From NCBI GenBank assembly GCA_963727485.1, contig CAVSGM010000011.1, positions 640,001 through 704,000 on the forward strand: a DNA stretch of 64,000 nucleotides, read 5' to 3'. The first letter of the stretch is position 1. Each line of letters begins with the position of its first letter. The position numbers and the translations under genes are program-made. The notes under the pieces are model-generated. The model had not been told where the DNA came from. It saw only the letters and a list, made by a program, of their open reading frames with translations, and made no database searches. Below, piece by piece: positions 1 to 64,000 of the stretch. Source of the stretch: an uncultured delta proteobacterium (lineage in GTDB: Bacteria > Myxococcota > Myxococcia > SLRQ01).

Positions 1-3000
1 CGCTGACGCGTCGAAGTCGAGGGGTGGGATCACCGCGAGGTGCCCGCCGGGGAAGGGACGGAGGACGACCCCGAGCTCGGCGAGGTCGTCGAAGAGCTCC
101 TCGCCCCGGGCGCCGGCGTGGATCACCCGGTAGAGCCCGAGGCCGTGGACCTCGAGGCCCGCGGCGACGGCGGGCTCGAGGGCCCGGTCGAGCTCGGCCA
201 CCGCCGCCTCGAGGTCGAGGCGCCGCGCCGCCCGGAGCTGGTGGTGCTCGCGGACCAGCGACAGCTCGTCGCCGTCCCAGGTCGACACCATCGTCAAGGG
301 CTTCTCCACGAAGAACCCGTCGGACACGTGGAGGTACCCGGTCTGGGCGCCGCCCCACCAGCCGACGATGTCCGGCGCGAAGCCCGCGCTCCCGGCGAAG
401 GGCCCCACTCCGTTGCGGTAGGCGGCCGTGGTGGTCTCCATGAGCACCACCGGGATCCCCAGCGCCTCGCGGAGCGCCGCCAGCGCCGGCCAGAACGCCT
501 CGGGCACCACCCGCCCGGTGCGCTCCTGCACCGCCTCCAGGTAGAGCCCCAGCACCTTGTCGGGCCCCCCGGCCGCCGTCACCGCCGCGCGGATGGCCGC
601 CACCGTGGCCTCGACCCCGGCGACCGCCGGGTGGGGCACCCGCGGCCAGTCGAACCAGGGCGCGCCCTGGACGTGCACCGCCGGATCCGAGAGCGAGCGC
701 GCCGCCGCCGTGGTGTGCCCGAAGTAGCCGCCCTCGAGGCCGAGGGCCACCTGCCCTGCGGGCCGGTGGTAGCGCAGGATGCGCAGGGACTTGTCCGTGG
801 CCTCGTCCCGGCTCGAGGTGAGGTAGAGGTGCGGGTGCGCCGGCACCAGGGCCTGCACCCACTCCACCGCCCGGACGATGGCGGGCGTCACGTAGTTGCA
901 CAGGGTGATCTTGTTCACCGTGGGCCCGAAGAGGCGCCCCTCGGCGGCGGCCTCGCGCAGGTCCACCGGCGGCGTGGCGAAGGGCCGCGAGAGCCCCGAG
1001 GCGAGATCGAGGGTGGGCAGGGCCTCGCCGCCCCGGGGCGTCGGTACCGGCGCCGCCTCCACCCCGGGCGCCGGGGGCCCCAGGGGATCCGGAAGTACAG
1101 CGCCACTCCGTCGGGGCGCCCGTACTGCCCGTGGAGCACCGTGACCAGGTGCGCCCCGTAGCGCCGGTTCAGCCGCCGCATCGCCGGGGTGTGGCCCACC
1201 CGGTTGCGCCCGCTGGAGAAGCGGTAGCGCGGCGTGCCGTCCGGGCGCGTCATGGCCCGGGCGGCCTCGAGCTGCGCCTGCTTGAGGGCGTGCCCGAGCC
1301 CCAGCCCGTGGTAGTCCGGGTCCAGGGTGACCGTGCGCGAGTAGAGGGTGTTCTCCCGGCCGAGCATGGGGTCGGCGTCGGGGCCGGGGACGTCGCCGGC
1401 GAGCTCCAGGGGGATGCCCACCGCGAAGCCCACCATCCGCCAGTCGCCGCCGTCGCGGACCTCGGCGACCACCGGCACCCCCTCGGGGTGCTCGATGGCC
1501 TCCTGGAGACGCGCGGGGGGATCCTGCCGCGCCGGTTCGAAGACCCGGGCCTCGAGGTCCACCAGGGCCTGGAACGCCGCGGACCGCTCGGCGGGATCGA
1601 GGACGCGCACCCGGGTCTCGGGGCCCGTGCGCATCCCGGCCCGGGGCGGCGGATCCTCCCAGGCCGGCGGCGTCTCGCCGGGGTGGGCGTCGAGCCAGGT
1701 CAGCGACGCGTGGATCGCCACGAAGAGGGCGTCGACGTCGGCCTCGGTCCAGGTGGCGTTGAGGCGGTAGCGGGCGGTGCGGTCCCCGGCGGCGAAGACG
1801 ATGGCCCCCCGGTAGAAGCGCTGGGCGATGTACGCGCCCAGGTGGGCCGGCGAGGGGAGGTCGAAGGCCATCGCGAACCCCCGGCACCGGGGGCGCGTGA
1901 CCAGCCCGGGCCACCGCTCGGCGAGGTGGTCGAGGCGGGGCCGGACCATGGCCTCGACGATCTCCGCGTTCTCCGGCGTCGACGCCAGCTCGGCGTGGAG
2001 GCGCCCGCGGATGAGGGACGCCGCCTGGGTGGGCGTCGGCTCCGGGTCCTCGAAGCGGCTGACCACCACCCCCACCTGTGCCCGCTTGGCGAAGACCACC
2101 GCGTCGGGGTGGTCGGGGTTCCCGTCCCGGTCGGCCAGCCCGAAGCGGCTGTGCCAGGCGAAGGGACCGCCGAGGCCGAAGCCCGTCTGCACCTCGTCGA
2201 AGATGAGCGCGACCCGGTGTCGCCGGGTCAGGAGCCGGAGCGCCCGGAAGAAGCGCCCGGAGGCGTAGCGGTCGCCCCCCTCGCTCTGCATCGGCTCGAT
2301 GATGCACGCCAGGTATTCGCCGGTGGCAAGCGCCCGGTCCACCGCCAGCAGGCTCTGGATCTCCGTGGCCAGGAGCGCCGGGTCGCCGTCGGCGCCGTCG
2401 GGGGACGCGGGCCCGTAGCGGTCCGCGAGCTCGGCGAGGCGGCCCTCGGCCACCGCGTCGAGGAAGCCGTCGGGCTCCGCCGGCTCCCGGTCCATGGGCC
2501 GGGTCCACAGGGGGAAGGGCGCAAACGTCGCCTCGTAGCCCTCGAGCTCATACGGGCCCCGCTTCGCCGGGTTCGCCGTGGCGTGGAGCGGCAGGAGGGT
2601 GCGCCCGTGGAAGGCGCCCTCGAAGGCCAGCACCCTCCGGGCCGCCGCCGGGGCCTCCTGGCGGCACAGGGCCAGGGCCTTCTCGTTGGCCTCGGATCCG
2701 CCGCTGGCGAAGGTGACCTCCGGGAGCCCGGGCACCAGCCGGCGCAGGGTCTCGGCGAAGGCCCGGGCCTCGGGGCTGTCGGGATCGGCGGTGTCCGGGT
2801 TTGCGAGCGGCGTCTCCCCGAAGGCCCCCTCGAAGAAGGCGGCGACCACCGCGTCGGCGCCGAAGCCCGCGGGGAGGGTCGCCGTCTGGCTCATCCCGTC
2901 GAGGACCGAGAGGGGCCTGCGGTCGATGGACACGTACCAGGGCCCGTAGGACCGGAGGTGATCGAAGACCGCCGGCTTCTTCTCCCGGACGATCCCCGCG

Positions 3001-3185
3001 GCGTAGAGCCGCTCGAGCCAGGCCTCGCTCTCGGGGAGCCGGCCGCCCTCGGGGAGCCGCAGCCCCAGCGGCCGCGGGCGGTTCACCAGGTCGCGGCCGG
3101 CGTCGCGGCGCTCCTCGTCCCGGTGGCGGGCTTCGAGACGATCCAGGTCGGATCCGGGGAGGGGAGAAGGGGTGCTCTGCGCCAT
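1..3185 (-). CDS. Class-III PLP aminotransferase (L-lysine 6-transaminase-like) fused to a GNAT acetyltransferase and a second, degenerate aminotransferase domain; runs off the window start; one frameshift near 1080
   Basis: ATG at 3185 (MAQSTPSP) with GAGG upstream. Motifs [47 protein letters not shown] motif [10 protein letters not shown]. After a one-base slip in a homopolymer at ~1080, an open frame continues to position 1 ([28 protein letters not shown]). Confidence 0.8.
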
Positions 3186-3306
3186 GTCGACCTCGTGAAG
3201 GTGCCTGTAGGTAAACGCACGCTCAGCGGTCGAGTCAATTGATGCACTGCGCCGTGGCGGACCCGTGCGGTGGCCCGATCGGCGGCCCTGTTCTACGCTC
3301 GTGCGC

Positions 3307-4116
3307 ATGACGGAGCATGGGGAAAGAGACGTAAAGATCTGTCTCACCATCGCCGGCACCGACTCCGGGGGCGGCGCGGGGATCGCCGCCGACCTCGCGA
3401 CCTTCGCCGCCCACGGCTGCCATGGCACCCTGGCGGTCACCTGCGTCACCGCCCAGAGCACCCTCCGGGTCGCCGCCGTCCACCCCGTGCCCCCCGGGAT
3501 CGTCGCCGCCCAGATCGACGCGGTCCTCGAGGACCTCCCCGCCGACGCCGTCAAGACCGGGATGCTCTTCGACGCCGGGATCATCGAGGCGGTCGCCGAT
3601 CGCCTGGCGGCCCACGGCGCGGCGCACCTGGTGGTGGACCCGGTCATGGTCGCCTCCACCGGGGCCCGGCTCCTGGAGGCCTCGGCCGTGGCCCTCCTCC
3701 GAGATCGCCTCCTGCCCCTGGCGGAGGTGGTCACCCCGAACCTCCCGGAGACCGAGGCCCTCGCCGGGGGCCCGGTCGCCACCGAGGCCGATCGCCTCGA
3801 GGCGGCGAGGCGGATCCTGGAGCTGGGGCCCCGGTTCGTGGTGGTCAAGGGCGGCCACGGCGAGGGCCCGGCGGTGGACCTGGTGGTGGGCCGGGACGGC
3901 ACCACCGAGCGCCTCGAGGCCCCGCGCCTCGAGACCCGGGCCACCCACGGCACCGGGTGCACCTTCTCGGCGGCCCTCGCCGCCGGGCTCGCCCGGGGAC
4001 GCCCGGTGGCCGAGGCGGCGGCGGAGGCCAAGGCCTACGTCCACCGGGCCATGGAGACCGCCTTCCCCCTCGGCGGCGGCCCCGGGCCCCTGAACCACTT
4101 CCACCGGTGGGGGTGA
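3307..4116 (+). CDS. thiD: Hydroxymethylpyrimidine/phosphomethylpyrimidine kinase
   Basis: LTIAGTDSGGGAGIAADL, VKTGML, VVDPVMV, TPNLPE, VKGGH and THGTGCTFSAA motifs. Confidence 0.95.
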   Translation: MTEHGERDVKICLTIAGTDSGGGAGIAADLATFAAHGCHGTLAVTCVTAQSTLRVAAVHPVPPGIVAAQIDAVLEDLPADAVKTGMLFDAGIIEAVADRLAAHGAAHLVVDPVMVASTGARLLEASAVALLRDRLLPLAEVVTPNLPETEALAGGPVATEADRLEAARRILELGPRFVVVKGGHGEGPAVDLVVGRDGTTERLEAPRLETRATHGTGCTFSAALAAGLARGRPVAEAAAEAKAYVHRAMETAFPLGGGPGPLNHFHRWG

Positions 4117-4162
4117 CGGGGCGGTGGTGGGACGGCGCGCCTCGCGGTAGCATCGACGGTCG

Positions 4163-5524
4163 ATGCGACGACGAGGGCAGGGGGGACGACGGCAGACGGC
4201 GCTGGTGGCGCTCCTCGGCCTGGTGGCACTGGGGGCGGCCCCCTGCGGCGCCGAGAACGTCGACGCCCCCCCGGACCCCCCGGCGCCCAAGGCCACCTGC
4301 CCCTCGCCCCGGACCATCGCGCCCACCTTCTACAGCCTCCTCGACCAGGACGCCTTCGCGGGGCTGGCCGACGTGGTCCACCAGTCGCTGGCCGCCTGTA
4401 CCTACGGAGGCCAGGTGGTCAGCTGCACCGACCCCCGGGCCGAGCCGCCCCCGGCGGGGATCCTCCTCGGCGGGCTCCTCCACGACCTGGGGACCTTCGC
4501 CGACGACCCCCCCGAGGTGACCCCCGGCGCCCGCCCGGGGCAGACCGGCTACTGCGCCGGCCCGGGCGATCCCGTCCCCGACCCGCCCAACCGCCTCTGC
4601 CTCATCCGCCGGTCCCTCCACCGGCTCATCGCCCAGCGCGACCCGAACGGCAAGGTGGTCCTGGTCACCGCCTTCGACGATCTCCAGCCGCTGGTGGCCG
4701 GGATCCTCCGCTACACCGACGGCACCCTCCCCGGGGTCCAGGGCGATCACTACGCCGCGCTCCCGGCCCTGGGCCACGTCATCCGCCGCTGCGACGGCCC
4801 CGAGGTCACCGGCCTCCTCCACGGGGTGCTCACCTGGCTGAAGCCCCCCCACGGCCAGCAGGCCCTGGACGCGGTGGTCACCCTCCTGCGCAACCAGGAC
4901 CTGCAGGCGTTCCTGGGGAACGTCGACGTCCAGAACGACGTGGGGCGCGCCGGGTTCATCGCCCTGCTCAAGGCGGTCATCTCCGCCATCCTCCGGCCCG
5001 ACTTCAAGCCCTCGGACCTCGACGACCTGATGAACCAGATCGTCTACCCCTTCGTCCGGCAGAACTACCCCGACCACGGCCTGGAGGGGGACCTGAAGGC
5101 CGCGGTGGCGGTCCTCGACGGCGTCCTCGACCCGCAGCTCACCCCCAACGTCCTCCACCCGCTGCAGAACGTCCTCTCCTGCACCGAGACCGCCGACAGC
5201 CAGTCGGTGATCCTCGGCGCCGTCTACGACCTGCTCTTCCAGGCCAAGGTGGTCAGCCTCGACGACCTCCTCGACACCCTCTCGAGCCTCCTCGCCCTCG
5301 ACCCGGACGGAAGCCTGCTCCAGGCCGCCGACGTCCTCGACCAGACCGTGGCCTCGGACCCGGACACCCATGACGCCCTCGACCAGGTCCTGGAGGTGAT
5401 GCTCGAGGACCCCAACGCCAGAAAGGTGGTGCCGGTGATGGTCAAGCTCCTGGAGTCGGACGTGGTCAGCGAGGCGGTGGGCCTCGTGGACGTCCTCTTC
5501 GACGGGTGTGGTGGCGCCGGATGA
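4163..5524 (+). CDS. Exported or lipoprotein-like hypothetical protein, Leu/Asp-rich and probably helical
   Basis: Basic N-terminus plus hydrophobic stretch ending LGAAPC; host-like codon usage; ATGA overlap with the next gene. Confidence 0.7.
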   Translation: MRRRGQGGRRQTALVALLGLVALGAAPCGAENVDAPPDPPAPKATCPSPRTIAPTFYSLLDQDAFAGLADVVHQSLAACTYGGQVVSCTDPRAEPPPAGILLGGLLHDLGTFADDPPEVTPGARPGQTGYCAGPGDPVPDPPNRLCLIRRSLHRLIAQRDPNGKVVLVTAFDDLQPLVAGILRYTDGTLPGVQGDHYAALPALGHVIRRCDGPEVTGLLHGVLTWLKPPHGQQALDAVVTLLRNQDLQAFLGNVDVQNDVGRAGFIALLKAVISAILRPDFKPSDLDDLMNQIVYPFVRQNYPDHGLEGDLKAAVAVLDGVLDPQLTPNVLHPLQNVLSCTETADSQSVILGAVYDLLFQAKVVSLDDLLDTLSSLLALDPDGSLLQAADVLDQTVASDPDTHDALDQVLEVMLEDPNARKVVPVMVKLLESDVVSEAVGLVDVLFDGCGGAG

Positions 5525-6879
5525 GGCGCGCCCGGCGCCCTCTCCTCCCGCTCGCCCTGGCGGCGCTCCTCCCCGGGGCGGCGCTGGCGAGCCCCCTGAC
5601 CACCTACGGCTTCAACCCCCGGGCCCTGTCCATGGGCGGGGCCCAGACCGCGGCCGCCGACGACGCCACCGCCACCTTCTACAACCCGGCGCTGCTCACC
5701 CGGCAGACCCGGGTGACCTTCGGCTTCGGCATCGAGTACGTGCGCCCCGAGGTCTTCGTGAAGCCGGTGAACACCCGGTTCGCCAAGCAGAACCAGCCGA
5801 GGCTCCCCAGCGACTTCACCCAGTACACCCTGGGCATCCTCTTCCCGCTGGGGGGCAAGGTGAAGAACCGCATCGCCCTGGGCGTGGGGATCTCGCTGCC
5901 CGGGGGCTACGTCGTCCGCGCCCAGTCCGTGGACCCGGCCCAGCCCTACTTCTACGTGCTGTCCACCAGCGCCCAGAAGATCGAGATCCTCCCGGCGTTC
6001 GCGGTGAAGATCACCGACTGGCTCTCCGCCGGGGCCGGGCTCCAGGTCCTGGCGGACCTCGGGGGGATCACCAACGTGCAGCTCGACCTCTTCACCCACC
6101 AGGTGAAGCGCCGGGACATGCAGATCGACCTCACCACCCGGGAGGCGCTCACCGCCGGGCTGTCCTTCGGGCCCTTCAAGGGGCTGATGGTGGGGCTCTC
6201 CTTCCGCCAGGAGCTCGGCCTCGACTACACCGTCCCGGCGAACATCGACCTCACCGACGTGGGCTACCTCGACCTCACCCTCAAGGGCACGGCGGTGTGG
6301 TCGCCCCACGAGGTGAGCCTCGGCGCCGCCTGGGACATCCCCGGGGCGAACACCACGGTGAGCTTCGACATGACCTACGCCTTCTGGAGCCGGGCCCCGA
6401 GCCCCCAGGTGATGGTCCTCCTCGACACCGGCGGGCCGCTCCTCGACGGCTTCGGCCTCGGCCAGGCCTTCGACATGTGCTCGGAGCAGGAGAAGACCGA
6501 TCCCCAGGGCCGGCCGGTGTGCACCCCCATCCCCCCGGGCTTCGTCGACGCCCTCTCGCCCCACTTCGGGGTGGAGCACCGCCTCAACCAGCACGTGGTG
6601 ATCCGCGGGGGCTACTGGTACCGGCCCACGCCCATCCCCAACCAGGTGGGCCGCACCAACTACCTCGACGCCTCCACCCACCACGTGGCGGTGGGCGCCG
6701 GCTTCACCTTCCAGGACCCCCTCGACATCTTCGAGCGGCCGGTCACCTTCGACCTCGCGGCCCAGGCGAGCTTCCTCAACCCGAGGAACGTGGACAAGGG
6801 CTCCGACGGCACCGTGGACTACCGCTTCGGCGGGCAGGTCTACGAGGTCTCGGCGGCGGTGCGCTACCAGTTCAAGTAG
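5521..6879 (+). CDS. OmpP1/FadL family outer-membrane transporter
   Basis: Signal peptide; RALSMGGA...ADDATATFYNPA N-terminal signature; amphipathic beta strands; C-terminal YQF. Confidence 0.85.
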   Translation: MRRARRPLLPLALAALLPGAALASPLTTYGFNPRALSMGGAQTAAADDATATFYNPALLTRQTRVTFGFGIEYVRPEVFVKPVNTRFAKQNQPRLPSDFTQYTLGILFPLGGKVKNRIALGVGISLPGGYVVRAQSVDPAQPYFYVLSTSAQKIEILPAFAVKITDWLSAGAGLQVLADLGGITNVQLDLFTHQVKRRDMQIDLTTREALTAGLSFGPFKGLMVGLSFRQELGLDYTVPANIDLTDVGYLDLTLKGTAVWSPHEVSLGAAWDIPGANTTVSFDMTYAFWSRAPSPQVMVLLDTGGPLLDGFGLGQAFDMCSEQEKTDPQGRPVCTPIPPGFVDALSPHFGVEHRLNQHVVIRGGYWYRPTPIPNQVGRTNYLDASTHHVAVGAGFTFQDPLDIFERPVTFDLAAQASFLNPRNVDKGSDGTVDYRFGGQVYEVSAAVRYQFK

Positions 6880-6901
6880 GCCGCGGGGTAGCATCGGGCC
6901 G

Positions 6902-8689
6902 ATGCCGGTGCTCCTCGCCGTCGAGGGCCCCAACGCGGGCGTCCGCTACGTCTTCGACTTCGACGCCGAGGCCGGGCGCTCCTCGGCGTGCCGGATCCGC
7001 GTGGTCGACGAGCGGGTGAGCCGGCGCCACGCCCACTTCACCGTGGACGAGGGGGCGGTGCGGGTCTCGGACCTGGGGAGCCGGAACGGGACCTGGGTCA
7101 ACGGCGAGCGCCTCGCCTCGCCCATGACCCTGGCCCCGGGGGATCGGGTGCGGGTGGGGGCGACGCTGCTGGTGTTCGAGCCCACGTTGGACCTGGTGCC
7201 GGCGCGGTTCACCGGCGGGGCCCTGGTGGTGGACGACACCGCGGTGAGCCTCGACGAGGCGGCGGCGGAGACCCCCGCGGCGGTGGCGGCGATCCTCGAG
7301 CTCGCCGGGCGCCTCGCCGAGGCCGGTGACGAGGCGGCGGTCCTCACCGAGGCGGTGGCCTGGACCATGGGGGCGCTGGCCGCCGACGTGGCCTGCGTGG
7401 TCACCGCCGGGACCGGGGGCCGCTTCGCCGTCCCCGGGGCGGTGGCGGGGACCAGGCGGCTGGTGACCAGCCGGGCGCTGCTGGCCGCGGCCCTGGAGGC
7501 GGGCAAGCCGGTGCGCCGGGTGGTGACCCTCGCCCCGGGGGAGGACGACGACGGGGTCGACGGCGACGGGCGCCGGTCGGTCCTGGCGGTCCCGCTCCCG
7601 GGCGCCGGCCGGACCCTGGGCCTCCTCCACCTCGAGCGGCGCCTCGCCGGCCGGCGCCCCTTCGACGACCTCCACCAGCTCCGCCTCGCCGCCGCCGCCG
7701 GGGTGGTGGCCTCGGCCCTGGCCCGGGTCCGCTGCGCCGTTCCCGGGCCCGCCGCCGCCGCCGAGCTGGTGGGCGAGAGCCGGGCCTTCCGGGCCCTGCG
7801 CCGGGCCGCCGAGGCCGCGGCCCCCACCGAGGCCCCCCTCCTCCTCGACGGCGAGTCCGGCACCGGCCGCCACCACCTGGCCCGGTGGCTCCACCGGGCC
7901 TCGCCCCGGGCCGACGGGCCCTTCGTGCGCCTCCCCGCCGGGACCCTCCGGTCGGCCGACCTCGCCGCCGCCCTCTTCGGCGCCGAGACCGCCGACCCGG
8001 AGGGCGCCGAGCGGGTGGCGGTGGGCGCCCTGGAGCGCGCCGACGGCGGGACCCTCTACCTCTCGGACCTCGACCGGCTCCCCTCGCGGCTCCAGGCGCG
8101 CCTGGTCCGGGCGCTGGCCGACGGCAGCTTCACCCGGGAGGGCGGTCGCCAGACCGTCCCCGTGGCCGTGCGCCTGCTGGCCTCCCGGACCCGGGCCCGG
8201 GGTGGCCGGGTGGGCGAGGTCCAGCGGCCCCTGGCCCGGCAGGTCCTCCAGGTGCCCGCGCTGCCGGACCGGGAGGGGGACGTGGCCCTGCTCTTCGACC
8301 ACCTCGCCGAGCGCGCGGGCCGGCACCTCGCCCGGACGCCGCTCACCCTCGGCGCCGAGGGGCGCCGGGCGGCGGAGACCTGGACCTGGCCGGGGAACGT
8401 CGCCGAGCTCGAGCTGGTGGTGCGGCGCCTGGCGCGGATCCGGCCCCCGGGGGCGACCATCGGCCCCGGGGATCTCCCCGGCGCCCTGGGGGCGGTCCCC
8501 GGCGCCGGCCCGGCGACGACCCTCGGCGAGCGGGTGGCCGCCCTCGAGGCCGCGGAGATCACCCGGGTGCTCCGGGAGGAGGCCGGGCACAAGGCGAGGA
8601 CCGCCAGGCGCCTGGGGATCAGCCGGCCGACCCTCGACCGGAAGCTCGCCCTCTACGGGATCCCGGTGGCCCCGGCCCGGGGGGACTGA
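6902..8689 (+). CDS. FHA + GAF + degenerate sigma-54 activator AAA+ domain + Fis-type HTH regulator
   Basis: FHA motifs (GR, VSRRHA, DLGSRNGTWVNG); GESGTGR; ERADGGTLYL; WPGNVAEL; TARRLGISRPTLDRKL. Confidence 0.85.
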   Translation: MPVLLAVEGPNAGVRYVFDFDAEAGRSSACRIRVVDERVSRRHAHFTVDEGAVRVSDLGSRNGTWVNGERLASPMTLAPGDRVRVGATLLVFEPTLDLVPARFTGGALVVDDTAVSLDEAAAETPAAVAAILELAGRLAEAGDEAAVLTEAVAWTMGALAADVACVVTAGTGGRFAVPGAVAGTRRLVTSRALLAAALEAGKPVRRVVTLAPGEDDDGVDGDGRRSVLAVPLPGAGRTLGLLHLERRLAGRRPFDDLHQLRLAAAAGVVASALARVRCAVPGPAAAAELVGESRAFRALRRAAEAAAPTEAPLLLDGESGTGRHHLARWLHRASPRADGPFVRLPAGTLRSADLAAALFGAETADPEGAERVAVGALERADGGTLYLSDLDRLPSRLQARLVRALADGSFTREGGRQTVPVAVRLLASRTRARGGRVGEVQRPLARQVLQVPALPDREGDVALLFDHLAERAGRHLARTPLTLGAEGRRAAETWTWPGNVAELELVVRRLARIRPPGATIGPGDLPGALGAVPGAGPATTLGERVAALEAAEITRVLREEAGHKARTARRLGISRPTLDRKLALYGIPVAPARGD

Positions 8690-8786
8690 ACCCCGCGAAA
8701 TCCGGGGCCGGCGCACATCCGCGCACTTTCGCTGGAGGCGGATGGTCCGCCCTGGTATCCTCCGCGCCCCGACCGGGATCCCCATC

Positions 8787-9740
8787 ATGAGCGTCGCCGC
8801 CAAGCCCCCGATTCTCCTCGCCCCCGAGGTCCGAGAGGCGCTCCACAAGGAGCACCCGGTGGTCTGCCTCGAGTCCGCGGTGGTCACCCACGGCCTCCCG
8901 CACCCGGCCAACGCCCAGGCGGTGTGGCGGGCGGCGCGGGCGGTGCGCCAGGCCGGCGCCGTCTGCGCCACCGTCGGCGTCCTCGACGGCAAGGTGAAGG
9001 TCGGCCTCTCCGACGACGAGCTGCGCTACCTCGGCGGGGGCAACGCCGAGGTCCGGAAGCTCGGCGTCCGGGACCTCGCCACGGCCATGGTCCGGGGCCA
9101 GAGCGGCGGCACCACCGTGAGCGCCACCCTCTGGGTCGCCTCGCGGATCGGCGCCCGGGTGGTGGCCACCGGCGGCGTCGGCGGCGTCCACCGGGACGCC
9201 CCCTGGGACGTCAGCTCCGACCTCACCGTCCTCTCCCAGGCGCCGGTGGCCCTGGTCTCCGCGGGCCCCAAGGCCATCCTCGATCTGCGCGCCACCCTCG
9301 AGCGCCTCGAGACCCTGGCGGTGCCGGTGGTGGGCCTGGGGACCGACGAGCTCCCGGGCTTCTACTTCAACGACACCGGCATCCCCCTCGACGAGCGCTT
9401 CGACGACGAGGCCGACATCGCCCGGGTCTTCCGGGCCCACCGCGCCCTCGAGCGCAAGGGCGGGCTCCTGGTGACCTGCCCGGTCCCCGAGGCCGCGGCC
9501 CTCACCCGCGCCGAGGTCGAGCCGGTCATCGAGGAGGCCCTCGCCAACGCCCGGGCCGCCGGGGTGCGCGGCAAGGCCCTGACCCCCCGGCTCCTCGAGG
9601 CGCTGCGCGACGCCCTCGGCGAGCGGGTGCTGGCGGCAAACCTCGCCATCCTCGAGGCCAACGCCTCGGCGGCGGCGCGGCTCGCCATCCACACGGTCCG
9701 GGAGGTCCCCGGGACGCCACCGGGGCTGGAGGGCGCTTGA
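8787..9740 (+). CDS. psuG: Pseudouridine-5'-phosphate glycosidase
   Basis: VCLESAVVTHGLP, GGTTVSAT, ATGGVGGVHR, DVSSDL, AGPKAILD and GKALTP motifs. Confidence 0.9.
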   Translation: MSVAAKPPILLAPEVREALHKEHPVVCLESAVVTHGLPHPANAQAVWRAARAVRQAGAVCATVGVLDGKVKVGLSDDELRYLGGGNAEVRKLGVRDLATAMVRGQSGGTTVSATLWVASRIGARVVATGGVGGVHRDAPWDVSSDLTVLSQAPVALVSAGPKAILDLRATLERLETLAVPVVGLGTDELPGFYFNDTGIPLDERFDDEADIARVFRAHRALERKGGLLVTCPVPEAAALTRAEVEPVIEEALANARAAGVRGKALTPRLLEALRDALGERVLAANLAILEANASAAARLAIHTVREVPGTPPGLEGA

Positions 9741-10874
9741 GCGACGACCGCCCGGTGGTGCAGGTCGAGACCGCCCGGGCCCTGGAGGATCTGCTCGAGG
9801 TCCTCGCGCGGTCGCCCCGGGTGGGCGTGGACACCGAGGCCAACGCCTTCCACGCCTACCGGGAGCGGGTCTGCCTCATCCAGAATCTCCACCGAGGCCA
9901 CCGACTACGTGGTCGATCCCCTGGCGGTGGACGTGGCGCCGCTCGGCGACCTCTTCGCCGACCCCAATCGGGAGACCATCTTCCACGCCGCCGAGTACGA
10001 CGTGAGCTCGATGAAGCGGGACTTCGGCTTCCACTTCGAGGCCATCTTCGACACCCAGGCGGCGGCGATGGTCCTCGGCTCGGGGCAGGTGGGCCTCGCC
10101 GGGCTGGTGGAGCAGTACTTCGGCATCCGGCTCCCCAAGGGCGAGACCCGCTCCAACTGGGCGCAGCGGCCCCTGACCCCGGCCCAGCTCGACTACGCCG
10201 CCACCGACACCCGCTTCCTCCTCCAGCTCCGGGCGCACCTCGCCGCCGAGCTCGAGGCCGCCGGCCGGGTCGACGAGGCGAGGGCCCAGTTCGCCCGGGT
10301 CGCGGCCACCAATCCCCACACCCGGCCCTTCGACCCCGAGGGGTTCTTCAAGATCAAGGGCTTCCGGGACCTCGACGCCACCGGCCGGGCCACCCTCCGG
10401 GCCCTCTACCTCGCCCGGGAGGCCCGGGCGGCGGAGATCGACCGGCCCCCGTTCAAGGTCATGGGCAACGACGTCCTGGTGCGCCTCGCCGACCTCCGGC
10501 CCGCGGCCCCGAAGGATCTCGACCAGGTCCGCGGGGTCCCGGCGCCGGTGAAGGCCCGGTGGTCCGGGCCCCTCCTCGAGGCCATCCGCGCCGGGGCCGC
10601 CGACCCCGAGCCGCCCCCGAAGCGCCGGCCGAGGCGCCCGGAGGACGCCCCCGACCCGGAGGCCCTCGCCCGGTTCGAGCAGCTGCGGACCTGGCGCAAG
10701 GAGAAGGCCGCGGCCCGGGGGGTAGAGGCCCAGATCATCGTCACCAGCGGGGTCCTCCGGGCCATCGCCGACGCCCGGCCCCGGACCCTCGAGGCCCTCC
10801 GGGCGGTCCCCGGGGTCGACGACTGGGCCGCGGACGTCTACGGCGCCGAGATTCTCCAGGCCCTCGAGGGGTAG
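9737..10874 (+). CDS. rnd: Ribonuclease D (3'-5' exonuclease + two HRDC domains); frameshift at ~9885
   Basis: TTG start overlapping the psuG stop; VGVDTE, CLIQ, FHAAEYD, FDTQ, SNWAQRPLTPAQLDYAATD. Removing one A at GAATC 9883-9887 joins the two frames. Confidence 0.9.
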
Positions 10875-11080
10875 GGGCGCGCCCGGCCTCGGTGAGGCAA
10901 CGCGCCCCATGAACGGGGGGGCCCTTCCGACCGGTCGTGGCGCCGGGGGTCCGGCGGACCTGGCGGCGCTCGTGATCCCAAGCGCCTGAAACCTGTTGGG
11001 TTTCTGGCGCACCCCCCGGGCGACATCCCCAGATCGGCGCCGGCGTTGACTGCCGAATCGTAACGCGACGTGTCATCGAC

Positions 11081-11109
11081 TTGACACGCACATGCCCGGT
11101 CCCTAGACT
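11081..11109 (+). promoter_or_regulatory. Sigma-70-type promoter
   Basis: TTGACA (11081-11086), 17-bp spacer, TAGACT (11104-11109), upstream of an AGGAGG RBS (11167-11172) and ATG 11184. Confidence 0.75.
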
Positions 11110-11183
11110 CCGCGCGCCACTGGGGGCCCGTTCCTTGGGCCGCGGATTCCGATCGGCGGCGACAGCAGGAGGAGTGCAGGACG

Positions 11184-11420
11184 ATGAATCAGCCCAAGCC
11201 CAACCCGACGCCACTTCCCAACGTCATCAACGCGGAGTCGCGGACCGGTTCGGAAGCCATCCGCAACCTCTTCTGCCCCGACTACGAGAACTGCCTGAAC
11301 ATGGCGGTGAAGCGGGGCTGGCCGTCCTTCTCCTGCCAGGAGTGCGCCCTCTTCGCCGGCGGCGCCGACACCTGGGACCAGCAGATGGAAGGCTACGCCA
11401 CCCAGCGCCGCTTCGCCTGA
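11184..11420 (+). CDS. Small four-cysteine protein (RNLFC-x5-C...W.SFSC-x2-C), possibly metal-binding
   Basis: 78-aa ORF with strong promoter and RBS, host-like codon usage and four clustered Cys. Confidence 0.8.
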   Translation: MNQPKPNPTPLPNVINAESRTGSEAIRNLFCPDYENCLNMAVKRGWPSFSCQECALFAGGADTWDQQMEGYATQRRFA

Positions 11421-11433
11421 GGCGGCGTGCGCC

Positions 11434-11467
11434 GCGGCGCCGTGGCCCCCCGGGCCGACGGCGCCGC
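11434..11467. terminator. GC-rich hairpin between convergent genes
   Basis: GCGGCGCCGT-GGCCC-ccc-GGGCC-g-ACGGCGCCGC inverted repeat; no U-tract. Confidence 0.4.
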
Positions 11468-11480
11468 CCCGGGCCCCCGG

Positions 11481-12317
11481 TCAGCCGTCGCTGTCGGGGG
11501 CTTCGTCGTCCTCGTCCTCGAGGATCCCCGGGTCCTTCATGGGCCGGGCCCGGTCGTCGATCCCCTCGTCCTCGTCGTCCTCGCCCTCGGGCCGCGGCCC
11601 GGCGAAGCCGACCACGCAGGTGACGTTGTCGAGGCCCCCGGCCATGTTGGCGAGCTGCACCAGGGCCTCCCCGGCCTCGGTGGGATCCGAGGCCTGGTGG
11701 AGGACCACGCCGAAGGCCTCCGGGGGCACCATGTCGGTGAGCCCGTCGGAGCACAGGAGGAGCCGGTCCCCGGTCTTCACGTCCTCCCGCTGCTGCTCCA
11801 GGTAGAGGCCCTCGGGCATCCCCAGATGGGCGGCGAGGTAGCGGATGCCCCCCTCGACCACCACGTGGTCCCCGGTGAGCTGCTCCAGCATCCGGCCCCG
11901 GAGGCGGTAGGCCCGCGAGTCGCCGGTGTGGGCCACGAAGAGCCCGTCGGTGTGGACCAGCACCGCCACCAGGGTGCACCCCAGGCCGAACTTCTCGGGG
12001 TCCTCCTCGCCCACGGCGGCGATGGCCTCGTGGGCCTCGGTGGCCAGGCGGACCACCAGCTCGCAGAGGGCGCCAAAGGGCGCGTCCCCGGCGGCGTCGA
12101 GGACCTCGGCGGCGGCCCCGGCGTAGCCGCCCAGGTGGTCGACCGCGATCTGCGAGGCCTCCTCGCCGGCGGGGTGGCCGCCCATGCCGTCGGCGACGAC
12201 CAGGAGGACCCCGGCCTCGGGACGGGCGGGGCGGGCGATGACCATCCGGTCCTCGTTTCCGGGCCGGACCTGGCCCACGTCGCTCTTGCCGGCGGCGACG
12301 ATATCTTCCGGGTTCAC
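11481..12317 (-). CDS. PP2C/PPM family Ser/Thr protein phosphatase
   Basis: SDVGQVRPGNED, VADGMGG, GCTL, HTGDSRAY, LLCSDGL, GGLDNVT; GTG start overlaps the upstream stop. Confidence 0.92.
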   Translation of the reverse strand: MNPEDIVAAGKSDVGQVRPGNEDRMVIARPARPEAGVLLVVADGMGGHPAGEEASQIAVDHLGGYAGAAAEVLDAAGDAPFGALCELVVRLATEAHEAIAAVGEEDPEKFGLGCTLVAVLVHTDGLFVAHTGDSRAYRLRGRMLEQLTGDHVVVEGGIRYLAAHLGMPEGLYLEQQREDVKTGDRLLLCSDGLTDMVPPEAFGVVLHQASDPTEAGEALVQLANMAGGLDNVTCVVGFAGPRPEGEDDEDEGIDDRARPMKDPGILEDEDDEAPDSDG

Positions 12318-13163
12318 GCGTAGGCTCCAAGCACCCCCCGGACCGACGCCCCGTAGGCGCCGCCGAAGAGGTTCAGGTGGTTGAGGAGGTGGTAGAGGTT
12401 GAAGAGGTCGACCCGCGACCCGGCGCCCTCGGGGAGGGGCCAGGCGGCCTCGTAGGCGTCGTAGAAGGCGGGGGGGAGGCTGCCGAAGAGGCGGGTCATG
12501 GCCAGGTCCGCCTCCCGGAAGCCGTAGTGCGCCGCCGGGTCGACCAGGCAGCCGGTGCCGTCGGCCCGGGCGAAGACGTTGCCCACCCACAGGTCGCCGT
12601 GGAGGAGCGACGCCGGCTCGCCCTCGGGGAGGAGCCCCGGGAGCCGGTCCATCAGCGCCTCCACCTGCCCCAGGGTGCCCCGGTCGAGGCGCCCCCGGTC
12701 GAAGGCGAGGCGGGCCTGGAAGCCCAGGCGGTGCTCGGCGAAGAAGACCACGCCGTCGTCGGTCCAGGGGTTCGGCTGGGGAGTGGCGCCGAGGTAGTTG
12801 TCGGCGTCGAAGCCGTGGCGGTCCGAGGTGCGCCGGTGGAGGGCGGCGAGGTCGGTCCCCAGGCGGGCGGCGCCGGCGTCGTCGAGGCGCCCGGGCTCGA
12901 ATCCACGCCAGCACCAGGACCTCGGCGCCCACGTGGAGGACCTCGGGGACCGGGGGGCCGCCCCCGGCGAGGGCGGTGAGGCCCCGGGCCTCCTCGGGGA
13001 ACATGTCCGGCGGGGCGCCCCGGGCGGTCTTGGCGAAGACGGTCCGGCCGTCCTCGAGCTCCACCCGGAAGGCCTCGGCGATGGAGCCGCCGGCGAGGCG
13101 CCGGGTGCCCCGGACCCGGGCGCCGAGACCCGCCTCAACGGCGCTTCGTGGCGTTCGGTCCAC
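12314..13163 (-). CDS. Fructosamine/ketosamine-3-kinase family protein; frameshift at ~12901
   Basis: GGSI, FAK, EARGL, FDADNYLGATPQPN, LLHGDLWVGN, DPA...READLAMTRLFG, LYHLLNHLNLFG. Confidence 0.9.
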
Positions 13164-13656
13164 CCGGGACCTCCCGGTAGCTGCCGTCGAGGAGCCGGTC
13201 GAGGAGCACCTCGCAGGTCCGGTCGACGATCTCGAAGACGGTCTCGAAGCCCCGCTGCCCGCCGTAGTAGGGGTCGGGGACGTCGTCCCAGGGGTGGCCC
13301 TCGGGGTCGAAGGCCCGGAAGGGCACCAGGCGCGAGAGGGCCGAAGGCGGCGCCCGGTCCACCAGGTCCCCGTGGCGGTCCGCGTCCATGGCGAGGAGCA
13401 GGTCGAAGGTGTGGAAGTCGGCGTCGCCGACCTGCTCGGCCTCGCCGCCCATGTCCACCCCGTGGTCGGCGGCGGTCAGGCGCATCCGGGCGTCCGGGGG
13501 CTCGCCGACGTGCCAGGCGCCGATGCCCCGGGAGGCGATGACCAGCCGGTCCAGGACGCCGCGGGCGCGGGCCTTGTCGCGGAGGACGGCCTCGGCCAGG
13601 GGGGAACGGCAGATGTTCCCCAGGCAGACGAAGCAGACGCTTACCGGCTCGGACAT
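13135..13656 (-). CDS. Low-molecular-weight protein-tyrosine phosphatase
   Basis: FVCLGNICRSP P-loop and DVPDPYYG. Confidence 0.95.
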   Translation of the reverse strand: MSEPVSVCFVCLGNICRSPLAEAVLRDKARARGVLDRLVIASRGIGAWHVGEPPDARMRLTAADHGVDMGGEAEQVGDADFHTFDLLLAMDADRHGDLVDRAPPSALSRLVPFRAFDPEGHPWDDVPDPYYGGQRGFETVFEIVDRTCEVLLDRLLDGSYREVPGGPNATKRR

Positions 13657-13717
13657 GGGGCCCGTGTATCAGGCACCGGCTCCCCGCGCCATGCCGCGCG
13701 CGAGGGAGGGTGGGGGA

Positions 13718-14588
13718 CTACGCGGCCCGGAGGCCGAGGATCCGCCGGGTCTCCTCGGGGCTGGCGATCTCTCGCCCGGCGTCCCGGGCCACCTGCGCCA
13801 GCGCCGCCACCAGCGCGCCGTTGGACGACGCCTTCTCCCCGTCCGGGAGGTAGAAGGTGTCCTCGAGGCCGGTGCGCAGAATCGCCCCCGAGCTCGGCGG
13901 TCTTGCGGTGGAGGTCCCAGACCTCCTGGCGGCCGATGCCGATGACCTGCCAGTGGGTCCCCGGGACCATCTCGGCGATGAGCAGGGGCAGCCACTTCGC
14001 CTTGGCGGGCATCCCGCTGGCGACGCCCATGACCAGGGAGACGTGGGGCGGGCTCGGGACCAGGCCCCGGCGGACGTAGAGGCCCACGCTGCGGAGGATG
14101 CCGGTGTCGAAGCACTCGCACTCGGGGACCACGCCGTGCTCCTTCATGGCGGTGGCGAACTGCTCCACCTTGTCCACCGGGTTGTCGAAGAGCATCGGGG
14201 GCCAGGCCCACGCGTCGTTCGCACGGAGCTTGAGGTAGTTGAGCGACCCGGCGTTGAGCGCCGCCATCTCCGGGTGGACCCGCTCGAGGCAGGCCAGGGG
14301 ACCGGAGATGTCCGGGCCCACGACGCCGGTGCTCATGTTGATCACCAGGTCGGGGCACTCGGCGCGGATGGCGTCGATCACGGCCCCGGCGACGTCCGGA
14401 TCCCAGGAGGGCAGGCGGCCCAGGCCCGGCGCCTGGCTGCGGAAGTGGCAGTGGACGATGGACGCCCCGGCGTCCCGGGCGCGACGGGCCTCGGCGGCCA
14501 TCTCCTCGGGGGTCACGGGGACGTGGTGGCGCTCGGGGTCGGTGAGGACACCGGTGAGGGCGCAGGTGAGGATCGCCTTGTCGGACAT
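13718..14588 (-). CDS. Beta-keto acid cleavage enzyme (3-keto-5-aminohexanoate cleavage / DUF849 family); frameshift at ~13881
   Basis: ILTCALTG, VPVTPEE, AGASIVHCHFR, PEMAALNAGS, PECECFD; after the frameshift, RTGLEDTFYLP...SNGALV...stop at 13718. Confidence 0.9.
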
Positions 14589-14629
14589 GGGGGCCTCCTT
14601 CGGGCGGGCGCCATGCTCCTCATCGTTGA

Positions 14630-14641
14630 TTGACAAGTCAA
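14630..14641. promoter_or_regulatory. Palindromic operator-like site overlapping a -35 box
   Basis: TTGACAAGTCAA in an AT-richer patch 42 bp upstream of the ATG at 14588; reads TTGACT on the minus strand. Confidence 0.4.
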
Positions 14642-14723
14642 GCGGTACGGGACCGGGCGCACCCCGGGCGCCGGCGGGCGGCGGCCGCGCCCGGGGCCGT
14701 GGGGCGGGCCCGGCGCGGGCCCG

Positions 14724-15707
14724 TCAGGTCAGCGAGAGGACCCGGCGCTCGAGGCCGTGGCCCCGGTGGACGCCGGCGACGTGGGCCCCGGCGTCGATGA
14801 GCACCTTGAGCACCGCGGTGATGACGTCGGGGGCCCGCCCCTCGGCGCCCTTGAACCGGACGACCATCTCCCGGCGCCCGGGGTCCACCGAGGCGGCGGT
14901 CACCGCCTCGAGGCCCGAGACCGCCCGGCTGAAGGCCTCGTAGCGCTCGGGGGGATCGGCGAGCTCCACCACGAACTCGGTGTCGGCGGCGGTGAGCTCG
15001 TCCATGGGCCCGGCGGCGATGACCCGGCCCCGGTCGAGGATCGCCGCGTGGTCGCAGACCGCCTCGAGCTCGTAGAGGTTGTGGGAGCTGACGACGACCG
15101 TGGTGCGGTCCTCCTTCATCTCCAGGATGAGCTCGCGGACGCTGTGGGCGCTCTTGGGGTCGAGGCCGGCGGTGGGCTCGTCGAGGAGGACCACCTCCGG
15201 GTGGCCGATGAAGGCCTGGGCGAGGCCGACGCGCTTGGCCATCCCGTGGGAGAGGCCCTGGGCCCGGACCTTGCCCCACTTGGAGAGGCCCACCAGGGCC
15301 AGGACCCGGGCCGCCTCGTCCTTGGCCGCCTTGCCGCTGAAGCCCTGGAGGCGGGCGAGGTAGGCGAGGCTGGAGAGGACCGGCGTCGTCGGGGGCAGCG
15401 TGGCGTCCTGGGGGAGGGCGGCGAGGCGCCCCTTGAGGACCGAGACCCGCCGGGGGGAGGTCCCGAGGACCTCGACCACCCCGGCGCTCGGGCGGACCCA
15501 GCCGCAGACGAGGCCGAAGGTGGTGGTCTTCCCGGCGCCGTTGGGGCCGATGAGGCCGAAGACGGCGCCCCGGGGGACGGTGAGGTCGACGCCGTCGACG
15601 GCGTGGACCGATCCGAAGTGCTTCACCAGGCCCACGGTGCGGATGGCCGGGGCGCCTTCGGGGGTCTCGCCCGGGGGCGGCGGGGCGGTGGTCTCGGCCT
15701 CGCTCAC
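14724..15707 (-). CDS. ABC transporter ATP-binding protein (ABC-2 exporter type)
   Basis: GPNGAGKTT, LSHGM, VLLDEPT, SSH. Confidence 0.93.
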   Translation of the reverse strand: MSEAETTAPPPPGETPEGAPAIRTVGLVKHFGSVHAVDGVDLTVPRGAVFGLIGPNGAGKTTTFGLVCGWVRPSAGVVEVLGTSPRRVSVLKGRLAALPQDATLPPTTPVLSSLAYLARLQGFSGKAAKDEAARVLALVGLSKWGKVRAQGLSHGMAKRVGLAQAFIGHPEVVLLDEPTAGLDPKSAHSVRELILEMKEDRTTVVVSSHNLYELEAVCDHAAILDRGRVIAAGPMDELTAADTEFVVELADPPERYEAFSRAVSGLEAVTAASVDPGRREMVVRFKGAEGRAPDVITAVLKVLIDAGAHVAGVHRGHGLERRVLSLT

Positions 15708-16585
15708 AGGTCCTTCCTCCGGAGGGTCACGTACGACAGGAGCGTGAACAGCACCGCGAAGCCCAGGTAGGCCCCGGCGCCGATGAGCTGCCGCCCCAAC
15801 GTGTGGCTGGTGAGGAACTCGTTGTAGGTGAAGGGGATGGCCCAGCGGACCCAGTGGATGGCGTCGACGTGGCCAGCGACCCAGCCGAGGATCCACGCCA
15901 CGAACATCGCCAGCAGCCCGATGATCAGCGCCAGGTAGGGCGAGCGGAAAATCGACGAGAACCAGCTCATCAGGGCCACGAAGCACAGGCCGAGCGGCAG
16001 GGTCAGAAGCCAGAAACGCAGGAGCGGGGGGAACGACTCGGCGAGGCTGAAGTCCGGGACCCGCAAGGTGGCGAAGATCAGGAGCGCCACGTTGGTGAGC
16101 ACCGTGATCCCCAGGAAGAGGGCCATGTTGCTCATCAGCTTGCCGGCGACCACCGAGCCCCGGCGCGACCGGAGGAGCACGAAGCGCAGGCCCCGGCTCT
16201 GGATCTCGCCGTCGATCTGGTCGTAGCTCATCAGGGCGATGAGCAGGGGCAGGAAGGTCCGGCTCACCCAGAAGAAGAAGAAGACGATGACCGGGATGGA
16301 GATGAGGTAGGCCGCCTGCTTCTCGTCGCCGACGAAGCGGGTGACCAGGTCGAGGTAGGCCTTGTGCTTGGCCTGGGCGATCTGGTCGGCGCTCAGCTGG
16401 CTGGCCATCTGCCCCATCTGGCTCTCGACCATCTTGGCGATCTTGGCCTGGACGGTGACCACCACCGCGCCGCTGGCAAGCGACGCCAGGGCGTAGAGCG
16501 CCAGGAGCACGATCCCCTTCACCGAGCGCAGGGCGCCCTTGAGGTCCTGTCCGGCGATGACGAAGGTCTCACGCAGTGCTTCCAC
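15704..16585 (-). CDS. ABC-2 type permease
   Basis: About six hydrophobic segments; GEIQSRGLRFVLLRS..RGSVVAGK motif; GTGA overlap with the ATPase gene. Confidence 0.88.
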   Translation of the reverse strand: MEALRETFVIAGQDLKGALRSVKGIVLLALYALASLASGAVVVTVQAKIAKMVESQMGQMASQLSADQIAQAKHKAYLDLVTRFVGDEKQAAYLISIPVIVFFFFWVSRTFLPLLIALMSYDQIDGEIQSRGLRFVLLRSRRGSVVAGKLMSNMALFLGITVLTNVALLIFATLRVPDFSLAESFPPLLRFWLLTLPLGLCFVALMSWFSSIFRSPYLALIIGLLAMFVAWILGWVAGHVDAIHWVRWAIPFTYNEFLTSHTLGRQLIGAGAYLGFAVLFTLLSYVTLRRKDL

Positions 16586-16701
16586 TCGGCCTCCAGCGGG
16601 GGTTTCCCCGGTGCGGCGGCTACCGTGTCCGACCGCCGGCCCGGGGTCAAGGGTCCGGTGACCGCCTACGCCCGCGCCGCCCGCGGCATTTCAGGGCCGC
16701 G

Positions 16702-18201
16702 TCAGCGCCCGAGGCCGAAGATGTCGCGGATGCGGCGCATCAGCCCCGCGGTCCCGTTCCCGTTGCCGTTGGAACCGGCGTGGGTCGGCTGGCCGGCGGC
16801 CTTCCGCGCCGCCTGGCGCTTCTCGAGGATGGCGGCGAGCTCGGTGGCCACCTGCTCGTTGGCCAGGAGCACCTCCCGGAAGGCACCGCGGCCAATCTCC
16901 AGGAGGACGGTGTCCCCCTCGGCGGCCATGGTGGCCGACCGCGGGGTGCCCGTGAGCAGGGCCCCCTCGCCGAAGATCTCCCCGGGGCCGATCCGGGCGA
17001 CCACCTGGCCGTCGTCGCCGAGCATCCGGGCGCCCCCGGAGAGGACCAGGTAGCAGCGGTCGCCTTCGTCCCCGGCGGCAAAGACCCGCTCCCCGTCGCC
17101 GAAGACCACCTCCCGGCTGCGCTCGGCGAGGACCTTCTGGCCCTCTTCCCCCAGGGGTGCCAGGAGCTCGGAGCCGGCGAGGTAGCGCTCGATGTCCGCC
17201 CGCCGGCGCTCGCTCTCCCGCTTGCGGTCCTCGGCCCCCTCGGTGTGGAGCTTCACCGTGCGGATGGGGAAGGGGATCTCCAGGCCCTCCCGGCGCAGGC
17301 GGTACCAGAGGGTGGCGTTGACCCGGTCGAGGGTGGTGTAGCGCTGCTCGAAGGTGTCGACCCAGAAGCGCACCATGTAGCTCACCGACGAGTCGGCGAA
17401 GCCGGTGAGGCGCACCTGCGGCTCGGGGTCGGCGCGCACCGCCGGGTCGTCCCGGAGGACCCCGAGGACGACCTCCTTCACCCGGTTGGGCGGGGCGTCG
17501 TAGGACAGGCCCAGGTCCAGGCGCACCCCGGTGATGGTGCTCGGCCGGCTGTGGTCGGTGATCGCCTCCCGGGCGATGACGTTGTTGGGCACCGAGATGA
17601 GGTCGTGGGCGAAGTCGTCGATCTGGGTGGTGCGCCAGCCCACCTGCATGATGCGCCCGGCGAAGGTGCCGAAGGTGACCCAGTCGCCCACCTCGAAGGG
17701 CTTCTCCGCCTGGAGCGAGAGGCCGGCGAAGAGGTTGCCCAGGGTGTCCTGGAGGGCGAGGCCGAGGACCAGGGAGAGCACCGCCGAGGTGGCCAGCAGG
17801 CTCGCCAGGTCGATCTCCAGGACCGAGCGGAGGATGGCGACCAGCACCAGGACGTAGACCACCCCGAAGACCACCTGCCGGACGATCTTGGGGCTGTGGC
17901 GGCCGGTGCTCCGGCCCACCAGGAGGTCGAACACCAGGCTCGCCCCCAGGCGCAGGACGCCCCAGGCGAAGACCAGCAGCCCCGCCACCTTCACGTAGTC
18001 GGCGAGGTGGGGGCTCGAGGACTCGACCACCGCGCGCAGCAGGCGCAGCCCCAGGAACACCGCCATCGCCACGATGCTCGACACCAGGCCCCGGCGGACC
18101 TCGCGGTTGCGGACCGGGATCAGGGCCAGGGCGGCGACCACCGCGATGGCCACCGCGACCAGGGCGGTGCTGTAGGCCTCGATGAGGGGCGCCAGGTTCA
18201 C
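16702..18201 (-). CDS. MscS family mechanosensitive channel with C-terminal cyclic-nucleotide-binding domain
   Basis: GLALQDTLGNLFAG, PFEVGDWV, VPNN; cNMP motif GEIFGEGALL..PRSAT. Confidence 0.92.
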   Translation of the reverse strand: MNLAPLIEAYSTALVAVAIAVVAALALIPVRNREVRRGLVSSIVAMAVFLGLRLLRAVVESSSPHLADYVKVAGLLVFAWGVLRLGASLVFDLLVGRSTGRHSPKIVRQVVFGVVYVLVLVAILRSVLEIDLASLLATSAVLSLVLGLALQDTLGNLFAGLSLQAEKPFEVGDWVTFGTFAGRIMQVGWRTTQIDDFAHDLISVPNNVIAREAITDHSRPSTITGVRLDLGLSYDAPPNRVKEVVLGVLRDDPAVRADPEPQVRLTGFADSSVSYMVRFWVDTFEQRYTTLDRVNATLWYRLRREGLEIPFPIRTVKLHTEGAEDRKRESERRRADIERYLAGSELLAPLGEEGQKVLAERSREVVFGDGERVFAAGDEGDRCYLVLSGGARMLGDDGQVVARIGPGEIFGEGALLTGTPRSATMAAEGDTVLLEIGRGAFREVLLANEQVATELAAILEKRQAARKAAGQPTHAGSNGNGNGTAGLMRRIRDIFGLGR

Positions 18202-18210
18202 GGCGGGGAC

Positions 18211-19341
18211 CTAGAGGAAGGAGTAGCCGAGGCCCACGGTGAGGTGGGTGGAGACGCCGCCGCCGTAGAGCTCGAGGTCGAGGTCGGTGAGGATGGCGAA
18301 GTCCTCCCGGCCGAAGACGTGGAGGGGCCAGTCGGCGCCGAGGACCGCCCGGAAGCCCAGGGGGTTGAAGCGGATCCCAGGGCCCACGTAGAGCTGCACG
18401 TAGGGGAGGTGCCAGAGGTGGATCCGCAGGTCGATGCGGGTGGCGCCGTGGGCGAGGGTGCCGCCAAAGAGGTTGCCCTCGACCCCGACCGAGGCGGCGA
18501 TGTCGAACCAGGTCACCCGGAGGAGGCCGAAGAGGTCGAAGCTGCCCCCGGGGCCGAAGCCCGAGCCGCCGGCGACGTTCCAGAAGGCGGTGCCCCCCCG
18601 GGCGTCGAGGCCCAGGGTGAGCCGGGGCCGGCGGTGGCGCAGCTGCGGGGGCAGGGCGCTCTCCGGGGGCGGTTGGCCCTCGGCGGTGGGGGGCGTGGTG
18701 GCCGCCGGGGGCGCGGTGCCGGCCTGCCCGGTGACGGCCGGATCGCCGGCGACGAGCTGGTCGACGAGGCCGGGGATCACGTCGAGGACCGGCTCCAGGG
18801 TGGTGGCGTTCTTCACCCGGCGGCTCACCCGGATCACCGCCTCGGCCTTCTCCGTGTCGAGGAGGTTGATGCTCACCAGGACCGAGCTGCCGATCCGGGC
18901 GAGGGTGCCGTCGAGGAGGCGGCGGGCCCCGAGGGATCCGGCGATCTGGGCGAGGCAGGCGCTGTCGTCGTTGCAGCCGAGGAGCTGCTTCTGGGCCTGG
19001 AAGCCGAGGAGGGCCTTCACGTCGTCCGGAGAGAGGACCTGGTAGACGCCGCGGCCCTGGAGAGCGTCGAGGAGGTAGGCGGAGACCGCCTGGGCCTTGC
19101 CCTTGTCCACCCCGGCGAGAGGGCGCAGGCCCAGGTAGGCGAGCTTCACCCGGTGGGGCGTCGGCGGGGGCTTCGCGGGCGCGGTGGCGGTCTTGGGGGG
19201 CGCGGTGGCGGTCTTGGCGGGCGCCGCGTCCGCCTGGGTGGGCGGCGCCTCCGCCGCGGCCGGCAGGGCCAGCGCCAGGCACGCGCAGGTGAGCGTGACC
19301 CCGACGCCCCGACCTCGCCACCACCACCGTGCTTGATCCAT
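18211..19341 (-). CDS. Exported protein: CsgG/TolB-N-like domain plus C-terminal beta-barrel-like region
   Basis: Signal peptide, KTATAP repeats, LLGCNDDSACLAQIAGSLGA motif common in myxobacterial exported proteins, terminal GLGYSFL. Confidence 0.7.
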   Translation of the reverse strand: MDQARWWWRGRGVGVTLTCACLALALPAAAEAPPTQADAAPAKTATAPPKTATAPAKPPPTPHRVKLAYLGLRPLAGVDKGKAQAVSAYLLDALQGRGVYQVLSPDDVKALLGFQAQKQLLGCNDDSACLAQIAGSLGARRLLDGTLARIGSSVLVSINLLDTEKAEAVIRVSRRVKNATTLEPVLDVIPGLVDQLVAGDPAVTGQAGTAPPAATTPPTAEGQPPPESALPPQLRHRRPRLTLGLDARGGTAFWNVAGGSGFGPGGSFDLFGLLRVTWFDIAASVGVEGNLFGGTLAHGATRIDLRIHLWHLPYVQLYVGPGIRFNPLGFRAVLGADWPLHVFGREDFAILTDLDLELYGGGVSTHLTVGLGYSFL

Positions 19342-19414
19342 GGCAGAGGCGTACCACGCGGCCGCGGGTGCCGTCAGCACGGCGCGTGGGACCGGGGGTC
19401 CGGGGTGCGGACCG

Positions 19415-20113
19415 GTGACCGGGGCGCGGACCGCTGGCGACGCCGGCGCGGCGCCCTGGGGCAGGCAGACCGGCCTCGCGGCTCCTGGCACGGGGCTTGG
19501 AACGGTGCCCGGCGTGTCCGCGCCGCCCCCAGCCGTGGTCCCCGGGTTCCGGGCCCGGGTCCCCCGCCCGGTCGTCTCCGCCCGGGCCGAGGCCGCCGCC
19601 CTCCTCGATCGGGCCCGGGCCGAGGCCGAGGCCGTCCGCGCCGCCGCCCTCGACCGGGTCTCCGTCGCCGTCGCCTCCGCCCGGGCCGAGGCCCGCGCCG
19701 AGGCCGACGCCGCCCTCGCCTCCGAGGTCGCCGAGGCCTGCCGGGGCCTCGCCCGGTGGCGTGCCGCCTTCGAGGCGGCGGCGGTGGAGGCGGCCCTGGC
19801 GGTCGCCGGGCAGGTGTGGCGTGGGGCCGCGGTGGATTGGGGCGCCGCCGCCGCGTCCGCCGCCGAGGCCCTCGCCGAAGGCCTCGCCCCCGGGGCGCTC
19901 CTGGCGGTGCGCTGCCACCCGGGAGACCTGGCGGCGGTGGCGGCCACCGGCCTGCCGGCCCGGGCCGACGCGGCCCTCGCCCCCGGGGACTGCGTGGTCG
20001 AGGTCCCCGGCGGCGTCCTCGACGGCCGGGCGGCGGTGCGGGCGCGCCTCGCGGTGGAGGCCCTCGCCGCCGCCCTCGGCCGCGGCGCCCCGGACGGGGG
20101 CGACGGCCGGTGA
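19415..20113 (+). CDS. FliH/SctL-like ATPase stator protein (start uncertain)
   Basis: AxxxA helical repeats followed by VRCHPGDL...DAALAPGDCVVEVPGGVLDGR, typical of the FliH/SctL C-terminus; directly upstream of the ATPase. Confidence 0.7.
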   Translation: MTGARTAGDAGAAPWGRQTGLAAPGTGLGTVPGVSAPPPAVVPGFRARVPRPVVSARAEAAALLDRARAEAEAVRAAALDRVSVAVASARAEARAEADAALASEVAEACRGLARWRAAFEAAAVEAALAVAGQVWRGAAVDWGAAAASAAEALAEGLAPGALLAVRCHPGDLAAVAATGLPARADAALAPGDCVVEVPGGVLDGRAAVRARLAVEALAAALGRGAPDGGDGR

Positions 20114-21471
20114 CCTGCCCCCTCCTCGGCCTCCAGTCGGCGGCCGCGGCCGTGGCCCGGGCGCCCCGGTGGCGCGGCCGGGGGGCCGTGCGGGCGGTGG
20201 CCGGCCCGGTGGTCGAGGCCACCCTCCCCGGCGCCCGGGTCGGCGACGGCTGCCGCCTCCTCGCCCCCGACGGCGTCCGGCACGGAGAGGTCGTGGGCTT
20301 CGCCGACGGCGCCGCCCGGCTCCTGATCCTCGAGGGCACCGGCGGCCTGGGGCCCGGGGTCCCGGTGGTCGCCGCCCCGAAGGTGACCCTGGCCGTGGGC
20401 GAGGCGCTCCTGGGCCGGGTGGTCGACGCCACCGGCCGGCCCGTGGACGGCGGGGCGCCGGTGCCCCCGACGTCCCTCGCCCGGGTGCCCCTCGCCCGGG
20501 CCGCCCCCGAGGCCCTGACCCGCCCCCGGATCACCCGGCCCCTGGCCACCGGGGTCAAGGTCCTCGACGGCCTCCTCACCCTCGGGGTGGGGCAGCGGGT
20601 GGGGCTCTTCGCGGGCCCGGGGGTGGGCAAGTCCACCCTCCTCGGGGACGTGGCCGCCGGCGCCGACGCCGACGTGGTGGTGGTGGCCCTCGTCGGCGAG
20701 CGGGGCCGGGAGGTCCGGGAGATCCTCGAGGGGCCGCTGGCCGCGGCGCGGCCCCGGTCGGTGGTGGTGGTCGCCACCGGAGACGCCCCGGCGCTCCTCC
20801 GGGCCCGGGCGCCCCTGGCCGCCACCGCCGTCGCCGAGCACTTCCGGGACCAGGGCGCCCGGGTGCTCCTCCTGGTCGACTCCCTCACCCGCTACGCCCG
20901 GGCCCTCCGGGAGGTGGGCCTCGCCGCCGGCGAGGTGCCCGTCCGCGGGGGCTTCCCGCCCTCGGTCTTCGCCGCCCTCCCGCGGCTGGTGGAGCGGGCG
21001 GGCGCCGCGGCCACCGGGGCCATCACCGCCGTCTACACGGTGCTCCAGGAGGACGAGGCGGGCACCGACCCGGTCGCCGACGAGGTCCGGGGCCTCCTCG
21101 ACGGCCACGTGGTCCTCGCCCGGCGCCTCGCCGAGCGGGGCCAGTGGCCGGCGGTGGACGTCCCGGCGAGCCTGAGCCGGGTCGCCGGCCAGGTCACCGG
21201 CCCGGGCCACGCCGCCGCGGCCGCCCGGGTGAGGGCCCTGGTCGCCGCCTACGAGGCCCGCCGGGAGCTGGTGGTCCTCGGGGCCTACGAGCGAGGCGGC
21301 GATCCGGAGGCCGACGCGGCGGTGGACGCCTGGCCCCGGATCGCCGGCTTCCTCGCCCAGGCCCCGGGGGCGAAGGTGGCCTTCGAGGACACCCGCGCCG
21401 CCCTCGCGGGTCTCGCGGGTCTCGAGCGCGCCGCCCCCCTCGCCGGGCCCGGGGAGCCCGCCGAAAGGTGA
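20110..21471 (+). CDS. sctN: FliI/YscN (SctN) family type III export ATPase
   Basis: GEALLGRVVD, GQRVGLFAGPGVGKST, LVGERGREV, LLVDSLTRYA, DPVADEVRGLLDGH, WPAVDVPASLSR. Confidence 0.92.
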   Translation: MTCPLLGLQSAAAAVARAPRWRGRGAVRAVAGPVVEATLPGARVGDGCRLLAPDGVRHGEVVGFADGAARLLILEGTGGLGPGVPVVAAPKVTLAVGEALLGRVVDATGRPVDGGAPVPPTSLARVPLARAAPEALTRPRITRPLATGVKVLDGLLTLGVGQRVGLFAGPGVGKSTLLGDVAAGADADVVVVALVGERGREVREILEGPLAAARPRSVVVVATGDAPALLRARAPLAATAVAEHFRDQGARVLLLVDSLTRYARALREVGLAAGEVPVRGGFPPSVFAALPRLVERAGAAATGAITAVYTVLQEDEAGTDPVADEVRGLLDGHVVLARRLAERGQWPAVDVPASLSRVAGQVTGPGHAAAAARVRALVAAYEARRELVVLGAYERGGDPEADAAVDAWPRIAGFLAQAPGAKVAFEDTRAALAGLAGLERAAPLAGPGEPAER

Positions 21472-21854
21472 ACCGGTCCCTCCGCCAGCGCCTCGACCAG
21501 GTCCTGGACCGCCGGGTGGCCGGGGCCGCCGAAGGCCTCGCCGGGGCCCGGGTCCACCGGGACGCCACCCGCGCCGCCGCCGCCGAGGCCACCGCCCGGG
21601 TGGGGACCGAGGCCCGGGCCCGGATCCAGGCCCTGCGCCTGCCGCCCCCCGGGCCGGTGACCTCCCGGGGCGAGGCCGTCGCCCGGGGCCGCGCCCGGAT
21701 CCGGGCCCTCGACGCCGCCGCCGCCGACGCCGGAGACGCCGCCGCCGCCGCGGACGCCGCCTGCGCCGAGGCCCGCCGGGGCCTCCTCCGGGCGCTGGTG
21801 CGCCGCCGGGCCCTGGGCCGGATCCTGGGCGGGGTTGCCCGGGGCGCGCCCTAA
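21468..21854 (+). CDS. FliJ/SctO-like coiled-coil stalk protein (positional call)
   Basis: About 128-aa Ala/Arg-rich helical ORF coupled (GTGA) to the ATPase, the usual position of fliJ/sctO. Confidence 0.5.
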   Translation: MNRSLRQRLDQVLDRRVAGAAEGLAGARVHRDATRAAAAEATARVGTEARARIQALRLPPPGPVTSRGEAVARGRARIRALDAAAADAGDAAAAADAACAEARRGLLRALVRRRALGRILGGVARGAP

Positions 21855-21870
21855 GGGGGATCCTCGACCC

Positions 21871-23271
21871 ATGCGCGCGTGCTCCCTCGCCCTGGCCCTG
21901 GCCGCCGTCACCGCGGCCGCCGGCTGCGGGCCCAGGGTGCGGGCCGCCGACCCGCCCCCGCCGGCGCCCCCGGCCAGCGCCCCGACCCTGGGATCCATGG
22001 CCTGCGTCGACGACAGCCGCTTCTCCCTCGCGGGCACCGGCACCAGCGCCGAGGCCCGGACCCGGGCCTGGCACCTCCAGCAGTGGCAGGCCCTGGGCAT
22101 CGCCCACGTGCGCCACGACCTGCGCTGGGATCGCCTCGAGCCCACGAAGGGCACCTGGCACTGGGACCGCTTCGACCCGGGCCTCGCCGACGTCGTCGCC
22201 TCCGGGGTCGACCTCATCGGGATCCTCGACTACGGCGTCCCCTGGGCCAGCAGCCAGACCGCCACCGACCCCTTCTACCCCCCGGACGATCCCGCGGACT
22301 TCGCCACCTTCGCCGGGGCGGTCGCCGCCCGGTACGCCGGCAAGATCCACACCTACGAGATCTGGAACGAGGAGAACTCGGGGTTCCGTTTCTGGAAGCC
22401 GAGGACCGATCCGGCGGCCTACGCCGCGCTCCTCCACCAGGCCGCCGGGGCGGTCCACCGCGCCGACCCCGCCGCCCAGGTGGTCTACGGGGGCCTCTTC
22501 TACGTGCCCCAGGTGATCGAGGGGGCGGTGCCGTTCCTCCAGGAGAGCTTCGCCGCCCGCCCGGACCTGGCCCAGGACTTCGACGCCTTCGGCTTCCACC
22601 CCTACCCGCCGTACCCGCCGTCGGTCCCCCCGGAGTCCGACGAGGGGCAGGCGACCCCGGTGGACCAGATGGTCGGGGACCTCCGGGCGGTCCTCGCCGA
22701 CCACGGCGCGAAGGACACGCCGATGCTCGCCACCGAGACCGGCTGGCCCAGCTACGGCGGCGTCACCGAGGCGGACCAGGCGGCGTGGCTGGTGCGCGAC
22801 ACCCTCTGGCTCGCCGCCGAGCACGTGCCGCTGGCCTGCTGGTTCACCCTGGTCGACGGGCCCCGGACCGGGCAGTTCCCCCCGGAGGACGACTTCGGGC
22901 TCATCACCTGGGACGTGCAGGCGAACGCCCCCGGGCACCGGAAGCCCGCCTGGGACGCCCTCGAGACCCTGACCCACCAGCTCGGGGACCTCGCCGTCAG
23001 CGAGCGCCTCGATGGCCGCCTGAACCTCGGCGCCGGCCGCTACGGCTTCCGCCTGGTGAGCCGCGACCGGACCCACTGGGCCGACGCCCTCTGGGCCTAC
23101 GATCAGGCCTTCGACGCCACCGTCACCGTCCCCGAGCCGCACGGGTACACCCTCCAGGTCATCGACGCGGTGGGGAAGTCCGTCCCCTTCACCCGGGTGG
23201 GCGATGCGGTGAAGGTGGCCATCTCGCCGATGCCGGTCTACATCCTGGCGAGCCCGCGCCACACCCTCTGA
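21871..23271 (+). CDS. Clan GH-A glycoside hydrolase lipoprotein (GH39/GH5-like)
   Basis: Lipobox [19 protein letters not shown] (acid/base), FHPY, ATETGW (nucleophile). Confidence 0.85.
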
Positions 23272-23302
23272 CCCCCGCACCCCCCGCCCGGGAAGGCCCC
23301 CG

Positions 23303-24354
<1,052 letters not shown>

Positions 24355-24358
<4 letters not shown>

Positions 24359-25530
24359 GCCGGCGGCACCAGGCGGATCACCCCGGCGTCGAGGAACTTG
24401 CGCACCAGCATCAGCGCCTCGATCTCCTTGATGGGGCTCACCCGGATCACCTGGCTGATGGGCTTCTTCCCGTCGAAGCGCTTGAGCAGGTAGCGCTCGG
24501 CCGGGGAGAAACGCATCCGCGAGAGCTCGTCGGGGCCGGCGATGACCCGGGGGGCCAGCGGCTGGGCGAGGAGCTGCGCCCGGAGGTCGGCGAGGAGCCC
24601 GGTCTCCGCCTCCTTGAGGAGCGAGTGGGCCGAGGTGTTCTCCGGGGAGAGCTCGGTGGCCCGGGCGGCGACGAGCTTGGCCTCGGCGTACTTGCCGTCC
24701 CGGAGGAAGCCCCGGGCGCACTCGACGATCTCGCCCACCGAGGCCTCCTCGCCGAGGACCTCCGGGACCGCGTCGTAGTCGACCACCTCCACCTCGAGCT
24801 CGTCGACCTCGGTGCCCTGGGCCACCGGCTCGAGGATGCCCTTGCGGTTGAGGGCGAAGAGGCGCTGGTAGAGGGCGAAGGGGGTCGCGTGGAGGGTCAG
24901 GGCGATCTCGTCGATGCTCTGGCCCTCGAGGGCGAGGTCGATGATCCGGGCGTCGAGGGGGTGCTCGGGCTCGGCGGGCATCCGGTCGGCGTGGACGTGG
25001 AGCCCGAGGTCGCCCGAGGGGAAGATCGAGCGGATGGACTGCCAGGCGGTGCGCCGGAACTCGGCCTCGTTCTGCACCGCGGTCAGCTCCACCGCCGCCT
25101 GCACCGCCGTGCTGTCCTCGGGGACGAGCTCCTCGGCGAAGGCGAAGCGGCCGTGGTTCCAGTCGAGGACCGCCAGGAGCGACTCGCGGATCTTCACCTC
25201 GAGGGCCTGGCGGATCACCGGCTCGTCGACCAGGCCGATCATGACCAGGATCCGCCCGAGGAAGATGCCGGTCTCCTTCTGGGTTTCGAAGGCCTGGGTG
25301 AGCTGCTCCTCGTTGATGTGTCCGTAGTTGATGAGGAACTGACCGAGGTACTCCCGTGGATCGGTGCTCGACGCCTGGACCACCTTCCCGTTGCGGAGGA
25401 CGAAGGACTTCTCCGCGGTCCCCTGCTCGCACTGGAGGTGCCCCGAGAGGCTCCGCCCGGCAAGGTACCGGCAGAGGTCCGCCATCGGCATCGTCTTCAG
25501 CGAACCCTGGAGGCCGTCCATTGCCCCCAT
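24355..25530 (-). CDS. DUF4388 (PatA-N) domain protein with TPR-like C-terminal part
   Basis: [13 protein letters not shown]...SGHL...GKVVQAS...LGQFLI...[10 protein letters not shown] pattern. Confidence 0.82.
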
Positions 25531-25585
25531 TCTCCGACACTCCACCCGAGCGGGCAAACCCGGCCGGTGCTAGGGTGCGTCCACC

Positions 25586-26176
25586 ATGAGCGAGACCACG
25601 CAGCCTGCCGTCCTCGCCCCCGCCGCCCCCCGGTGGCTCCGCATGGTCTTCGCCGGGGTGGTGGTGGCCGCCCTCGGCGGCCCCCTGGTGGGCGAGGCGA
25701 TCCAGTGGCTCCAGCCGCCACCGGCGCCCATCCCCAAGGCCCTCGACGGCCAGACCCTCGATCGGCCCGCCAAGCCCTTCACCCTGAAGGCCCTCTCGGG
25801 CCAGCCGGTGAGCCTCGCCGACTACCGGGGGAAGACCGTGTTCCTCAACTTCTGGGCGAGCTGGTGCCAGCCCTGTCGCGAGGAGCTGCCCTCCATCGTG
25901 GCCCTGAACAAGGCCATGAAGGGGCGGCCCTTCGTCATCCTCGCGGTGAGCGAGGACGACTCGGCGGGCGACGTCCGGAAGTTCTTCGGGGGCATGACCC
26001 CGGACTTCCCCATCGTCATGGACGACGGCCAGAAGGTCACCCGCGAGTACGGGACCTTCAAGTTCCCCGAGACCTACGTCATCGACGGCCACGGGCGGAT
26101 CCGGGCGAAGTTCATCGGGGGCCGGAAGTGGGACGCCCCCGAGTCGCTCGCCTGGTTCCAGGACCTCAGCAGCTAG
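25586..26176 (+). CDS. TlpA/ResA family thiol-disulfide oxidoreductase
   Basis: N-terminal TM segment; LNFWASWCQPCREELP; FPETYVID. Confidence 0.92.
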   Translation: MSETTQPAVLAPAAPRWLRMVFAGVVVAALGGPLVGEAIQWLQPPPAPIPKALDGQTLDRPAKPFTLKALSGQPVSLADYRGKTVFLNFWASWCQPCREELPSIVALNKAMKGRPFVILAVSEDDSAGDVRKFFGGMTPDFPIVMDDGQKVTREYGTFKFPETYVIDGHGRIRAKFIGGRKWDAPESLAWFQDLSS

Positions 26177-26237
26177 GGCCGGGTGCCGCCGGGGCGCGGC
26201 GTTTGCCGCCCTCGACGCCGGCTCTATGCTGGGCGGG

Positions 26238-28724
26238 ATGCAGCCCAAAGCGAAGACCCCCGAGGAGCCCCTGGTCCTAAGCGTCGAGGGGATGACCTGC
26301 CAGAACTGCGTGCGCCACGTCACCGAGGCCCTGGAGTCGGTGGCCGGGGTCGAGGACGCCGAGGTCAGCCTCGAGGCCGGCGAGGCCGTGATCCGGCACC
26401 ACGGGGCCTCGGTGCCGGCGATGATCGACGCGGTGGTCGAGGCCGGGTACGAGGCCCGGCGCCAAGGGGAGACCCCGGAACCGGTGCGCGAGCCCGACCC
26501 GGAGGCCGGGGCCGCTCCGGAGGAGAAGCCGGCGGCGCCCGGCGGCTTCCCCACCGCCACCGGCGACCTGGTCACCCTCGACGTCCAGGGGATGACCTGC
26601 GCCAGCTGCGTGCGCACCGTGGAGAAGGCCCTCGCCAAGGTCCCGGGCCTCGAGGGCGCGGCGGTGAACTTCGCCACCGAGCAGGCCACCTTCCACATCG
26701 CCGACCCGGCCCTCCTGGCCCAGGCGCTGGCCGCGGTGTCCTCGGCGGGCTACCGCGCCGAGCCCGCCGACGGCGGCGCGAGCACCCCCGCCCGCCGGGC
26801 CGGCGCCGCCCGGGCCCAGGTGATCCGCTTCGGGGTCGCCGCCGTCCTCACGGTCCCGGTGATGATCCTGGCCATGGCCCACCTCCCCATCCCCGGGGCG
26901 GCGTGGATCGAGCTGGCGCTGGCCACCGCCGTGGTCTTCGGCGCCGGGGGCAACTTCTTCGTCGCCGCCGGCAAGGCCCTGCGCCACGGCAACGCCAACA
27001 TGGACACCCTCATCGCCATGGGCTCGGGCACCGCCTGGACCTTCTCGGCGGTGGTCCTCCTCGCGGGCCACGGCGGCGACCTCTACTTCGACAGCGCCGC
27101 GATGATCGTCACCCTCATCCTCCTGGGGAAGATGCTCGAGGCCCGTGCCAAGGACCGGGCCCGGGACGCCCTGGGGCGCCTGGCCCGCCTGCGCCCGGCC
27201 ACCGCCCGGGTCATCCGGGACGGCGCCGAGGTCGAGGTGAGCGTGGACGCCGTCGACCCCGGCGAGGTGATGGCCGTCCGCCCCGGGGAGCGCATCCCCC
27301 TCGACGGCGACATCCTCGAGGGCGAGACGGCGGTCGACGAGTCCCTGCTCACCGGCGAGTCCATGCCCGTCTCCCGCACGGTGGGCGAGCCGGTCGTCGG
27401 CGGCGCCCTGAACACCACCGGCGCGGTGCGGGTGAAGGTCACCGCCGTGGGCGAGGGGACGGTGCTGGCCCGGATGGCGCGCCTGGTCGAGGAGGCCCAG
27501 TCGGCCCGCCCGCCGATCCAGCGCCTCGCCGACCGGGTGAGCGCGGTCTTCGTCCCGGTGATCATCGGCATCGGGGTCCTCACCTTCGCCGGGTGGATGA
27601 TCCTCGGCGGGGCCTCGGTGGCCCTGGCCCTCATCCCCGCGGTGGCGGTGCTGGTCATCGCCTGCCCCTGCGCCCTGGGGCTCGCCACCCCCACCGCGGT
27701 GATGGTGGGCACCGCCCGGGCGGCGGAGCTCGGGGTCCTGGTCCGGGACGCCGCCGCCCTGGAGCGGGGCGCCCGGATCACCGACGTGGTCCTCGACAAG
27801 ACCGGCACCCTCACCGAGGGCAAGCCGGCGTTGGTCGAGGTGGTGGGCCTCGCCGGCACCGATCGCGACGCGGTGCTGCGCCTCGCCGCCGCCGCCGAGG
27901 CCGACAGCGAGCACCCCCTGGCCCGGGCGGTCCGTGACGCCGCCGCCGCCGAGGGCGTCGAGGTCACCCGGGCCGAGCGCCTGGAGGCGGTCACCGGCCG
28001 GGGCCTGGTGGCGGTGGTCGGCGGGCGCCGGGTCGTCGTGGGCGCCGGCCGCCTCCTCGATCAGGAGGGGCTCACCCCCGACGCCGCCGCCCGGGCGCGG
28101 GCCGAGGCCCTCCAGGCGGCCGGCCGCACCGTGGCCTACGTCGCCGACGCGGGCACTCTGGTGGGCCTCCTGGCCTTCGCCGACCGGGTCCGCCCCGACG
28201 CCGCCGAGGGCGTCGCCCGCCTCAAGGCCCTGGGCATCCGGCCCCACCTCGCCACCGGCGACAACCCCCGGGCCGCCGCCGCGGTGGCCGCCGAGGTGGG
28301 CATCCCCGAGGCCCAGGTCCACGCCGGGCTCCTCCCCGAGGACAAGGTCGCCCTGGTCACCCGCCTCACCGGCGAGGGCGCCAAGGTGGCGGTGGTCGGC
28401 GACGGGGTCAACGACGCCCCGGCCCTGGGCGTCGCCGAGGTGGGCATCGCCATCGGCACCGGCACCGACGTGGCCCTGGAGACCGCGCCCATCACCCTGG
28501 CTCGGGGCGGCATCCCCGAGGTCGCCCGGGTCTTCGAGCTCTCCCGCAAGACCTTCCGGATCATCGCCCAGAACCTCGGGTGGGCGTTCGGCTACAACGT
28601 CATCGCCGTGCCCGTGGCGGCGGCGGGCCTGCTCAACCCGATGATCGCCGCCGGCGCCATGGCCGTGTCCAGCGTCTCGGTGGTGATGAACAGCCTGCGC
28701 CTGCGCCGGGTGCGGATCGACTGA
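26238..28724 (+). CDS. copA: Copper-translocating P1B-type ATPase with two HMA domains
   Basis: GMTCQNC and GMTCASC; TGES, ACPCALGLATP, DKTGT, SEHPL, GDGVND, YN, MAVSS. Confidence 0.95.
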   Translation: MQPKAKTPEEPLVLSVEGMTCQNCVRHVTEALESVAGVEDAEVSLEAGEAVIRHHGASVPAMIDAVVEAGYEARRQGETPEPVREPDPEAGAAPEEKPAAPGGFPTATGDLVTLDVQGMTCASCVRTVEKALAKVPGLEGAAVNFATEQATFHIADPALLAQALAAVSSAGYRAEPADGGASTPARRAGAARAQVIRFGVAAVLTVPVMILAMAHLPIPGAAWIELALATAVVFGAGGNFFVAAGKALRHGNANMDTLIAMGSGTAWTFSAVVLLAGHGGDLYFDSAAMIVTLILLGKMLEARAKDRARDALGRLARLRPATARVIRDGAEVEVSVDAVDPGEVMAVRPGERIPLDGDILEGETAVDESLLTGESMPVSRTVGEPVVGGALNTTGAVRVKVTAVGEGTVLARMARLVEEAQSARPPIQRLADRVSAVFVPVIIGIGVLTFAGWMILGGASVALALIPAVAVLVIACPCALGLATPTAVMVGTARAAELGVLVRDAAALERGARITDVVLDKTGTLTEGKPALVEVVGLAGTDRDAVLRLAAAAEADSEHPLARAVRDAAAAEGVEVTRAERLEAVTGRGLVAVVGGRRVVVGAGRLLDQEGLTPDAAARARAEALQAAGRTVAYVADAGTLVGLLAFADRVRPDAAEGVARLKALGIRPHLATGDNPRAAAAVAAEVGIPEAQVHAGLLPEDKVALVTRLTGEGAKVAVVGDGVNDAPALGVAEVGIAIGTGTDVALETAPITLARGGIPEVARVFELSRKTFRIIAQNLGWAFGYNVIAVPVAAAGLLNPMIAAGAMAVSSVSVVMNSLRLRRVRID

Positions 28725-28772
28725 CGCGGCCGGGTGGCCTGCCGCCGCCACGGGCCCGGGGCGGCGCCGGCG

Positions 28773-29537
28773 TCAGCCGTCGTTGAGGCCGACCACGGCG
28801 CCGATGAGGCCCGCGGTCCACGCCGTCAGGTTGAGGAAGATCCCGATGGCCGGCCCCGGCTGGTAGTGGTGGGGGTTGATGGGCGGGGCGTGGAGGCCCA
28901 TGGCGTGGAGGAGGCAGACCCCACCCCAGGCGAGGCCCCCGGCGGCGATCGCCGCCTGGATCAGCCCGAAGAGCCGGGCGTCGCGGGGCTGCCTCGCCAG
29001 GCGGTACCAGGCGACCCCGAGGGCGGCCGCCGCGAGGACCAGCGAGAGGATCCCCAGGCCGCTGACCCCGGCGACGTCGTCGGTGATCCCCGCGGGGGTG
29101 ACGATGGTCTCGAAGGGGAAGACGGTGGACAGGAGCGCCACCGCGGCGCCCCCGATGCCCACCTTCGCCGGCGCCGAGAGGCCGAGGAAGTTCTGCCAGA
29201 CGTCGGTGGCGAGCTGGCTGTAGTCGTCCATGAGCTGGGACGAGGCGTCGAAGTGCCGCGACTCGGCCGCCGGGGCGTTGACCTGGGTGCCGCCGGCGCC
29301 CGGGCGGGGCGGTGCCGGGCGGGCCCGGGGCTGGGGGGCCCTTGCCGCGGCGGCGGGGGCCTTGGCGCCGGGATCGGTGTCGTCGTCGTCGAGGGCCGGG
29401 GCGGCGGCACCGGGATCGGTGTCCTCGTCGGTGGCGCCCCCGAGGTCGTCGAGGAACGAGGCGTCGATGATGTGATCGCACTTCGGGCAGATGGCGGCGT
29501 CGTCATCCACCGTCGCGGCGCAGGCTGGGCATCGCAT
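28773..29537 (-). CDS. Zinc-ribbon membrane protein
   Basis: MRCPAC...CPKC N-terminus, acidic/Pro linker with two DTDPG repeats, four TM segments. Confidence 0.75.
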   Translation of the reverse strand: MRCPACAATVDDDAAICPKCDHIIDASFLDDLGGATDEDTDPGAAAPALDDDDTDPGAKAPAAAARAPQPRARPAPPRPGAGGTQVNAPAAESRHFDASSQLMDDYSQLATDVWQNFLGLSAPAKVGIGGAAVALLSTVFPFETIVTPAGITDDVAGVSGLGILSLVLAAAALGVAWYRLARQPRDARLFGLIQAAIAAGGLAWGGVCLLHAMGLHAPPINPHHYQPGPAIGIFLNLTAWTAGLIGAVVGLNDG

Positions 29538-29611
29538 CGCCGCCATTCTAGCCGGGCGGCGATGCGGTCACCAGGGTGCCCGGACAGGGTGCCCAAGGCG
29601 GCCGCGGGGGA

Positions 29612-30061
29612 TCAGGCGAGCTGGTGGTGGCACCACAGGCAGATCTCCCCGGGCTCGCCGGTGGCGTGGGGGAGCACCTTGCCGCAGCTGGGGCAGACCA
29701 CCTGGAACACGTAGCCGCACCAGTCGCAGCGATCGCCGGGGGCACCGGTGACGTTCCGGAGCACCGCCTCGCACCCCGGGCAGGTCACGGCGGCCTGCTG
29801 GACCTCCTCGCCGGGGAGCGGCCGGGCGTGGAGGCCCTGCTTGCGCAACAGGGCGATGGCGGTCTGCCAGCGGGTGACCACCTCGGCGCCGGCGTCGAGC
29901 TCGCCCCGGGCCACCAGGTGGGCCATGAGGTCGCTCACCGTCTTCTCCAGGGTGTTGAAGGCGTCCTCGAGGACCAGGAGCTGGGTCTGGATGTCCGCCT
30001 GCTCGGCGGCGAAGTGGGCGGTGAGGCGGCGGTCCCGCTCTCCCTTGGATCCGAAGGCCAT
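29612..30061 (-). CDS. Coiled-coil plus double zinc-ribbon protein
   Basis: CPGC...CDWC and CPSC...CLWC pairs at the C-terminus. Confidence 0.75.
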   Translation of the reverse strand: MAFGSKGERDRRLTAHFAAEQADIQTQLLVLEDAFNTLEKTVSDLMAHLVARGELDAGAEVVTRWQTAIALLRKQGLHARPLPGEEVQQAAVTCPGCEAVLRNVTGAPGDRCDWCGYVFQVVCPSCGKVLPHATGEPGEICLWCHHQLA

Positions 30062-30141
30062 GGATCGAGGGTTCCACGGGGCGACCGGAGCGGTCAACCG
30101 GCCTTCCCGGGGGCGGGGCCGGCGGGGTAGGGTGCCGGGCC

Positions 30142-31107
30142 ATGGGACGACGGCAGGCGGAGACACAGGCCCCGATCCCGGTGGCCGTGGTGGGGCTCGG
30201 GGAGGTGGGGCGCGCGGTCCTCGCCGCCGCCCGGGCCCGCCCCGAGCTCGAGGTGGTGGGCGCCGCGGATCCGGCGCTGGCCGGCCGGCCCCTGGCGGAG
30301 GTCGGGGCCCCGCGCCTGGACGGCGAGGTGGCCCCGGACCTGGCGAGCCTCCTCGGCCGCCTCGAGGGTGGGGTGGCCCTGGTGTGCACCGGCAGCCACC
30401 TCGAGGAGGTGGCCCCGGTGCTCCTCGCGGCGGCGAAGGCCGGGGTCTCGGTGGTCAGCACCTGCGAGACCCTCGCCTACCCCTGGCTCTCGGACCCGGC
30501 GCTCGCCGACCGCCTCGAGGACGCCTTCCGCCGGGGCGGCGCGACCTGCCTGGGGGTGGGCGTGAACCCGGGCTTCGTCCTCGACCGCCTCCCGGCGACC
30601 CTCGGGGCGGTCATGGGCCCGGTCTCCCACGTCCTCGGCCGGCGGGTGGTCGACCTGGCGACCCGGCGCCCGGCCCTCCAGCGCAAGGCCGGCTGTGGCC
30701 TCGACCCCCAGGCCTTCGACGCCGCGGTGGAGGCCGGCACGGTGGGGCACGTGGGCCTCCCCGAGTCGGTGGGCCTCCTCGGCGAGGGCCTCGACATCGA
30801 CCTCGACGAGGTGGACGAGGAGATCGACCCGGTGGTCGCCGAGGGGCAGGTCGCGGGGATCCACCAGGTGGCCCGGGGCTTCCACGAGGGGCGCGAGGTG
30901 ATCCGCCTGGAGCTGACCCTGGTCCTGGGGGCGGAGGCGCCCATGGACGAGGTGGTCCTGAAGGGCGACCCGCCCCTGCGGCTCACGGTGCCCGGCGGCG
31001 TCCCCGGCGAGGCGGCCACGGCGAACGCGGTGGTCCGCGCCGCCCCCCAGGTCGTCGCCGCCGACCCCGGGTTGCTCACCGTCCTCGACCTCCCGGCGGG
31101 CCGGTGA
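30142..31107 (+). CDS. NAD(P)-dependent amine dehydrogenase (2,4-diaminopentanoate dehydrogenase / DapB-N-like family)
   Basis: VVGLGEVG Rossmann motif; VVSTCETLAYP, GVNPGFVLD, GHVGLPES, GGVPGEAATA. Confidence 0.82.
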   Translation: MGRRQAETQAPIPVAVVGLGEVGRAVLAAARARPELEVVGAADPALAGRPLAEVGAPRLDGEVAPDLASLLGRLEGGVALVCTGSHLEEVAPVLLAAAKAGVSVVSTCETLAYPWLSDPALADRLEDAFRRGGATCLGVGVNPGFVLDRLPATLGAVMGPVSHVLGRRVVDLATRRPALQRKAGCGLDPQAFDAAVEAGTVGHVGLPESVGLLGEGLDIDLDEVDEEIDPVVAEGQVAGIHQVARGFHEGREVIRLELTLVLGAEAPMDEVVLKGDPPLRLTVPGGVPGEAATANAVVRAAPQVVAADPGLLTVLDLPAGR

Positions 31108-31964
31108 CCGGGCCCCGCCCCCCGCGCGCTCGGGCGGCCCGGCGCCTGGCCACCGCCGCGGGCCTCGCCCTCTGCCTCGCCAGCGCCGGCTGCCCCCCGC
31201 GCTACCACTTCGGCCCCGACGCCTACCACGACCCCGGCGACCTCCTGGTGGCCATGCGCAAGGCCCAGGCCGCCCCGGACCACGTCACCGGCCAGGCCCG
31301 GGTCGACGTGGGCACCCCCAAGGGGGCCTTCGGCGCCGACCACTTCGTCGCCGCGAAGCGCCCCGGCGAGCTCCACCTCGAGACCCTGGGCTTCTTCGGC
31401 AGCCCCCTGGCCCTGGTGGTGGTGCACCAGGACCAGCTCACGGTCTGGGACCTGGGCCACGCCCACGCCTGGCAGGGCCCGGCGACCGCGCAGACCCTGG
31501 GGATGGTGGCCCCGGTGGACCTCGGCCCCGCGGAGGTGGTGGCGCTGCTCCTGGGCACCCCGGCGCTCATCCCCACCGACGTGGTGAGCCTCCACCTCGA
31601 CCACGCCCACCACGCCTACCGCCTCGACGTGGGCACCGGGCCCGCGCGCCAGGTGCTCCTGGTGAACCCCAAGGACGACACCCTGCGCCAGGTCACCTGG
31701 TACCGGGGCGACCAGGAGGTGGCGCGCCTCACCTACGGCCGCTACCGCCGGGCGGGCAAGGGCCTGTTCCCCTACGATCTGACCTACCGGACGGCGGCCG
31801 GGGCCTCGGTGTCGGTGAGCTGGCACGACGTCACCCTCGACGGCGACCTCGACCCGGCCCTCTTCGAGGTGGACCTGCCCCCGAGCGTCACCGTGACCCC
31901 CCTCGACCGGGGTCCGCCGCCGGACGTCCCCACCGTCCTCCCGCCGGCGAAGCCGGGGACGTAA
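31104..31964 (+). CDS. DUF4292/LolB-like outer-membrane lipoprotein
   Basis: Lipobox LASAGC; LHLETLGFFGSP motif; beta-rich. Confidence 0.72.
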   Translation: MTGPRPPRARAARRLATAAGLALCLASAGCPPRYHFGPDAYHDPGDLLVAMRKAQAAPDHVTGQARVDVGTPKGAFGADHFVAAKRPGELHLETLGFFGSPLALVVVHQDQLTVWDLGHAHAWQGPATAQTLGMVAPVDLGPAEVVALLLGTPALIPTDVVSLHLDHAHHAYRLDVGTGPARQVLLVNPKDDTLRQVTWYRGDQEVARLTYGRYRRAGKGLFPYDLTYRTAAGASVSVSWHDVTLDGDLDPALFEVDLPPSVTVTPLDRGPPPDVPTVLPPAKPGT

Positions 31965-32113
31965 GGGCCCGGAATCGGGTTCTCCGGCAGGTTTCCGGGA
32001 CGACCCGGCGCCTTGACCGTGTTCTGAGCCGCGTGGTAGCTATGGGCGTTCATCCGCCTATGCGCTGATATTTCCCTTTTCTTTTCCAGGTGTTACGCCG
32101 TCTGGAGGTCCCC

Positions 32114-33995
32114 GTGCGGAAGCCCTCTCGCAGCCTGCAGCTCGTCACCCTCGTCGCCGCCCTCGGCCTCCTCACGGCCACCGGCTGCGTCCGCGGGAAG
32201 TCCAAGGCCGCGAAGTCCGAGGCCGACAGCGCCTCGGAGTCGGCCAAGAGCCCGAGCGAGGCAAGGGTCCGAAGGGCGCGACGGCGGACTGGATCAAGCG
32301 GGCAAGCTGCCGAAGGCGGAGATGGCGGGCACGCCCAAGGACGGCGGCCAGGTGACGGTGCAGCTCTACTCGAGCCCGCCGTCGCTGAACACCAACATCG
32401 ACTCGGACCTCTGGGCCATCTGGATCGTCGACGACAACGTCTACGAGTACCTCGCCCGGCCCGATCCCTACGACGACCCGGACTACCGGTTCAAGCCGGC
32501 GCTGGCCACCAGCTGGGACATCAGCAAGGACGGGCTGACCTACACCTTCCACCTGCGCCACGGGGTGAAGTGGCAGGACGGCCAGCCGTTCACCGCCGAC
32601 GACGTCATCGCCACCTTCGACAAGATCATGGACCCGACGGCCAAGAGCGATGGCCATCCGGTCCTACCTCTCGGACCTGAAGAGCTACAAGAAGCTCGAC
32701 GCCTACACCGTCCAGTTCGTGTGGAAGCGCAAGTACTTCATGGCCATGGACGCCCTGCAGGTGGCCATCCAGCCGGCCCACATCATCGCCAAGCTCACCG
32801 GGCCCAGTACAACGAGGCGGCCAAGGACACCCTCAACCGCCACCCCATGGGCACCGGGCCCTTCAAGTTCGTCAAGCTGGGACACCAACGAGAAGATCGT
32901 CCTCGAGCGCAACCCCAACTACTGGGGCAAGCAGGCCCACCTGCGACGCCTCGTGTTCCGCATCGTCAAGGACTCCACGGTGGCTAAGCAGCTGGCGGGC
33001 AAGGGCGAGCTCGATATGGTCGACCCGGGTCCAGCCCCAGCAGTGGGTGCACATGAACGACCCGGCGCTGGTGAACGACTTCTACCGGTCGAAGTTCTCC
33101 GCCGGGCTACGCCTGGATCGGGTGGAACGAGCACACGCGCCTTCTTCAAGGACGCCCGGGTGCGCCGGGCGATGACCATGCTCATCGACCGCAAGGGCAT
33201 CATCCAGGACATGATGTATGGCCTCCCCATGGAGACCAACTGCCACTTCTACTGGAAGAGCAAGGACTGCGATAACAGCCTCACGCCGCTGCCCTTCGAT
33301 CCCCAGAAGGCGGTGAAGCTCCTCAAGGAGGCCGGCTGGACCGACCACGACGGCGACGGGATCATCGACAAGGACGGGGTGCAGTTCTCCTTCACCTTCA
33401 TGATCCCCGCCAGCTCGGTGACCGCCAGCACATCGCCACCAAGATGAAGGAGGACTTCAAGCCGCGCCGGGATCGACCTGCGGGTCCAGCAGGTGGAGTG
33501 GTCGTCGTTCACCAAGCGGCTGCCCGAGCACGACTTCGACGCCTGCACCCTCCTGTGGGGTGGCGGGCCTCGCGGCGACCCCACCCAGATCTGGGCCACC
33601 GCCTCCGCCGAAGGGCGGCTCCAACTACATCTTCTTCTCCAGCAAGAAGGCCGACGCCCTGATGAAGGAGGCGCGCGGCGTCCTCGACCCGGCGAAGCGC
33701 CACGCGCTCTACCGGGAGTTCGGCAAGATCCTCTACGAGCAGCAGCCCTACACCTTCCTCTTCGTGAGCCCGAAGCTGGAGCTGGTGAAGCAAGCGCGTG
33801 CGCAACGCCAGGGAGACCCTCTTCGGCTGGCAGTGGCGGGACTTGTGGGTCGACCGACGCGCCCCGGAGAAGCCCGCCGCCCAGGCTGCGGCCAAGGCCG
33901 ACCCTACGCCCGCCGCCAAGCCGCCGCCAGCAAACTCCAACCCGCGCAACTGGGGTCCCCCATGTGGCGCTTCATCGTCCGGCGGCTGCTGCTGA
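32114..33995 (+). CDS. oppA: Peptide ABC transporter substrate-binding lipoprotein (family 5); several frameshifts, 3' end uncertain
   Basis: GGAGG RBS + GTG; lipobox TATGC; PALATSWDISKDGLTYTFHLRHGVKWQDGQPFTADDV, GTGPFK, LERNPNYW, FKDARVRRAM, spread over three frames. Confidence 0.85.
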
Positions 33996-34961
33996 TGATC
34001 CCGACGTTCTTCGGGATCACGCTCATCTGCTTCATGGTCCTGCGGATGGCCAACAGCCAACCCCATGACCGCGGACCTGCAGATGGGCTGCAGCGGCGGG
34101 CGCGATCTCCCAGGAGGCCATCCGCAGCTCCGAAGCATCTACAAGCTCGATCAAGCCTTGGTACAAGCAGTACTGCAACCTGGTGAAGCGGCTGGTGACC
34201 TTCAACCTGGGCACCACCTGGCAGGACGGCCGGCCCATCACAGGAGGTCATCGGCGAGGCGCTGCCATCACGCTGGCTGCTCTCGGGCTCTCGCTGTTCA
34301 TCGCCTACCTCATCGCCATACCGCTGGGGATCTTCTCGGCGGTGAAACAGTACAGCCTGCTGGACCAGGTGAGCACGGTGGTGCTCTTCGCCCTCTACTC
34401 CCTGCCCAACTTCTGGATCGGCACCCTGCTGCTGATCTTCTTCGCCGGCGGCCACTTCCTCAACTGGTTCCCCTTGCAGGGCTTCCACGCCTTCCAGGGC
34501 TTCGACCAGATGAGCGTCATCCAGAAGATCGTCGACGTCGGCTGGCACATCATCCTGCCGCTCGCGACCCTGAGCTACGCGTCCTTCGCCGCGCTCTCCC
34601 GCTACATGCGCAGCGGGATGCTGGAGACCATCCGCCAGGACTTCATCCGCACCGCCCGGGCCAAGGGCCTCCCGGAGAAGAAGGTCATCTTCAAGCACGC
34701 CCTGCGCAACAGCGTCATCCCCATCCTCACCATCCTGGGGATGCAGGTGCCCTTCCTCATCGGCGGCTCGGTCATCGTGGAGACCATCTTCGGCATCCAG
34801 GGGATGGGGAACTGGCCCTCAAGGCCATCCGGCTGCCCGACTACCCGCTGGTGATCACCATCGTGGCCTTCACCGCGGTGCTGACCATGCTCGGCATCCT
34901 GCTCTCGGACATCCTCTACGCCATCGTCGATCCCCGCATCAGCTACGGGAAGGAGGCCTGA
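33962..34961 (+). CDS. oppB: Peptide ABC transporter permease (OppB/DppB); frameshifted
   Basis: MWRFIVRRLLLMIP, SLPNFW, RYMRSGMLE..QDFIRTARAKGL, HALRN, DILYAIVDPRI. Confidence 0.88.
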
Positions 34962-34962
34962 C

Positions 34963-36042
34963 GTGGCGCTCCCCGAGCAGAAGCCGCCCGTGGCGGCGAG
35001 ACCCCGACGCCGGGACCGGCGCGCCGAAGCCGGCCCACGCAGCGCCGGGGTACTGGCGTAGCGTGCGCCGCATCTTCTGGCGCCGCCGCCTCAACCGCGT
35101 GGCGACCTACGTGACCCTGGGCATCTTCCGGTGGGCCTCACCGGCAACTTCATCGCCTCGGACCTGCCCGATCCTCCTCCACTTCCAGGGCACGACCTAC
35201 GTCGCCCCCTGCCTCTTCCACCCGCCGCCCTGCAGCATGTACGACAACCAGCTCCTCGCCGAGGAGATGGGCGACCAGGACTGGGCCGTCTTTCCCGCCG
35301 GTGCCCTACGGCTACAACACCCACGACCTCTCGCAGATCCTCCGCCGCCCTCCCGCGAAGCACTGGCTGGGCACGGACCCGTCGGGTCGCGACGTCATGT
35401 CCCGGTGCGTCCACGGGACCCGGGTGAGCCTGGCGGTCGGGGTGGTGGCGGTGGCCATCCTGGTGCTCATCGGCGTCCTCCTCGGCGGCCTCGCCGGGTA
35501 CTACGGACGGCTCGCTCGACGGGGTCTGATCATGCGCATCGTCGAGGTGTTGCAGTCCATCCCCTCGCTCCTGCTCATCGTGGTGATGATCGCGGTCTCT
35601 CACCCCGACGGCTGGTGGGCGGTGGTGGCGATGATGGTCGTCATCGGTCGTGGTGGGGTGGACCGGCGTGGCCCGGCTCATCCGCGGCGAGATCCTCACG
35701 GTGAAGACCAGCGAGTACATCCAGGCGGTGCGCGCCCTGGGGGGCTCCGACGCCCGGATCATCCTCCGGCACATCATCCCCAACTCCATCAGCCCGGTGC
35801 TGGTCAGCGCCACCTTCTCCCTGGCCTCGGCGATCCTCATCGAGGCCGCCCTCTCGTTCCTGGGCTTCGGCATCCCGCCGGACATGGCCTCCTGGGGCGG
35901 GATCCTCTCCCAGGCCCGGTCCAACACCGACGCCTGGTGGCTCGCGGTCTTCCCCGGCTTCGCCATCTTCATCACGGTGACGGTCTACAATCTGCTGGGC
36001 GAAGGCCTCCGCGACGCCATCGACCCCAAGCTCAAGACCTAG
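34963..36042 (+). CDS. oppC: Peptide ABC transporter permease (OppC/DppC); frameshifted
   Basis: HWLGTDPSGRD, GTRVSL, WTGVARLIRG, RHIIPN, EAALSFLG, NLLGEGLRDAIDP. Confidence 0.88.
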
Positions 36043-36050
36043 GAGCCCGA

Positions 36051-36827
36051 ATGCGCATCAAGCTGGGCGAGCTGCTGCTCAAGGCCAGGGTGATCTCCGA
36101 GCAGCAGCTGCAGACGGCCATCGGCGAGCAGGACAAGTGGGGCGGGAAGCTCGGCACCATCCTGGTGCGCATGGGCTACCTCTCCGAGGACCTGCTCACC
36201 AAGGCGCTGTCCAAGCAGCTCGGCATCCCCCGGGTCGACCTCGACAAGAGCCAGCCGGCGCCGCTGGCCCTGCGCAAGGTGAAGGCCCAGACCGCCGAGG
36301 ACTACGGCATCCTGCCCATCGAGCTCCAGGACGACGGCGCCACCCTGGTGGTGGCCATGTCCGATCCCCAGAACGTGCGCGCCCTCGACGACCTCAAGTC
36401 CGCCACCGGCTGCCGGCGCATCATCCCCTACCTCGCCGGCGAGAGCGACGTGCGCCGGCACATCGGCCGGGCCTACGCCTCCGCGGACCTCCGCGAGGAC
36501 GGCGGGGGCGACGAGTTCAAGGTGGTCGACGCCCAGGGCCGCACGGTGATGAAGGCCATCGGCGACATCATGGCCGAGGGGAAGCCGGCCGCCGCTCCGG
36601 CACCCCCGCCTCCCCCGATCGCCGCTCCGGCACCCCCGCCTCCGCCGGTGGCCGCGCGCCCGGCGCCGCCGCCCGTGGCCGACGACGACGATCCGGTGGC
36701 GCTGCTCAAGCGCCTCGAGCGGACCCAACGCAAGGAGGTCCAGGCCCTCAAGGCCATCGTCGATCTCCTCATCGAACGCGGGGTGTTCAGCCGCGACGAC
36801 TACCTGGCGAAGGTGGGCAGGCGCTAG
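36051..36827 (+). CDS. MshEN / T2SSE-N domain protein without ATPase domain
   Basis: KLGELLL...QL..A..EQ...KLGTILVRMG tandem motif; LVVAMSDP; Pro-rich linker; C-terminal LLIERGV helix. Confidence 0.85.
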   Translation: MRIKLGELLLKARVISEQQLQTAIGEQDKWGGKLGTILVRMGYLSEDLLTKALSKQLGIPRVDLDKSQPAPLALRKVKAQTAEDYGILPIELQDDGATLVVAMSDPQNVRALDDLKSATGCRRIIPYLAGESDVRRHIGRAYASADLREDGGGDEFKVVDAQGRTVMKAIGDIMAEGKPAAAPAPPPPPIAAPAPPPPPVAARPAPPPVADDDDPVALLKRLERTQRKEVQALKAIVDLLIERGVFSRDDYLAKVGRR

Positions 36828-37925
36828 ATGCGAAAGAAGCTCGGCGAGCTGCTCCTCGAGGCGGGCCTCCTGGACGAGTTCCAGCTCCAGGCGGCGCTGG
36901 GCCACCAGCGCCAGTGGGGCGGCCGCCTCGGCGAGATCGTGGTGAGCAAGAACTTCACCACCGCCGAGGGCGTCGCCGACTGCCTCGCCCGGCAGATGGC
37001 CCTGCCCCGGACCAACCTCGCCGAGGGTGACCTCGATCCCCGGGCCGCCCAGCTGGTGCCGGTGGAGATGGCCGAGCGCCACGGGCTGGTGCCCGTGGGC
37101 CTCGAGGGGGGCGCCGGCGATCGGGCGTCGGTGCTGGTGATCGCCACCGCCGACCCCACCGATCTCACGGGCCTCGACGAGGTGCAGTTCCGCACCGGCA
37201 AGCGGGTGCGCGCCACCGTGGCCACCGACGCCGCGGTCCGCGCGGCCATCCGTCACGTCTACCATGGCGCGGATCTCCCGCAGCCGACGGACCCCAAGGC
37301 CACCATGGCGGCCTCGGGCCTCCAGCTCGAGCGGGGGACTTCCTTCGATCTCGGGGGGGGCGACGACGCCCCCGAGGCGCCTCCCGGGCCGCCCGTCGAC
37401 CTGCGGGCGGGCGCCTCCGACGACCCCCTCGGCGCCGAGGACTGGGACTTCGACGCCGGGGTCTCGGCCATCGGGCCCCTCACCGGCGCCGCCGCCGCGC
37501 CCCCGGTGGCCGATGACGGGGGCGAGGCCCTCCCGGAGATCGACGCCGAGGTCCTCGAGGAGGTCGACGCGGTCCCGGTGGACGACGACGGCCTCGACGC
37601 CCCGGCGGCCGGCGACGACGGGGACCTCGACGCCGACCTCGACGCCCTCGGGTTCGGGGGCGACGCGCCGGCCGCCCCGGCCCCGCCCCCGGCCGCCCCG
37701 GCCCCGGCCTCCCCGCCCCCGCCCCCGGCGCGACCCCCGGTGGACGACGCCCACGCCCGGGCCATCCTCGACGCCATCGATGCCCTCGCCGACGGCGAGC
37801 CGGCGCCCGAGGCGATGCAGCGCTACGTGAACCCCACCCAGATGGTCGCCGCCCTCATCCGCCTGCTGATCCGCCAGGGGGTCATCGACGAGACGGCCTT
37901 CGTGGACGAGCTGAACCGGAAGTGA
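36828..37925 (+). CDS. MshEN / T2SSE-N domain protein without ATPase domain
   Basis: [12 protein letters not shown]...QL.AAL..Q...RLGEIV; IATADP; acidic/Pro linker; C-terminal LLIRQGV helix. Confidence 0.85.
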
Positions 37926-37930
37926 CCTCC

Positions 37931-38992
37931 ATGGCAAACCTCCTCGAGATCCACGGCCTCAAGACCGCCTTCCACACCGACGACGGCACCGTCGTCGCCG
38001 TGGACGACGTGAGCTTCACCATTGGCGAGGGCAAGACGCTCGGGGTGGTCGGCGAGTCCGGCTGCGGCAAGAGCGTCACCGCCCTCTCGGTGCTCCAGCT
38101 GGTCCCCGACCCCCCGGGGAAGATCATCGCCGGCGAGATCCTCTACCGGAACGAGGATCTCCTGAAGAAGGACGCCGAGTCGATGCGGCGCATCCGGGGC
38201 AAGAAGATCTCCATGATCTTCCAGGAGCCCATGACCTCCCTGAACCCGGTGTTCACCGTGGGGGAGCAGATCGCCGAGGTGGTCCGCCTCCACGAGGGCG
38301 CCGACAAGCGGGAGGCCTGGGAGCGGGCGGTCGAGATGCTCAAGCTGGTGGGCATCCCCGCGGCGGCCCAGCGCGCCAAGGACTACCCCCACCAGCTCTC
38401 CGGGGGCATGCGCCAGCGGGTGATGATCGCCATCGCGCTGGCCTGCAACCCCGACCTGCTCATCGCCGACGAGCCCACCACCGCCCTCGACGTCACCATC
38501 CAGGCCCAGATCCTCGACCTCATCCGCCGGCTCCAGGAGGAGCGGGGGATGGCGGTGATGCTCATCACCCACGATCTCGGCGTGGTCGCCGAGACCTGCG
38601 ACGACGTGGTGGTGATGTACGCGGGCCGGGTGGTGGAGCAGGGCACCGCCGAGCAAATCTTCGACCACCCCTCCCACCCCTACACCGTGGGCCTCCTCCG
38701 CTCAATCCCCCACTTCGAGGCGGGCGAGGGCGCCACCCGGGAGCGCCTCGCGGCAATCCCCGGCACCGTCCCCTCGCTCCTCGAGCTCCCCGGCGGCTGC
38801 CGCTTCCGCACCCGCTGCGATCGGGCCACCGAGGCCTGCGCCGCCGCCGAGCCCGAGCTGGTGGCGATGTCCGGGCCGGGGCACCGCGCGGCCTGCGTGC
38901 ACCCCTACGGCCCCGCGGAAGTCGGCACGCCCCCGCCCGCCCCCGGGCACGCCGACCCCACCGACGCCGCCGCCACCGGCACCGGCAGCTGA
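37931..38992 (+). CDS. oppD: Peptide ABC transporter ATP-binding protein (OppD/DppD)
   Basis: [44 protein letters not shown]-terminal Cys cluster. Confidence 0.95.
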
Positions 38993-39012
38993 CCCCCAGG
39001 AGCCGCTCCGAG

Positions 39013-40062
<1,050 letters not shown>

Positions 40063-40070
40063 GGCGCGCG

Positions 40071-40511
40071 GTGGACTGGCGGTTCCTCCTCGCCCACCAC
40101 CCGCCGTCCCAGTACGACCGGTGCGTCCGGGTGGGGCGGCTGCACCTGTGCACCCGGTGCCTGGGGATGTACCCGCCGCTAATCGCCGGGCTGGCGGTGC
40201 AGCTGGTCCTGACGGTCCACCACGCGGCGGCGCTGGTGGCGCGGCCCTGGGAGCGGTGGGTGCTGGTGGGGCTCATGGCCCCGGCGGCCTGGGACTGGAT
40301 CCAGGGCCGCCTCGAGCCCCACCGGGGCACCAACCGCTGGCGCTACGTCACCGGCGTGCTCCTGGGCCTCGGCCTCGCCCGGGCGGTCTACCTGAATGCC
40401 CGCACTCCCCTCCACGGGCCGGCCCTGGACGCGGTCGTGTTCCTGGTGATCGTGGTCCTCTTCGGGACCCTGATCCGCCCCCCGGTCGAGGACGACGGCC
40501 CCGGCCCCTGA
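40071..40511 (+). CDS. DUF2085-like membrane protein
   Basis: HH...C...LCTRCLGMY, hydrophobic segments, NRWRYVTGVLLG. Confidence 0.7.
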   Translation: MDWRFLLAHHPPSQYDRCVRVGRLHLCTRCLGMYPPLIAGLAVQLVLTVHHAAALVARPWERWVLVGLMAPAAWDWIQGRLEPHRGTNRWRYVTGVLLGLGLARAVYLNARTPLHGPALDAVVFLVIVVLFGTLIRPPVEDDGPGP

Positions 40512-40589
40512 CCTCGCCCGGGGACGGCGCCCGCGCCGGTGGGGTAGGATGCTCGGCAGATCCTTCGCCCTCCCTGGACGTAGAGGACC

Positions 40590-41241
40590 GTGCAGGTGCC
40601 CGTCGAAGCCACGGACGAAGAGCTCATGGGAGCCTACCTGGCCGGCGATGCCCGGGCCTTCGAGGCCCTGGTCCGCCGCCACCGGGGGCCTCTGTTCAAC
40701 TTCGCCCTGCGCTTCGTCGGGAGCCGGGAGAAGGCAGAGGATTCTGGTGCAGGAAACCTTTCTCAAGCTGGCGAAGCACGCGGACGGGTACCACCGCCGG
40801 GCGAAGCTCTCGACCTGGCTCTACACCATCGCCCGGAACCTGTGCATCGACGAGCTGCGCCGGGCGCGGCACCGCCGGGCGCTCTCCCTGGACGGCCCCG
40901 GGGCGATGGCCGCCGACGGGGCCGAGGGGGCGCCGCTCATCGATGGCGTGGCCTCCGAGGATCCCGATCCCGCCCGGGGCGCCGACGCCTCCCGGCTCCA
41001 GCCGGTGCTGGTCGCCGCCCTGGCGTCGCTCCCCGACGAGCAGCGGGAGGTCTTCGTCCTCCGGGAGTACGCCGGGGTGCCCTTCAAGGAGATATCGCGG
41101 ATCACCGGGACGCCCGTGCCGACGGTCAAGAGCCGGATGCGCTACGCCCTCGAGGGCCTCAAGCGCTTCCTCGCCCAGCGGGGGATCACCGCGGCCGACA
41201 CGGCGGGCGCGCCGGCGGTGCCGGGGACGGTGGGAGTCTGA
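40590..41241 (+). CDS. ECF RNA polymerase sigma factor; frameshift at ~40742
   Basis: DEELM...GDARAFEALVRRH, AEDLVQETF (after repair), TWLYTIARNLCID, LPDEQREVFVL, TVKSRMRYA. Confidence 0.92.
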
Positions 41242-42642
41242 TGCAGGGACACGTGGAAGATCGCCTCCTCGACTACCTCTACGAGGAGCTCGACGACGGA
41301 GACCAGGGCGAGGTGCGCGCGCACCTCGCCGACTGCCCCCGGTGCCAGGCCGCCTACGAGGAGCTCGCAGGCACCCGGTCGCTCATGGCCGCGCTGCCCC
41401 AGGAGACCCCCGAGCGGGGGACCGAGTTCCTGGTGCAGTCGGCCGAGCGGGCGCTGCGCCTCCGGGAGGCGCGGCCCCTGGGGGCCCTGGCGCGCCTCGG
41501 CGCCTGGATCGCCCACCACCCGGTGTCCACCAGCCTCGCGGTGGCGGGGGTGGCGGTGGGGGTGGTCGTGGGGGTGGGCCAGTCCCGGGACTGGCGGATG
41601 GACGTGGAGGCGGCCCAGGCCCCGGCGGCGGCCGAGGTGCCGGCCGCCGCCGCGGCGTCCCGGCTCGCGGTGAAGGATTCGGGTGGACCCCGATGGCCAC
41701 CGGAGCCTCAAGGGCTTCCAGGACGTGCCGGCGGTCTCGGGGGAGGGCGGTGGGGGCGTGGCCCCGGGGACGCCGGCGCCGAAGGCGGCCCGGGCCGACA
41801 AGGCCGCCGAGGTCAACGCCGACCTCCTCGCCGAGGAGGGCCGGAACCTGAAGGCCCGGCATCCCCTCCGCGGGGAGGCGAGCGGCCGGTCCGGGCCCCC
41901 GCAGGCGACCCTCCAGGTGATCCCGAGGGGGCAGGGCGCGAGGGAGGCGAAGAAGAAGCAGGCCGTGGCCCAGGCCCCGCGGAAGCCGCGTGCCCGGCCG
42001 GCCAAGGCCACCGCCAAGGCGGTGCCCCGGACGAAGCCCCGGGTGGCACAGAAGGACGAGGCCCCGGCGGCCGATCAGGGCGTGGTCGGGGGGATCGTGG
42101 GCGGCAGCGTCTTGGGAACGGCGGCCCAGGGTCCGGCCGCCCCCGCTGCGCCGCCTCCGCCGGCCCCGTCGTCCGCCCCGGCCGCGAAGGCCGATTGGGC
42201 GGCGGTGGCGTCGGCCCGGCCCCCGCCTGCCACCGGAGGCGTCGCGGTCGCCGACGCCGAGCGGGCCCCGGCCCACCACCGCGCCCGGCACGCCGCCCGC
42301 CGGCAGGCCCGGGCGCCGGCCGCCGAGCACACCCGCGCCGCAAGCGCGCCCCAGCGGTACGCCGCCTCATCGGGCTCCGCCGGCCGGCCCGCCGACCTCG
42401 AGCGGGCGGTCCACCTCCTCGACGCCGGCGAGGCCAGGCGGGCCCTGCCCCTCCTCGACGCCCTCCTCGCGCGCCCCGAGGCCGGCTGGACGCCCCAGGC
42501 CTACTACGAGCGCTGCCGGGCCCGGATCGCCCTGGGACGGCGCGCCGACGCCGAGGCCGACTGCCGGCGCGTGGTGTCCGCCGGGGGCCCCTTCGCCGCC
42601 CGGGCGCGGCACCTGCTCCTGGTCCTCGAGTCCTCGCAGTGA
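41241..42642 (+). CDS. Zinc-finger (HxxxCxxC) membrane anti-sigma factor with C-terminal TPR-like region; frameshift at ~41678
   Basis: LLDYLYEEL...AHLADCPRC, one TM segment, low-complexity linker, TPR-like end; TGATG coupling to the sigma gene. Confidence 0.85.
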
Positions 42643-42857
42643 CCCGCTGGCCGGGGCCCCTGACCTGCGTCAGGATCGAGGATGCATCGAGGAGGCGTCA
42701 CGGGGTATACTCCTGCGAACGCGCCTCCGTGGGGGGGTGGGTTCGGGATACTCGGGACCTCGAGGCCGTCGGCCCGGTCGCTTCGGATACTTTTTCTTGA
42801 GAGAGGGATCGCGTCCCGACCGGGCGCGAACCAGGACTCGATCAGAGGAGCCAGTCC

Positions 42858-43679
42858 ATGCTCAAAGGGAGACTGCCGCTGGTCATCGCGATCGTGCTCG
42901 GCCTGCTTGCCGGTGCCATCGCGTGGCAATCCATCGATCAGAAGCGCAAGGAGGTGCAGAAGGGGTGGAATCTGGTGCAGGTGATCGTCGCCGGCCATGA
43001 CATCCCCGCGGGCACCACCCTCGACCTCGACATGATCGCCCAGCGTGACATCCCCTCGCAGTTCGTCACCAACTCCATCGTTCGCCCCGAGTCGGCGAAC
43101 CTGGTGGTGGGCCAGAAGGTCCTGGTGCGGCTGCAGGCCGGCGACCCGATCATGTGGGCCGACTTCCAGAGCACGCGCGGCTTCGAGAAGCTCTCGACCA
43201 TCGTCCACAAGAAGGGTCGCGCGCTGACCATCAACGTCTCCGGCAACAACGCCGTGGGCGGCTGGGTCCGGCCCAACGACAAGATCGACATCCTGGGGAC
43301 CTTCCGGGATCCCAAGACCAAGGCCATGGAGACGGTCACCCTCCTCCAGGACATGATCGTCCTGGCCACGGGCAAGATCACCGGCTCCACCAACCTCCAG
43401 CTCCTCCCCGAGTCGGACCGCACCTACAGCAACGTCACGGTGCTCTGCCTCCCCGAGGAGGCCGAGATCCTCACCCTCGCCGAGAACATGGGCAAGCTGA
43501 CCCTGACCCTGCGAAACCCCGAGGACCTCGAGACCATGGAGGAGCGTGGCCGCGCCACCATCGACACCCTCCTCACCGGAGAGCGGATCAAGGCCCTCCA
43601 GAAGACGCGCCTGGCCACCATCCAGGTCATCCGCGCGGGTCACAAGGAGACCTCCCGCGGGGCAGGGCACGGAGGCTAG
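42858..43679 (+). CDS. cpaB: Flp/Tad pilus assembly protein CpaB/RcpC
   Basis: N-terminal TM; SAF domain (VAGHDIPAGT); RALTI..V....VGGWVRPNDKIDIL; LTLTLRN. Confidence 0.92.
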   Translation: MLKGRLPLVIAIVLGLLAGAIAWQSIDQKRKEVQKGWNLVQVIVAGHDIPAGTTLDLDMIAQRDIPSQFVTNSIVRPESANLVVGQKVLVRLQAGDPIMWADFQSTRGFEKLSTIVHKKGRALTINVSGNNAVGGWVRPNDKIDILGTFRDPKTKAMETVTLLQDMIVLATGKITGSTNLQLLPESDRTYSNVTVLCLPEEAEILTLAENMGKLTLTLRNPEDLETMEERGRATIDTLLTGERIKALQKTRLATIQVIRAGHKETSRGAGHGG

Positions 43680-43685
43680 CGCTTC

Positions 43686-44531
43686 ATGGTCGCCCTCGTA
43701 TTCCTGCTCGTCGCAGGCTCCGTGTTCTTCTTCACCCTGGTGGTGGCCTCCGTCCTCCACCGGGCGTACGAGAAGTACCAGGAGCGCTACGTCACCCAGG
43801 ACATGCAGAGCTTCACCGAGGTTCTGCTCTTCGTCGACGCCCGCAGCCTCTTCATCCTCTCCTTCTGCTTCGCGGCGCTCCTGCTGATCAGCGCCGTGGT
43901 CGCGGGGATGGGGTGGATGTTCTGCCTGTTCACCACGGTGGGTGCCTTCATCACGCCCATCCTCCTGGTCCGGCACTACCGGGCCAAGCGGATGAAGACC
44001 TTCAACACCCAGCTGGTCGACGCCCTCCAGGCCCTGGCCAACGCCTTCAAGGCCGGCCTCACCTTCCCCCAGGCCATGGAGCACGTCTCCCGCGAGGCCG
44101 CCAACCCCCTCGGCCAGGAGTTCGCCCTCTTCGTCAAGGAGATGAAGCTCGGCGTGCCCCTCGAGGAGGCCCTGAAGAACATGGGCCTGCGGGTCGGGTC
44201 CGACGACCTCGACCTGGTGGTCACCTCCACCAACATCGCCCGGCAGCTCGGCGGCAACATGGCCGAGATGTTCGAGACCATCAGCGCCACCATCCGCGAG
44301 CGCTTCCGCCTCGAGGGCAAGATCGACGCCCTCACCAGCCAGGGGAAGCTCCAGGGTTGGATCGTCGCCGCGATGCCGGCCCTGCTCGGGGTGGTGCTCA
44401 ACTACATGCGCCCCGACCTGATGCAGCCGATGCTCAACAGCGCCTTCGGCGTGGTCCTGGTGGTGGTCATCATGATCTCCGAGGCCCTGGGCATCTTCAT
44501 CATCCGCAAGATCGTCAACATCAACGTCTAG
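43686..44531 (+). CDS. tadB: Tad inner-membrane platform protein TadB (T2SSF family)
   Basis: QLVDAL..LANAFKAG, PLGQEF, GGNMAE, TIRER, ALTSQGKL. Confidence 0.9.
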   Translation: MVALVFLLVAGSVFFFTLVVASVLHRAYEKYQERYVTQDMQSFTEVLLFVDARSLFILSFCFAALLLISAVVAGMGWMFCLFTTVGAFITPILLVRHYRAKRMKTFNTQLVDALQALANAFKAGLTFPQAMEHVSREAANPLGQEFALFVKEMKLGVPLEEALKNMGLRVGSDDLDLVVTSTNIARQLGGNMAEMFETISATIRERFRLEGKIDALTSQGKLQGWIVAAMPALLGVVLNYMRPDLMQPMLNSAFGVVLVVVIMISEALGIFIIRKIVNINV

Positions 44532-44582
44532 GCCCCGGGGGCCTCGGAGACGTCTCCCCGGTCCGACGACGGGAGGTAATCG

Positions 44583-45461
44583 ATGAGCAACATCATGGCG
44601 ATCGTGGCGGTGCTGATGGCGATGGCCGCGGCGTTCCTCCTGTTCTACGGGATCTACGAGGGCTACCTCCGGCACTTCTTCGAGGAGGTCCAGACCCAGG
44701 ACGAGCGCTCGCTGCTGAAGTCGATGCAGAAGGTCATCCTGAGCCGCCTCGGGGTCATCAACCGGCGCTTCATGACCCAGCGCTACGAGATCCGCATCCG
44801 GCAGACGCTGGTGAAGGCGGGCGATCCGGCGGACATGAAGCCCGAGGAGGTCCTCGGCCTCCACGAGATCGGCGCGCTCCTCGGGCTGATCGTGGGGTTC
44901 TACGTCTGGGCGCTCACCAGCCTCGGGTTCTGGGTGGTCATCGTCACGGCGCTGCTCGCGGGCCTCTACCCGGCCATCTGGCTCCGGGACCAGGTCACCA
45001 AGCGCCACTTCCTCATCGCCCGGGCGCTGCCCTACAACATCGACCTGCTCACCCTCTCGGTGGAGGCGGGCCTCGACTTCACCGCGGCGCTGGCCAAGGT
45101 GGTGGAGAAGGGCAAGCCCGGCCCCCTCAACGACGAGTTCGCCCTGGCCCTGCGCCAGCTGAAGATGGGCAAGACCCGCGAGCAGTCCCTGCGCACCATG
45201 ATCGAGCGGGTCGACCTGCCGTCCCTGACCAGCTTCCTCACCGCCCTGATCCAGGCCGACCGCATGGGCACCAGCATGGGCAAGGTGCTGCGCATCCAGT
45301 CGACCCAGATGCGCATCGAGCGCACCCAGCGCGCGGAGAAGCTGGCCAACGAGGCGCCGGTGAAGATGCTCTTCCCGCTCATCGCCTGCATCTTCCCCAC
45401 GGTGTTCATGGTCCTCTTCGGCCCCATCGTCTTCCAGTTCATCTACGGTGGTATCCAGTAG
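44583..45461 (+). CDS. tadC: Tad inner-membrane platform protein TadC (T2SSF family)
   Basis: LP..IDLL..SVEAGL, IQADRMG, AEKLANEAPVKMLFPLIACIFP. Confidence 0.92.
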   Translation: MSNIMAIVAVLMAMAAAFLLFYGIYEGYLRHFFEEVQTQDERSLLKSMQKVILSRLGVINRRFMTQRYEIRIRQTLVKAGDPADMKPEEVLGLHEIGALLGLIVGFYVWALTSLGFWVVIVTALLAGLYPAIWLRDQVTKRHFLIARALPYNIDLLTLSVEAGLDFTAALAKVVEKGKPGPLNDEFALALRQLKMGKTREQSLRTMIERVDLPSLTSFLTALIQADRMGTSMGKVLRIQSTQMRIERTQRAEKLANEAPVKMLFPLIACIFPTVFMVLFGPIVFQFIYGGIQ

Positions 45462-45470
45462 CGACCTGCC

Positions 45471-46874
45471 ATGGCGTTCACGCTGAAGATCACGGCCGGC
45501 CCCGGCGCCGGCCAGACGCTCAACTTCGACCAGGACGAGGTCACCTTCGGCCGCATCGCCGAGAACGACGTCGTCCTCTACGACCCCAACATCTCCCGCC
45601 GGCACTTCCAAATCCTCGAGGACGGCGGGCAGTACGTCCTCAAGGACCTGGGCTCGTCCAACGGGACCCGGGTCAACGGGGCCCGGGCCGATGAGCAGAT
45701 CCTCGACGACGGGGACGAGATCTCCGCCGGCGAGGCCGTCTTCGTGTTCTCCAGCCAGCAGGCCCAGGTCCCGGCGCGTCGGCCCCGGACGGCGACGCCG
45801 GCGACGCGCGGCGAGCAGCGCCCCGCCCGGCGGGGTGCCGCCGGCGGCCAGGCCCTGGCCCGACGTGGGGCGGGCGGGGCCATGGCCCGCAAGACCGCCG
45901 AGCCCCCGGCCCCGGTGGATCCCTTCGCCGGGATGTCCGCCCGGGAGCGGTTCCGGGCCCGGAAGGCGGCCGAGACGCCCCTGGGGCGCCTGAAGTTCTG
46001 GTTCCAGCGGCAGCCGAAGAATCGCAAGATCCTCCTCGGTGCTGGCGGTGGCCTGGCGGTCCTCCTGATCCTCGGCCTGGTGGTGAAGGCGGCCGGCGGC
46101 GGCGGCAACGTCATGGCCGGGTTCACCGACTACAGCCACCAGACCATCGACCTCTCCGGCGAAGCCACCCAGTCCGCCTTCGGCTACGGCGTCGACGGCA
46201 TCGACTTCCAGGCCAAGGAGAAGGTGACCTTCCGGTTCCGCTATCTCGGCGGCCGCGCCACCCTCTACTACGACGCCGGGTGGATCGACACGCCGACCGA
46301 GGTGGAGATCCGGGTCAACGACGAGCACATCGTGGGCGACGCCCCGGTGGCCATCCGCACCTGGGTCCGGGGCAACCAGCTGGTGCTCCCCTTCAAGTTC
46401 CTCAAGCCCAACGACTTCAACACCATCACCTTCGACAACACCCGGAACCCCGGGGCCAACCCGCCGGAGACCTGGGCCGTCGCCAACGTCCATGTCACCG
46501 AGCATCCGCTCCCGGATGCCGATCCGGAGGTGGCGAGGACGAAGTTCCAGCTCGGCGAGAAGGCCTACCAGGACCGGCAGATCAGCCCCAGCAACCTCGC
46601 CCGGGCCTGCCAGTACTTCGTGGACACCCGCGACTACCTCGAGCGCCTGCCCACCAAGCCTCCCCTCTACGACGAGGCCGTGGCGCGCATCAAGGAGTGC
46701 CGCAAGGAGCTGAAGGGACAGTTCAGCAAGCTGCGGTTCACCGCCAAGCAGTACGAGAACTTCAACCAGTACGATCAGGCGAAGGCCACCTATCAGCTGA
46801 TGCTGAAGTACTTTCCCAGCCCCGACGATCCCCGGCACACGGAGATCAAGCAGTGGCTGGATCAGCTGAACTGA
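45471..46874 (+). CDS. FHA-domain bitopic membrane protein with periplasmic beta-sandwich and TPR-like domains
   Basis: FHA (FGR, ISRRH, DLGSSNGTRVNG), basic linker, TM segment, beta-rich region, TPR-like C-terminus. Confidence 0.85.
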   Translation: MAFTLKITAGPGAGQTLNFDQDEVTFGRIAENDVVLYDPNISRRHFQILEDGGQYVLKDLGSSNGTRVNGARADEQILDDGDEISAGEAVFVFSSQQAQVPARRPRTATPATRGEQRPARRGAAGGQALARRGAGGAMARKTAEPPAPVDPFAGMSARERFRARKAAETPLGRLKFWFQRQPKNRKILLGAGGGLAVLLILGLVVKAAGGGGNVMAGFTDYSHQTIDLSGEATQSAFGYGVDGIDFQAKEKVTFRFRYLGGRATLYYDAGWIDTPTEVEIRVNDEHIVGDAPVAIRTWVRGNQLVLPFKFLKPNDFNTITFDNTRNPGANPPETWAVANVHVTEHPLPDADPEVARTKFQLGEKAYQDRQISPSNLARACQYFVDTRDYLERLPTKPPLYDEAVARIKECRKELKGQFSKLRFTAKQYENFNQYDQAKATYQLMLKYFPSPDDPRHTEIKQWLDQLN

Positions 46875-47005
46875 GCGCCCAAGGCAGCAGCCCGGGGGAA
46901 CGTCGCCCGCGGCCGGCACCAAGCCGCCGCCGAGCGTGCGACAACCGCGTGAAATCTCTTTGACATGCTGCGCCGGTAAGCATTTACTGGCGCACCGCGT
47001 CAGCC

Positions 47006-48568
<1,563 letters not shown>

Positions 48569-49770
48569 TAGGGGTCGGTCGGGGCCACCTTCATCGCCGC
48601 CTCCTCGGCGGCCATGGCGCCCTTGGGGTCGCCGGTGGCGTTCTTCAGCTCCGCCAGGGTGTCCCAGAGGCCGGCCTGCTTCGGGGCCTTGGCCAGGGCC
48701 GCGGCGGCGAGGTCCCGGGCCCAGGGCAGGAACGCCTTCTCCTCGAAGCAGAACCAGGCGACGCCGTTGACCGCGTCGGGGGTGTGGTGGGCGTCGGCGA
48801 GGTAGTGGGTGAGCTCGGACTTGGCCCGGGCCGCCTTGCCCTGCTTCCACCAGGCCACGGCGAGCTGGAAGGGCACCTCACCGGCCTGGGGGCTGTCGGG
48901 GAAGCGGCGCTTGAGCTCGGTGAGGACCTTCACCGCCGCCGGGTAGTCCTTCTCACCGCGGAGGTAGAGGTACTTGCCCAGGACCAGGTAGGCCTGGGCC
49001 AGGAGGGCGTCGACGTGGCGGCGCGCCTTGACCATGTCGCCCTTCACGTCGTCCCGGATCTGCGAGAAGTCCCCGGGGCCCCCGAGGCGGCTCACGTCGG
49101 CGGCGCCCCGCACCCCGGCCTCGGCGCCCCCGGAGAGGAGGCGGTCCATGGCGAAGATCCGGGCGAAGTGGCGCTTGGCGGGGATCACCTCGCCGCGGAC
49201 CGCGTAGCGCTCGCCGACCTCCTCGGCGAGGTCGAGATCCATTGGATGCGCCAGGGCCTTCTTGGCCAGCACCGGGAGGGTCCCCTTGCCCTGGCGATAG
49301 TCCTTCATGGTCTTCAGGAACTGCGCCGGGGGCTCGTAGCCGAAGATCCGGTCGATCTCCTTGCCGGTGCTGTCGAGGAAGAGGACGGTGGGGTAGCCGA
49401 CCACGTGGTAGCGCTTGACCACCTGCGGCCCGTCCCCCGCCTCGGCGTTCACCTTCACCGCCATCCAGTGGGCGGCCTCGGTGCCGACGTCGTCGCGGGT
49501 GTAGACCTTGCGGTCGAGCATCTGGCAGGGCCCGCACCAGGTGGCGTAGACGTCCACCATCAGCGGGCGGCCGGCCTTGCGGGCCCGGGCGAGGAGGGCG
49601 TCGAAGTGCCCCGTCTCCCAGTGGACCTTGGACACCGGGTCGTGGGCGCCGCCGGCGTGGGCGGCGGCAGGGGCGAGGAGGGCGACGGCCAGGGCGAGAG
49701 CGGTGCGCATGACCCCGGAGCATGGTCGGGGGCCGGGCACCGGGTCAAGCCCGGGCGTGCGCCCGCCGGG

Positions 49771-50418
49771 TCAGCGGCGCAGCGGGGTCACCAGGGTGAC
49801 CTTGGGGCCCTGGTGCCGGCGCAGGCCGTCCACCAGGGTGGCCAGGCGCCGGGCGAGGCGATCGGTCCCGGGCAGGAAGCGGATCGCCAGCCCCCCCGGG
49901 GAACCGGGCTCGCGCCGGGCGACCTCCCCGGGGATCCGGATCCCCAGGACCCGCCCTGGGGGCCGGAGGGTGACCACCACCGGCTCCCCGGGGTCGAGCT
50001 GGGCGGGGGTCCGGAGGAAGAGGCCGTGCTCGGAGATGTCCTCGGTGACCTCCTCCCAGACCAGGTCGCCGGCGCGCAGGCGCACCCGGAGCTCGGCGGG
50101 GACCCGGCCGGCGTGGCGCTCGATCCACTCGATGGGGCGGCCCGAGGCGTGGGCCAGGAGCAGGCCCCGGACGTGGCGCTCGGTGGAGAGCAGCTCGAGG
50201 CCCAGGCCCGGCGGGAGGTCCGAGGCCCCGGCGACCCGGCGCCACGCCACCCGGCAGCGGGTGCGGAAGGCCTTGCCGTCGCCGAAGCGCAGCTCCACCG
50301 GCACCTCGGTGCCCACCGCCAGGTTCTCCCGGGTGGGGACGAAGAAGCCTCCGAGTCGGCCGTGATCGAACCAGTCGGCGAGGAGCTCCGCCGGGCGGCG
50401 GTACCGCACGACGATCAC
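49771..50418 (-). CDS. Tandem PilZ-domain protein (myxobacterial TIGR02266-like)
   Basis: GGFFVPT...VAWRR...GLGLEL first repeat; second repeat has RHAGR (RxxxR) and DISEHG (DxSxxG). Confidence 0.82.
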   Translation of the reverse strand: MIVVRYRRPAELLADWFDHGRLGGFFVPTRENLAVGTEVPVELRFGDGKAFRTRCRVAWRRVAGASDLPPGLGLELLSTERHVRGLLLAHASGRPIEWIERHAGRVPAELRVRLRAGDLVWEEVTEDISEHGLFLRTPAQLDPGEPVVVTLRPPGRVLGIRIPGEVARREPGSPGGLAIRFLPGTDRLARRLATLVDGLRRHQGPKVTLVTPLRR

Positions 50419-52400
50419 GGCGTGACGATCTCCAGGCGCAGCGTGGTGTCCATGGGGCCGGTGGCCGAGCCCTTGAGCACGTCGTGGCTGACGTAGAGCT
50501 GGGTGCCGTGCCAGGCGGCGTGGGCCCAGAAGCCGGCCGCGCCCTGGGTGTAGAGGTCCTGGCGGGTGAAGGTGGTGTCCCCGGCGCCGCGCTTCGAGAG
50601 CTCGAGGTCGCCGGTGGTCCCGTTCTGGTAGGCGACGAACCAGACCCCGCCGTGGATCAGCAGGGCGTTGTCGTTGCCCACCAGGGTGTTGGCGTCGGTG
50701 GCGGGGTCCCGGAGCCCGTCGTCGACGGTGCCGCTGTCGCTCACCGTGCCGTCCGAGGCCACCACCGCGTACTTCACGCTGCGGGCGCTGGTGTCCTGGA
50801 AGGCCACCACCAGGTTGCCCGAGCCGTCGATGGCCGCCGAGGGGAAGCGCCCCTGGTCGGTGCCGCTGCCCCCGGCGATGGTCTTCACCGTGCCCTTGGT
50901 GCCCGTCGCCGGGTCCACGCCCAGGGCCACCTTGAGGGTGCCGTCGGTGTGGTCGTAGTAGGCGACGTCGAGGTTCCCGGAGCCGTCGACCACCAGGCTG
51001 GGCATCAGGCCCACGCCCTCGGGGAGGCCCTGGAGGCTCGAGGCCTTGAGCTCGGTCTGGCAGGTGCCGCCGCCGCTGCCATTGTCGACGCAGGTCTGGC
51101 CCGAGGCGCAGGCGGGGCTGCAGGCGCCGGAGGTGGCGGTGCAGGTGGCGCCGCTGCCGGGATCCACGCAGACGGTGCCGCTGCCGCAGCTCCCGCCGCA
51201 GGGGGGCGGGGTGATGGCGCCGGTGTCCACGGTGACCAGGTCCCAGTCGGAGGCGCTGGTGGGCGCCGGACTCTTCGCCCGGGCCACCTTGAGGGCGGTG
51301 GTGAAGGCGTCGTTGCCGGTGCCGCCCACCTGGAAGTAGGCGATGACCGGGTCGCCGGCGCCGTCGAGGGCGATGCTGGTGTACTGGCCCACGTCGCCGG
51401 CGTCGTCGACGGTCTGGGTGCTCCAGCTGCCGCCGCTGCGCCGGGCGTACTTGAGGGCGCCGTTGTCCACGTCGTAGTAGCTCACGTGGAGGGTGCCGTC
51501 GGCCGCGGCGGCGATGCCGGTGAACCGGCCCACGTCGGGGCCCGGATCGGAGATGCCGCCCCGGGGGCCGTTGGGATCGGCGACCACGGTGCCGGTGGCG
51601 GGCACCCCGTCGACCCAGGTGGTGCCGGTCTCCTGGCCGGTGGCGTCGAAGGCCACCACCACCAGGTCGCCGTGGTCGCCGTCATAGGCGCTCACGTAGG
51701 CGCTGCCGTCGGAGAGGACGGCCAGATCGCTGTGCCGGCCCACGTCCTTGGCGGTGAGCGGCGGCAGGGGCTCGCACTTGCAGGTGACCTTCCCGAAGTC
51801 GCAGGTGTCGTCGATGTTGCCTGCCGGCTCGAAGACCGCGAGGGTCCCGGGGTCGCAGGTGACCTGGCAGGCCTTGGTGGCCTGGCAGCGGTCGTTGGAC
51901 ACCGAGCAGGCCTGGCCCTGGGGGCAGCTCCCGTTGCAGGGGTTCTCGCCCACGCACCACCCGGCGAAGCAGGAGAGCCCCGCGCCGCAGGCGCCGCTGG
52001 CGTCGCAGGTGTCGAAGGTGCAGACCTGCTGGTCGGAGCCGTTGACCGTCTTGGTCTTGCACACCTGGCCCGCCACCGTGCAGTCGGTGTCGGTGGTGCA
52101 GGTGTCGTACTTGTCGAGGCAGATCCCGGCGCGGTTGCACACCTGGCCCGGGCAGCACTGGTCCTCGCCGGAGGTGTCGCAGTAGCGCGGGCCCTTCACG
52201 CAGGTGTGGTCGGTCTTGTTGCAGGTGTACCGGGAGCCGTGCTGGGTCTGGCACTCCTGGTCGGTGGTGCAGCCGGTGCCGCCGTCGTGGGTGGTGTGCA
52301 CGGGGGGTTGGCCGCAGTCACAGCCGCCGGCGAAGCTGGCGAGGGCGAGGGCGGCGACCAGGCCGAGTCGTGCGACGATGCGCGTGCGAGTGCTTCCCAT
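50415..52400 (-). CDS. Cys-rich surface lipoprotein with beta-propeller-like repeats
   Basis: Lipobox FAGGC; many CxxxxxC repeats; repeated VD...DVG..(T/P)S(I/L)A and HVSYYD...LKYA blades. Confidence 0.82.
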   Translation of the reverse strand: MGSTRTRIVARLGLVAALALASFAGGCDCGQPPVHTTHDGGTGCTTDQECQTQHGSRYTCNKTDHTCVKGPRYCDTSGEDQCCPGQVCNRAGICLDKYDTCTTDTDCTVAGQVCKTKTVNGSDQQVCTFDTCDASGACGAGLSCFAGWCVGENPCNGSCPQGQACSVSNDRCQATKACQVTCDPGTLAVFEPAGNIDDTCDFGKVTCKCEPLPPLTAKDVGRHSDLAVLSDGSAYVSAYDGDHGDLVVVAFDATGQETGTTWVDGVPATGTVVADPNGPRGGISDPGPDVGRFTGIAAAADGTLHVSYYDVDNGALKYARRSGGSWSTQTVDDAGDVGQYTSIALDGAGDPVIAYFQVGGTGNDAFTTALKVARAKSPAPTSASDWDLVTVDTGAITPPPCGGSCGSGTVCVDPGSGATCTATSGACSPACASGQTCVDNGSGGGTCQTELKASSLQGLPEGVGLMPSLVVDGSGNLDVAYYDHTDGTLKVALGVDPATGTKGTVKTIAGGSGTDQGRFPSAAIDGSGNLVVAFQDTSARSVKYAVVASDGTVSDSGTVDDGLRDPATDANTLVGNDNALLIHGGVWFVAYQNGTTGDLELSKRGAGDTTFTRQDLYTQGAAGFWAHAAWHGTQLYVSHDVLKGSATGPMDTTLRLEIVTP

Positions 52401-52537
52401 GGTTCACCCTCCCAGGGCGGCGGGGCGCGAGCGGCCCCGGATCCGAAACATTGTACCGGGCCGGTGCCCTGCCCCTCAAGCGGCCCCCGGCCCGGTCCCC
52501 CTGCCCCCCGGCGCGCCGGTGATCTAGAGTGCGCCCC

Positions 52538-52891
52538 ATGTCACGGGTGGTGGTGGTGATCGCCTCGGGTCCGGAGCACGAGTCCCGGGCCCACGAGGGC
52601 CTGGCGCTCGCCCGGGCCATGCACGAGATCGGCATGCTCGAGGAGGTGCGGGTGCTGCTCACCGGGCCCGGGGTCCGGTGTCTCGACCCCGACGCCGCCG
52701 ACGCCGATCGCCTCCGGGACGACCTCGAGGGGCTCTTCGAGGCCAGGGTCCCGGTGGCCGCCTGCACCCGGAGCCTCTCGGAGCACCGGCTCCTCGACGC
52801 CGTCGCGGACCTCGAGGCCCTGCGGCCGGTGGGCGCCCCGACCTTCCTCTCGGAGCAGGTCCTCGCCGGGGCCCGGATCCTCACCTTCTGA
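52538..52891 (+). CDS. DsrE/DsrF-like protein
   Basis: VVVVIASGP...GLALA...VRVLLTGPGV...VAAC...ILTF pattern. Confidence 0.75.
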   Translation: MSRVVVVIASGPEHESRAHEGLALARAMHEIGMLEEVRVLLTGPGVRCLDPDAADADRLRDDLEGLFEARVPVAACTRSLSEHRLLDAVADLEALRPVGAPTFLSEQVLAGARILTF

Positions 52892-52973
52892 TCCGGCCGG
52901 GCGGGAGGCCGGCGGGGGAGGGCAGGGCCGGGATCGGTTGCCCCCCGGTTGCCCGGCGTCCTACCGTGGGCCC

Positions 52974-54719
52974 GTGCATCGCCTGGTGACAGCGGCGGTG
53001 GCGATCGCCCTGGCGGCGCCGGCTTCTGCCCGGTCCCCCTATCGCCCCTGCGCCCACGCCGCCTCGGTGGTGGCCCGGGACCTCACCCCCGGGGCCGGGC
53101 CGAAGGATCTCGCCGCCCGGCCCCTCTACGAGCTCGAGCTCACGGTGCACCACCGGGCCGGCGTCTTCCGCCTCGAGGGCCGGGAGCAGGTGAGCTTCGC
53201 GGCCACCGGTCCCCGCCGGCACGTCGTCCTCCTCCTCCCGGCGCCGTCGCATCACGGAGGCCACGGGCCCCTCACGGTGCTCAGGGCGGCGGCGGCGGTG
53301 GGCCAGGGGAAGCCGCGGAAGGCCGCCTTCGCCCGGGGCCGCGGGCGCATCACCGTGACGCTCCCCCGGGCGCCGAAGGTCGGCGAGCGGGTGGCCGTGC
53401 GCCTCCGGCTCCACGGCCTGGTTCCGAGGACCGCCGGGGGGCTCCTCGGGGCGGTGCAGGGCTACCTCCACCAGCAGGCCCTCGGCGGCACCGTCCTCTC
53501 CGACTCGGACACGGCCAGCCTCCTCTCGCCGGAGCTCCTCCTGCCGCTCCGCCGCCACGGTGCCCCCTGGGTGGTGCCCGAGGCGGCGTTCGGGGCCCCG
53601 AGCCCGGCGCCGGTGGCCTGCCACCTGGTCACCGTCGACGCCCCCGGGGACCTCGAGGCCATCCCCAGCGGCACCACGGTGGGCACGGTGCCGGGCAAGG
53701 GCGGGCGGGTGCGCCACGTCTTCGTCGCCGCCGGGCGCCGGGTGGGCCTGGTCCTGGCAGCCAAGGGCCAGTCCCGGGCCACCCGCCACGCGGGGAAGGT
53801 CGAGGTGACCGGCGTCGCCGGGGACCCGGGGACCGCGACCTCCCTGGCCCGGGACGGCGCCGCGGCGCTGCGCACCCTGGCCCGGCGCCTGGGCCCGCTC
53901 CCCTGGAACCACCTCACCGTGGCCGTGGGCCCCGTCTCCGATCCCCTCGGGGGGAGCCGGGTGGGGGGCCTGGTCCTGGTGAGCCCCTACCTCGACCAGG
54001 CGCAGGGCTCGCTCATGGGCTTCGGCGCCTTCGGGGGCGGGATGATGCCCCCGCCCACGGAGATGGTGGTCACCCAGCAGGTGGCCCGGCAGTGGTTCGG
54101 GGAGGTGGTGGCGACCCCGGGGCCGGCGGCGCCGGTGGTCGAGAGCCTCCTCGCCGGGGAGGCCACCTTCGAGGCCGTCCGGGATCGCCACGGGACCGAC
54201 GCGGTGGCAGCGATCCGGCGCATCGCCCTCGCCGGTGCCTACTCCATCTACCGGAGCCTCGGGGGCGCCGACGGCCCGGCGGATCGTCCGGCGGCGGCCC
54301 TCAAGGACGTCACCACCTGGGCCGGCCTCTGCGGGGCCAAGGCCCTGGGCGTCTTCGGGCCCCTCGACGCGCGCCTCGGGCCTGCGAAGGTGGCGGGGGC
54401 GGTGGACGGCCTGGCCCACGCCCGGCGCTTCGGGGTGGTGGATCGCGCCGACCTCACCCGGGCCCTGGTCGCGGCGGCGCCGAAGCAGGCCGCGCGGATC
54501 CACGTGCTCCTCGCCCACTGGCTCGACCAGGCCCACGGCGACGCGGACCTCGGCGGGCCCAACGGTGCTCTCGGGGCGCTCTTCCAGGGTCTCCCGGGGA
54601 TGCCCGGGGGGCGGGGCGGCCAGGTCCCCGGGAACCTCCCGGACCCGGCGCAGCTCCAGCAGATGATGCAGCAGATGGCCCGGCAGCTGATGAAGCAGAT
54701 GCAGGGCGGCGGGCCCTAG
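52974..54719 (+). CDS. Exported M1-aminopeptidase-fold protein lacking the HEXXH zinc motif
   Basis: Signal peptide; LGPLPWNHL; VVTQQVARQWFG where HExxHxWFG is expected; Met/Gln-rich tail. Confidence 0.7.
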   Translation: MHRLVTAAVAIALAAPASARSPYRPCAHAASVVARDLTPGAGPKDLAARPLYELELTVHHRAGVFRLEGREQVSFAATGPRRHVVLLLPAPSHHGGHGPLTVLRAAAAVGQGKPRKAAFARGRGRITVTLPRAPKVGERVAVRLRLHGLVPRTAGGLLGAVQGYLHQQALGGTVLSDSDTASLLSPELLLPLRRHGAPWVVPEAAFGAPSPAPVACHLVTVDAPGDLEAIPSGTTVGTVPGKGGRVRHVFVAAGRRVGLVLAAKGQSRATRHAGKVEVTGVAGDPGTATSLARDGAAALRTLARRLGPLPWNHLTVAVGPVSDPLGGSRVGGLVLVSPYLDQAQGSLMGFGAFGGGMMPPPTEMVVTQQVARQWFGEVVATPGPAAPVVESLLAGEATFEAVRDRHGTDAVAAIRRIALAGAYSIYRSLGGADGPADRPAAALKDVTTWAGLCGAKALGVFGPLDARLGPAKVAGAVDGLAHARRFGVVDRADLTRALVAAAPKQAARIHVLLAHWLDQAHGDADLGGPNGALGALFQGLPGMPGGRGGQVPGNLPDPAQLQQMMQQMARQLMKQMQGGGP

Positions 54720-54797
54720 GAATCCGGCGAGAGAAGCAGAACTACGAGCTCCAACCCCGGTGACTTGTCGGGTCACTTGATCAAGTAGATTCGATAC

Positions 54798-56118
54798 CTA
54801 CTGCAGCCATCGGTTCCCCTGTGAATCACCGATCATGCTCGGCTTGCCGGTCCTTGCCAGGCCCGGGCTCGGCGTCAGGATCTTCGCAATGGCCAAGGTG
54901 TGAGCACTACTGTCGGCCGCGTCGATGTACATCGCGCCGTCGTCGCCGAGAAGGACGGTGCCCAAGTAGCTGCGCGCGACGTCCAGCGACCAGAGCTTCT
55001 TCAGATCGGGTGAGAGCGCCGTGAGCGTGAGAGAGCTCGCCGCGGCACTCTCTGCGAAGGCCGTGATCGCGTAAATGGTTCCGTCGGCACCGACCGCCTG
55101 CGGTTCTCCAACTCCGTCCGTGGTTGCCGTGATCTCGCCGGTCGCGGCGTCCATGGTCACGAGCTTCGTGTAGCTGGAGGCGGAGTCAACCGGCCGGGCC
55201 ATGCCGACGATGGCGCCTTGGATGTCCACCAGCCGTCCCCATGTTTCTTCGCTTTGCTTCCAAAGAAGCCTGCCACAACGATCGTAGCCGACCGCCCACA
55301 TCCGCGGGAAGTTCCGCTGATCGGACGCGTCTGTATCCACTCCGGTTGCCCCAATAGGTGTCGGAAGTGAAAGCTTGGCGTCTCCGCCTCCAGGGTCGAG
55401 ATTCAAGCCCAAGCCTTCCCGGACTGGAGCGACAGCAGATCTTGCGCAACGAAGCTGACGCCATACCAAAAGGCACCTGTGCCCCAGAACGGCGTCAGGG
55501 ACAACTGAGTGTGCCAGATCTCATGAAGGTCCTTCAGATCGAGGAGTCGGACGCCCGTCCGGTCCTTGACGAGGATCCCGGCCGGGTAATCAAGGGTCGA
55601 GGAGGTGCGCCCGACCACGGCGTCAGCGGCGCAATCGCCACGTACACCAGGTCGTCGGTCCAGATCTGTACGTGCGAGCCGAGAATGAGGATGTGGTCAC
55701 CGTCCGGCATGATCTCGATGGTCAAAGAAGGCGTACCGGACTCAGCGATTCGACACCTGACAGGGCTGCCGTCGGCGCGGCTGAACGTGCAGATTGCGTT
55801 GCCGGTCGCGGCGACGATGTACTTGTTCGAGAGCACCAACTGATCCGTCTCTGGATGCATCGGGTAGGTGCGGACCCAAGCCACCTTCGGTGTGACGTTC
55901 AGAGCAGGATCTGGCTGTGACTGAAACGCGATATCGGGTACGCAGGTTGAATGTCCAGTGCCCGCATCAGCCGCTCCGCCGGCATCGGTCGCCCCGCCTG
56001 CGTCTGGAGACCCCACGGGTCCGTGCCCCGCACAGCTGCAACCGCCGATGAGGCTGGCCGCAAGGAGCACCCAGGCGGACAGTTGGCCGAGGCCCACCGC
56101 TCGTGCGTGTCGCCTCAT
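54798..56118 (-). pseudogene. Lipoprotein with PQQ-like beta-propeller, split over three frames (shifts near 55620 and 55410)
   Basis: ATG 56118 overlaps the upstream stop; lipobox LIGGC; propeller-type strings AVGADGTIY, LTALSPDLKKLW, LGDDGAMYI; ORF pieces 55534-56118, 55403-55618 and 54798-55469. Confidence 0.55.
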
Positions 56119-58908
56119 GGCGTACAGGTGGGACTGGAAGGGGTGTTGGTGAGCGAGCATGCAAGGTGCGCCGCCATCACGCTCCAGTCGTCGGTGTCGC
56201 TTAGCGTTCGGTGCACGACACCGTCGGCAATGGGCAGAAACATGATGCTCGAGTTGCCTGCGTACTCATGTGCTTCCCGGAGGTTGTCATCCTGCCCCGC
56301 CTCGAAGAGCAGGCTGGGCGCCCCGGAGATTGTTTGCCATTCATTCCAGAGATAAAACGCCGGCTGGCTGAAGTCGAGCGCCCGCGGTGAGGACGAACGA
56401 TTGCCCTGCGACTGCTTCATCAGGACGCCGAAGTTGGGCTGATTCCAGACAAGATAGAAGCGACCGTCGTCAAAGTTGGTGTTACTGCGGCTGAAGGGCA
56501 TATAGGCCAGGGCGGGACGCGCCTGCACCAGTACGTAGGTGGAGGGAGTGCCGAAAATGGTGGAGGGATACCTGTACCAGACGCCGGTACTTTCTTGTCT
56601 GGCGAAGTCGACGAGGTAGCTGCCGGCGGCGGAGTACGGGGTCGCTTCGGGGATCGCGGCGAACAGGCGGCCGCTGCTTTCGCCATACAGGTATCCGGAC
56701 GTGAGGCCGATACCGGTGGTGGCGTTGGGGACGATGTCCGTGCCATCCGTCCACTGCTCGGGGCTTGCACTCATCGTCCAGGTATCCGTGAAGATGTCGT
56801 AGTCCCAGCGCCGCAGCTTGCCGCCAGCCGTCGCGTACACGCGCATCGCTCCGTTCCAGCCCGCCAAGGCGGGCGCGCTCGTGGCCGTGAGGCCCCCCAT
56901 AGGAAGTGCCTGCGGGGCTTCCCAGGTTGTCACGCCCGCCGAGCGAGTCGCTCGTTGGGAGACCAACGCGCCATCGGAGCTCCGAACGTACACCAGGAGG
57001 AGCGCAAACTGGCCGGTGTCGAAGTCGAGATACCCCTGTGCGGCTGGAGCCAGCGACGTGGGCACGCTGTTCGAAATCAGGGTGCCACGAGAGCCGGCGT
57101 TGGGTGACCAGGTGACGCAGGGGCCGTTTACGGGTGCGTTGCCGACGTCAGTGGAGCAATCAGCCATGGACGATGTCGAGCGCCACTCGAGCTGGTTCAG
57201 GCGATCGGGGTCGCCGGACCGGTCAATCAGGTAGAGCCAGCCGTTCAGCCGGGCCAGGACCGGGTCTTGCGAAACCTGGTCCTGGCCCTGATTGATACCG
57301 GACACGCGGTCGGCCCCCGTGTCGCATCCGCTCGGCGCGTAGGCAATCGTCGGGGCCCCTGGAGCGAGCGTCCCGGCGGGCTCCACCTGCCCGTCACGGT
57401 CCCAGTCGATTCCACCATTCGCGTCCGGTGTGAGATGCCACATCTGTTCGAACCAGGACTTCTGCGCTGTAGTCATCGTGCCCAGGCCGGTGCTCTCATC
57501 CAGGGCCTGCGGGTTGAGATCGGCGTGCGAGCCATCGGAGAACGTCGCCACGTCCCAGGGGGCGTACTGTTAGGCGTAGTTCATGATGCTGGGGTAGTTC
57601 GGCTTGCAGTTTGAATCGCCGTGCTCCGGCGAGCCGCCGTGGGTGATGTAGAGGTTGTGACCGAGCTCGTGGGCCATGTTGCGGCCCAAGATGGATGCCG
57701 GCCGTGCACAGTGACCTGGCGTGTCGCCTTGGCCACCGCCATTGTAGCCCGTGACGAGAACATGGTGGAAGAACCCGAGGCGGCCGAGATTGCCTAGCTC
57801 GGTCTCACAGCCATTCTCGTGGTCCATGCCCCCGGCTGGCTTTGTCGCCAGCCGTTCGGATCCTCCAAAGTCGTTCCAATCGGTGCTCGCACCGTTCGCG
57901 GCGGCGTAGTCGACGTGAACATGGACGGGCGTGCCCGTGGGACCACTTCGATAGTACTCCACCAGATCCTGAACCTGGACGGGAGGCGGTTTGAAATAGT
58001 CGATGCCTTCGCTACACGTCGAGCCGTCCGGGTTCTTGCACTCCTTCCAGTCCAGCTCCACGAACATGTCCGGCTGCGTCGGGTCGGCGCCCCAGGTGCC
58101 CAGCTTCACCGGAGTCGGCCCGTCGATGCCTATGAACTCGTCGCCGTCCTTGAGGCCGTCTCCGTCAGTATCGGGGTTGCAGGGGTCCGTGCCTATCATC
58201 GCTTCGAGCGCATCCGACAGGCCGTCGTTGTCGCAAGCGGGCGAGTGCGCGTCCTCGTCGATGATCAACCGCACCGGACCGGTGACTTGGCCAGGGTAGC
58301 CGCCGACGGCGATCCGGCAGTTCGGGCAGTCGACCGGAAGGTCCTTTAGCGCCTGGTACCCGACGCCCGTGTCGTCGTCTCCCGCAATCGCGTTCCCCGC
58401 GCTGCCGCTCGTGACGATCAGCATGGTATCCGAGGGCCCGGTGAGCTGCTCGACCGTCTGTACGCGCGTGAGCGCTGCGAGCCTGTTTAAGGGCCAGGAG
58501 CTCGCTCCGCCCAGCGAGATCGGCGTGTAACTTGAAGCGCTGCCGACCGTGATTCTCAGCGTGGCGGTGCCGTTGTCGTACTGCGAGTAGGCACGGGTGA
58601 CGACGATCAAAAGTCGAACGGAAGATCCTCCTGGGATAGTCACGAAGGAGGCCAAGGTCCCGCCGGAGTCGTCGTTCCCGGCGATCGGGTTCCAGCTCGC
58701 GTCGAAGACGTTGATCACGGAGTCCGCGCCAGAGCTGAAGATTCAATGTCTGGATCGTCACACTGGTGAACAAGGGTTGGGTGACGTAGTCCACCCTGAA
58801 GGGCGAGGCCGTGACGGGCTGGACGGTGGCATATCCCGCGTAGGCAGGCGAGGCGTTGGCGGCAAGGGCGAACGCAAGGGCAAGCGCGAAGAGGTTTCGC
58901 CTGGTCAT
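56115..58908 (-). CDS. Secreted multidomain zinc metalloprotease-like protein (PPC-like domains, DxDxDG calcium repeats, HELGHNLYITH + SIMNY, C-terminal propeller-like region); frameshift at ~58742 and in-frame TAA at 57570-57572
   Basis: GGGGAG RBS + ATG 58908 with signal peptide MTRRNLFALALAFALAANASPAYA; NDDSGG and GDDDTG; DNDGLSD, DTDGDGLKDGDE; ORFs 57570-58718 and 56115-57551 share one frame. Confidence 0.75.
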
Positions 58909-58910
58909 GG

Positions 58911-59501
58911 CTACTCCCCGAGGATCTGCCGCTTCAGGGCAGCGCGGCGCCGGCTTGCATCGGGCGTGGTCTTGTCGAAGAGCCCCTGCTCCTGGGCCTT
59001 CTGCAGATAGATCTGCTGCCGGGCCCGGTAGTCGGCCGAAGGCGGCGGCAAGGCCGGGCCCGGAGGTGGGACGTCGAGCGGCTCTCCGGCCTTGGCTGCC
59101 GTCTTGGCGCTGATGTCCCGAGGACCGAGATGCGCCGCGTCGACATAGCCTGCCGGCAGGACGAAGGGCTTTGGCTGGTTCGGATTGTCTGCCCGAGCCT
59201 GAACCTGATTCTGCCAGGGCTTCGTGGCCCCTACGGAGCAGTTCGGCTGCTTGGAAGCCGGATCCGCCTGGCTGGCGCTCGCCGTCGTGAGGGCGGACCC
59301 GCGTGTGGCCACCGTGGGCCTTGCCTTCGAGGCGCTCTTTCCGGTGCAGGCGACAAGGCTGAGCGCGGTGAGCAGCGCAAGCAGGGGAACGCTTCTGGTG
59401 GTCTTCCGTGTGGACGGTTGGCGGGACTTGCTGCGTCGACGCAACGCGCGCTCGCAAGCGAGCCCTCCCGGCGGCTGGTCAAAGAGAAGTCCTAGTGTCA
59501 T
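58911..59501 (-). CDS. Hypothetical lipoprotein (start uncertain)
   Basis: Hydrophobic stretch ending LSLVAC; Pro-rich middle; helical C-terminus; stop lies 2 bp before the protease ATG. Confidence 0.6.
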   Translation of the reverse strand: MTLGLLFDQPPGGLACERALRRRSKSRQPSTRKTTRSVPLLALLTALSLVACTGKSASKARPTVATRGSALTTASASQADPASKQPNCSVGATKPWQNQVQARADNPNQPKPFVLPAGYVDAAHLGPRDISAKTAAKAGEPLDVPPPGPALPPPSADYRARQQIYLQKAQEQGLFDKTTPDASRRRAALKRQILGE

Positions 59502-59550
59502 GCCCCAATCAGTAACAGAAGCTAGGGCTATGTATCGATTGGGGATGTCA
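59496..59550. repeat. Imperfect inverted repeat at the island's right edge
   Basis: TGTCATGCCCCAATC (59496-59510) versus GATTGGGGATGTCA (59537-59550), with a perfect CCCCAATC/GATTGGGG core. Confidence 0.5.
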
Positions 59551-59666
59551 GGAGACCCTCCATTCTGCAGCCCGATCAGGCTAGGTGCCTCGCGGTAGAG
59601 CCTACCGCATGGCCATACGGAGCACCTGCACGGAGGCGCCGGGGGCCGCGGCGCCGGGGGCCGGGC

Positions 59667-61305
59667 CTACTCGGTGGCCAGGGCCGCCCGGCGCTCGAGG
59701 TCGCGGATCACCGAGGCGGCGAGCTGGCAGACGTGCTGGTTCACCCGGTCGAGGTAGGTGATGAGGTCCATGTGGATCGCCGAGGTCTCGTAGGTCTCGG
59801 GGACCGCCTGGTGGAGCCGCTCGAGGTGGGCCTGGCGCAGCTCGGCCTCGATGCGCTCGAAGTTGTTCCGGTGACGCAGCACCTTGCGCGCCAGGGTCTC
59901 GTCCCGGGTGGAGTAGGCGGCCATGGCCAGGTCGAAGTTCTCGCAGACCTTCTGGTGGAGGTCGCGGATCTCCTTCCAGCCCTCGTCGGAGAAGAGCAGC
60001 CCCCGGGAGATCATCTTCTGGGCGAGCGGCAGGATGTTCTTGGTGATCACGTCGCCGGCGTTCTCGATGTAGTTCGAGAGGGTGATCAGCTCGAGCTCCT
60101 GCTCGGCCTGCTCCGGGGCGAGGTCGCGCTGGGTGAGCTGGGCCAGGTAGAGCTTGATCTCGTTGTTGAGGATGTCGATGCGGTCGTCCCGGGACTCGAT
60201 GGCCGCCAGCAGAATCGACGTCGGTCTTCTCGAAGACGGTGATGGTGTCCTTGAGCATGTCGCTGGCGATGTCCGCCGCCCGGAGGAACTCCCGGGTGGC
60301 GTGGGCGAAGGCCAGCGCCGGGGTGTCGAGGGCCCGGCGGTCGAGGTAGCGGGGGCGGAAGACCTCGCCCGGGGGCGCCGGATGGTAGAGGCGCTCGAGG
60401 GTCCGGGCGGCGAGGTTGGTGAAGGGCAGGAACACCAGGGCCGCGGCGAGGTTGAAGATCGTGTGGGCGTTGGCGATCTGGTGGGCGAGGTCGGCGGAGG
60501 TCCACCGGGTGAGGACCATGAACGGGTGGAGGAGGAGCAGGGCGATGATGGCGGCGATGAGCTTGTAGACGAGGTTGGCCGCCACCACCCGCTTGCCCTC
60601 GGCGGAGGCGCCGACGCCGATGAGGATGGAGGTGAGCCCGGTGCCCACGTTGGCGCCAATCATCATCGGCAGGGCCACCGCCAGGGTGATGCTCCCGGAG
60701 AGCGACAGGGAGATCAGCAGGCCGATGGTGGCCGCCGAGGCCTGGACCACGCCGGTGAACGCCGCGCCCACCAGCACCGCCACCAGGGGGTTGTGGCCGA
60801 GGTAGCCGATGACCTCTTGGAACACCGAGGCCTGCTTCAGGGGCATGGTGGCGTCGCCCATCAGCTTCATCCCGAAGAAGATGAAGCCGAAGGCGAGGAT
60901 GAGCTGGCCGGTGTAGCGGACCCGCCGGCGCTTGGCGACGAAGCGGATGGCGAAGCCCACCGCCACCGCCAGGAGGCTCAAGTGGGAGACCTTGAAGGAG
61001 AGGATCTGGACGGTGACCGAGGTGCCGATTCCGGCGCCGAGGGTCACCGACATCGCCTGGGCCAGCGACATCAGGCCGGTGGAGACGAAGGCCACCAGCA
61101 TCACCGTGGTCGCCGTCGACGACTGGAGGAAGACGGTGACCGCGGTGCCCGAGAAGATGCCCAGGAGGCGGTTCTCGGTGAAGGTGGCGATGATCTGGCG
61201 CAGGCGGGCGCCCGCCACCAGCTGCAGGCTCTCCCGGGCCTGGCCGATGCCGTAGAGGAAGATGGCGAGGCCGCCGAAGAGGCCGATGACGTCGGACCAG
61301 CTCAT
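59667..61305 (-). CDS. Na/Pi cotransporter family protein with C-terminal PhoU-like domains; frameshift at ~60214
   Basis: GGLAIFLYG, LQSSTATT, GAGIGT, VQASAA, GANVGT, IANAHTIFN, YLD..ALDTP, ETSAIHMD. Confidence 0.92.
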
Positions 61306-61406
61306 GGTCGCAGCTTCAACGGGCCATCGTAGACGCGGCCCGGATCCGCCTCAAGAAAACGGCGGCGCGCCGGCACCGGGCCCGGGGTGCCCGCAGGGAG
61401 CGGAGG

Positions 61407-63005
61407 CTACTCGAAGAGGGCCTCGACGAAGGCCTTGGGCTCGAAGGGGCGCAGGTCGCCGACCTTCTCGCCGACGCCGATGTAGCGCACCGGGAGCTTC
61501 AGCTCGTCGCAGATGCCGATGATGACCCCGCCCTTGGCGGTGCCGTCGAGCTTGGTGAGGGCCAGCCCGGTGAGGGGGACCACCTCGCGGAAGAGCTTGG
61601 CCTGCTGCACCGCGTTCTGGCCGGTGGTGGCGTCGACCACCAGGAGCACGTCGTCGGGGGCGCCCTCCCGGGCCTTGCCCATGACCCGGTGGACCTTCTT
61701 GAGCTCCTCCATCAGGGGCACCTTGGTGTGGAGGCGGCCGGCGGTGTCGGCGATGACCACGTCCGCGCCCTCGGCCTTCCCGTGCCGGATGGCGTCGAAG
61801 ACCACCGAGGACGGGTCCGCTCCCTCGGCGCCCCGGACCACCTCGGCGCCGACGCGGTCGCCCCAGACCTCGAGCTGCTCCACCGCCGCGGCCCGGAAGG
61901 TGTCGCCGGCGGCGAGGACCACCTTGAGGCCCCGGGCCGTGAGGCGGCCGGCGAGCTTGCCGATGGTGGTGGTCTTGCCCACGCCGTTGACGCCCACGAC
62001 CATGAGCACGTAGGGGCGCTGGGGGGCCTTGGTGGGATCGATGCCCTCGGCGCCGGCGGCGCCGTCCACCTGGAGCATCCCGGCAATCTCCTGGCGCACG
62101 GCGGCCTGGAGCTTCGCCGGGTCCTGGAGCTCGGCGCTCTTCATCGAGGCGCGGACCGTCTCCAGGAGCCGGGTCGCCGTGTGGACGCCGATGTCGGCGG
62201 TGAACAGGACCTCCTCGAGCTCCTCGAAGGCGTCCTCATCGAGCTTCTTCCCCAGGATCCCCGAGAGCCGGGCCACGAAGCCGCTCCGGGTCCGGGAGAG
62301 GCTCTGGGTGAGGGAGCCGCTGGGGGCGAGGAGGGCCTGCCGGCGGCGCTCGGCCTCCTCGGCCTCCCGGGCGGCCTGGGCCTCGGCCTCGGCCCGGGCC
62401 TCTGCCTCCGCCTCGGCGCGGGCGGCGGCCTCGGCCTGACGGGCGGCGGCCTCGGCGGCCTTCTCCTGGCGGATCCGCTCCTGCTCCTCGAGGAAGGCCT
62501 CCCGGCGCCGGGCCTTCTCGTCGGCGGGGGCGGCCTCACCCTCGGGGGCCGGCGGGCGCACGGTCGGCACGCCCTCGGTCAGGGCCTTCCCCGCCTCGGC
62601 CGGAGCCTCGCCGGCCTCGGGCTCGCCCCGGGCCTCGGGGGGCAGGGCCTCGTCGGTCTCGCTGGCAATCTCCGCGCGCCGGCGCCGCCGCGCCCGGAGG
62701 AGGGCGTAGACGAAGAAGAGGGCGACCACCGCCACCAGCGCGAACCCGAGGATCTCTCCGAGGGGCGGGGTCGCCGGGGCCGCCGCCGGGGGCGGGGCCT
62801 GGCCCGGGGACAGGGGCTGCACCGAGGTCTTCGGGGTGCCGTGGGGGGCGGCAGGCCCCGGGGCGCCGGGGGTCGGCGCCGGCGCGGCGGTCTTCGCCCC
62901 GGCGGGCGGGGCGGTCTTCGCCCCGGCGGGCGCGGCGGTCTTCGCCTCGGCGGGCGCGGCGGTCTTCGCCCCGGCGGGCGCGGCGGTCTTGGTCTGGGTC
63001 GGCAT
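61407..63005 (-). CDS. ftsY: Signal recognition particle receptor FtsY with N-terminal repeat and TM anchor
   Basis: GVNGVGKTTTIGKLA, DTFRAAA, DTAGR, TKLDGTAKGG, GVGE. Confidence 0.96.
   Translation of the reverse strand: MPTQTKTAAPAGAKTAAPAEAKTAAPAGAKTAPPAGAKTAAPAPTPGAPGPAAPHGTPKTSVQPLSPGQAPPPAAAPATPPLGEILGFALVAVVALFFVYALLRARRRRRAEIASETDEALPPEARGEPEAGEAPAEAGKALTEGVPTVRPPAPEGEAAPADEKARRREAFLEEQERIRQEKAAEAAARQAEAAARAEAEAEARAEAEAQAAREAEEAERRRQALLAPSGSLTQSLSRTRSGFVARLSGILGKKLDEDAFEELEEVLFTADIGVHTATRLLETVRASMKSAELQDPAKLQAAVRQEIAGMLQVDGAAGAEGIDPTKAPQRPYVLMVVGVNGVGKTTTIGKLAGRLTARGLKVVLAAGDTFRAAAVEQLEVWGDRVGAEVVRGAEGADPSSVVFDAIRHGKAEGADVVIADTAGRLHTKVPLMEELKKVHRVMGKAREGAPDDVLLVVDATTGQNAVQQAKLFREVVPLTGLALTKLDGTAKGGVIIGICDELKLPVRYIGVGEKVGDLRPFEPKAFVEALFE
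62881..62990. repeat. 24-bp coding tandem repeat (four full units plus one partial) encoding KTAAPAGA
   Basis: GGCGCGGCGGTCTTCGCCCCGGCG repeated head to tail with single substitutions. Confidence 0.9.
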
Positions 63006-63111
63006 GGCGCGCGGACTCTATGACATCCGCCCGGCCGGCGGAAGCCGCGGGCCGGGGCCGCTTTCGCCCGCCGGTTCCAGGCGCTACCCTGGTCTCTCGG
63101 AGCCCCGCCCC

Positions 63112-63621
63112 ATGGCCGCACCCACGCGTCTTCTCGCCGTCCTCACCCTCGCCGCCGTCGCCGCGGCGGCCAGCCCGGCCCGCGCCGGCGCGCCGGCCCG
63201 GATCGACCTCGACGTGCAGGACGCCGCCATCGGCAACGTCCTCCGCCTCATCGCCACCACCGCCCACCTGAACCTGGTGGCCTCGGACGCGGTGCGGGGC
63301 CAGGTGACCCTCCACCTGCGCAACGTCCCCTGGCGCCTCGCCCTGAAGGTCGTGGTCCAGGCCAAGGGCTTCGCGGTGCGCCAGGAGGGCAACGTCCTCC
63401 GGGTCGACACCCCCAAGGCCTTCGCCCGGGAGGCCGAGGACGCGCTCCGCGCCCGGAGCACCGCCCGGGCCCTGGCGCCGCGGCGGGTCACCCTCATCCC
63501 GGTGAACTACGCCGCCGCCGCGCGCCTGGCGCCGAAGGTCCAGGCGGTCCTCGGGGACCGCGGCCGGGTCGACGTCGACGCCCGGACCAACACCCTGGTG
63601 GTGGTCACCGGGCGCCGGTAG
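63112..63621 (+). CDS. Stand-alone secretin N-terminal (STN/N0 + Secretin_N) domain protein, PilQ-like fragment
   Basis: Signal peptide; IDLDVQDAAIGNVLRLIA...VRGQVTLHLRNVPW..AL; LIPVNYA; RGRVDVDARTNTLVV, then stop. Confidence 0.8.
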   Translation: MAAPTRLLAVLTLAAVAAAASPARAGAPARIDLDVQDAAIGNVLRLIATTAHLNLVASDAVRGQVTLHLRNVPWRLALKVVVQAKGFAVRQEGNVLRVDTPKAFAREAEDALRARSTARALAPRRVTLIPVNYAAAARLAPKVQAVLGDRGRVDVDARTNTLVVVTGRR

Positions 63622-64000
63622 GGTCGGCGCCCGCCGCGGCCTCGGGCCAGTGGGAGAGGGCGACGAGGTTCCCCTCGGGATCCCGGAAGTACAGGGTGTG
63701 GCCGGTCTCCCGCTCGACGGCGACCCCGGCCTCGGTGAGGCGCGCCACCCACCCGTCGCGCTCGGTGGCCTCGACCCGCAGCGCCAGGCAGTGGTGCCCC
63801 GGGGCGTCGTCGCCCCGCCTGGGCCCCTCGGCCCCGGCGCGCTCCACGGCGAGGAAGCTGCCGTCCCCGAGGTCGAGCCACACCGACCGCGGCCGCCCGG
63901 CGTCGTCGTCCCAGCGGCGGATCACCCGGAGCCCCAGGACCCCGGCGTAGAAGCGCTCGGCGCCGGCGAGGTCGGTGACCAGCACCGCCAGGTGCGAGAG
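63605..64000 (-). CDS. VOC/glyoxalase family protein (start outside the window)
   Basis: SHLAVLVTDL..AERFY..VLGL, HHCLAL, LYFRDPEGNLVAL. Confidence 0.88.
   Translation of the reverse strand, partial: LSHLAVLVTDLAGAERFYAGVLGLRVIRRWDDDAGRPRSVWLDLGDGSFLAVERAGAEGPRRGDDAPGHHCLALRVEATERDGWVARLTEAGVAVERETGHTLYFRDPEGNLVALSHWPEAAAGADPTGAR

Follow-up and report, generated by a model that had tools for sequence, protein, structure and literature searches.

A predicted single-chain pseudo-dimeric omega-transaminase with an internal GNAT domain from uncultured myxobacteria-like microbes

Class-III (omega) transaminases, which are used industrially, form obligate homodimers in which the subunits share the active sites. 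Elsewhere among PLP enzymes, one half of serine palmitoyltransferase (SPT) and of the glycine decarboxylase P-protein (GcvP) lacks the PLP lysine. Residue roles for the lysine 6-transaminase (LAT) of M. tuberculosis are given in the available text of PMC9780415: R170, for example, binds the substrate carboxylate, and Thr330 and Ser329 are supplied by the other subunit. The SPT of a coccolithovirus is described as a single-chain fusion (PMC5371807, in the part available). Whether different aminotransferase monomers make heteromultimers is little known, according to the available portion of a 2022 review (PMC9309667).

The gene described here lies at the edge of the window, by which we mean the whole 64,000-nucleotide stretch of contig CAVSGM010000011.1 that was analysed. 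It is read from the minus strand, with an ATG at position 3185 and a second frame whose stop lies outside the window, 38 bases before position 1. Once both frames are joined the chain has about 1073 residues and consists of an aminotransferase domain (domain 1), a GNAT domain and a second aminotransferase copy without the catalytic lysine (domain 2), in that order. Its stop codon overlaps the start codon (ATG) of a gene for a C45 hydrolase, which is followed by a second class-III aminotransferase (AT2), scoA and scoB, all outside the window; the operon order is fusion-C45-AT2-scoAB. The features are listed below with conservation counts among related proteins; YHGLGLG, LMETTTA and the 10-residue segment of domain 2 are placed from sequence. 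Every motif position given by an earlier, sequence-only reading was borne out on the minus strand. No plasmid record matched, the RNA search listed none, and a promoter scan gave nothing above shuffles.

1677..3185, minus strand: domain 1 (residues 1-503), class-III (fold type I) aminotransferase, PF00202
2598..2612, minus strand: FHGRT with Arg195 (LAT R170, substrate carboxylate binding); R in 148/162, with 13 gaps from truncated sequences
2271..2288, minus strand: QSEGGD with Glu302 (LAT E243 switch); E in 159/162
2181..2201, minus strand: FDEVQTG with Asp330 and Gln333 (LAT D271 and Q274); D in 162/162, Q in 161/162
2076..2105, minus strand: 10-residue Schiff-base segment with Lys367 (LAT K300); K in 65/65 and 161/162
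2025..2060, minus strand: 12-residue segment after the Schiff-base segment of domain 1, found where the earlier reading placed it
1761..1778, minus strand: Arg472 (LAT R422), partner of Glu302; R in 161/162
1086..1631, minus strand: GNAT domain with RimI/Naa10-like fold, PF00583, 21.7 bits
1293..1313, minus strand: YHGLGLG, intact CoA-binding loop of the GNAT domain
1083..1086, no strand: one-base slip in a G run; homologs in frame, contig with an extra G
1..1029 plus 38 bases past the window edge, minus strand: domain 2, a catalytically dead copy of the aminotransferase; Lys and DEVQ are missing and the phosphate turn reads SSRDE
895..915, minus strand: NKITLCN, another loop conserved in domain 2 (LAT counterpart in the alignment NKPSN); K in 153/162, N in 155/162
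424..444, minus strand: LMETTTA of domain 2
343..372, minus strand: 10-residue segment of domain 2
268..288, minus strand: VSTWDGD, Thr loop (LAT S329/T330); S in 159/162, T in 159/162 (plus 2 S), W in 159/162

The sequence-only reading had proposed a one-base slip, and we confirm a frame shift in the G run at 1083-1086 that is most likely an assembly error. Of the best 120 homologs, 102 are a single ORF across the junction, as is the gene in a genome of the same family (G283), whose protein has 1075 residues, and both scoB and a BKACE gene are also split by one-base slips in this assembly. A 597-nt short-read contig (run X1), covering 824-1419 and differing at one other letter, carries an extra G at the slip. 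In view of the intact homologs, it is most improbable that the junction is real and separates two genes, or that this strain carries a decaying pseudogene, although the slip is present in the assembly and the correction comes from one contig alone, of depth 3.6, which may belong to a sister strain. The junction at about position 1080, which as a true gene break would have spoken against the earlier reading, is most probably not one.

Domain 1 was scored against family models and solved structures. In the first frame PF00202 reached 111.4 bits (cut-off 30.5), and a Pfam scan of the protein at E<=0.1 returned PF00202 and PF00583 alone, with the GcvP and SPT families absent. The nearest solved structure by both sequence and fold is M. 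tuberculosis LAT (Z 32.8, rmsd 2.3, 403 aligned), and the scores were 177 bits against LAT, 162 against pig GABA-T and 127 against AstC, the last being lower than the other two, which counts against an AstC role. The L-lysine 6-transaminase model TIGR03251 gave 124.2 bits, below its cut-off of 520.8, and the AstC/ArgD models were not reached (TIGR03246, 56.5 bits, cut-off 610; TIGR00707, 74.4 bits, cut-off 410). Equivalents of LAT R170, E243, R422 and K300 are all present, and S-Q-I and P-R-S motifs are held in common with pig GABA-T. On sequence grounds, domain 1 belongs to the lysine 6-transaminase/eukaryotic GABA-transaminase branch with all cis catalytic residues kept. In place of a Thr loop of its own it has DPEPT, and S/N-T-W was absent within 90 residues after the domain 1 DEVQ in all 162 relatives, so the earlier observation that domain 1 keeps FDEVQTG and the Schiff-base lysine without an STW/TF loop holds across the family.

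Domain 2 presents the reverse pattern. Alone it has no Pfam match at E<=0.1, and hhalign aligned it with a natural lysine 6-transaminase over 319 columns (probability 98.1, E 9e-14). The Schiff-base lysine occurs in 0/162 relatives, the DEVQ position reads E/D-T-A-S, and the phosphate-binding turn has changed from SGAEA to SSRDE. It had been claimed that domain 2 lost both catalytic motifs yet keeps VSTWDGD; both parts stand, with the refinement that the position of the PLP-N1 Asp stays acidic (E in 146/162, D in 16/162) and that what has gone after it is E-V-Q. The NKITLCN loop has no conservation in domain 1. A search for stand-alone domain 2 (150-606 aa) gave 120 matches, mostly fragments on short contigs and 62 of them with part of the GNAT domain; among matches bearing the loop motif, none of 118 had Lys at the tested position, one being unresolved; split forms may nevertheless exist. 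A quick-method tree of 37 rows did not settle the branching of domain 1, domain 2 and LAT and did not distinguish duplication from separate origin.

Across the 162 relatives, in which the pattern recurs, domain 1 keeps K in 161, D in 162, E in 159 and R in 161, and domain 2 keeps the Lys in 0 and the Thr in 159. By this sequence comparison, the complementary pattern is not a chance one. An AlphaFold single-chain model of an intact homolog (P0009) had a pLDDT of 94.7 and a pTM of 0.94. A two-chain prediction of domain 1 and domain 2 with PLP gave an ipSAE of 0.95, the best of 3 controls scoring 0.00; the mark was reached by 116/157 solved pairs and 2/215 mismatched pairs. Runs shared at least 86% of contacts, with partner pLDDT of at least 91. 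The predicted interface comprises domain 2 residues 30-53 (the NKITLCN region) and 244-251 (the STW loop) and domain 1 residues 160-165, 194-198 and 366-367, so that the STW loop and Lys367 are both part of it. The ipSAE pass may stem from likeness to solved homodimers. A wide fold search with the whole model, weak above 400 residues, listed no chain covering both aminotransferase domains; one row, GenB3, extends to residue 829 with 371 aligned. Taking residue complementarity and the two kinds of model together, the two aminotransferase domains very probably adopt the classic dimer arrangement, with one functional PLP site, which supports the proposal of a single-chain pseudo-dimer.

The GNAT domain that the sequence-only reading recognized between them (YHGLGLG) matches PF00583 at 21.7 bits against a cut-off of 20.7 and was found in 25/25 fusion proteins tested; the CoA-loop glycines are conserved at G620 (61/65) and G622 (65/65). 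Its model (pLDDT 94.6) is closest to E. coli RimI (Z 18.6, rmsd 1.9, 142 aligned), and many GNATs fall within 3 Z units of the RimI/Naa10 matches (Z 18.6-18.4, rmsd 1.9-2.5, identity 12-16%). The fold resembles alpha-amine acetyltransferases such as RimI and Naa10 more than it does the polyamine acetyltransferases. By sequence, the GNAT profile met nothing in the PDB below E 0.17, and the ESM Atlas returned generic GNAT clusters and nothing more specific. Stand-alone relatives in one marine clade lie downstream of a PotABCD-type transporter and a putrescine-transaminase-like gene, with labels read from the sequences; 15 of these 17 loci are near-identical, making them effectively one observation. 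In an AST-type route the GNAT domain would duplicate AstA, which counts against such a route.

The gene is a member of a conserved family in uncultured myxobacteria-like microbes, kept even in genomes of 1-2.5 Mb; a scan of genome contigs gave 78 loci, only 8 of which are family members. In 20/29 genomes an AstD-like aldehyde dehydrogenase is fused at the N terminus, and these four-domain relatives (AstD-like dehydrogenase, transaminase, N-acyltransferase, dead transaminase) have 1,430-1,780 residues. AstD was the top NCBIfam match of the fused domain in 6/6 tested, all below cut-off. When the astD of the present genome was used as query, the fused domain was the best match in 20/20 long-form genomes, and the sole match in 17, and a stand-alone gene was the best match in the other 9/29. 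That astD adjoins astA on contig C3 at 225139-227672; the latter is above the PF04958 cut-off, and the former has AstD as its top NCBIfam match, below cut-off. The two genes are neighbours in 5/6 three-domain genomes viewed, one of them Bacteriovoracaceae, and in 0/10 four-domain genomes, two of these being cut by contig ends. AstA is present in 38/39 fusion genomes and 4/5 further ones, and inside the fusion locus in 0/29; its co-occurrence is weak evidence, since AstA is common in the phylum (315/401) and kin are not independent. A close C45 subfamily (E<=1e-57) occurs in 38/39 fusion genomes and 0/362 others. The closeness of C45 and argD in family f14 turned out to reflect a block of housekeeping genes. 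AT2, nearest to taurine:2-oxoglutarate aminotransferase, was found in 35/39 genomes and is adjacent in 14/29 loci.

These partners, an aldehyde dehydrogenase, an amidohydrolase, a second omega-transaminase and a CoA-transferase, point to a degradative, acylate-first route, and an acyl-protected catabolic logic is probable. We give about an even chance to the fuller reading that domain 1, within the pseudo-dimer chain, is the omega-transaminase of an acylate-transaminate-oxidise-deacylate route and acts on N2-succinylornithine in place of AstC; for succinylornithine as the main substrate, the chances are slightly short of even. The AstA-like enzyme and/or the internal RimI-like GNAT would N-acylate the alpha-amine of the substrate. 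With Thr250 of domain 2 completing its site, domain 1 would then transfer the omega-amine to 2-oxoglutarate using a LAT-type Glu/Arg switch, and the aldehyde would be oxidised by the AstD-like dehydrogenase, which is fused in most relatives and lies beside astA here. C45, replacing AstE, would take off the acyl group, and ScoAB may recycle the acyl-CoA. The fused AstD-like dehydrogenase, the co-occurrence of C45 and AstA, and the missing ArgD/AstC make domain 1 a likely AstC stand-in: among fusion genomes with AstA and AstB an ArgD/AstC match was absent in 10/12, as against its presence in 10/10 non-fusion genomes tested, and in 4 small genomes the class-III set had no ArgD/AstC/OAT-type gene. 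The AST route has no step for AT2, which might itself replace AstC. The AstE family had no match in 5/5 genomes, nor was AstE found in the present genome (93% complete). AstB was not found in 27/39 fusion genomes, including this one, nor in 5/5 others. The arginase family had no match in this genome, and its matches elsewhere look like agmatinases; in most carriers, then, no known series of steps leads from arginine to succinylornithine. Homologs of AstA are able to succinylate ornithine, and ornithine entry by AstO of Acinetobacter may be compared (PMC12375414, in the part available).

The same pseudo-dimer might instead serve a Puu-like breakdown of a diamine (putrescine or cadaverine) with an acyl rather than a glutamyl protecting group, a possible but unlikely reading. 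GNAT would acylate one amine, one aminotransferase and the dehydrogenase would yield N-acyl-GABA, C45 would free GABA, and the GABA-T-like domain 1 would finish. The gene order suits a substrate with two amino groups, the S-Q-I and P-R-S motifs and the taurine-type affinity of AT2 fit, SpeA, AguA and AguB (putrescine-making) are present in this genome, and the marine GNAT clade points the same way. It leaves unexplained, however, that the dehydrogenase is an astA-linked AstD orthologue; the GNAT fold leans to the alpha-amine rather than the polyamine type, and AT2 was not found in 4/39 genomes. Lysine is a distinctly less probable substrate. GNAT would make N2-acyl-lysine, domain 1 would take the epsilon-amine in the manner of LAT, the dehydrogenase would give N-acyl-aminoadipate, and after deacylation by C45, AT2 would form 2-oxoadipate. 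The closeness of LAT with every cis residue kept, the lack of any other LAT-like gene in this genome and the alpha-amine type of GNAT fold favour it, but the TIGR03251 score is far below cut-off, a true LAT seen in the phylum adjoins a different dehydrogenase, and the 2-aminoadipate transaminase model is not among the best matches of AT2.

The sequence-only reading suggested biosynthesis of an amine metabolite by EctB+EctA logic, transamination followed by acylation. An aminotransferase and a GNAT do share one chain, and EctA is among the GNAT fold matches, but only 39th (Z 15.0 versus 18.6 for RimI); EctB (TIGR02407) gave 54.4 bits against a cut-off of 552, the fused dehydrogenase would use up the aldehyde substrate, and the co-inherited amidohydrolase would reverse the product. 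With such degradative partners we regard this proposal as very unlikely. Still harder to credit is aerobic lysine breakdown of the Barker type, which passes through N6-acetyl-beta-lysine. The window holds a BKACE gene at ~13.7-14.6 kb, KamA-family genes occur in 37/39 genomes, and a CoA-transferase and a deacylase suit the route. Against this, BKACE is in only 18/39 fusion genomes and in 0/15 of one family (f18), KamA passes its cut-off in 6/39, and neither was identified in the fusion loci.

In literature searches that left most subscription journals outside, we found no description of this architecture and, among the papers listed, nothing on arginine catabolism in Myxococcota. Tentatively, and with the odds against all parts holding jointly, this would be the first single-chain pseudo-dimeric omega-transaminase, and, for the majority of relatives, the core of a four-domain enzyme that acylates, transaminates and oxidises on one polypeptide in an AstB-independent N-acyl route for degrading ornithine, lysine or putrescine; C45 would be a new deacylase, and the conserved dead site of domain 2, in which Trp and Arg residues are invariant, would serve as a regulatory pocket. 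The division of cis and trans halves between fused, diverged copies across several bacterial lineages offers a clean case of evolution from homodimer to pseudo-heterodimer, a direct test of what a second subunit contributes, and a monomeric scaffold for omega-transaminases. The gene context suggests replacements for AstC and AstE and a testable function for a bacterial C45 subfamily; it also points towards an amine-degrading route among uncultured bacteria of the predatory type. Other PLP families provide precedents for pairing a working half with a dead one, and this limits the surprise.

Among those precedents, the glycine decarboxylase P-protein and LCB1/LCB2 SPT are PLP enzymes of fold type I too, in which one half is active and the other dead, the two being fused in some cases. 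Their plan recurs here as two fold-type-I domains, one without Lys by its motifs, with dimer-like packing in the models; they differ in family, in reaction (decarboxylation, condensation) and in having no GNAT or aldehyde dehydrogenase fusion. EctB and EctA likewise pair a class-III aminotransferase with a GNAT, but as separate biosynthetic genes with low scores here, and the RimI/Naa10 N-alpha-acetyltransferases are the top fold matches of the GNAT domain, yet at low identity. With the AST pathway the family shares linked AstA-like and AstD-like genes and an omega-transaminase fused to an AstD orthologue; it departs from it in a domain 1 outside the AstC/ArgD branch, in having AstB in 12/39 carriers and in C45 as candidate substitute for an unmatched AstE, and the GNAT domain, AT2 and ScoAB have no AST counterpart. 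Closest are LAT (Rv3290c, TIGR03251) and eukaryotic GABA-transaminase, which have the same fold (Z 32.8 and 30.9), the LAT cis residues F167, R170, E243, D271, Q274, K300 and R422 being matched in domain 1 even though its score is far under the LAT family cut-off. LAT and GABA-T are homodimers with two sites (PMC9780415, available text), whereas in the present protein one domain carries the cis half and another the trans half, both in a single chain and separated by a GNAT.

The fusion, which joins an aminotransferase (domain 1), a GNAT domain and a Lys-less aminotransferase copy (domain 2), is read in two frames in the assembly (window G000:C11:640001-704000):

3185 (start) to ~1086, minus strand: first frame, 700 codons
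~1086 to a stop codon lying 38 bases beyond the window edge, minus strand: second frame, giving a whole chain of ~1073 aa

Each motif named in the sequence-only reading was found at its position. Pfam matched PF00202 and PF00583 in the first frame and no family at E≤0.1 in the second; domain 2 nonetheless aligned with a natural lysine 6-transaminase over 319 columns (probability 98.1) and with domain 1 (probability 99.3). Other sequences cross the frameshift, for which repair from reads had been proposed. A 597-nt contig from run X1 (a salt marsh metagenome according to its record) spans 824-1419, differs at one other letter, and supplies the missing base as one extra G in the run at 1083-1086, as a single contig at depth 3.6. 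G283, from the same family, carries an intact 1075-aa fusion gene, and the junction is crossed within single proteins in 102 of the 120 best homologs, with 67 covering near-full length; among the remaining 18 are the protein of this window, records cut short and records with frameshifts. The fusion and scoB are frame-split in the window's assembly, making 2 of 14 G283 proteins with matches there. The slip at 1083-1086 is most likely an assembly error. Elsewhere in the window (~9909-13163 and 14724-15986), genes labeled from the ORF list as RNase D-like, fructosamine-kinase-like and ABC permease are apparently frame-shifted, consistent with residual indel errors, and a BKACE-family (3-keto-5-aminohexanoate cleavage-like) gene at 13730-14579, minus strand, is split over two frames and is not co-inherited with the fusion.

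In M. tuberculosis L-lysine 6-transaminase (LAT), as described in PMC9780415, one subunit contributes F167, R170, E243, D271, Q274, K300 and R422 to the active site and the other N328, S329 and T330. All 65 full-length homologs examined keep the corresponding R, E, D, Q, K and R in domain 1, and among 162 three-domain proteins we found K in 161, D in 162, Q in 161, E in 159, R472 in 161 and R195 in 148, plus 13 gaps. S/N-T-W occurred within 90 residues past the domain 1 DEVQ in none of the 162. In domain 2, Lys is absent from its column in 162/162, E/D-T-A-S replaces DEVQ, S-S/G-R-D-E stands at the phosphate turn, and the loop S, T and W are each retained in 159. The complementary motifs noted from the window alone recur across the family. 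Conservation is about equal in domain 2 and domain 1 (mean majority 0.61 vs 0.65), so domain 2 is under selection. P0179, a partial protein of 964 aa, retains DETVTAFG in domain 2 without the Lys and perhaps represents, judging by its motifs, an intermediate stage of decay.

AlphaFold2 modeled an intact homolog (P0009, 58% identical; 65-row alignment) with pLDDT 94.7 and pTM 0.94. A two-chain prediction of the window's domains 1 and 2 together with PLP gave an ipSAE of 0.95, the best of three controls scoring 0.00; the ipSAE mark is attained by 116/157 solved and 2/215 mismatched pairs. Contact agreement between two-chain runs was at least 86% and partner pLDDT at least 91. From domain 2, the STW loop (residues 244-251) lies in the predicted interface; from domain 1, residues 160-165, 194-198 and 366-367 do. 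Likeness to solved homodimers can itself yield a pass, so the two-chain score supports dimer-like packing of the domains, short of proof. The prediction, whose output covers contacts between the chains, places the STW loop at the interface together with 366-367, in line with the expectation that the loop would complete the domain 1 site.

GNAT was found in 25/25 fusion proteins tested, and its predicted structure is confident. Its best fold matches are RimI and Naa10 (Z 18.6-18.4), with EctA at 15.0; this predicted fold leaves the choice of acyl acceptor unfixed for a putative acyltransferase. Four proteins (P0227, P0244, P0251 and P0253; 477-525 aa) carry the same GNAT after an apparent collapsed domain 1 remnant with no class-III Pfam match, and from sequence the transaminase appears to have been lost in them while the GNAT persisted. 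P0243 (3319 aa) has two GNAT domains of the fusion's subfamily and otherwise no Pfam match.

A search for the same architecture, as had been suggested, returned the 162 proteins with all three domains. Of 401 genomes sampled across the window's phylum, 39 yielded domain 2: one of four others in the window's own family, 15/21 in f18, 6/6 in f19 and 11/11 in f25, and 0/172 and 0/67 in the two largest families. Named carrier records, from which the phylum of the window was deduced, fall in Myxococcota, Kofleriaceae, Nannocystaceae, Sandaracinaceae, Bradymonadia and one Bacteriovoracaceae. Family f18 genomes of 1.1-3.4 Mb (G008, G018, G042 and others) retain a 1,430-1,640-aa fusion, and 11/15 in f18 have a second KamA-family gene whose score approaches or exceeds the lysine 2,3-aminomutase cut-off. 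Two genomes are unpublished: G401, containing locus L002, contributes a single row to alignments A2-A4, one of six dehydrogenases profiled, one search query and one of five further carriers, and G196 is counted only in the 401-genome tallies; no conclusion depends solely on either.

The fusion is followed, in order, by:

C45 amidohydrolase, its start overlapping the fusion stop codon
AT2, a second class-III aminotransferase, nearest among solved structures to taurine:2-oxoglutarate aminotransferase
scoA, CoA-transferase gene
scoB, CoA-transferase gene

Of 29 fusion loci, 19 hold C45, 14 AT2, 10 ScoA and 7 ScoB; an AstD-like domain is found at 18 and AstA at none. Over whole genomes, C45 genes of the close subfamily (E≤1e-57, set at a gap in scores) occur in 38/39 fusion genomes and 0/362 others, and 18 f14 genomes hold weaker relatives; AT2-like genes occur in 35/39 fusion genomes and 3 of 16 others. 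Four small genomes have as class-III genes the fusion, AT2, and BioA and/or HemL, with one further unclassified gene in G089. A divergent thiD/pdxK-family kinase (3307-4116, plus strand) adjoins the fusion here and in G283 (2/29 loci) and could be related to PLP supply.

Most fusion relatives carry an N-terminal aldehyde dehydrogenase, in chains of 1,427-1,784 aa, for which AstD was the top NCBIfam match, below cut-off, in 6/6 tested. In the window's genome (G000) its orthologue is a separate gene directly after astA on another contig:

G000:C3:225139-227672 (L130:9140-11673): astA and astD as a pair; none of astB, astC and astE lies next to them

When this astD was queried in 29 of the 39 fusion genomes, 20 gave the fused domain as best match (17 of them as the sole match) and the other 9 a stand-alone gene. 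The two genes adjoin in 5/6 three-domain genomes viewed (in the exception, G403, the contig ends upstream) and in 0/10 four-domain genomes, G120 and G401 being cut by contig ends. Three long forms (L111:8185-13476, L113 and L120) have an extra ~110-135 aa between domain 1 and GNAT and ~100 aa between dehydrogenase and domain 1, neither with a Pfam match. AstA is encoded in 38/39 fusion genomes, 315/401 overall and 4/5 further carriers from named records, and AstB in 12/39. An ArgD/AstC match is missing in 10/12 AstB-bearing fusion genomes (seven at least 90% complete, all from two families) and present in 10/10 non-fusion genomes tested. AstA homologs often occur across the phylum without an AstB or AstD match, as in family f3, which suggests another, unassigned role for them. 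Directly upstream of astA in three non-fusion genomes (L145:5020-6396, L151:7812-9338, L160:5048-6415) lies an ArgE-like M20 peptidase, possibly their desuccinylase; tblastn found no match to it in G000.

Support is strong for the architecture and moderate for the pathway reading overall. The dehydrogenase would consume an aldehyde and the amidohydrolase strip an acyl group, implying that acylation comes first and flux is degradative; the biosynthetic order of the sequence-only reading, transamination then acylation, accordingly looks very improbable. We favor, at about even confidence, a route like the AST (AstA-AstE arginine succinyltransferase) pathway, in which domain 1 would act as an omega-transaminase fused to its downstream dehydrogenase, although the AstC stand-in could be AT2 rather than domain 1. 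Against it count the failure to find AstB in 27/39 carriers (G000 included) and 5/5 others, the lack of an arginase or ADI match in G000, and the five ureohydrolases checked in other genomes, all best-scoring as agmatinases. AstA homologs can use ornithine, according to PMC12375414, so the substrate may enter as ornithine.

G000 also encodes the putrescine makers SpeA, AguA and AguB, and stand-alone relatives of the GNAT exist; the loci viewed, nearly all from one clade, place them after genes for a polyamine-type ABC transporter and for a putrescine-transaminase-like protein. Both favor a diamine route, which we regard as a tentative second candidate. Domain 1 is nearest to LAT among solved structures, by fold and by sequence (177 bits; pig GABA-T 162, ArgD 136, AstC 127); we consider a lysine route improbable. 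An acetyl-beta-lysine route was unsupported, with BKACE in 18/39 fusion genomes and KamA over cut-off in 6/39.

The fusion is real and conserved, and is an apparently undescribed form of a known principle, the pairing of live and dead halves; our literature search returned no report of such fused halves for an omega-transaminase. Glycine decarboxylase has live and dead fold-type-I halves, sometimes fused, and so, like the fusion here, does serine palmitoyltransferase. Split and fused forms of the former appear in PMC3596361 and PMC4767401, and a viral single-chain fusion of the latter in PMC5371807.
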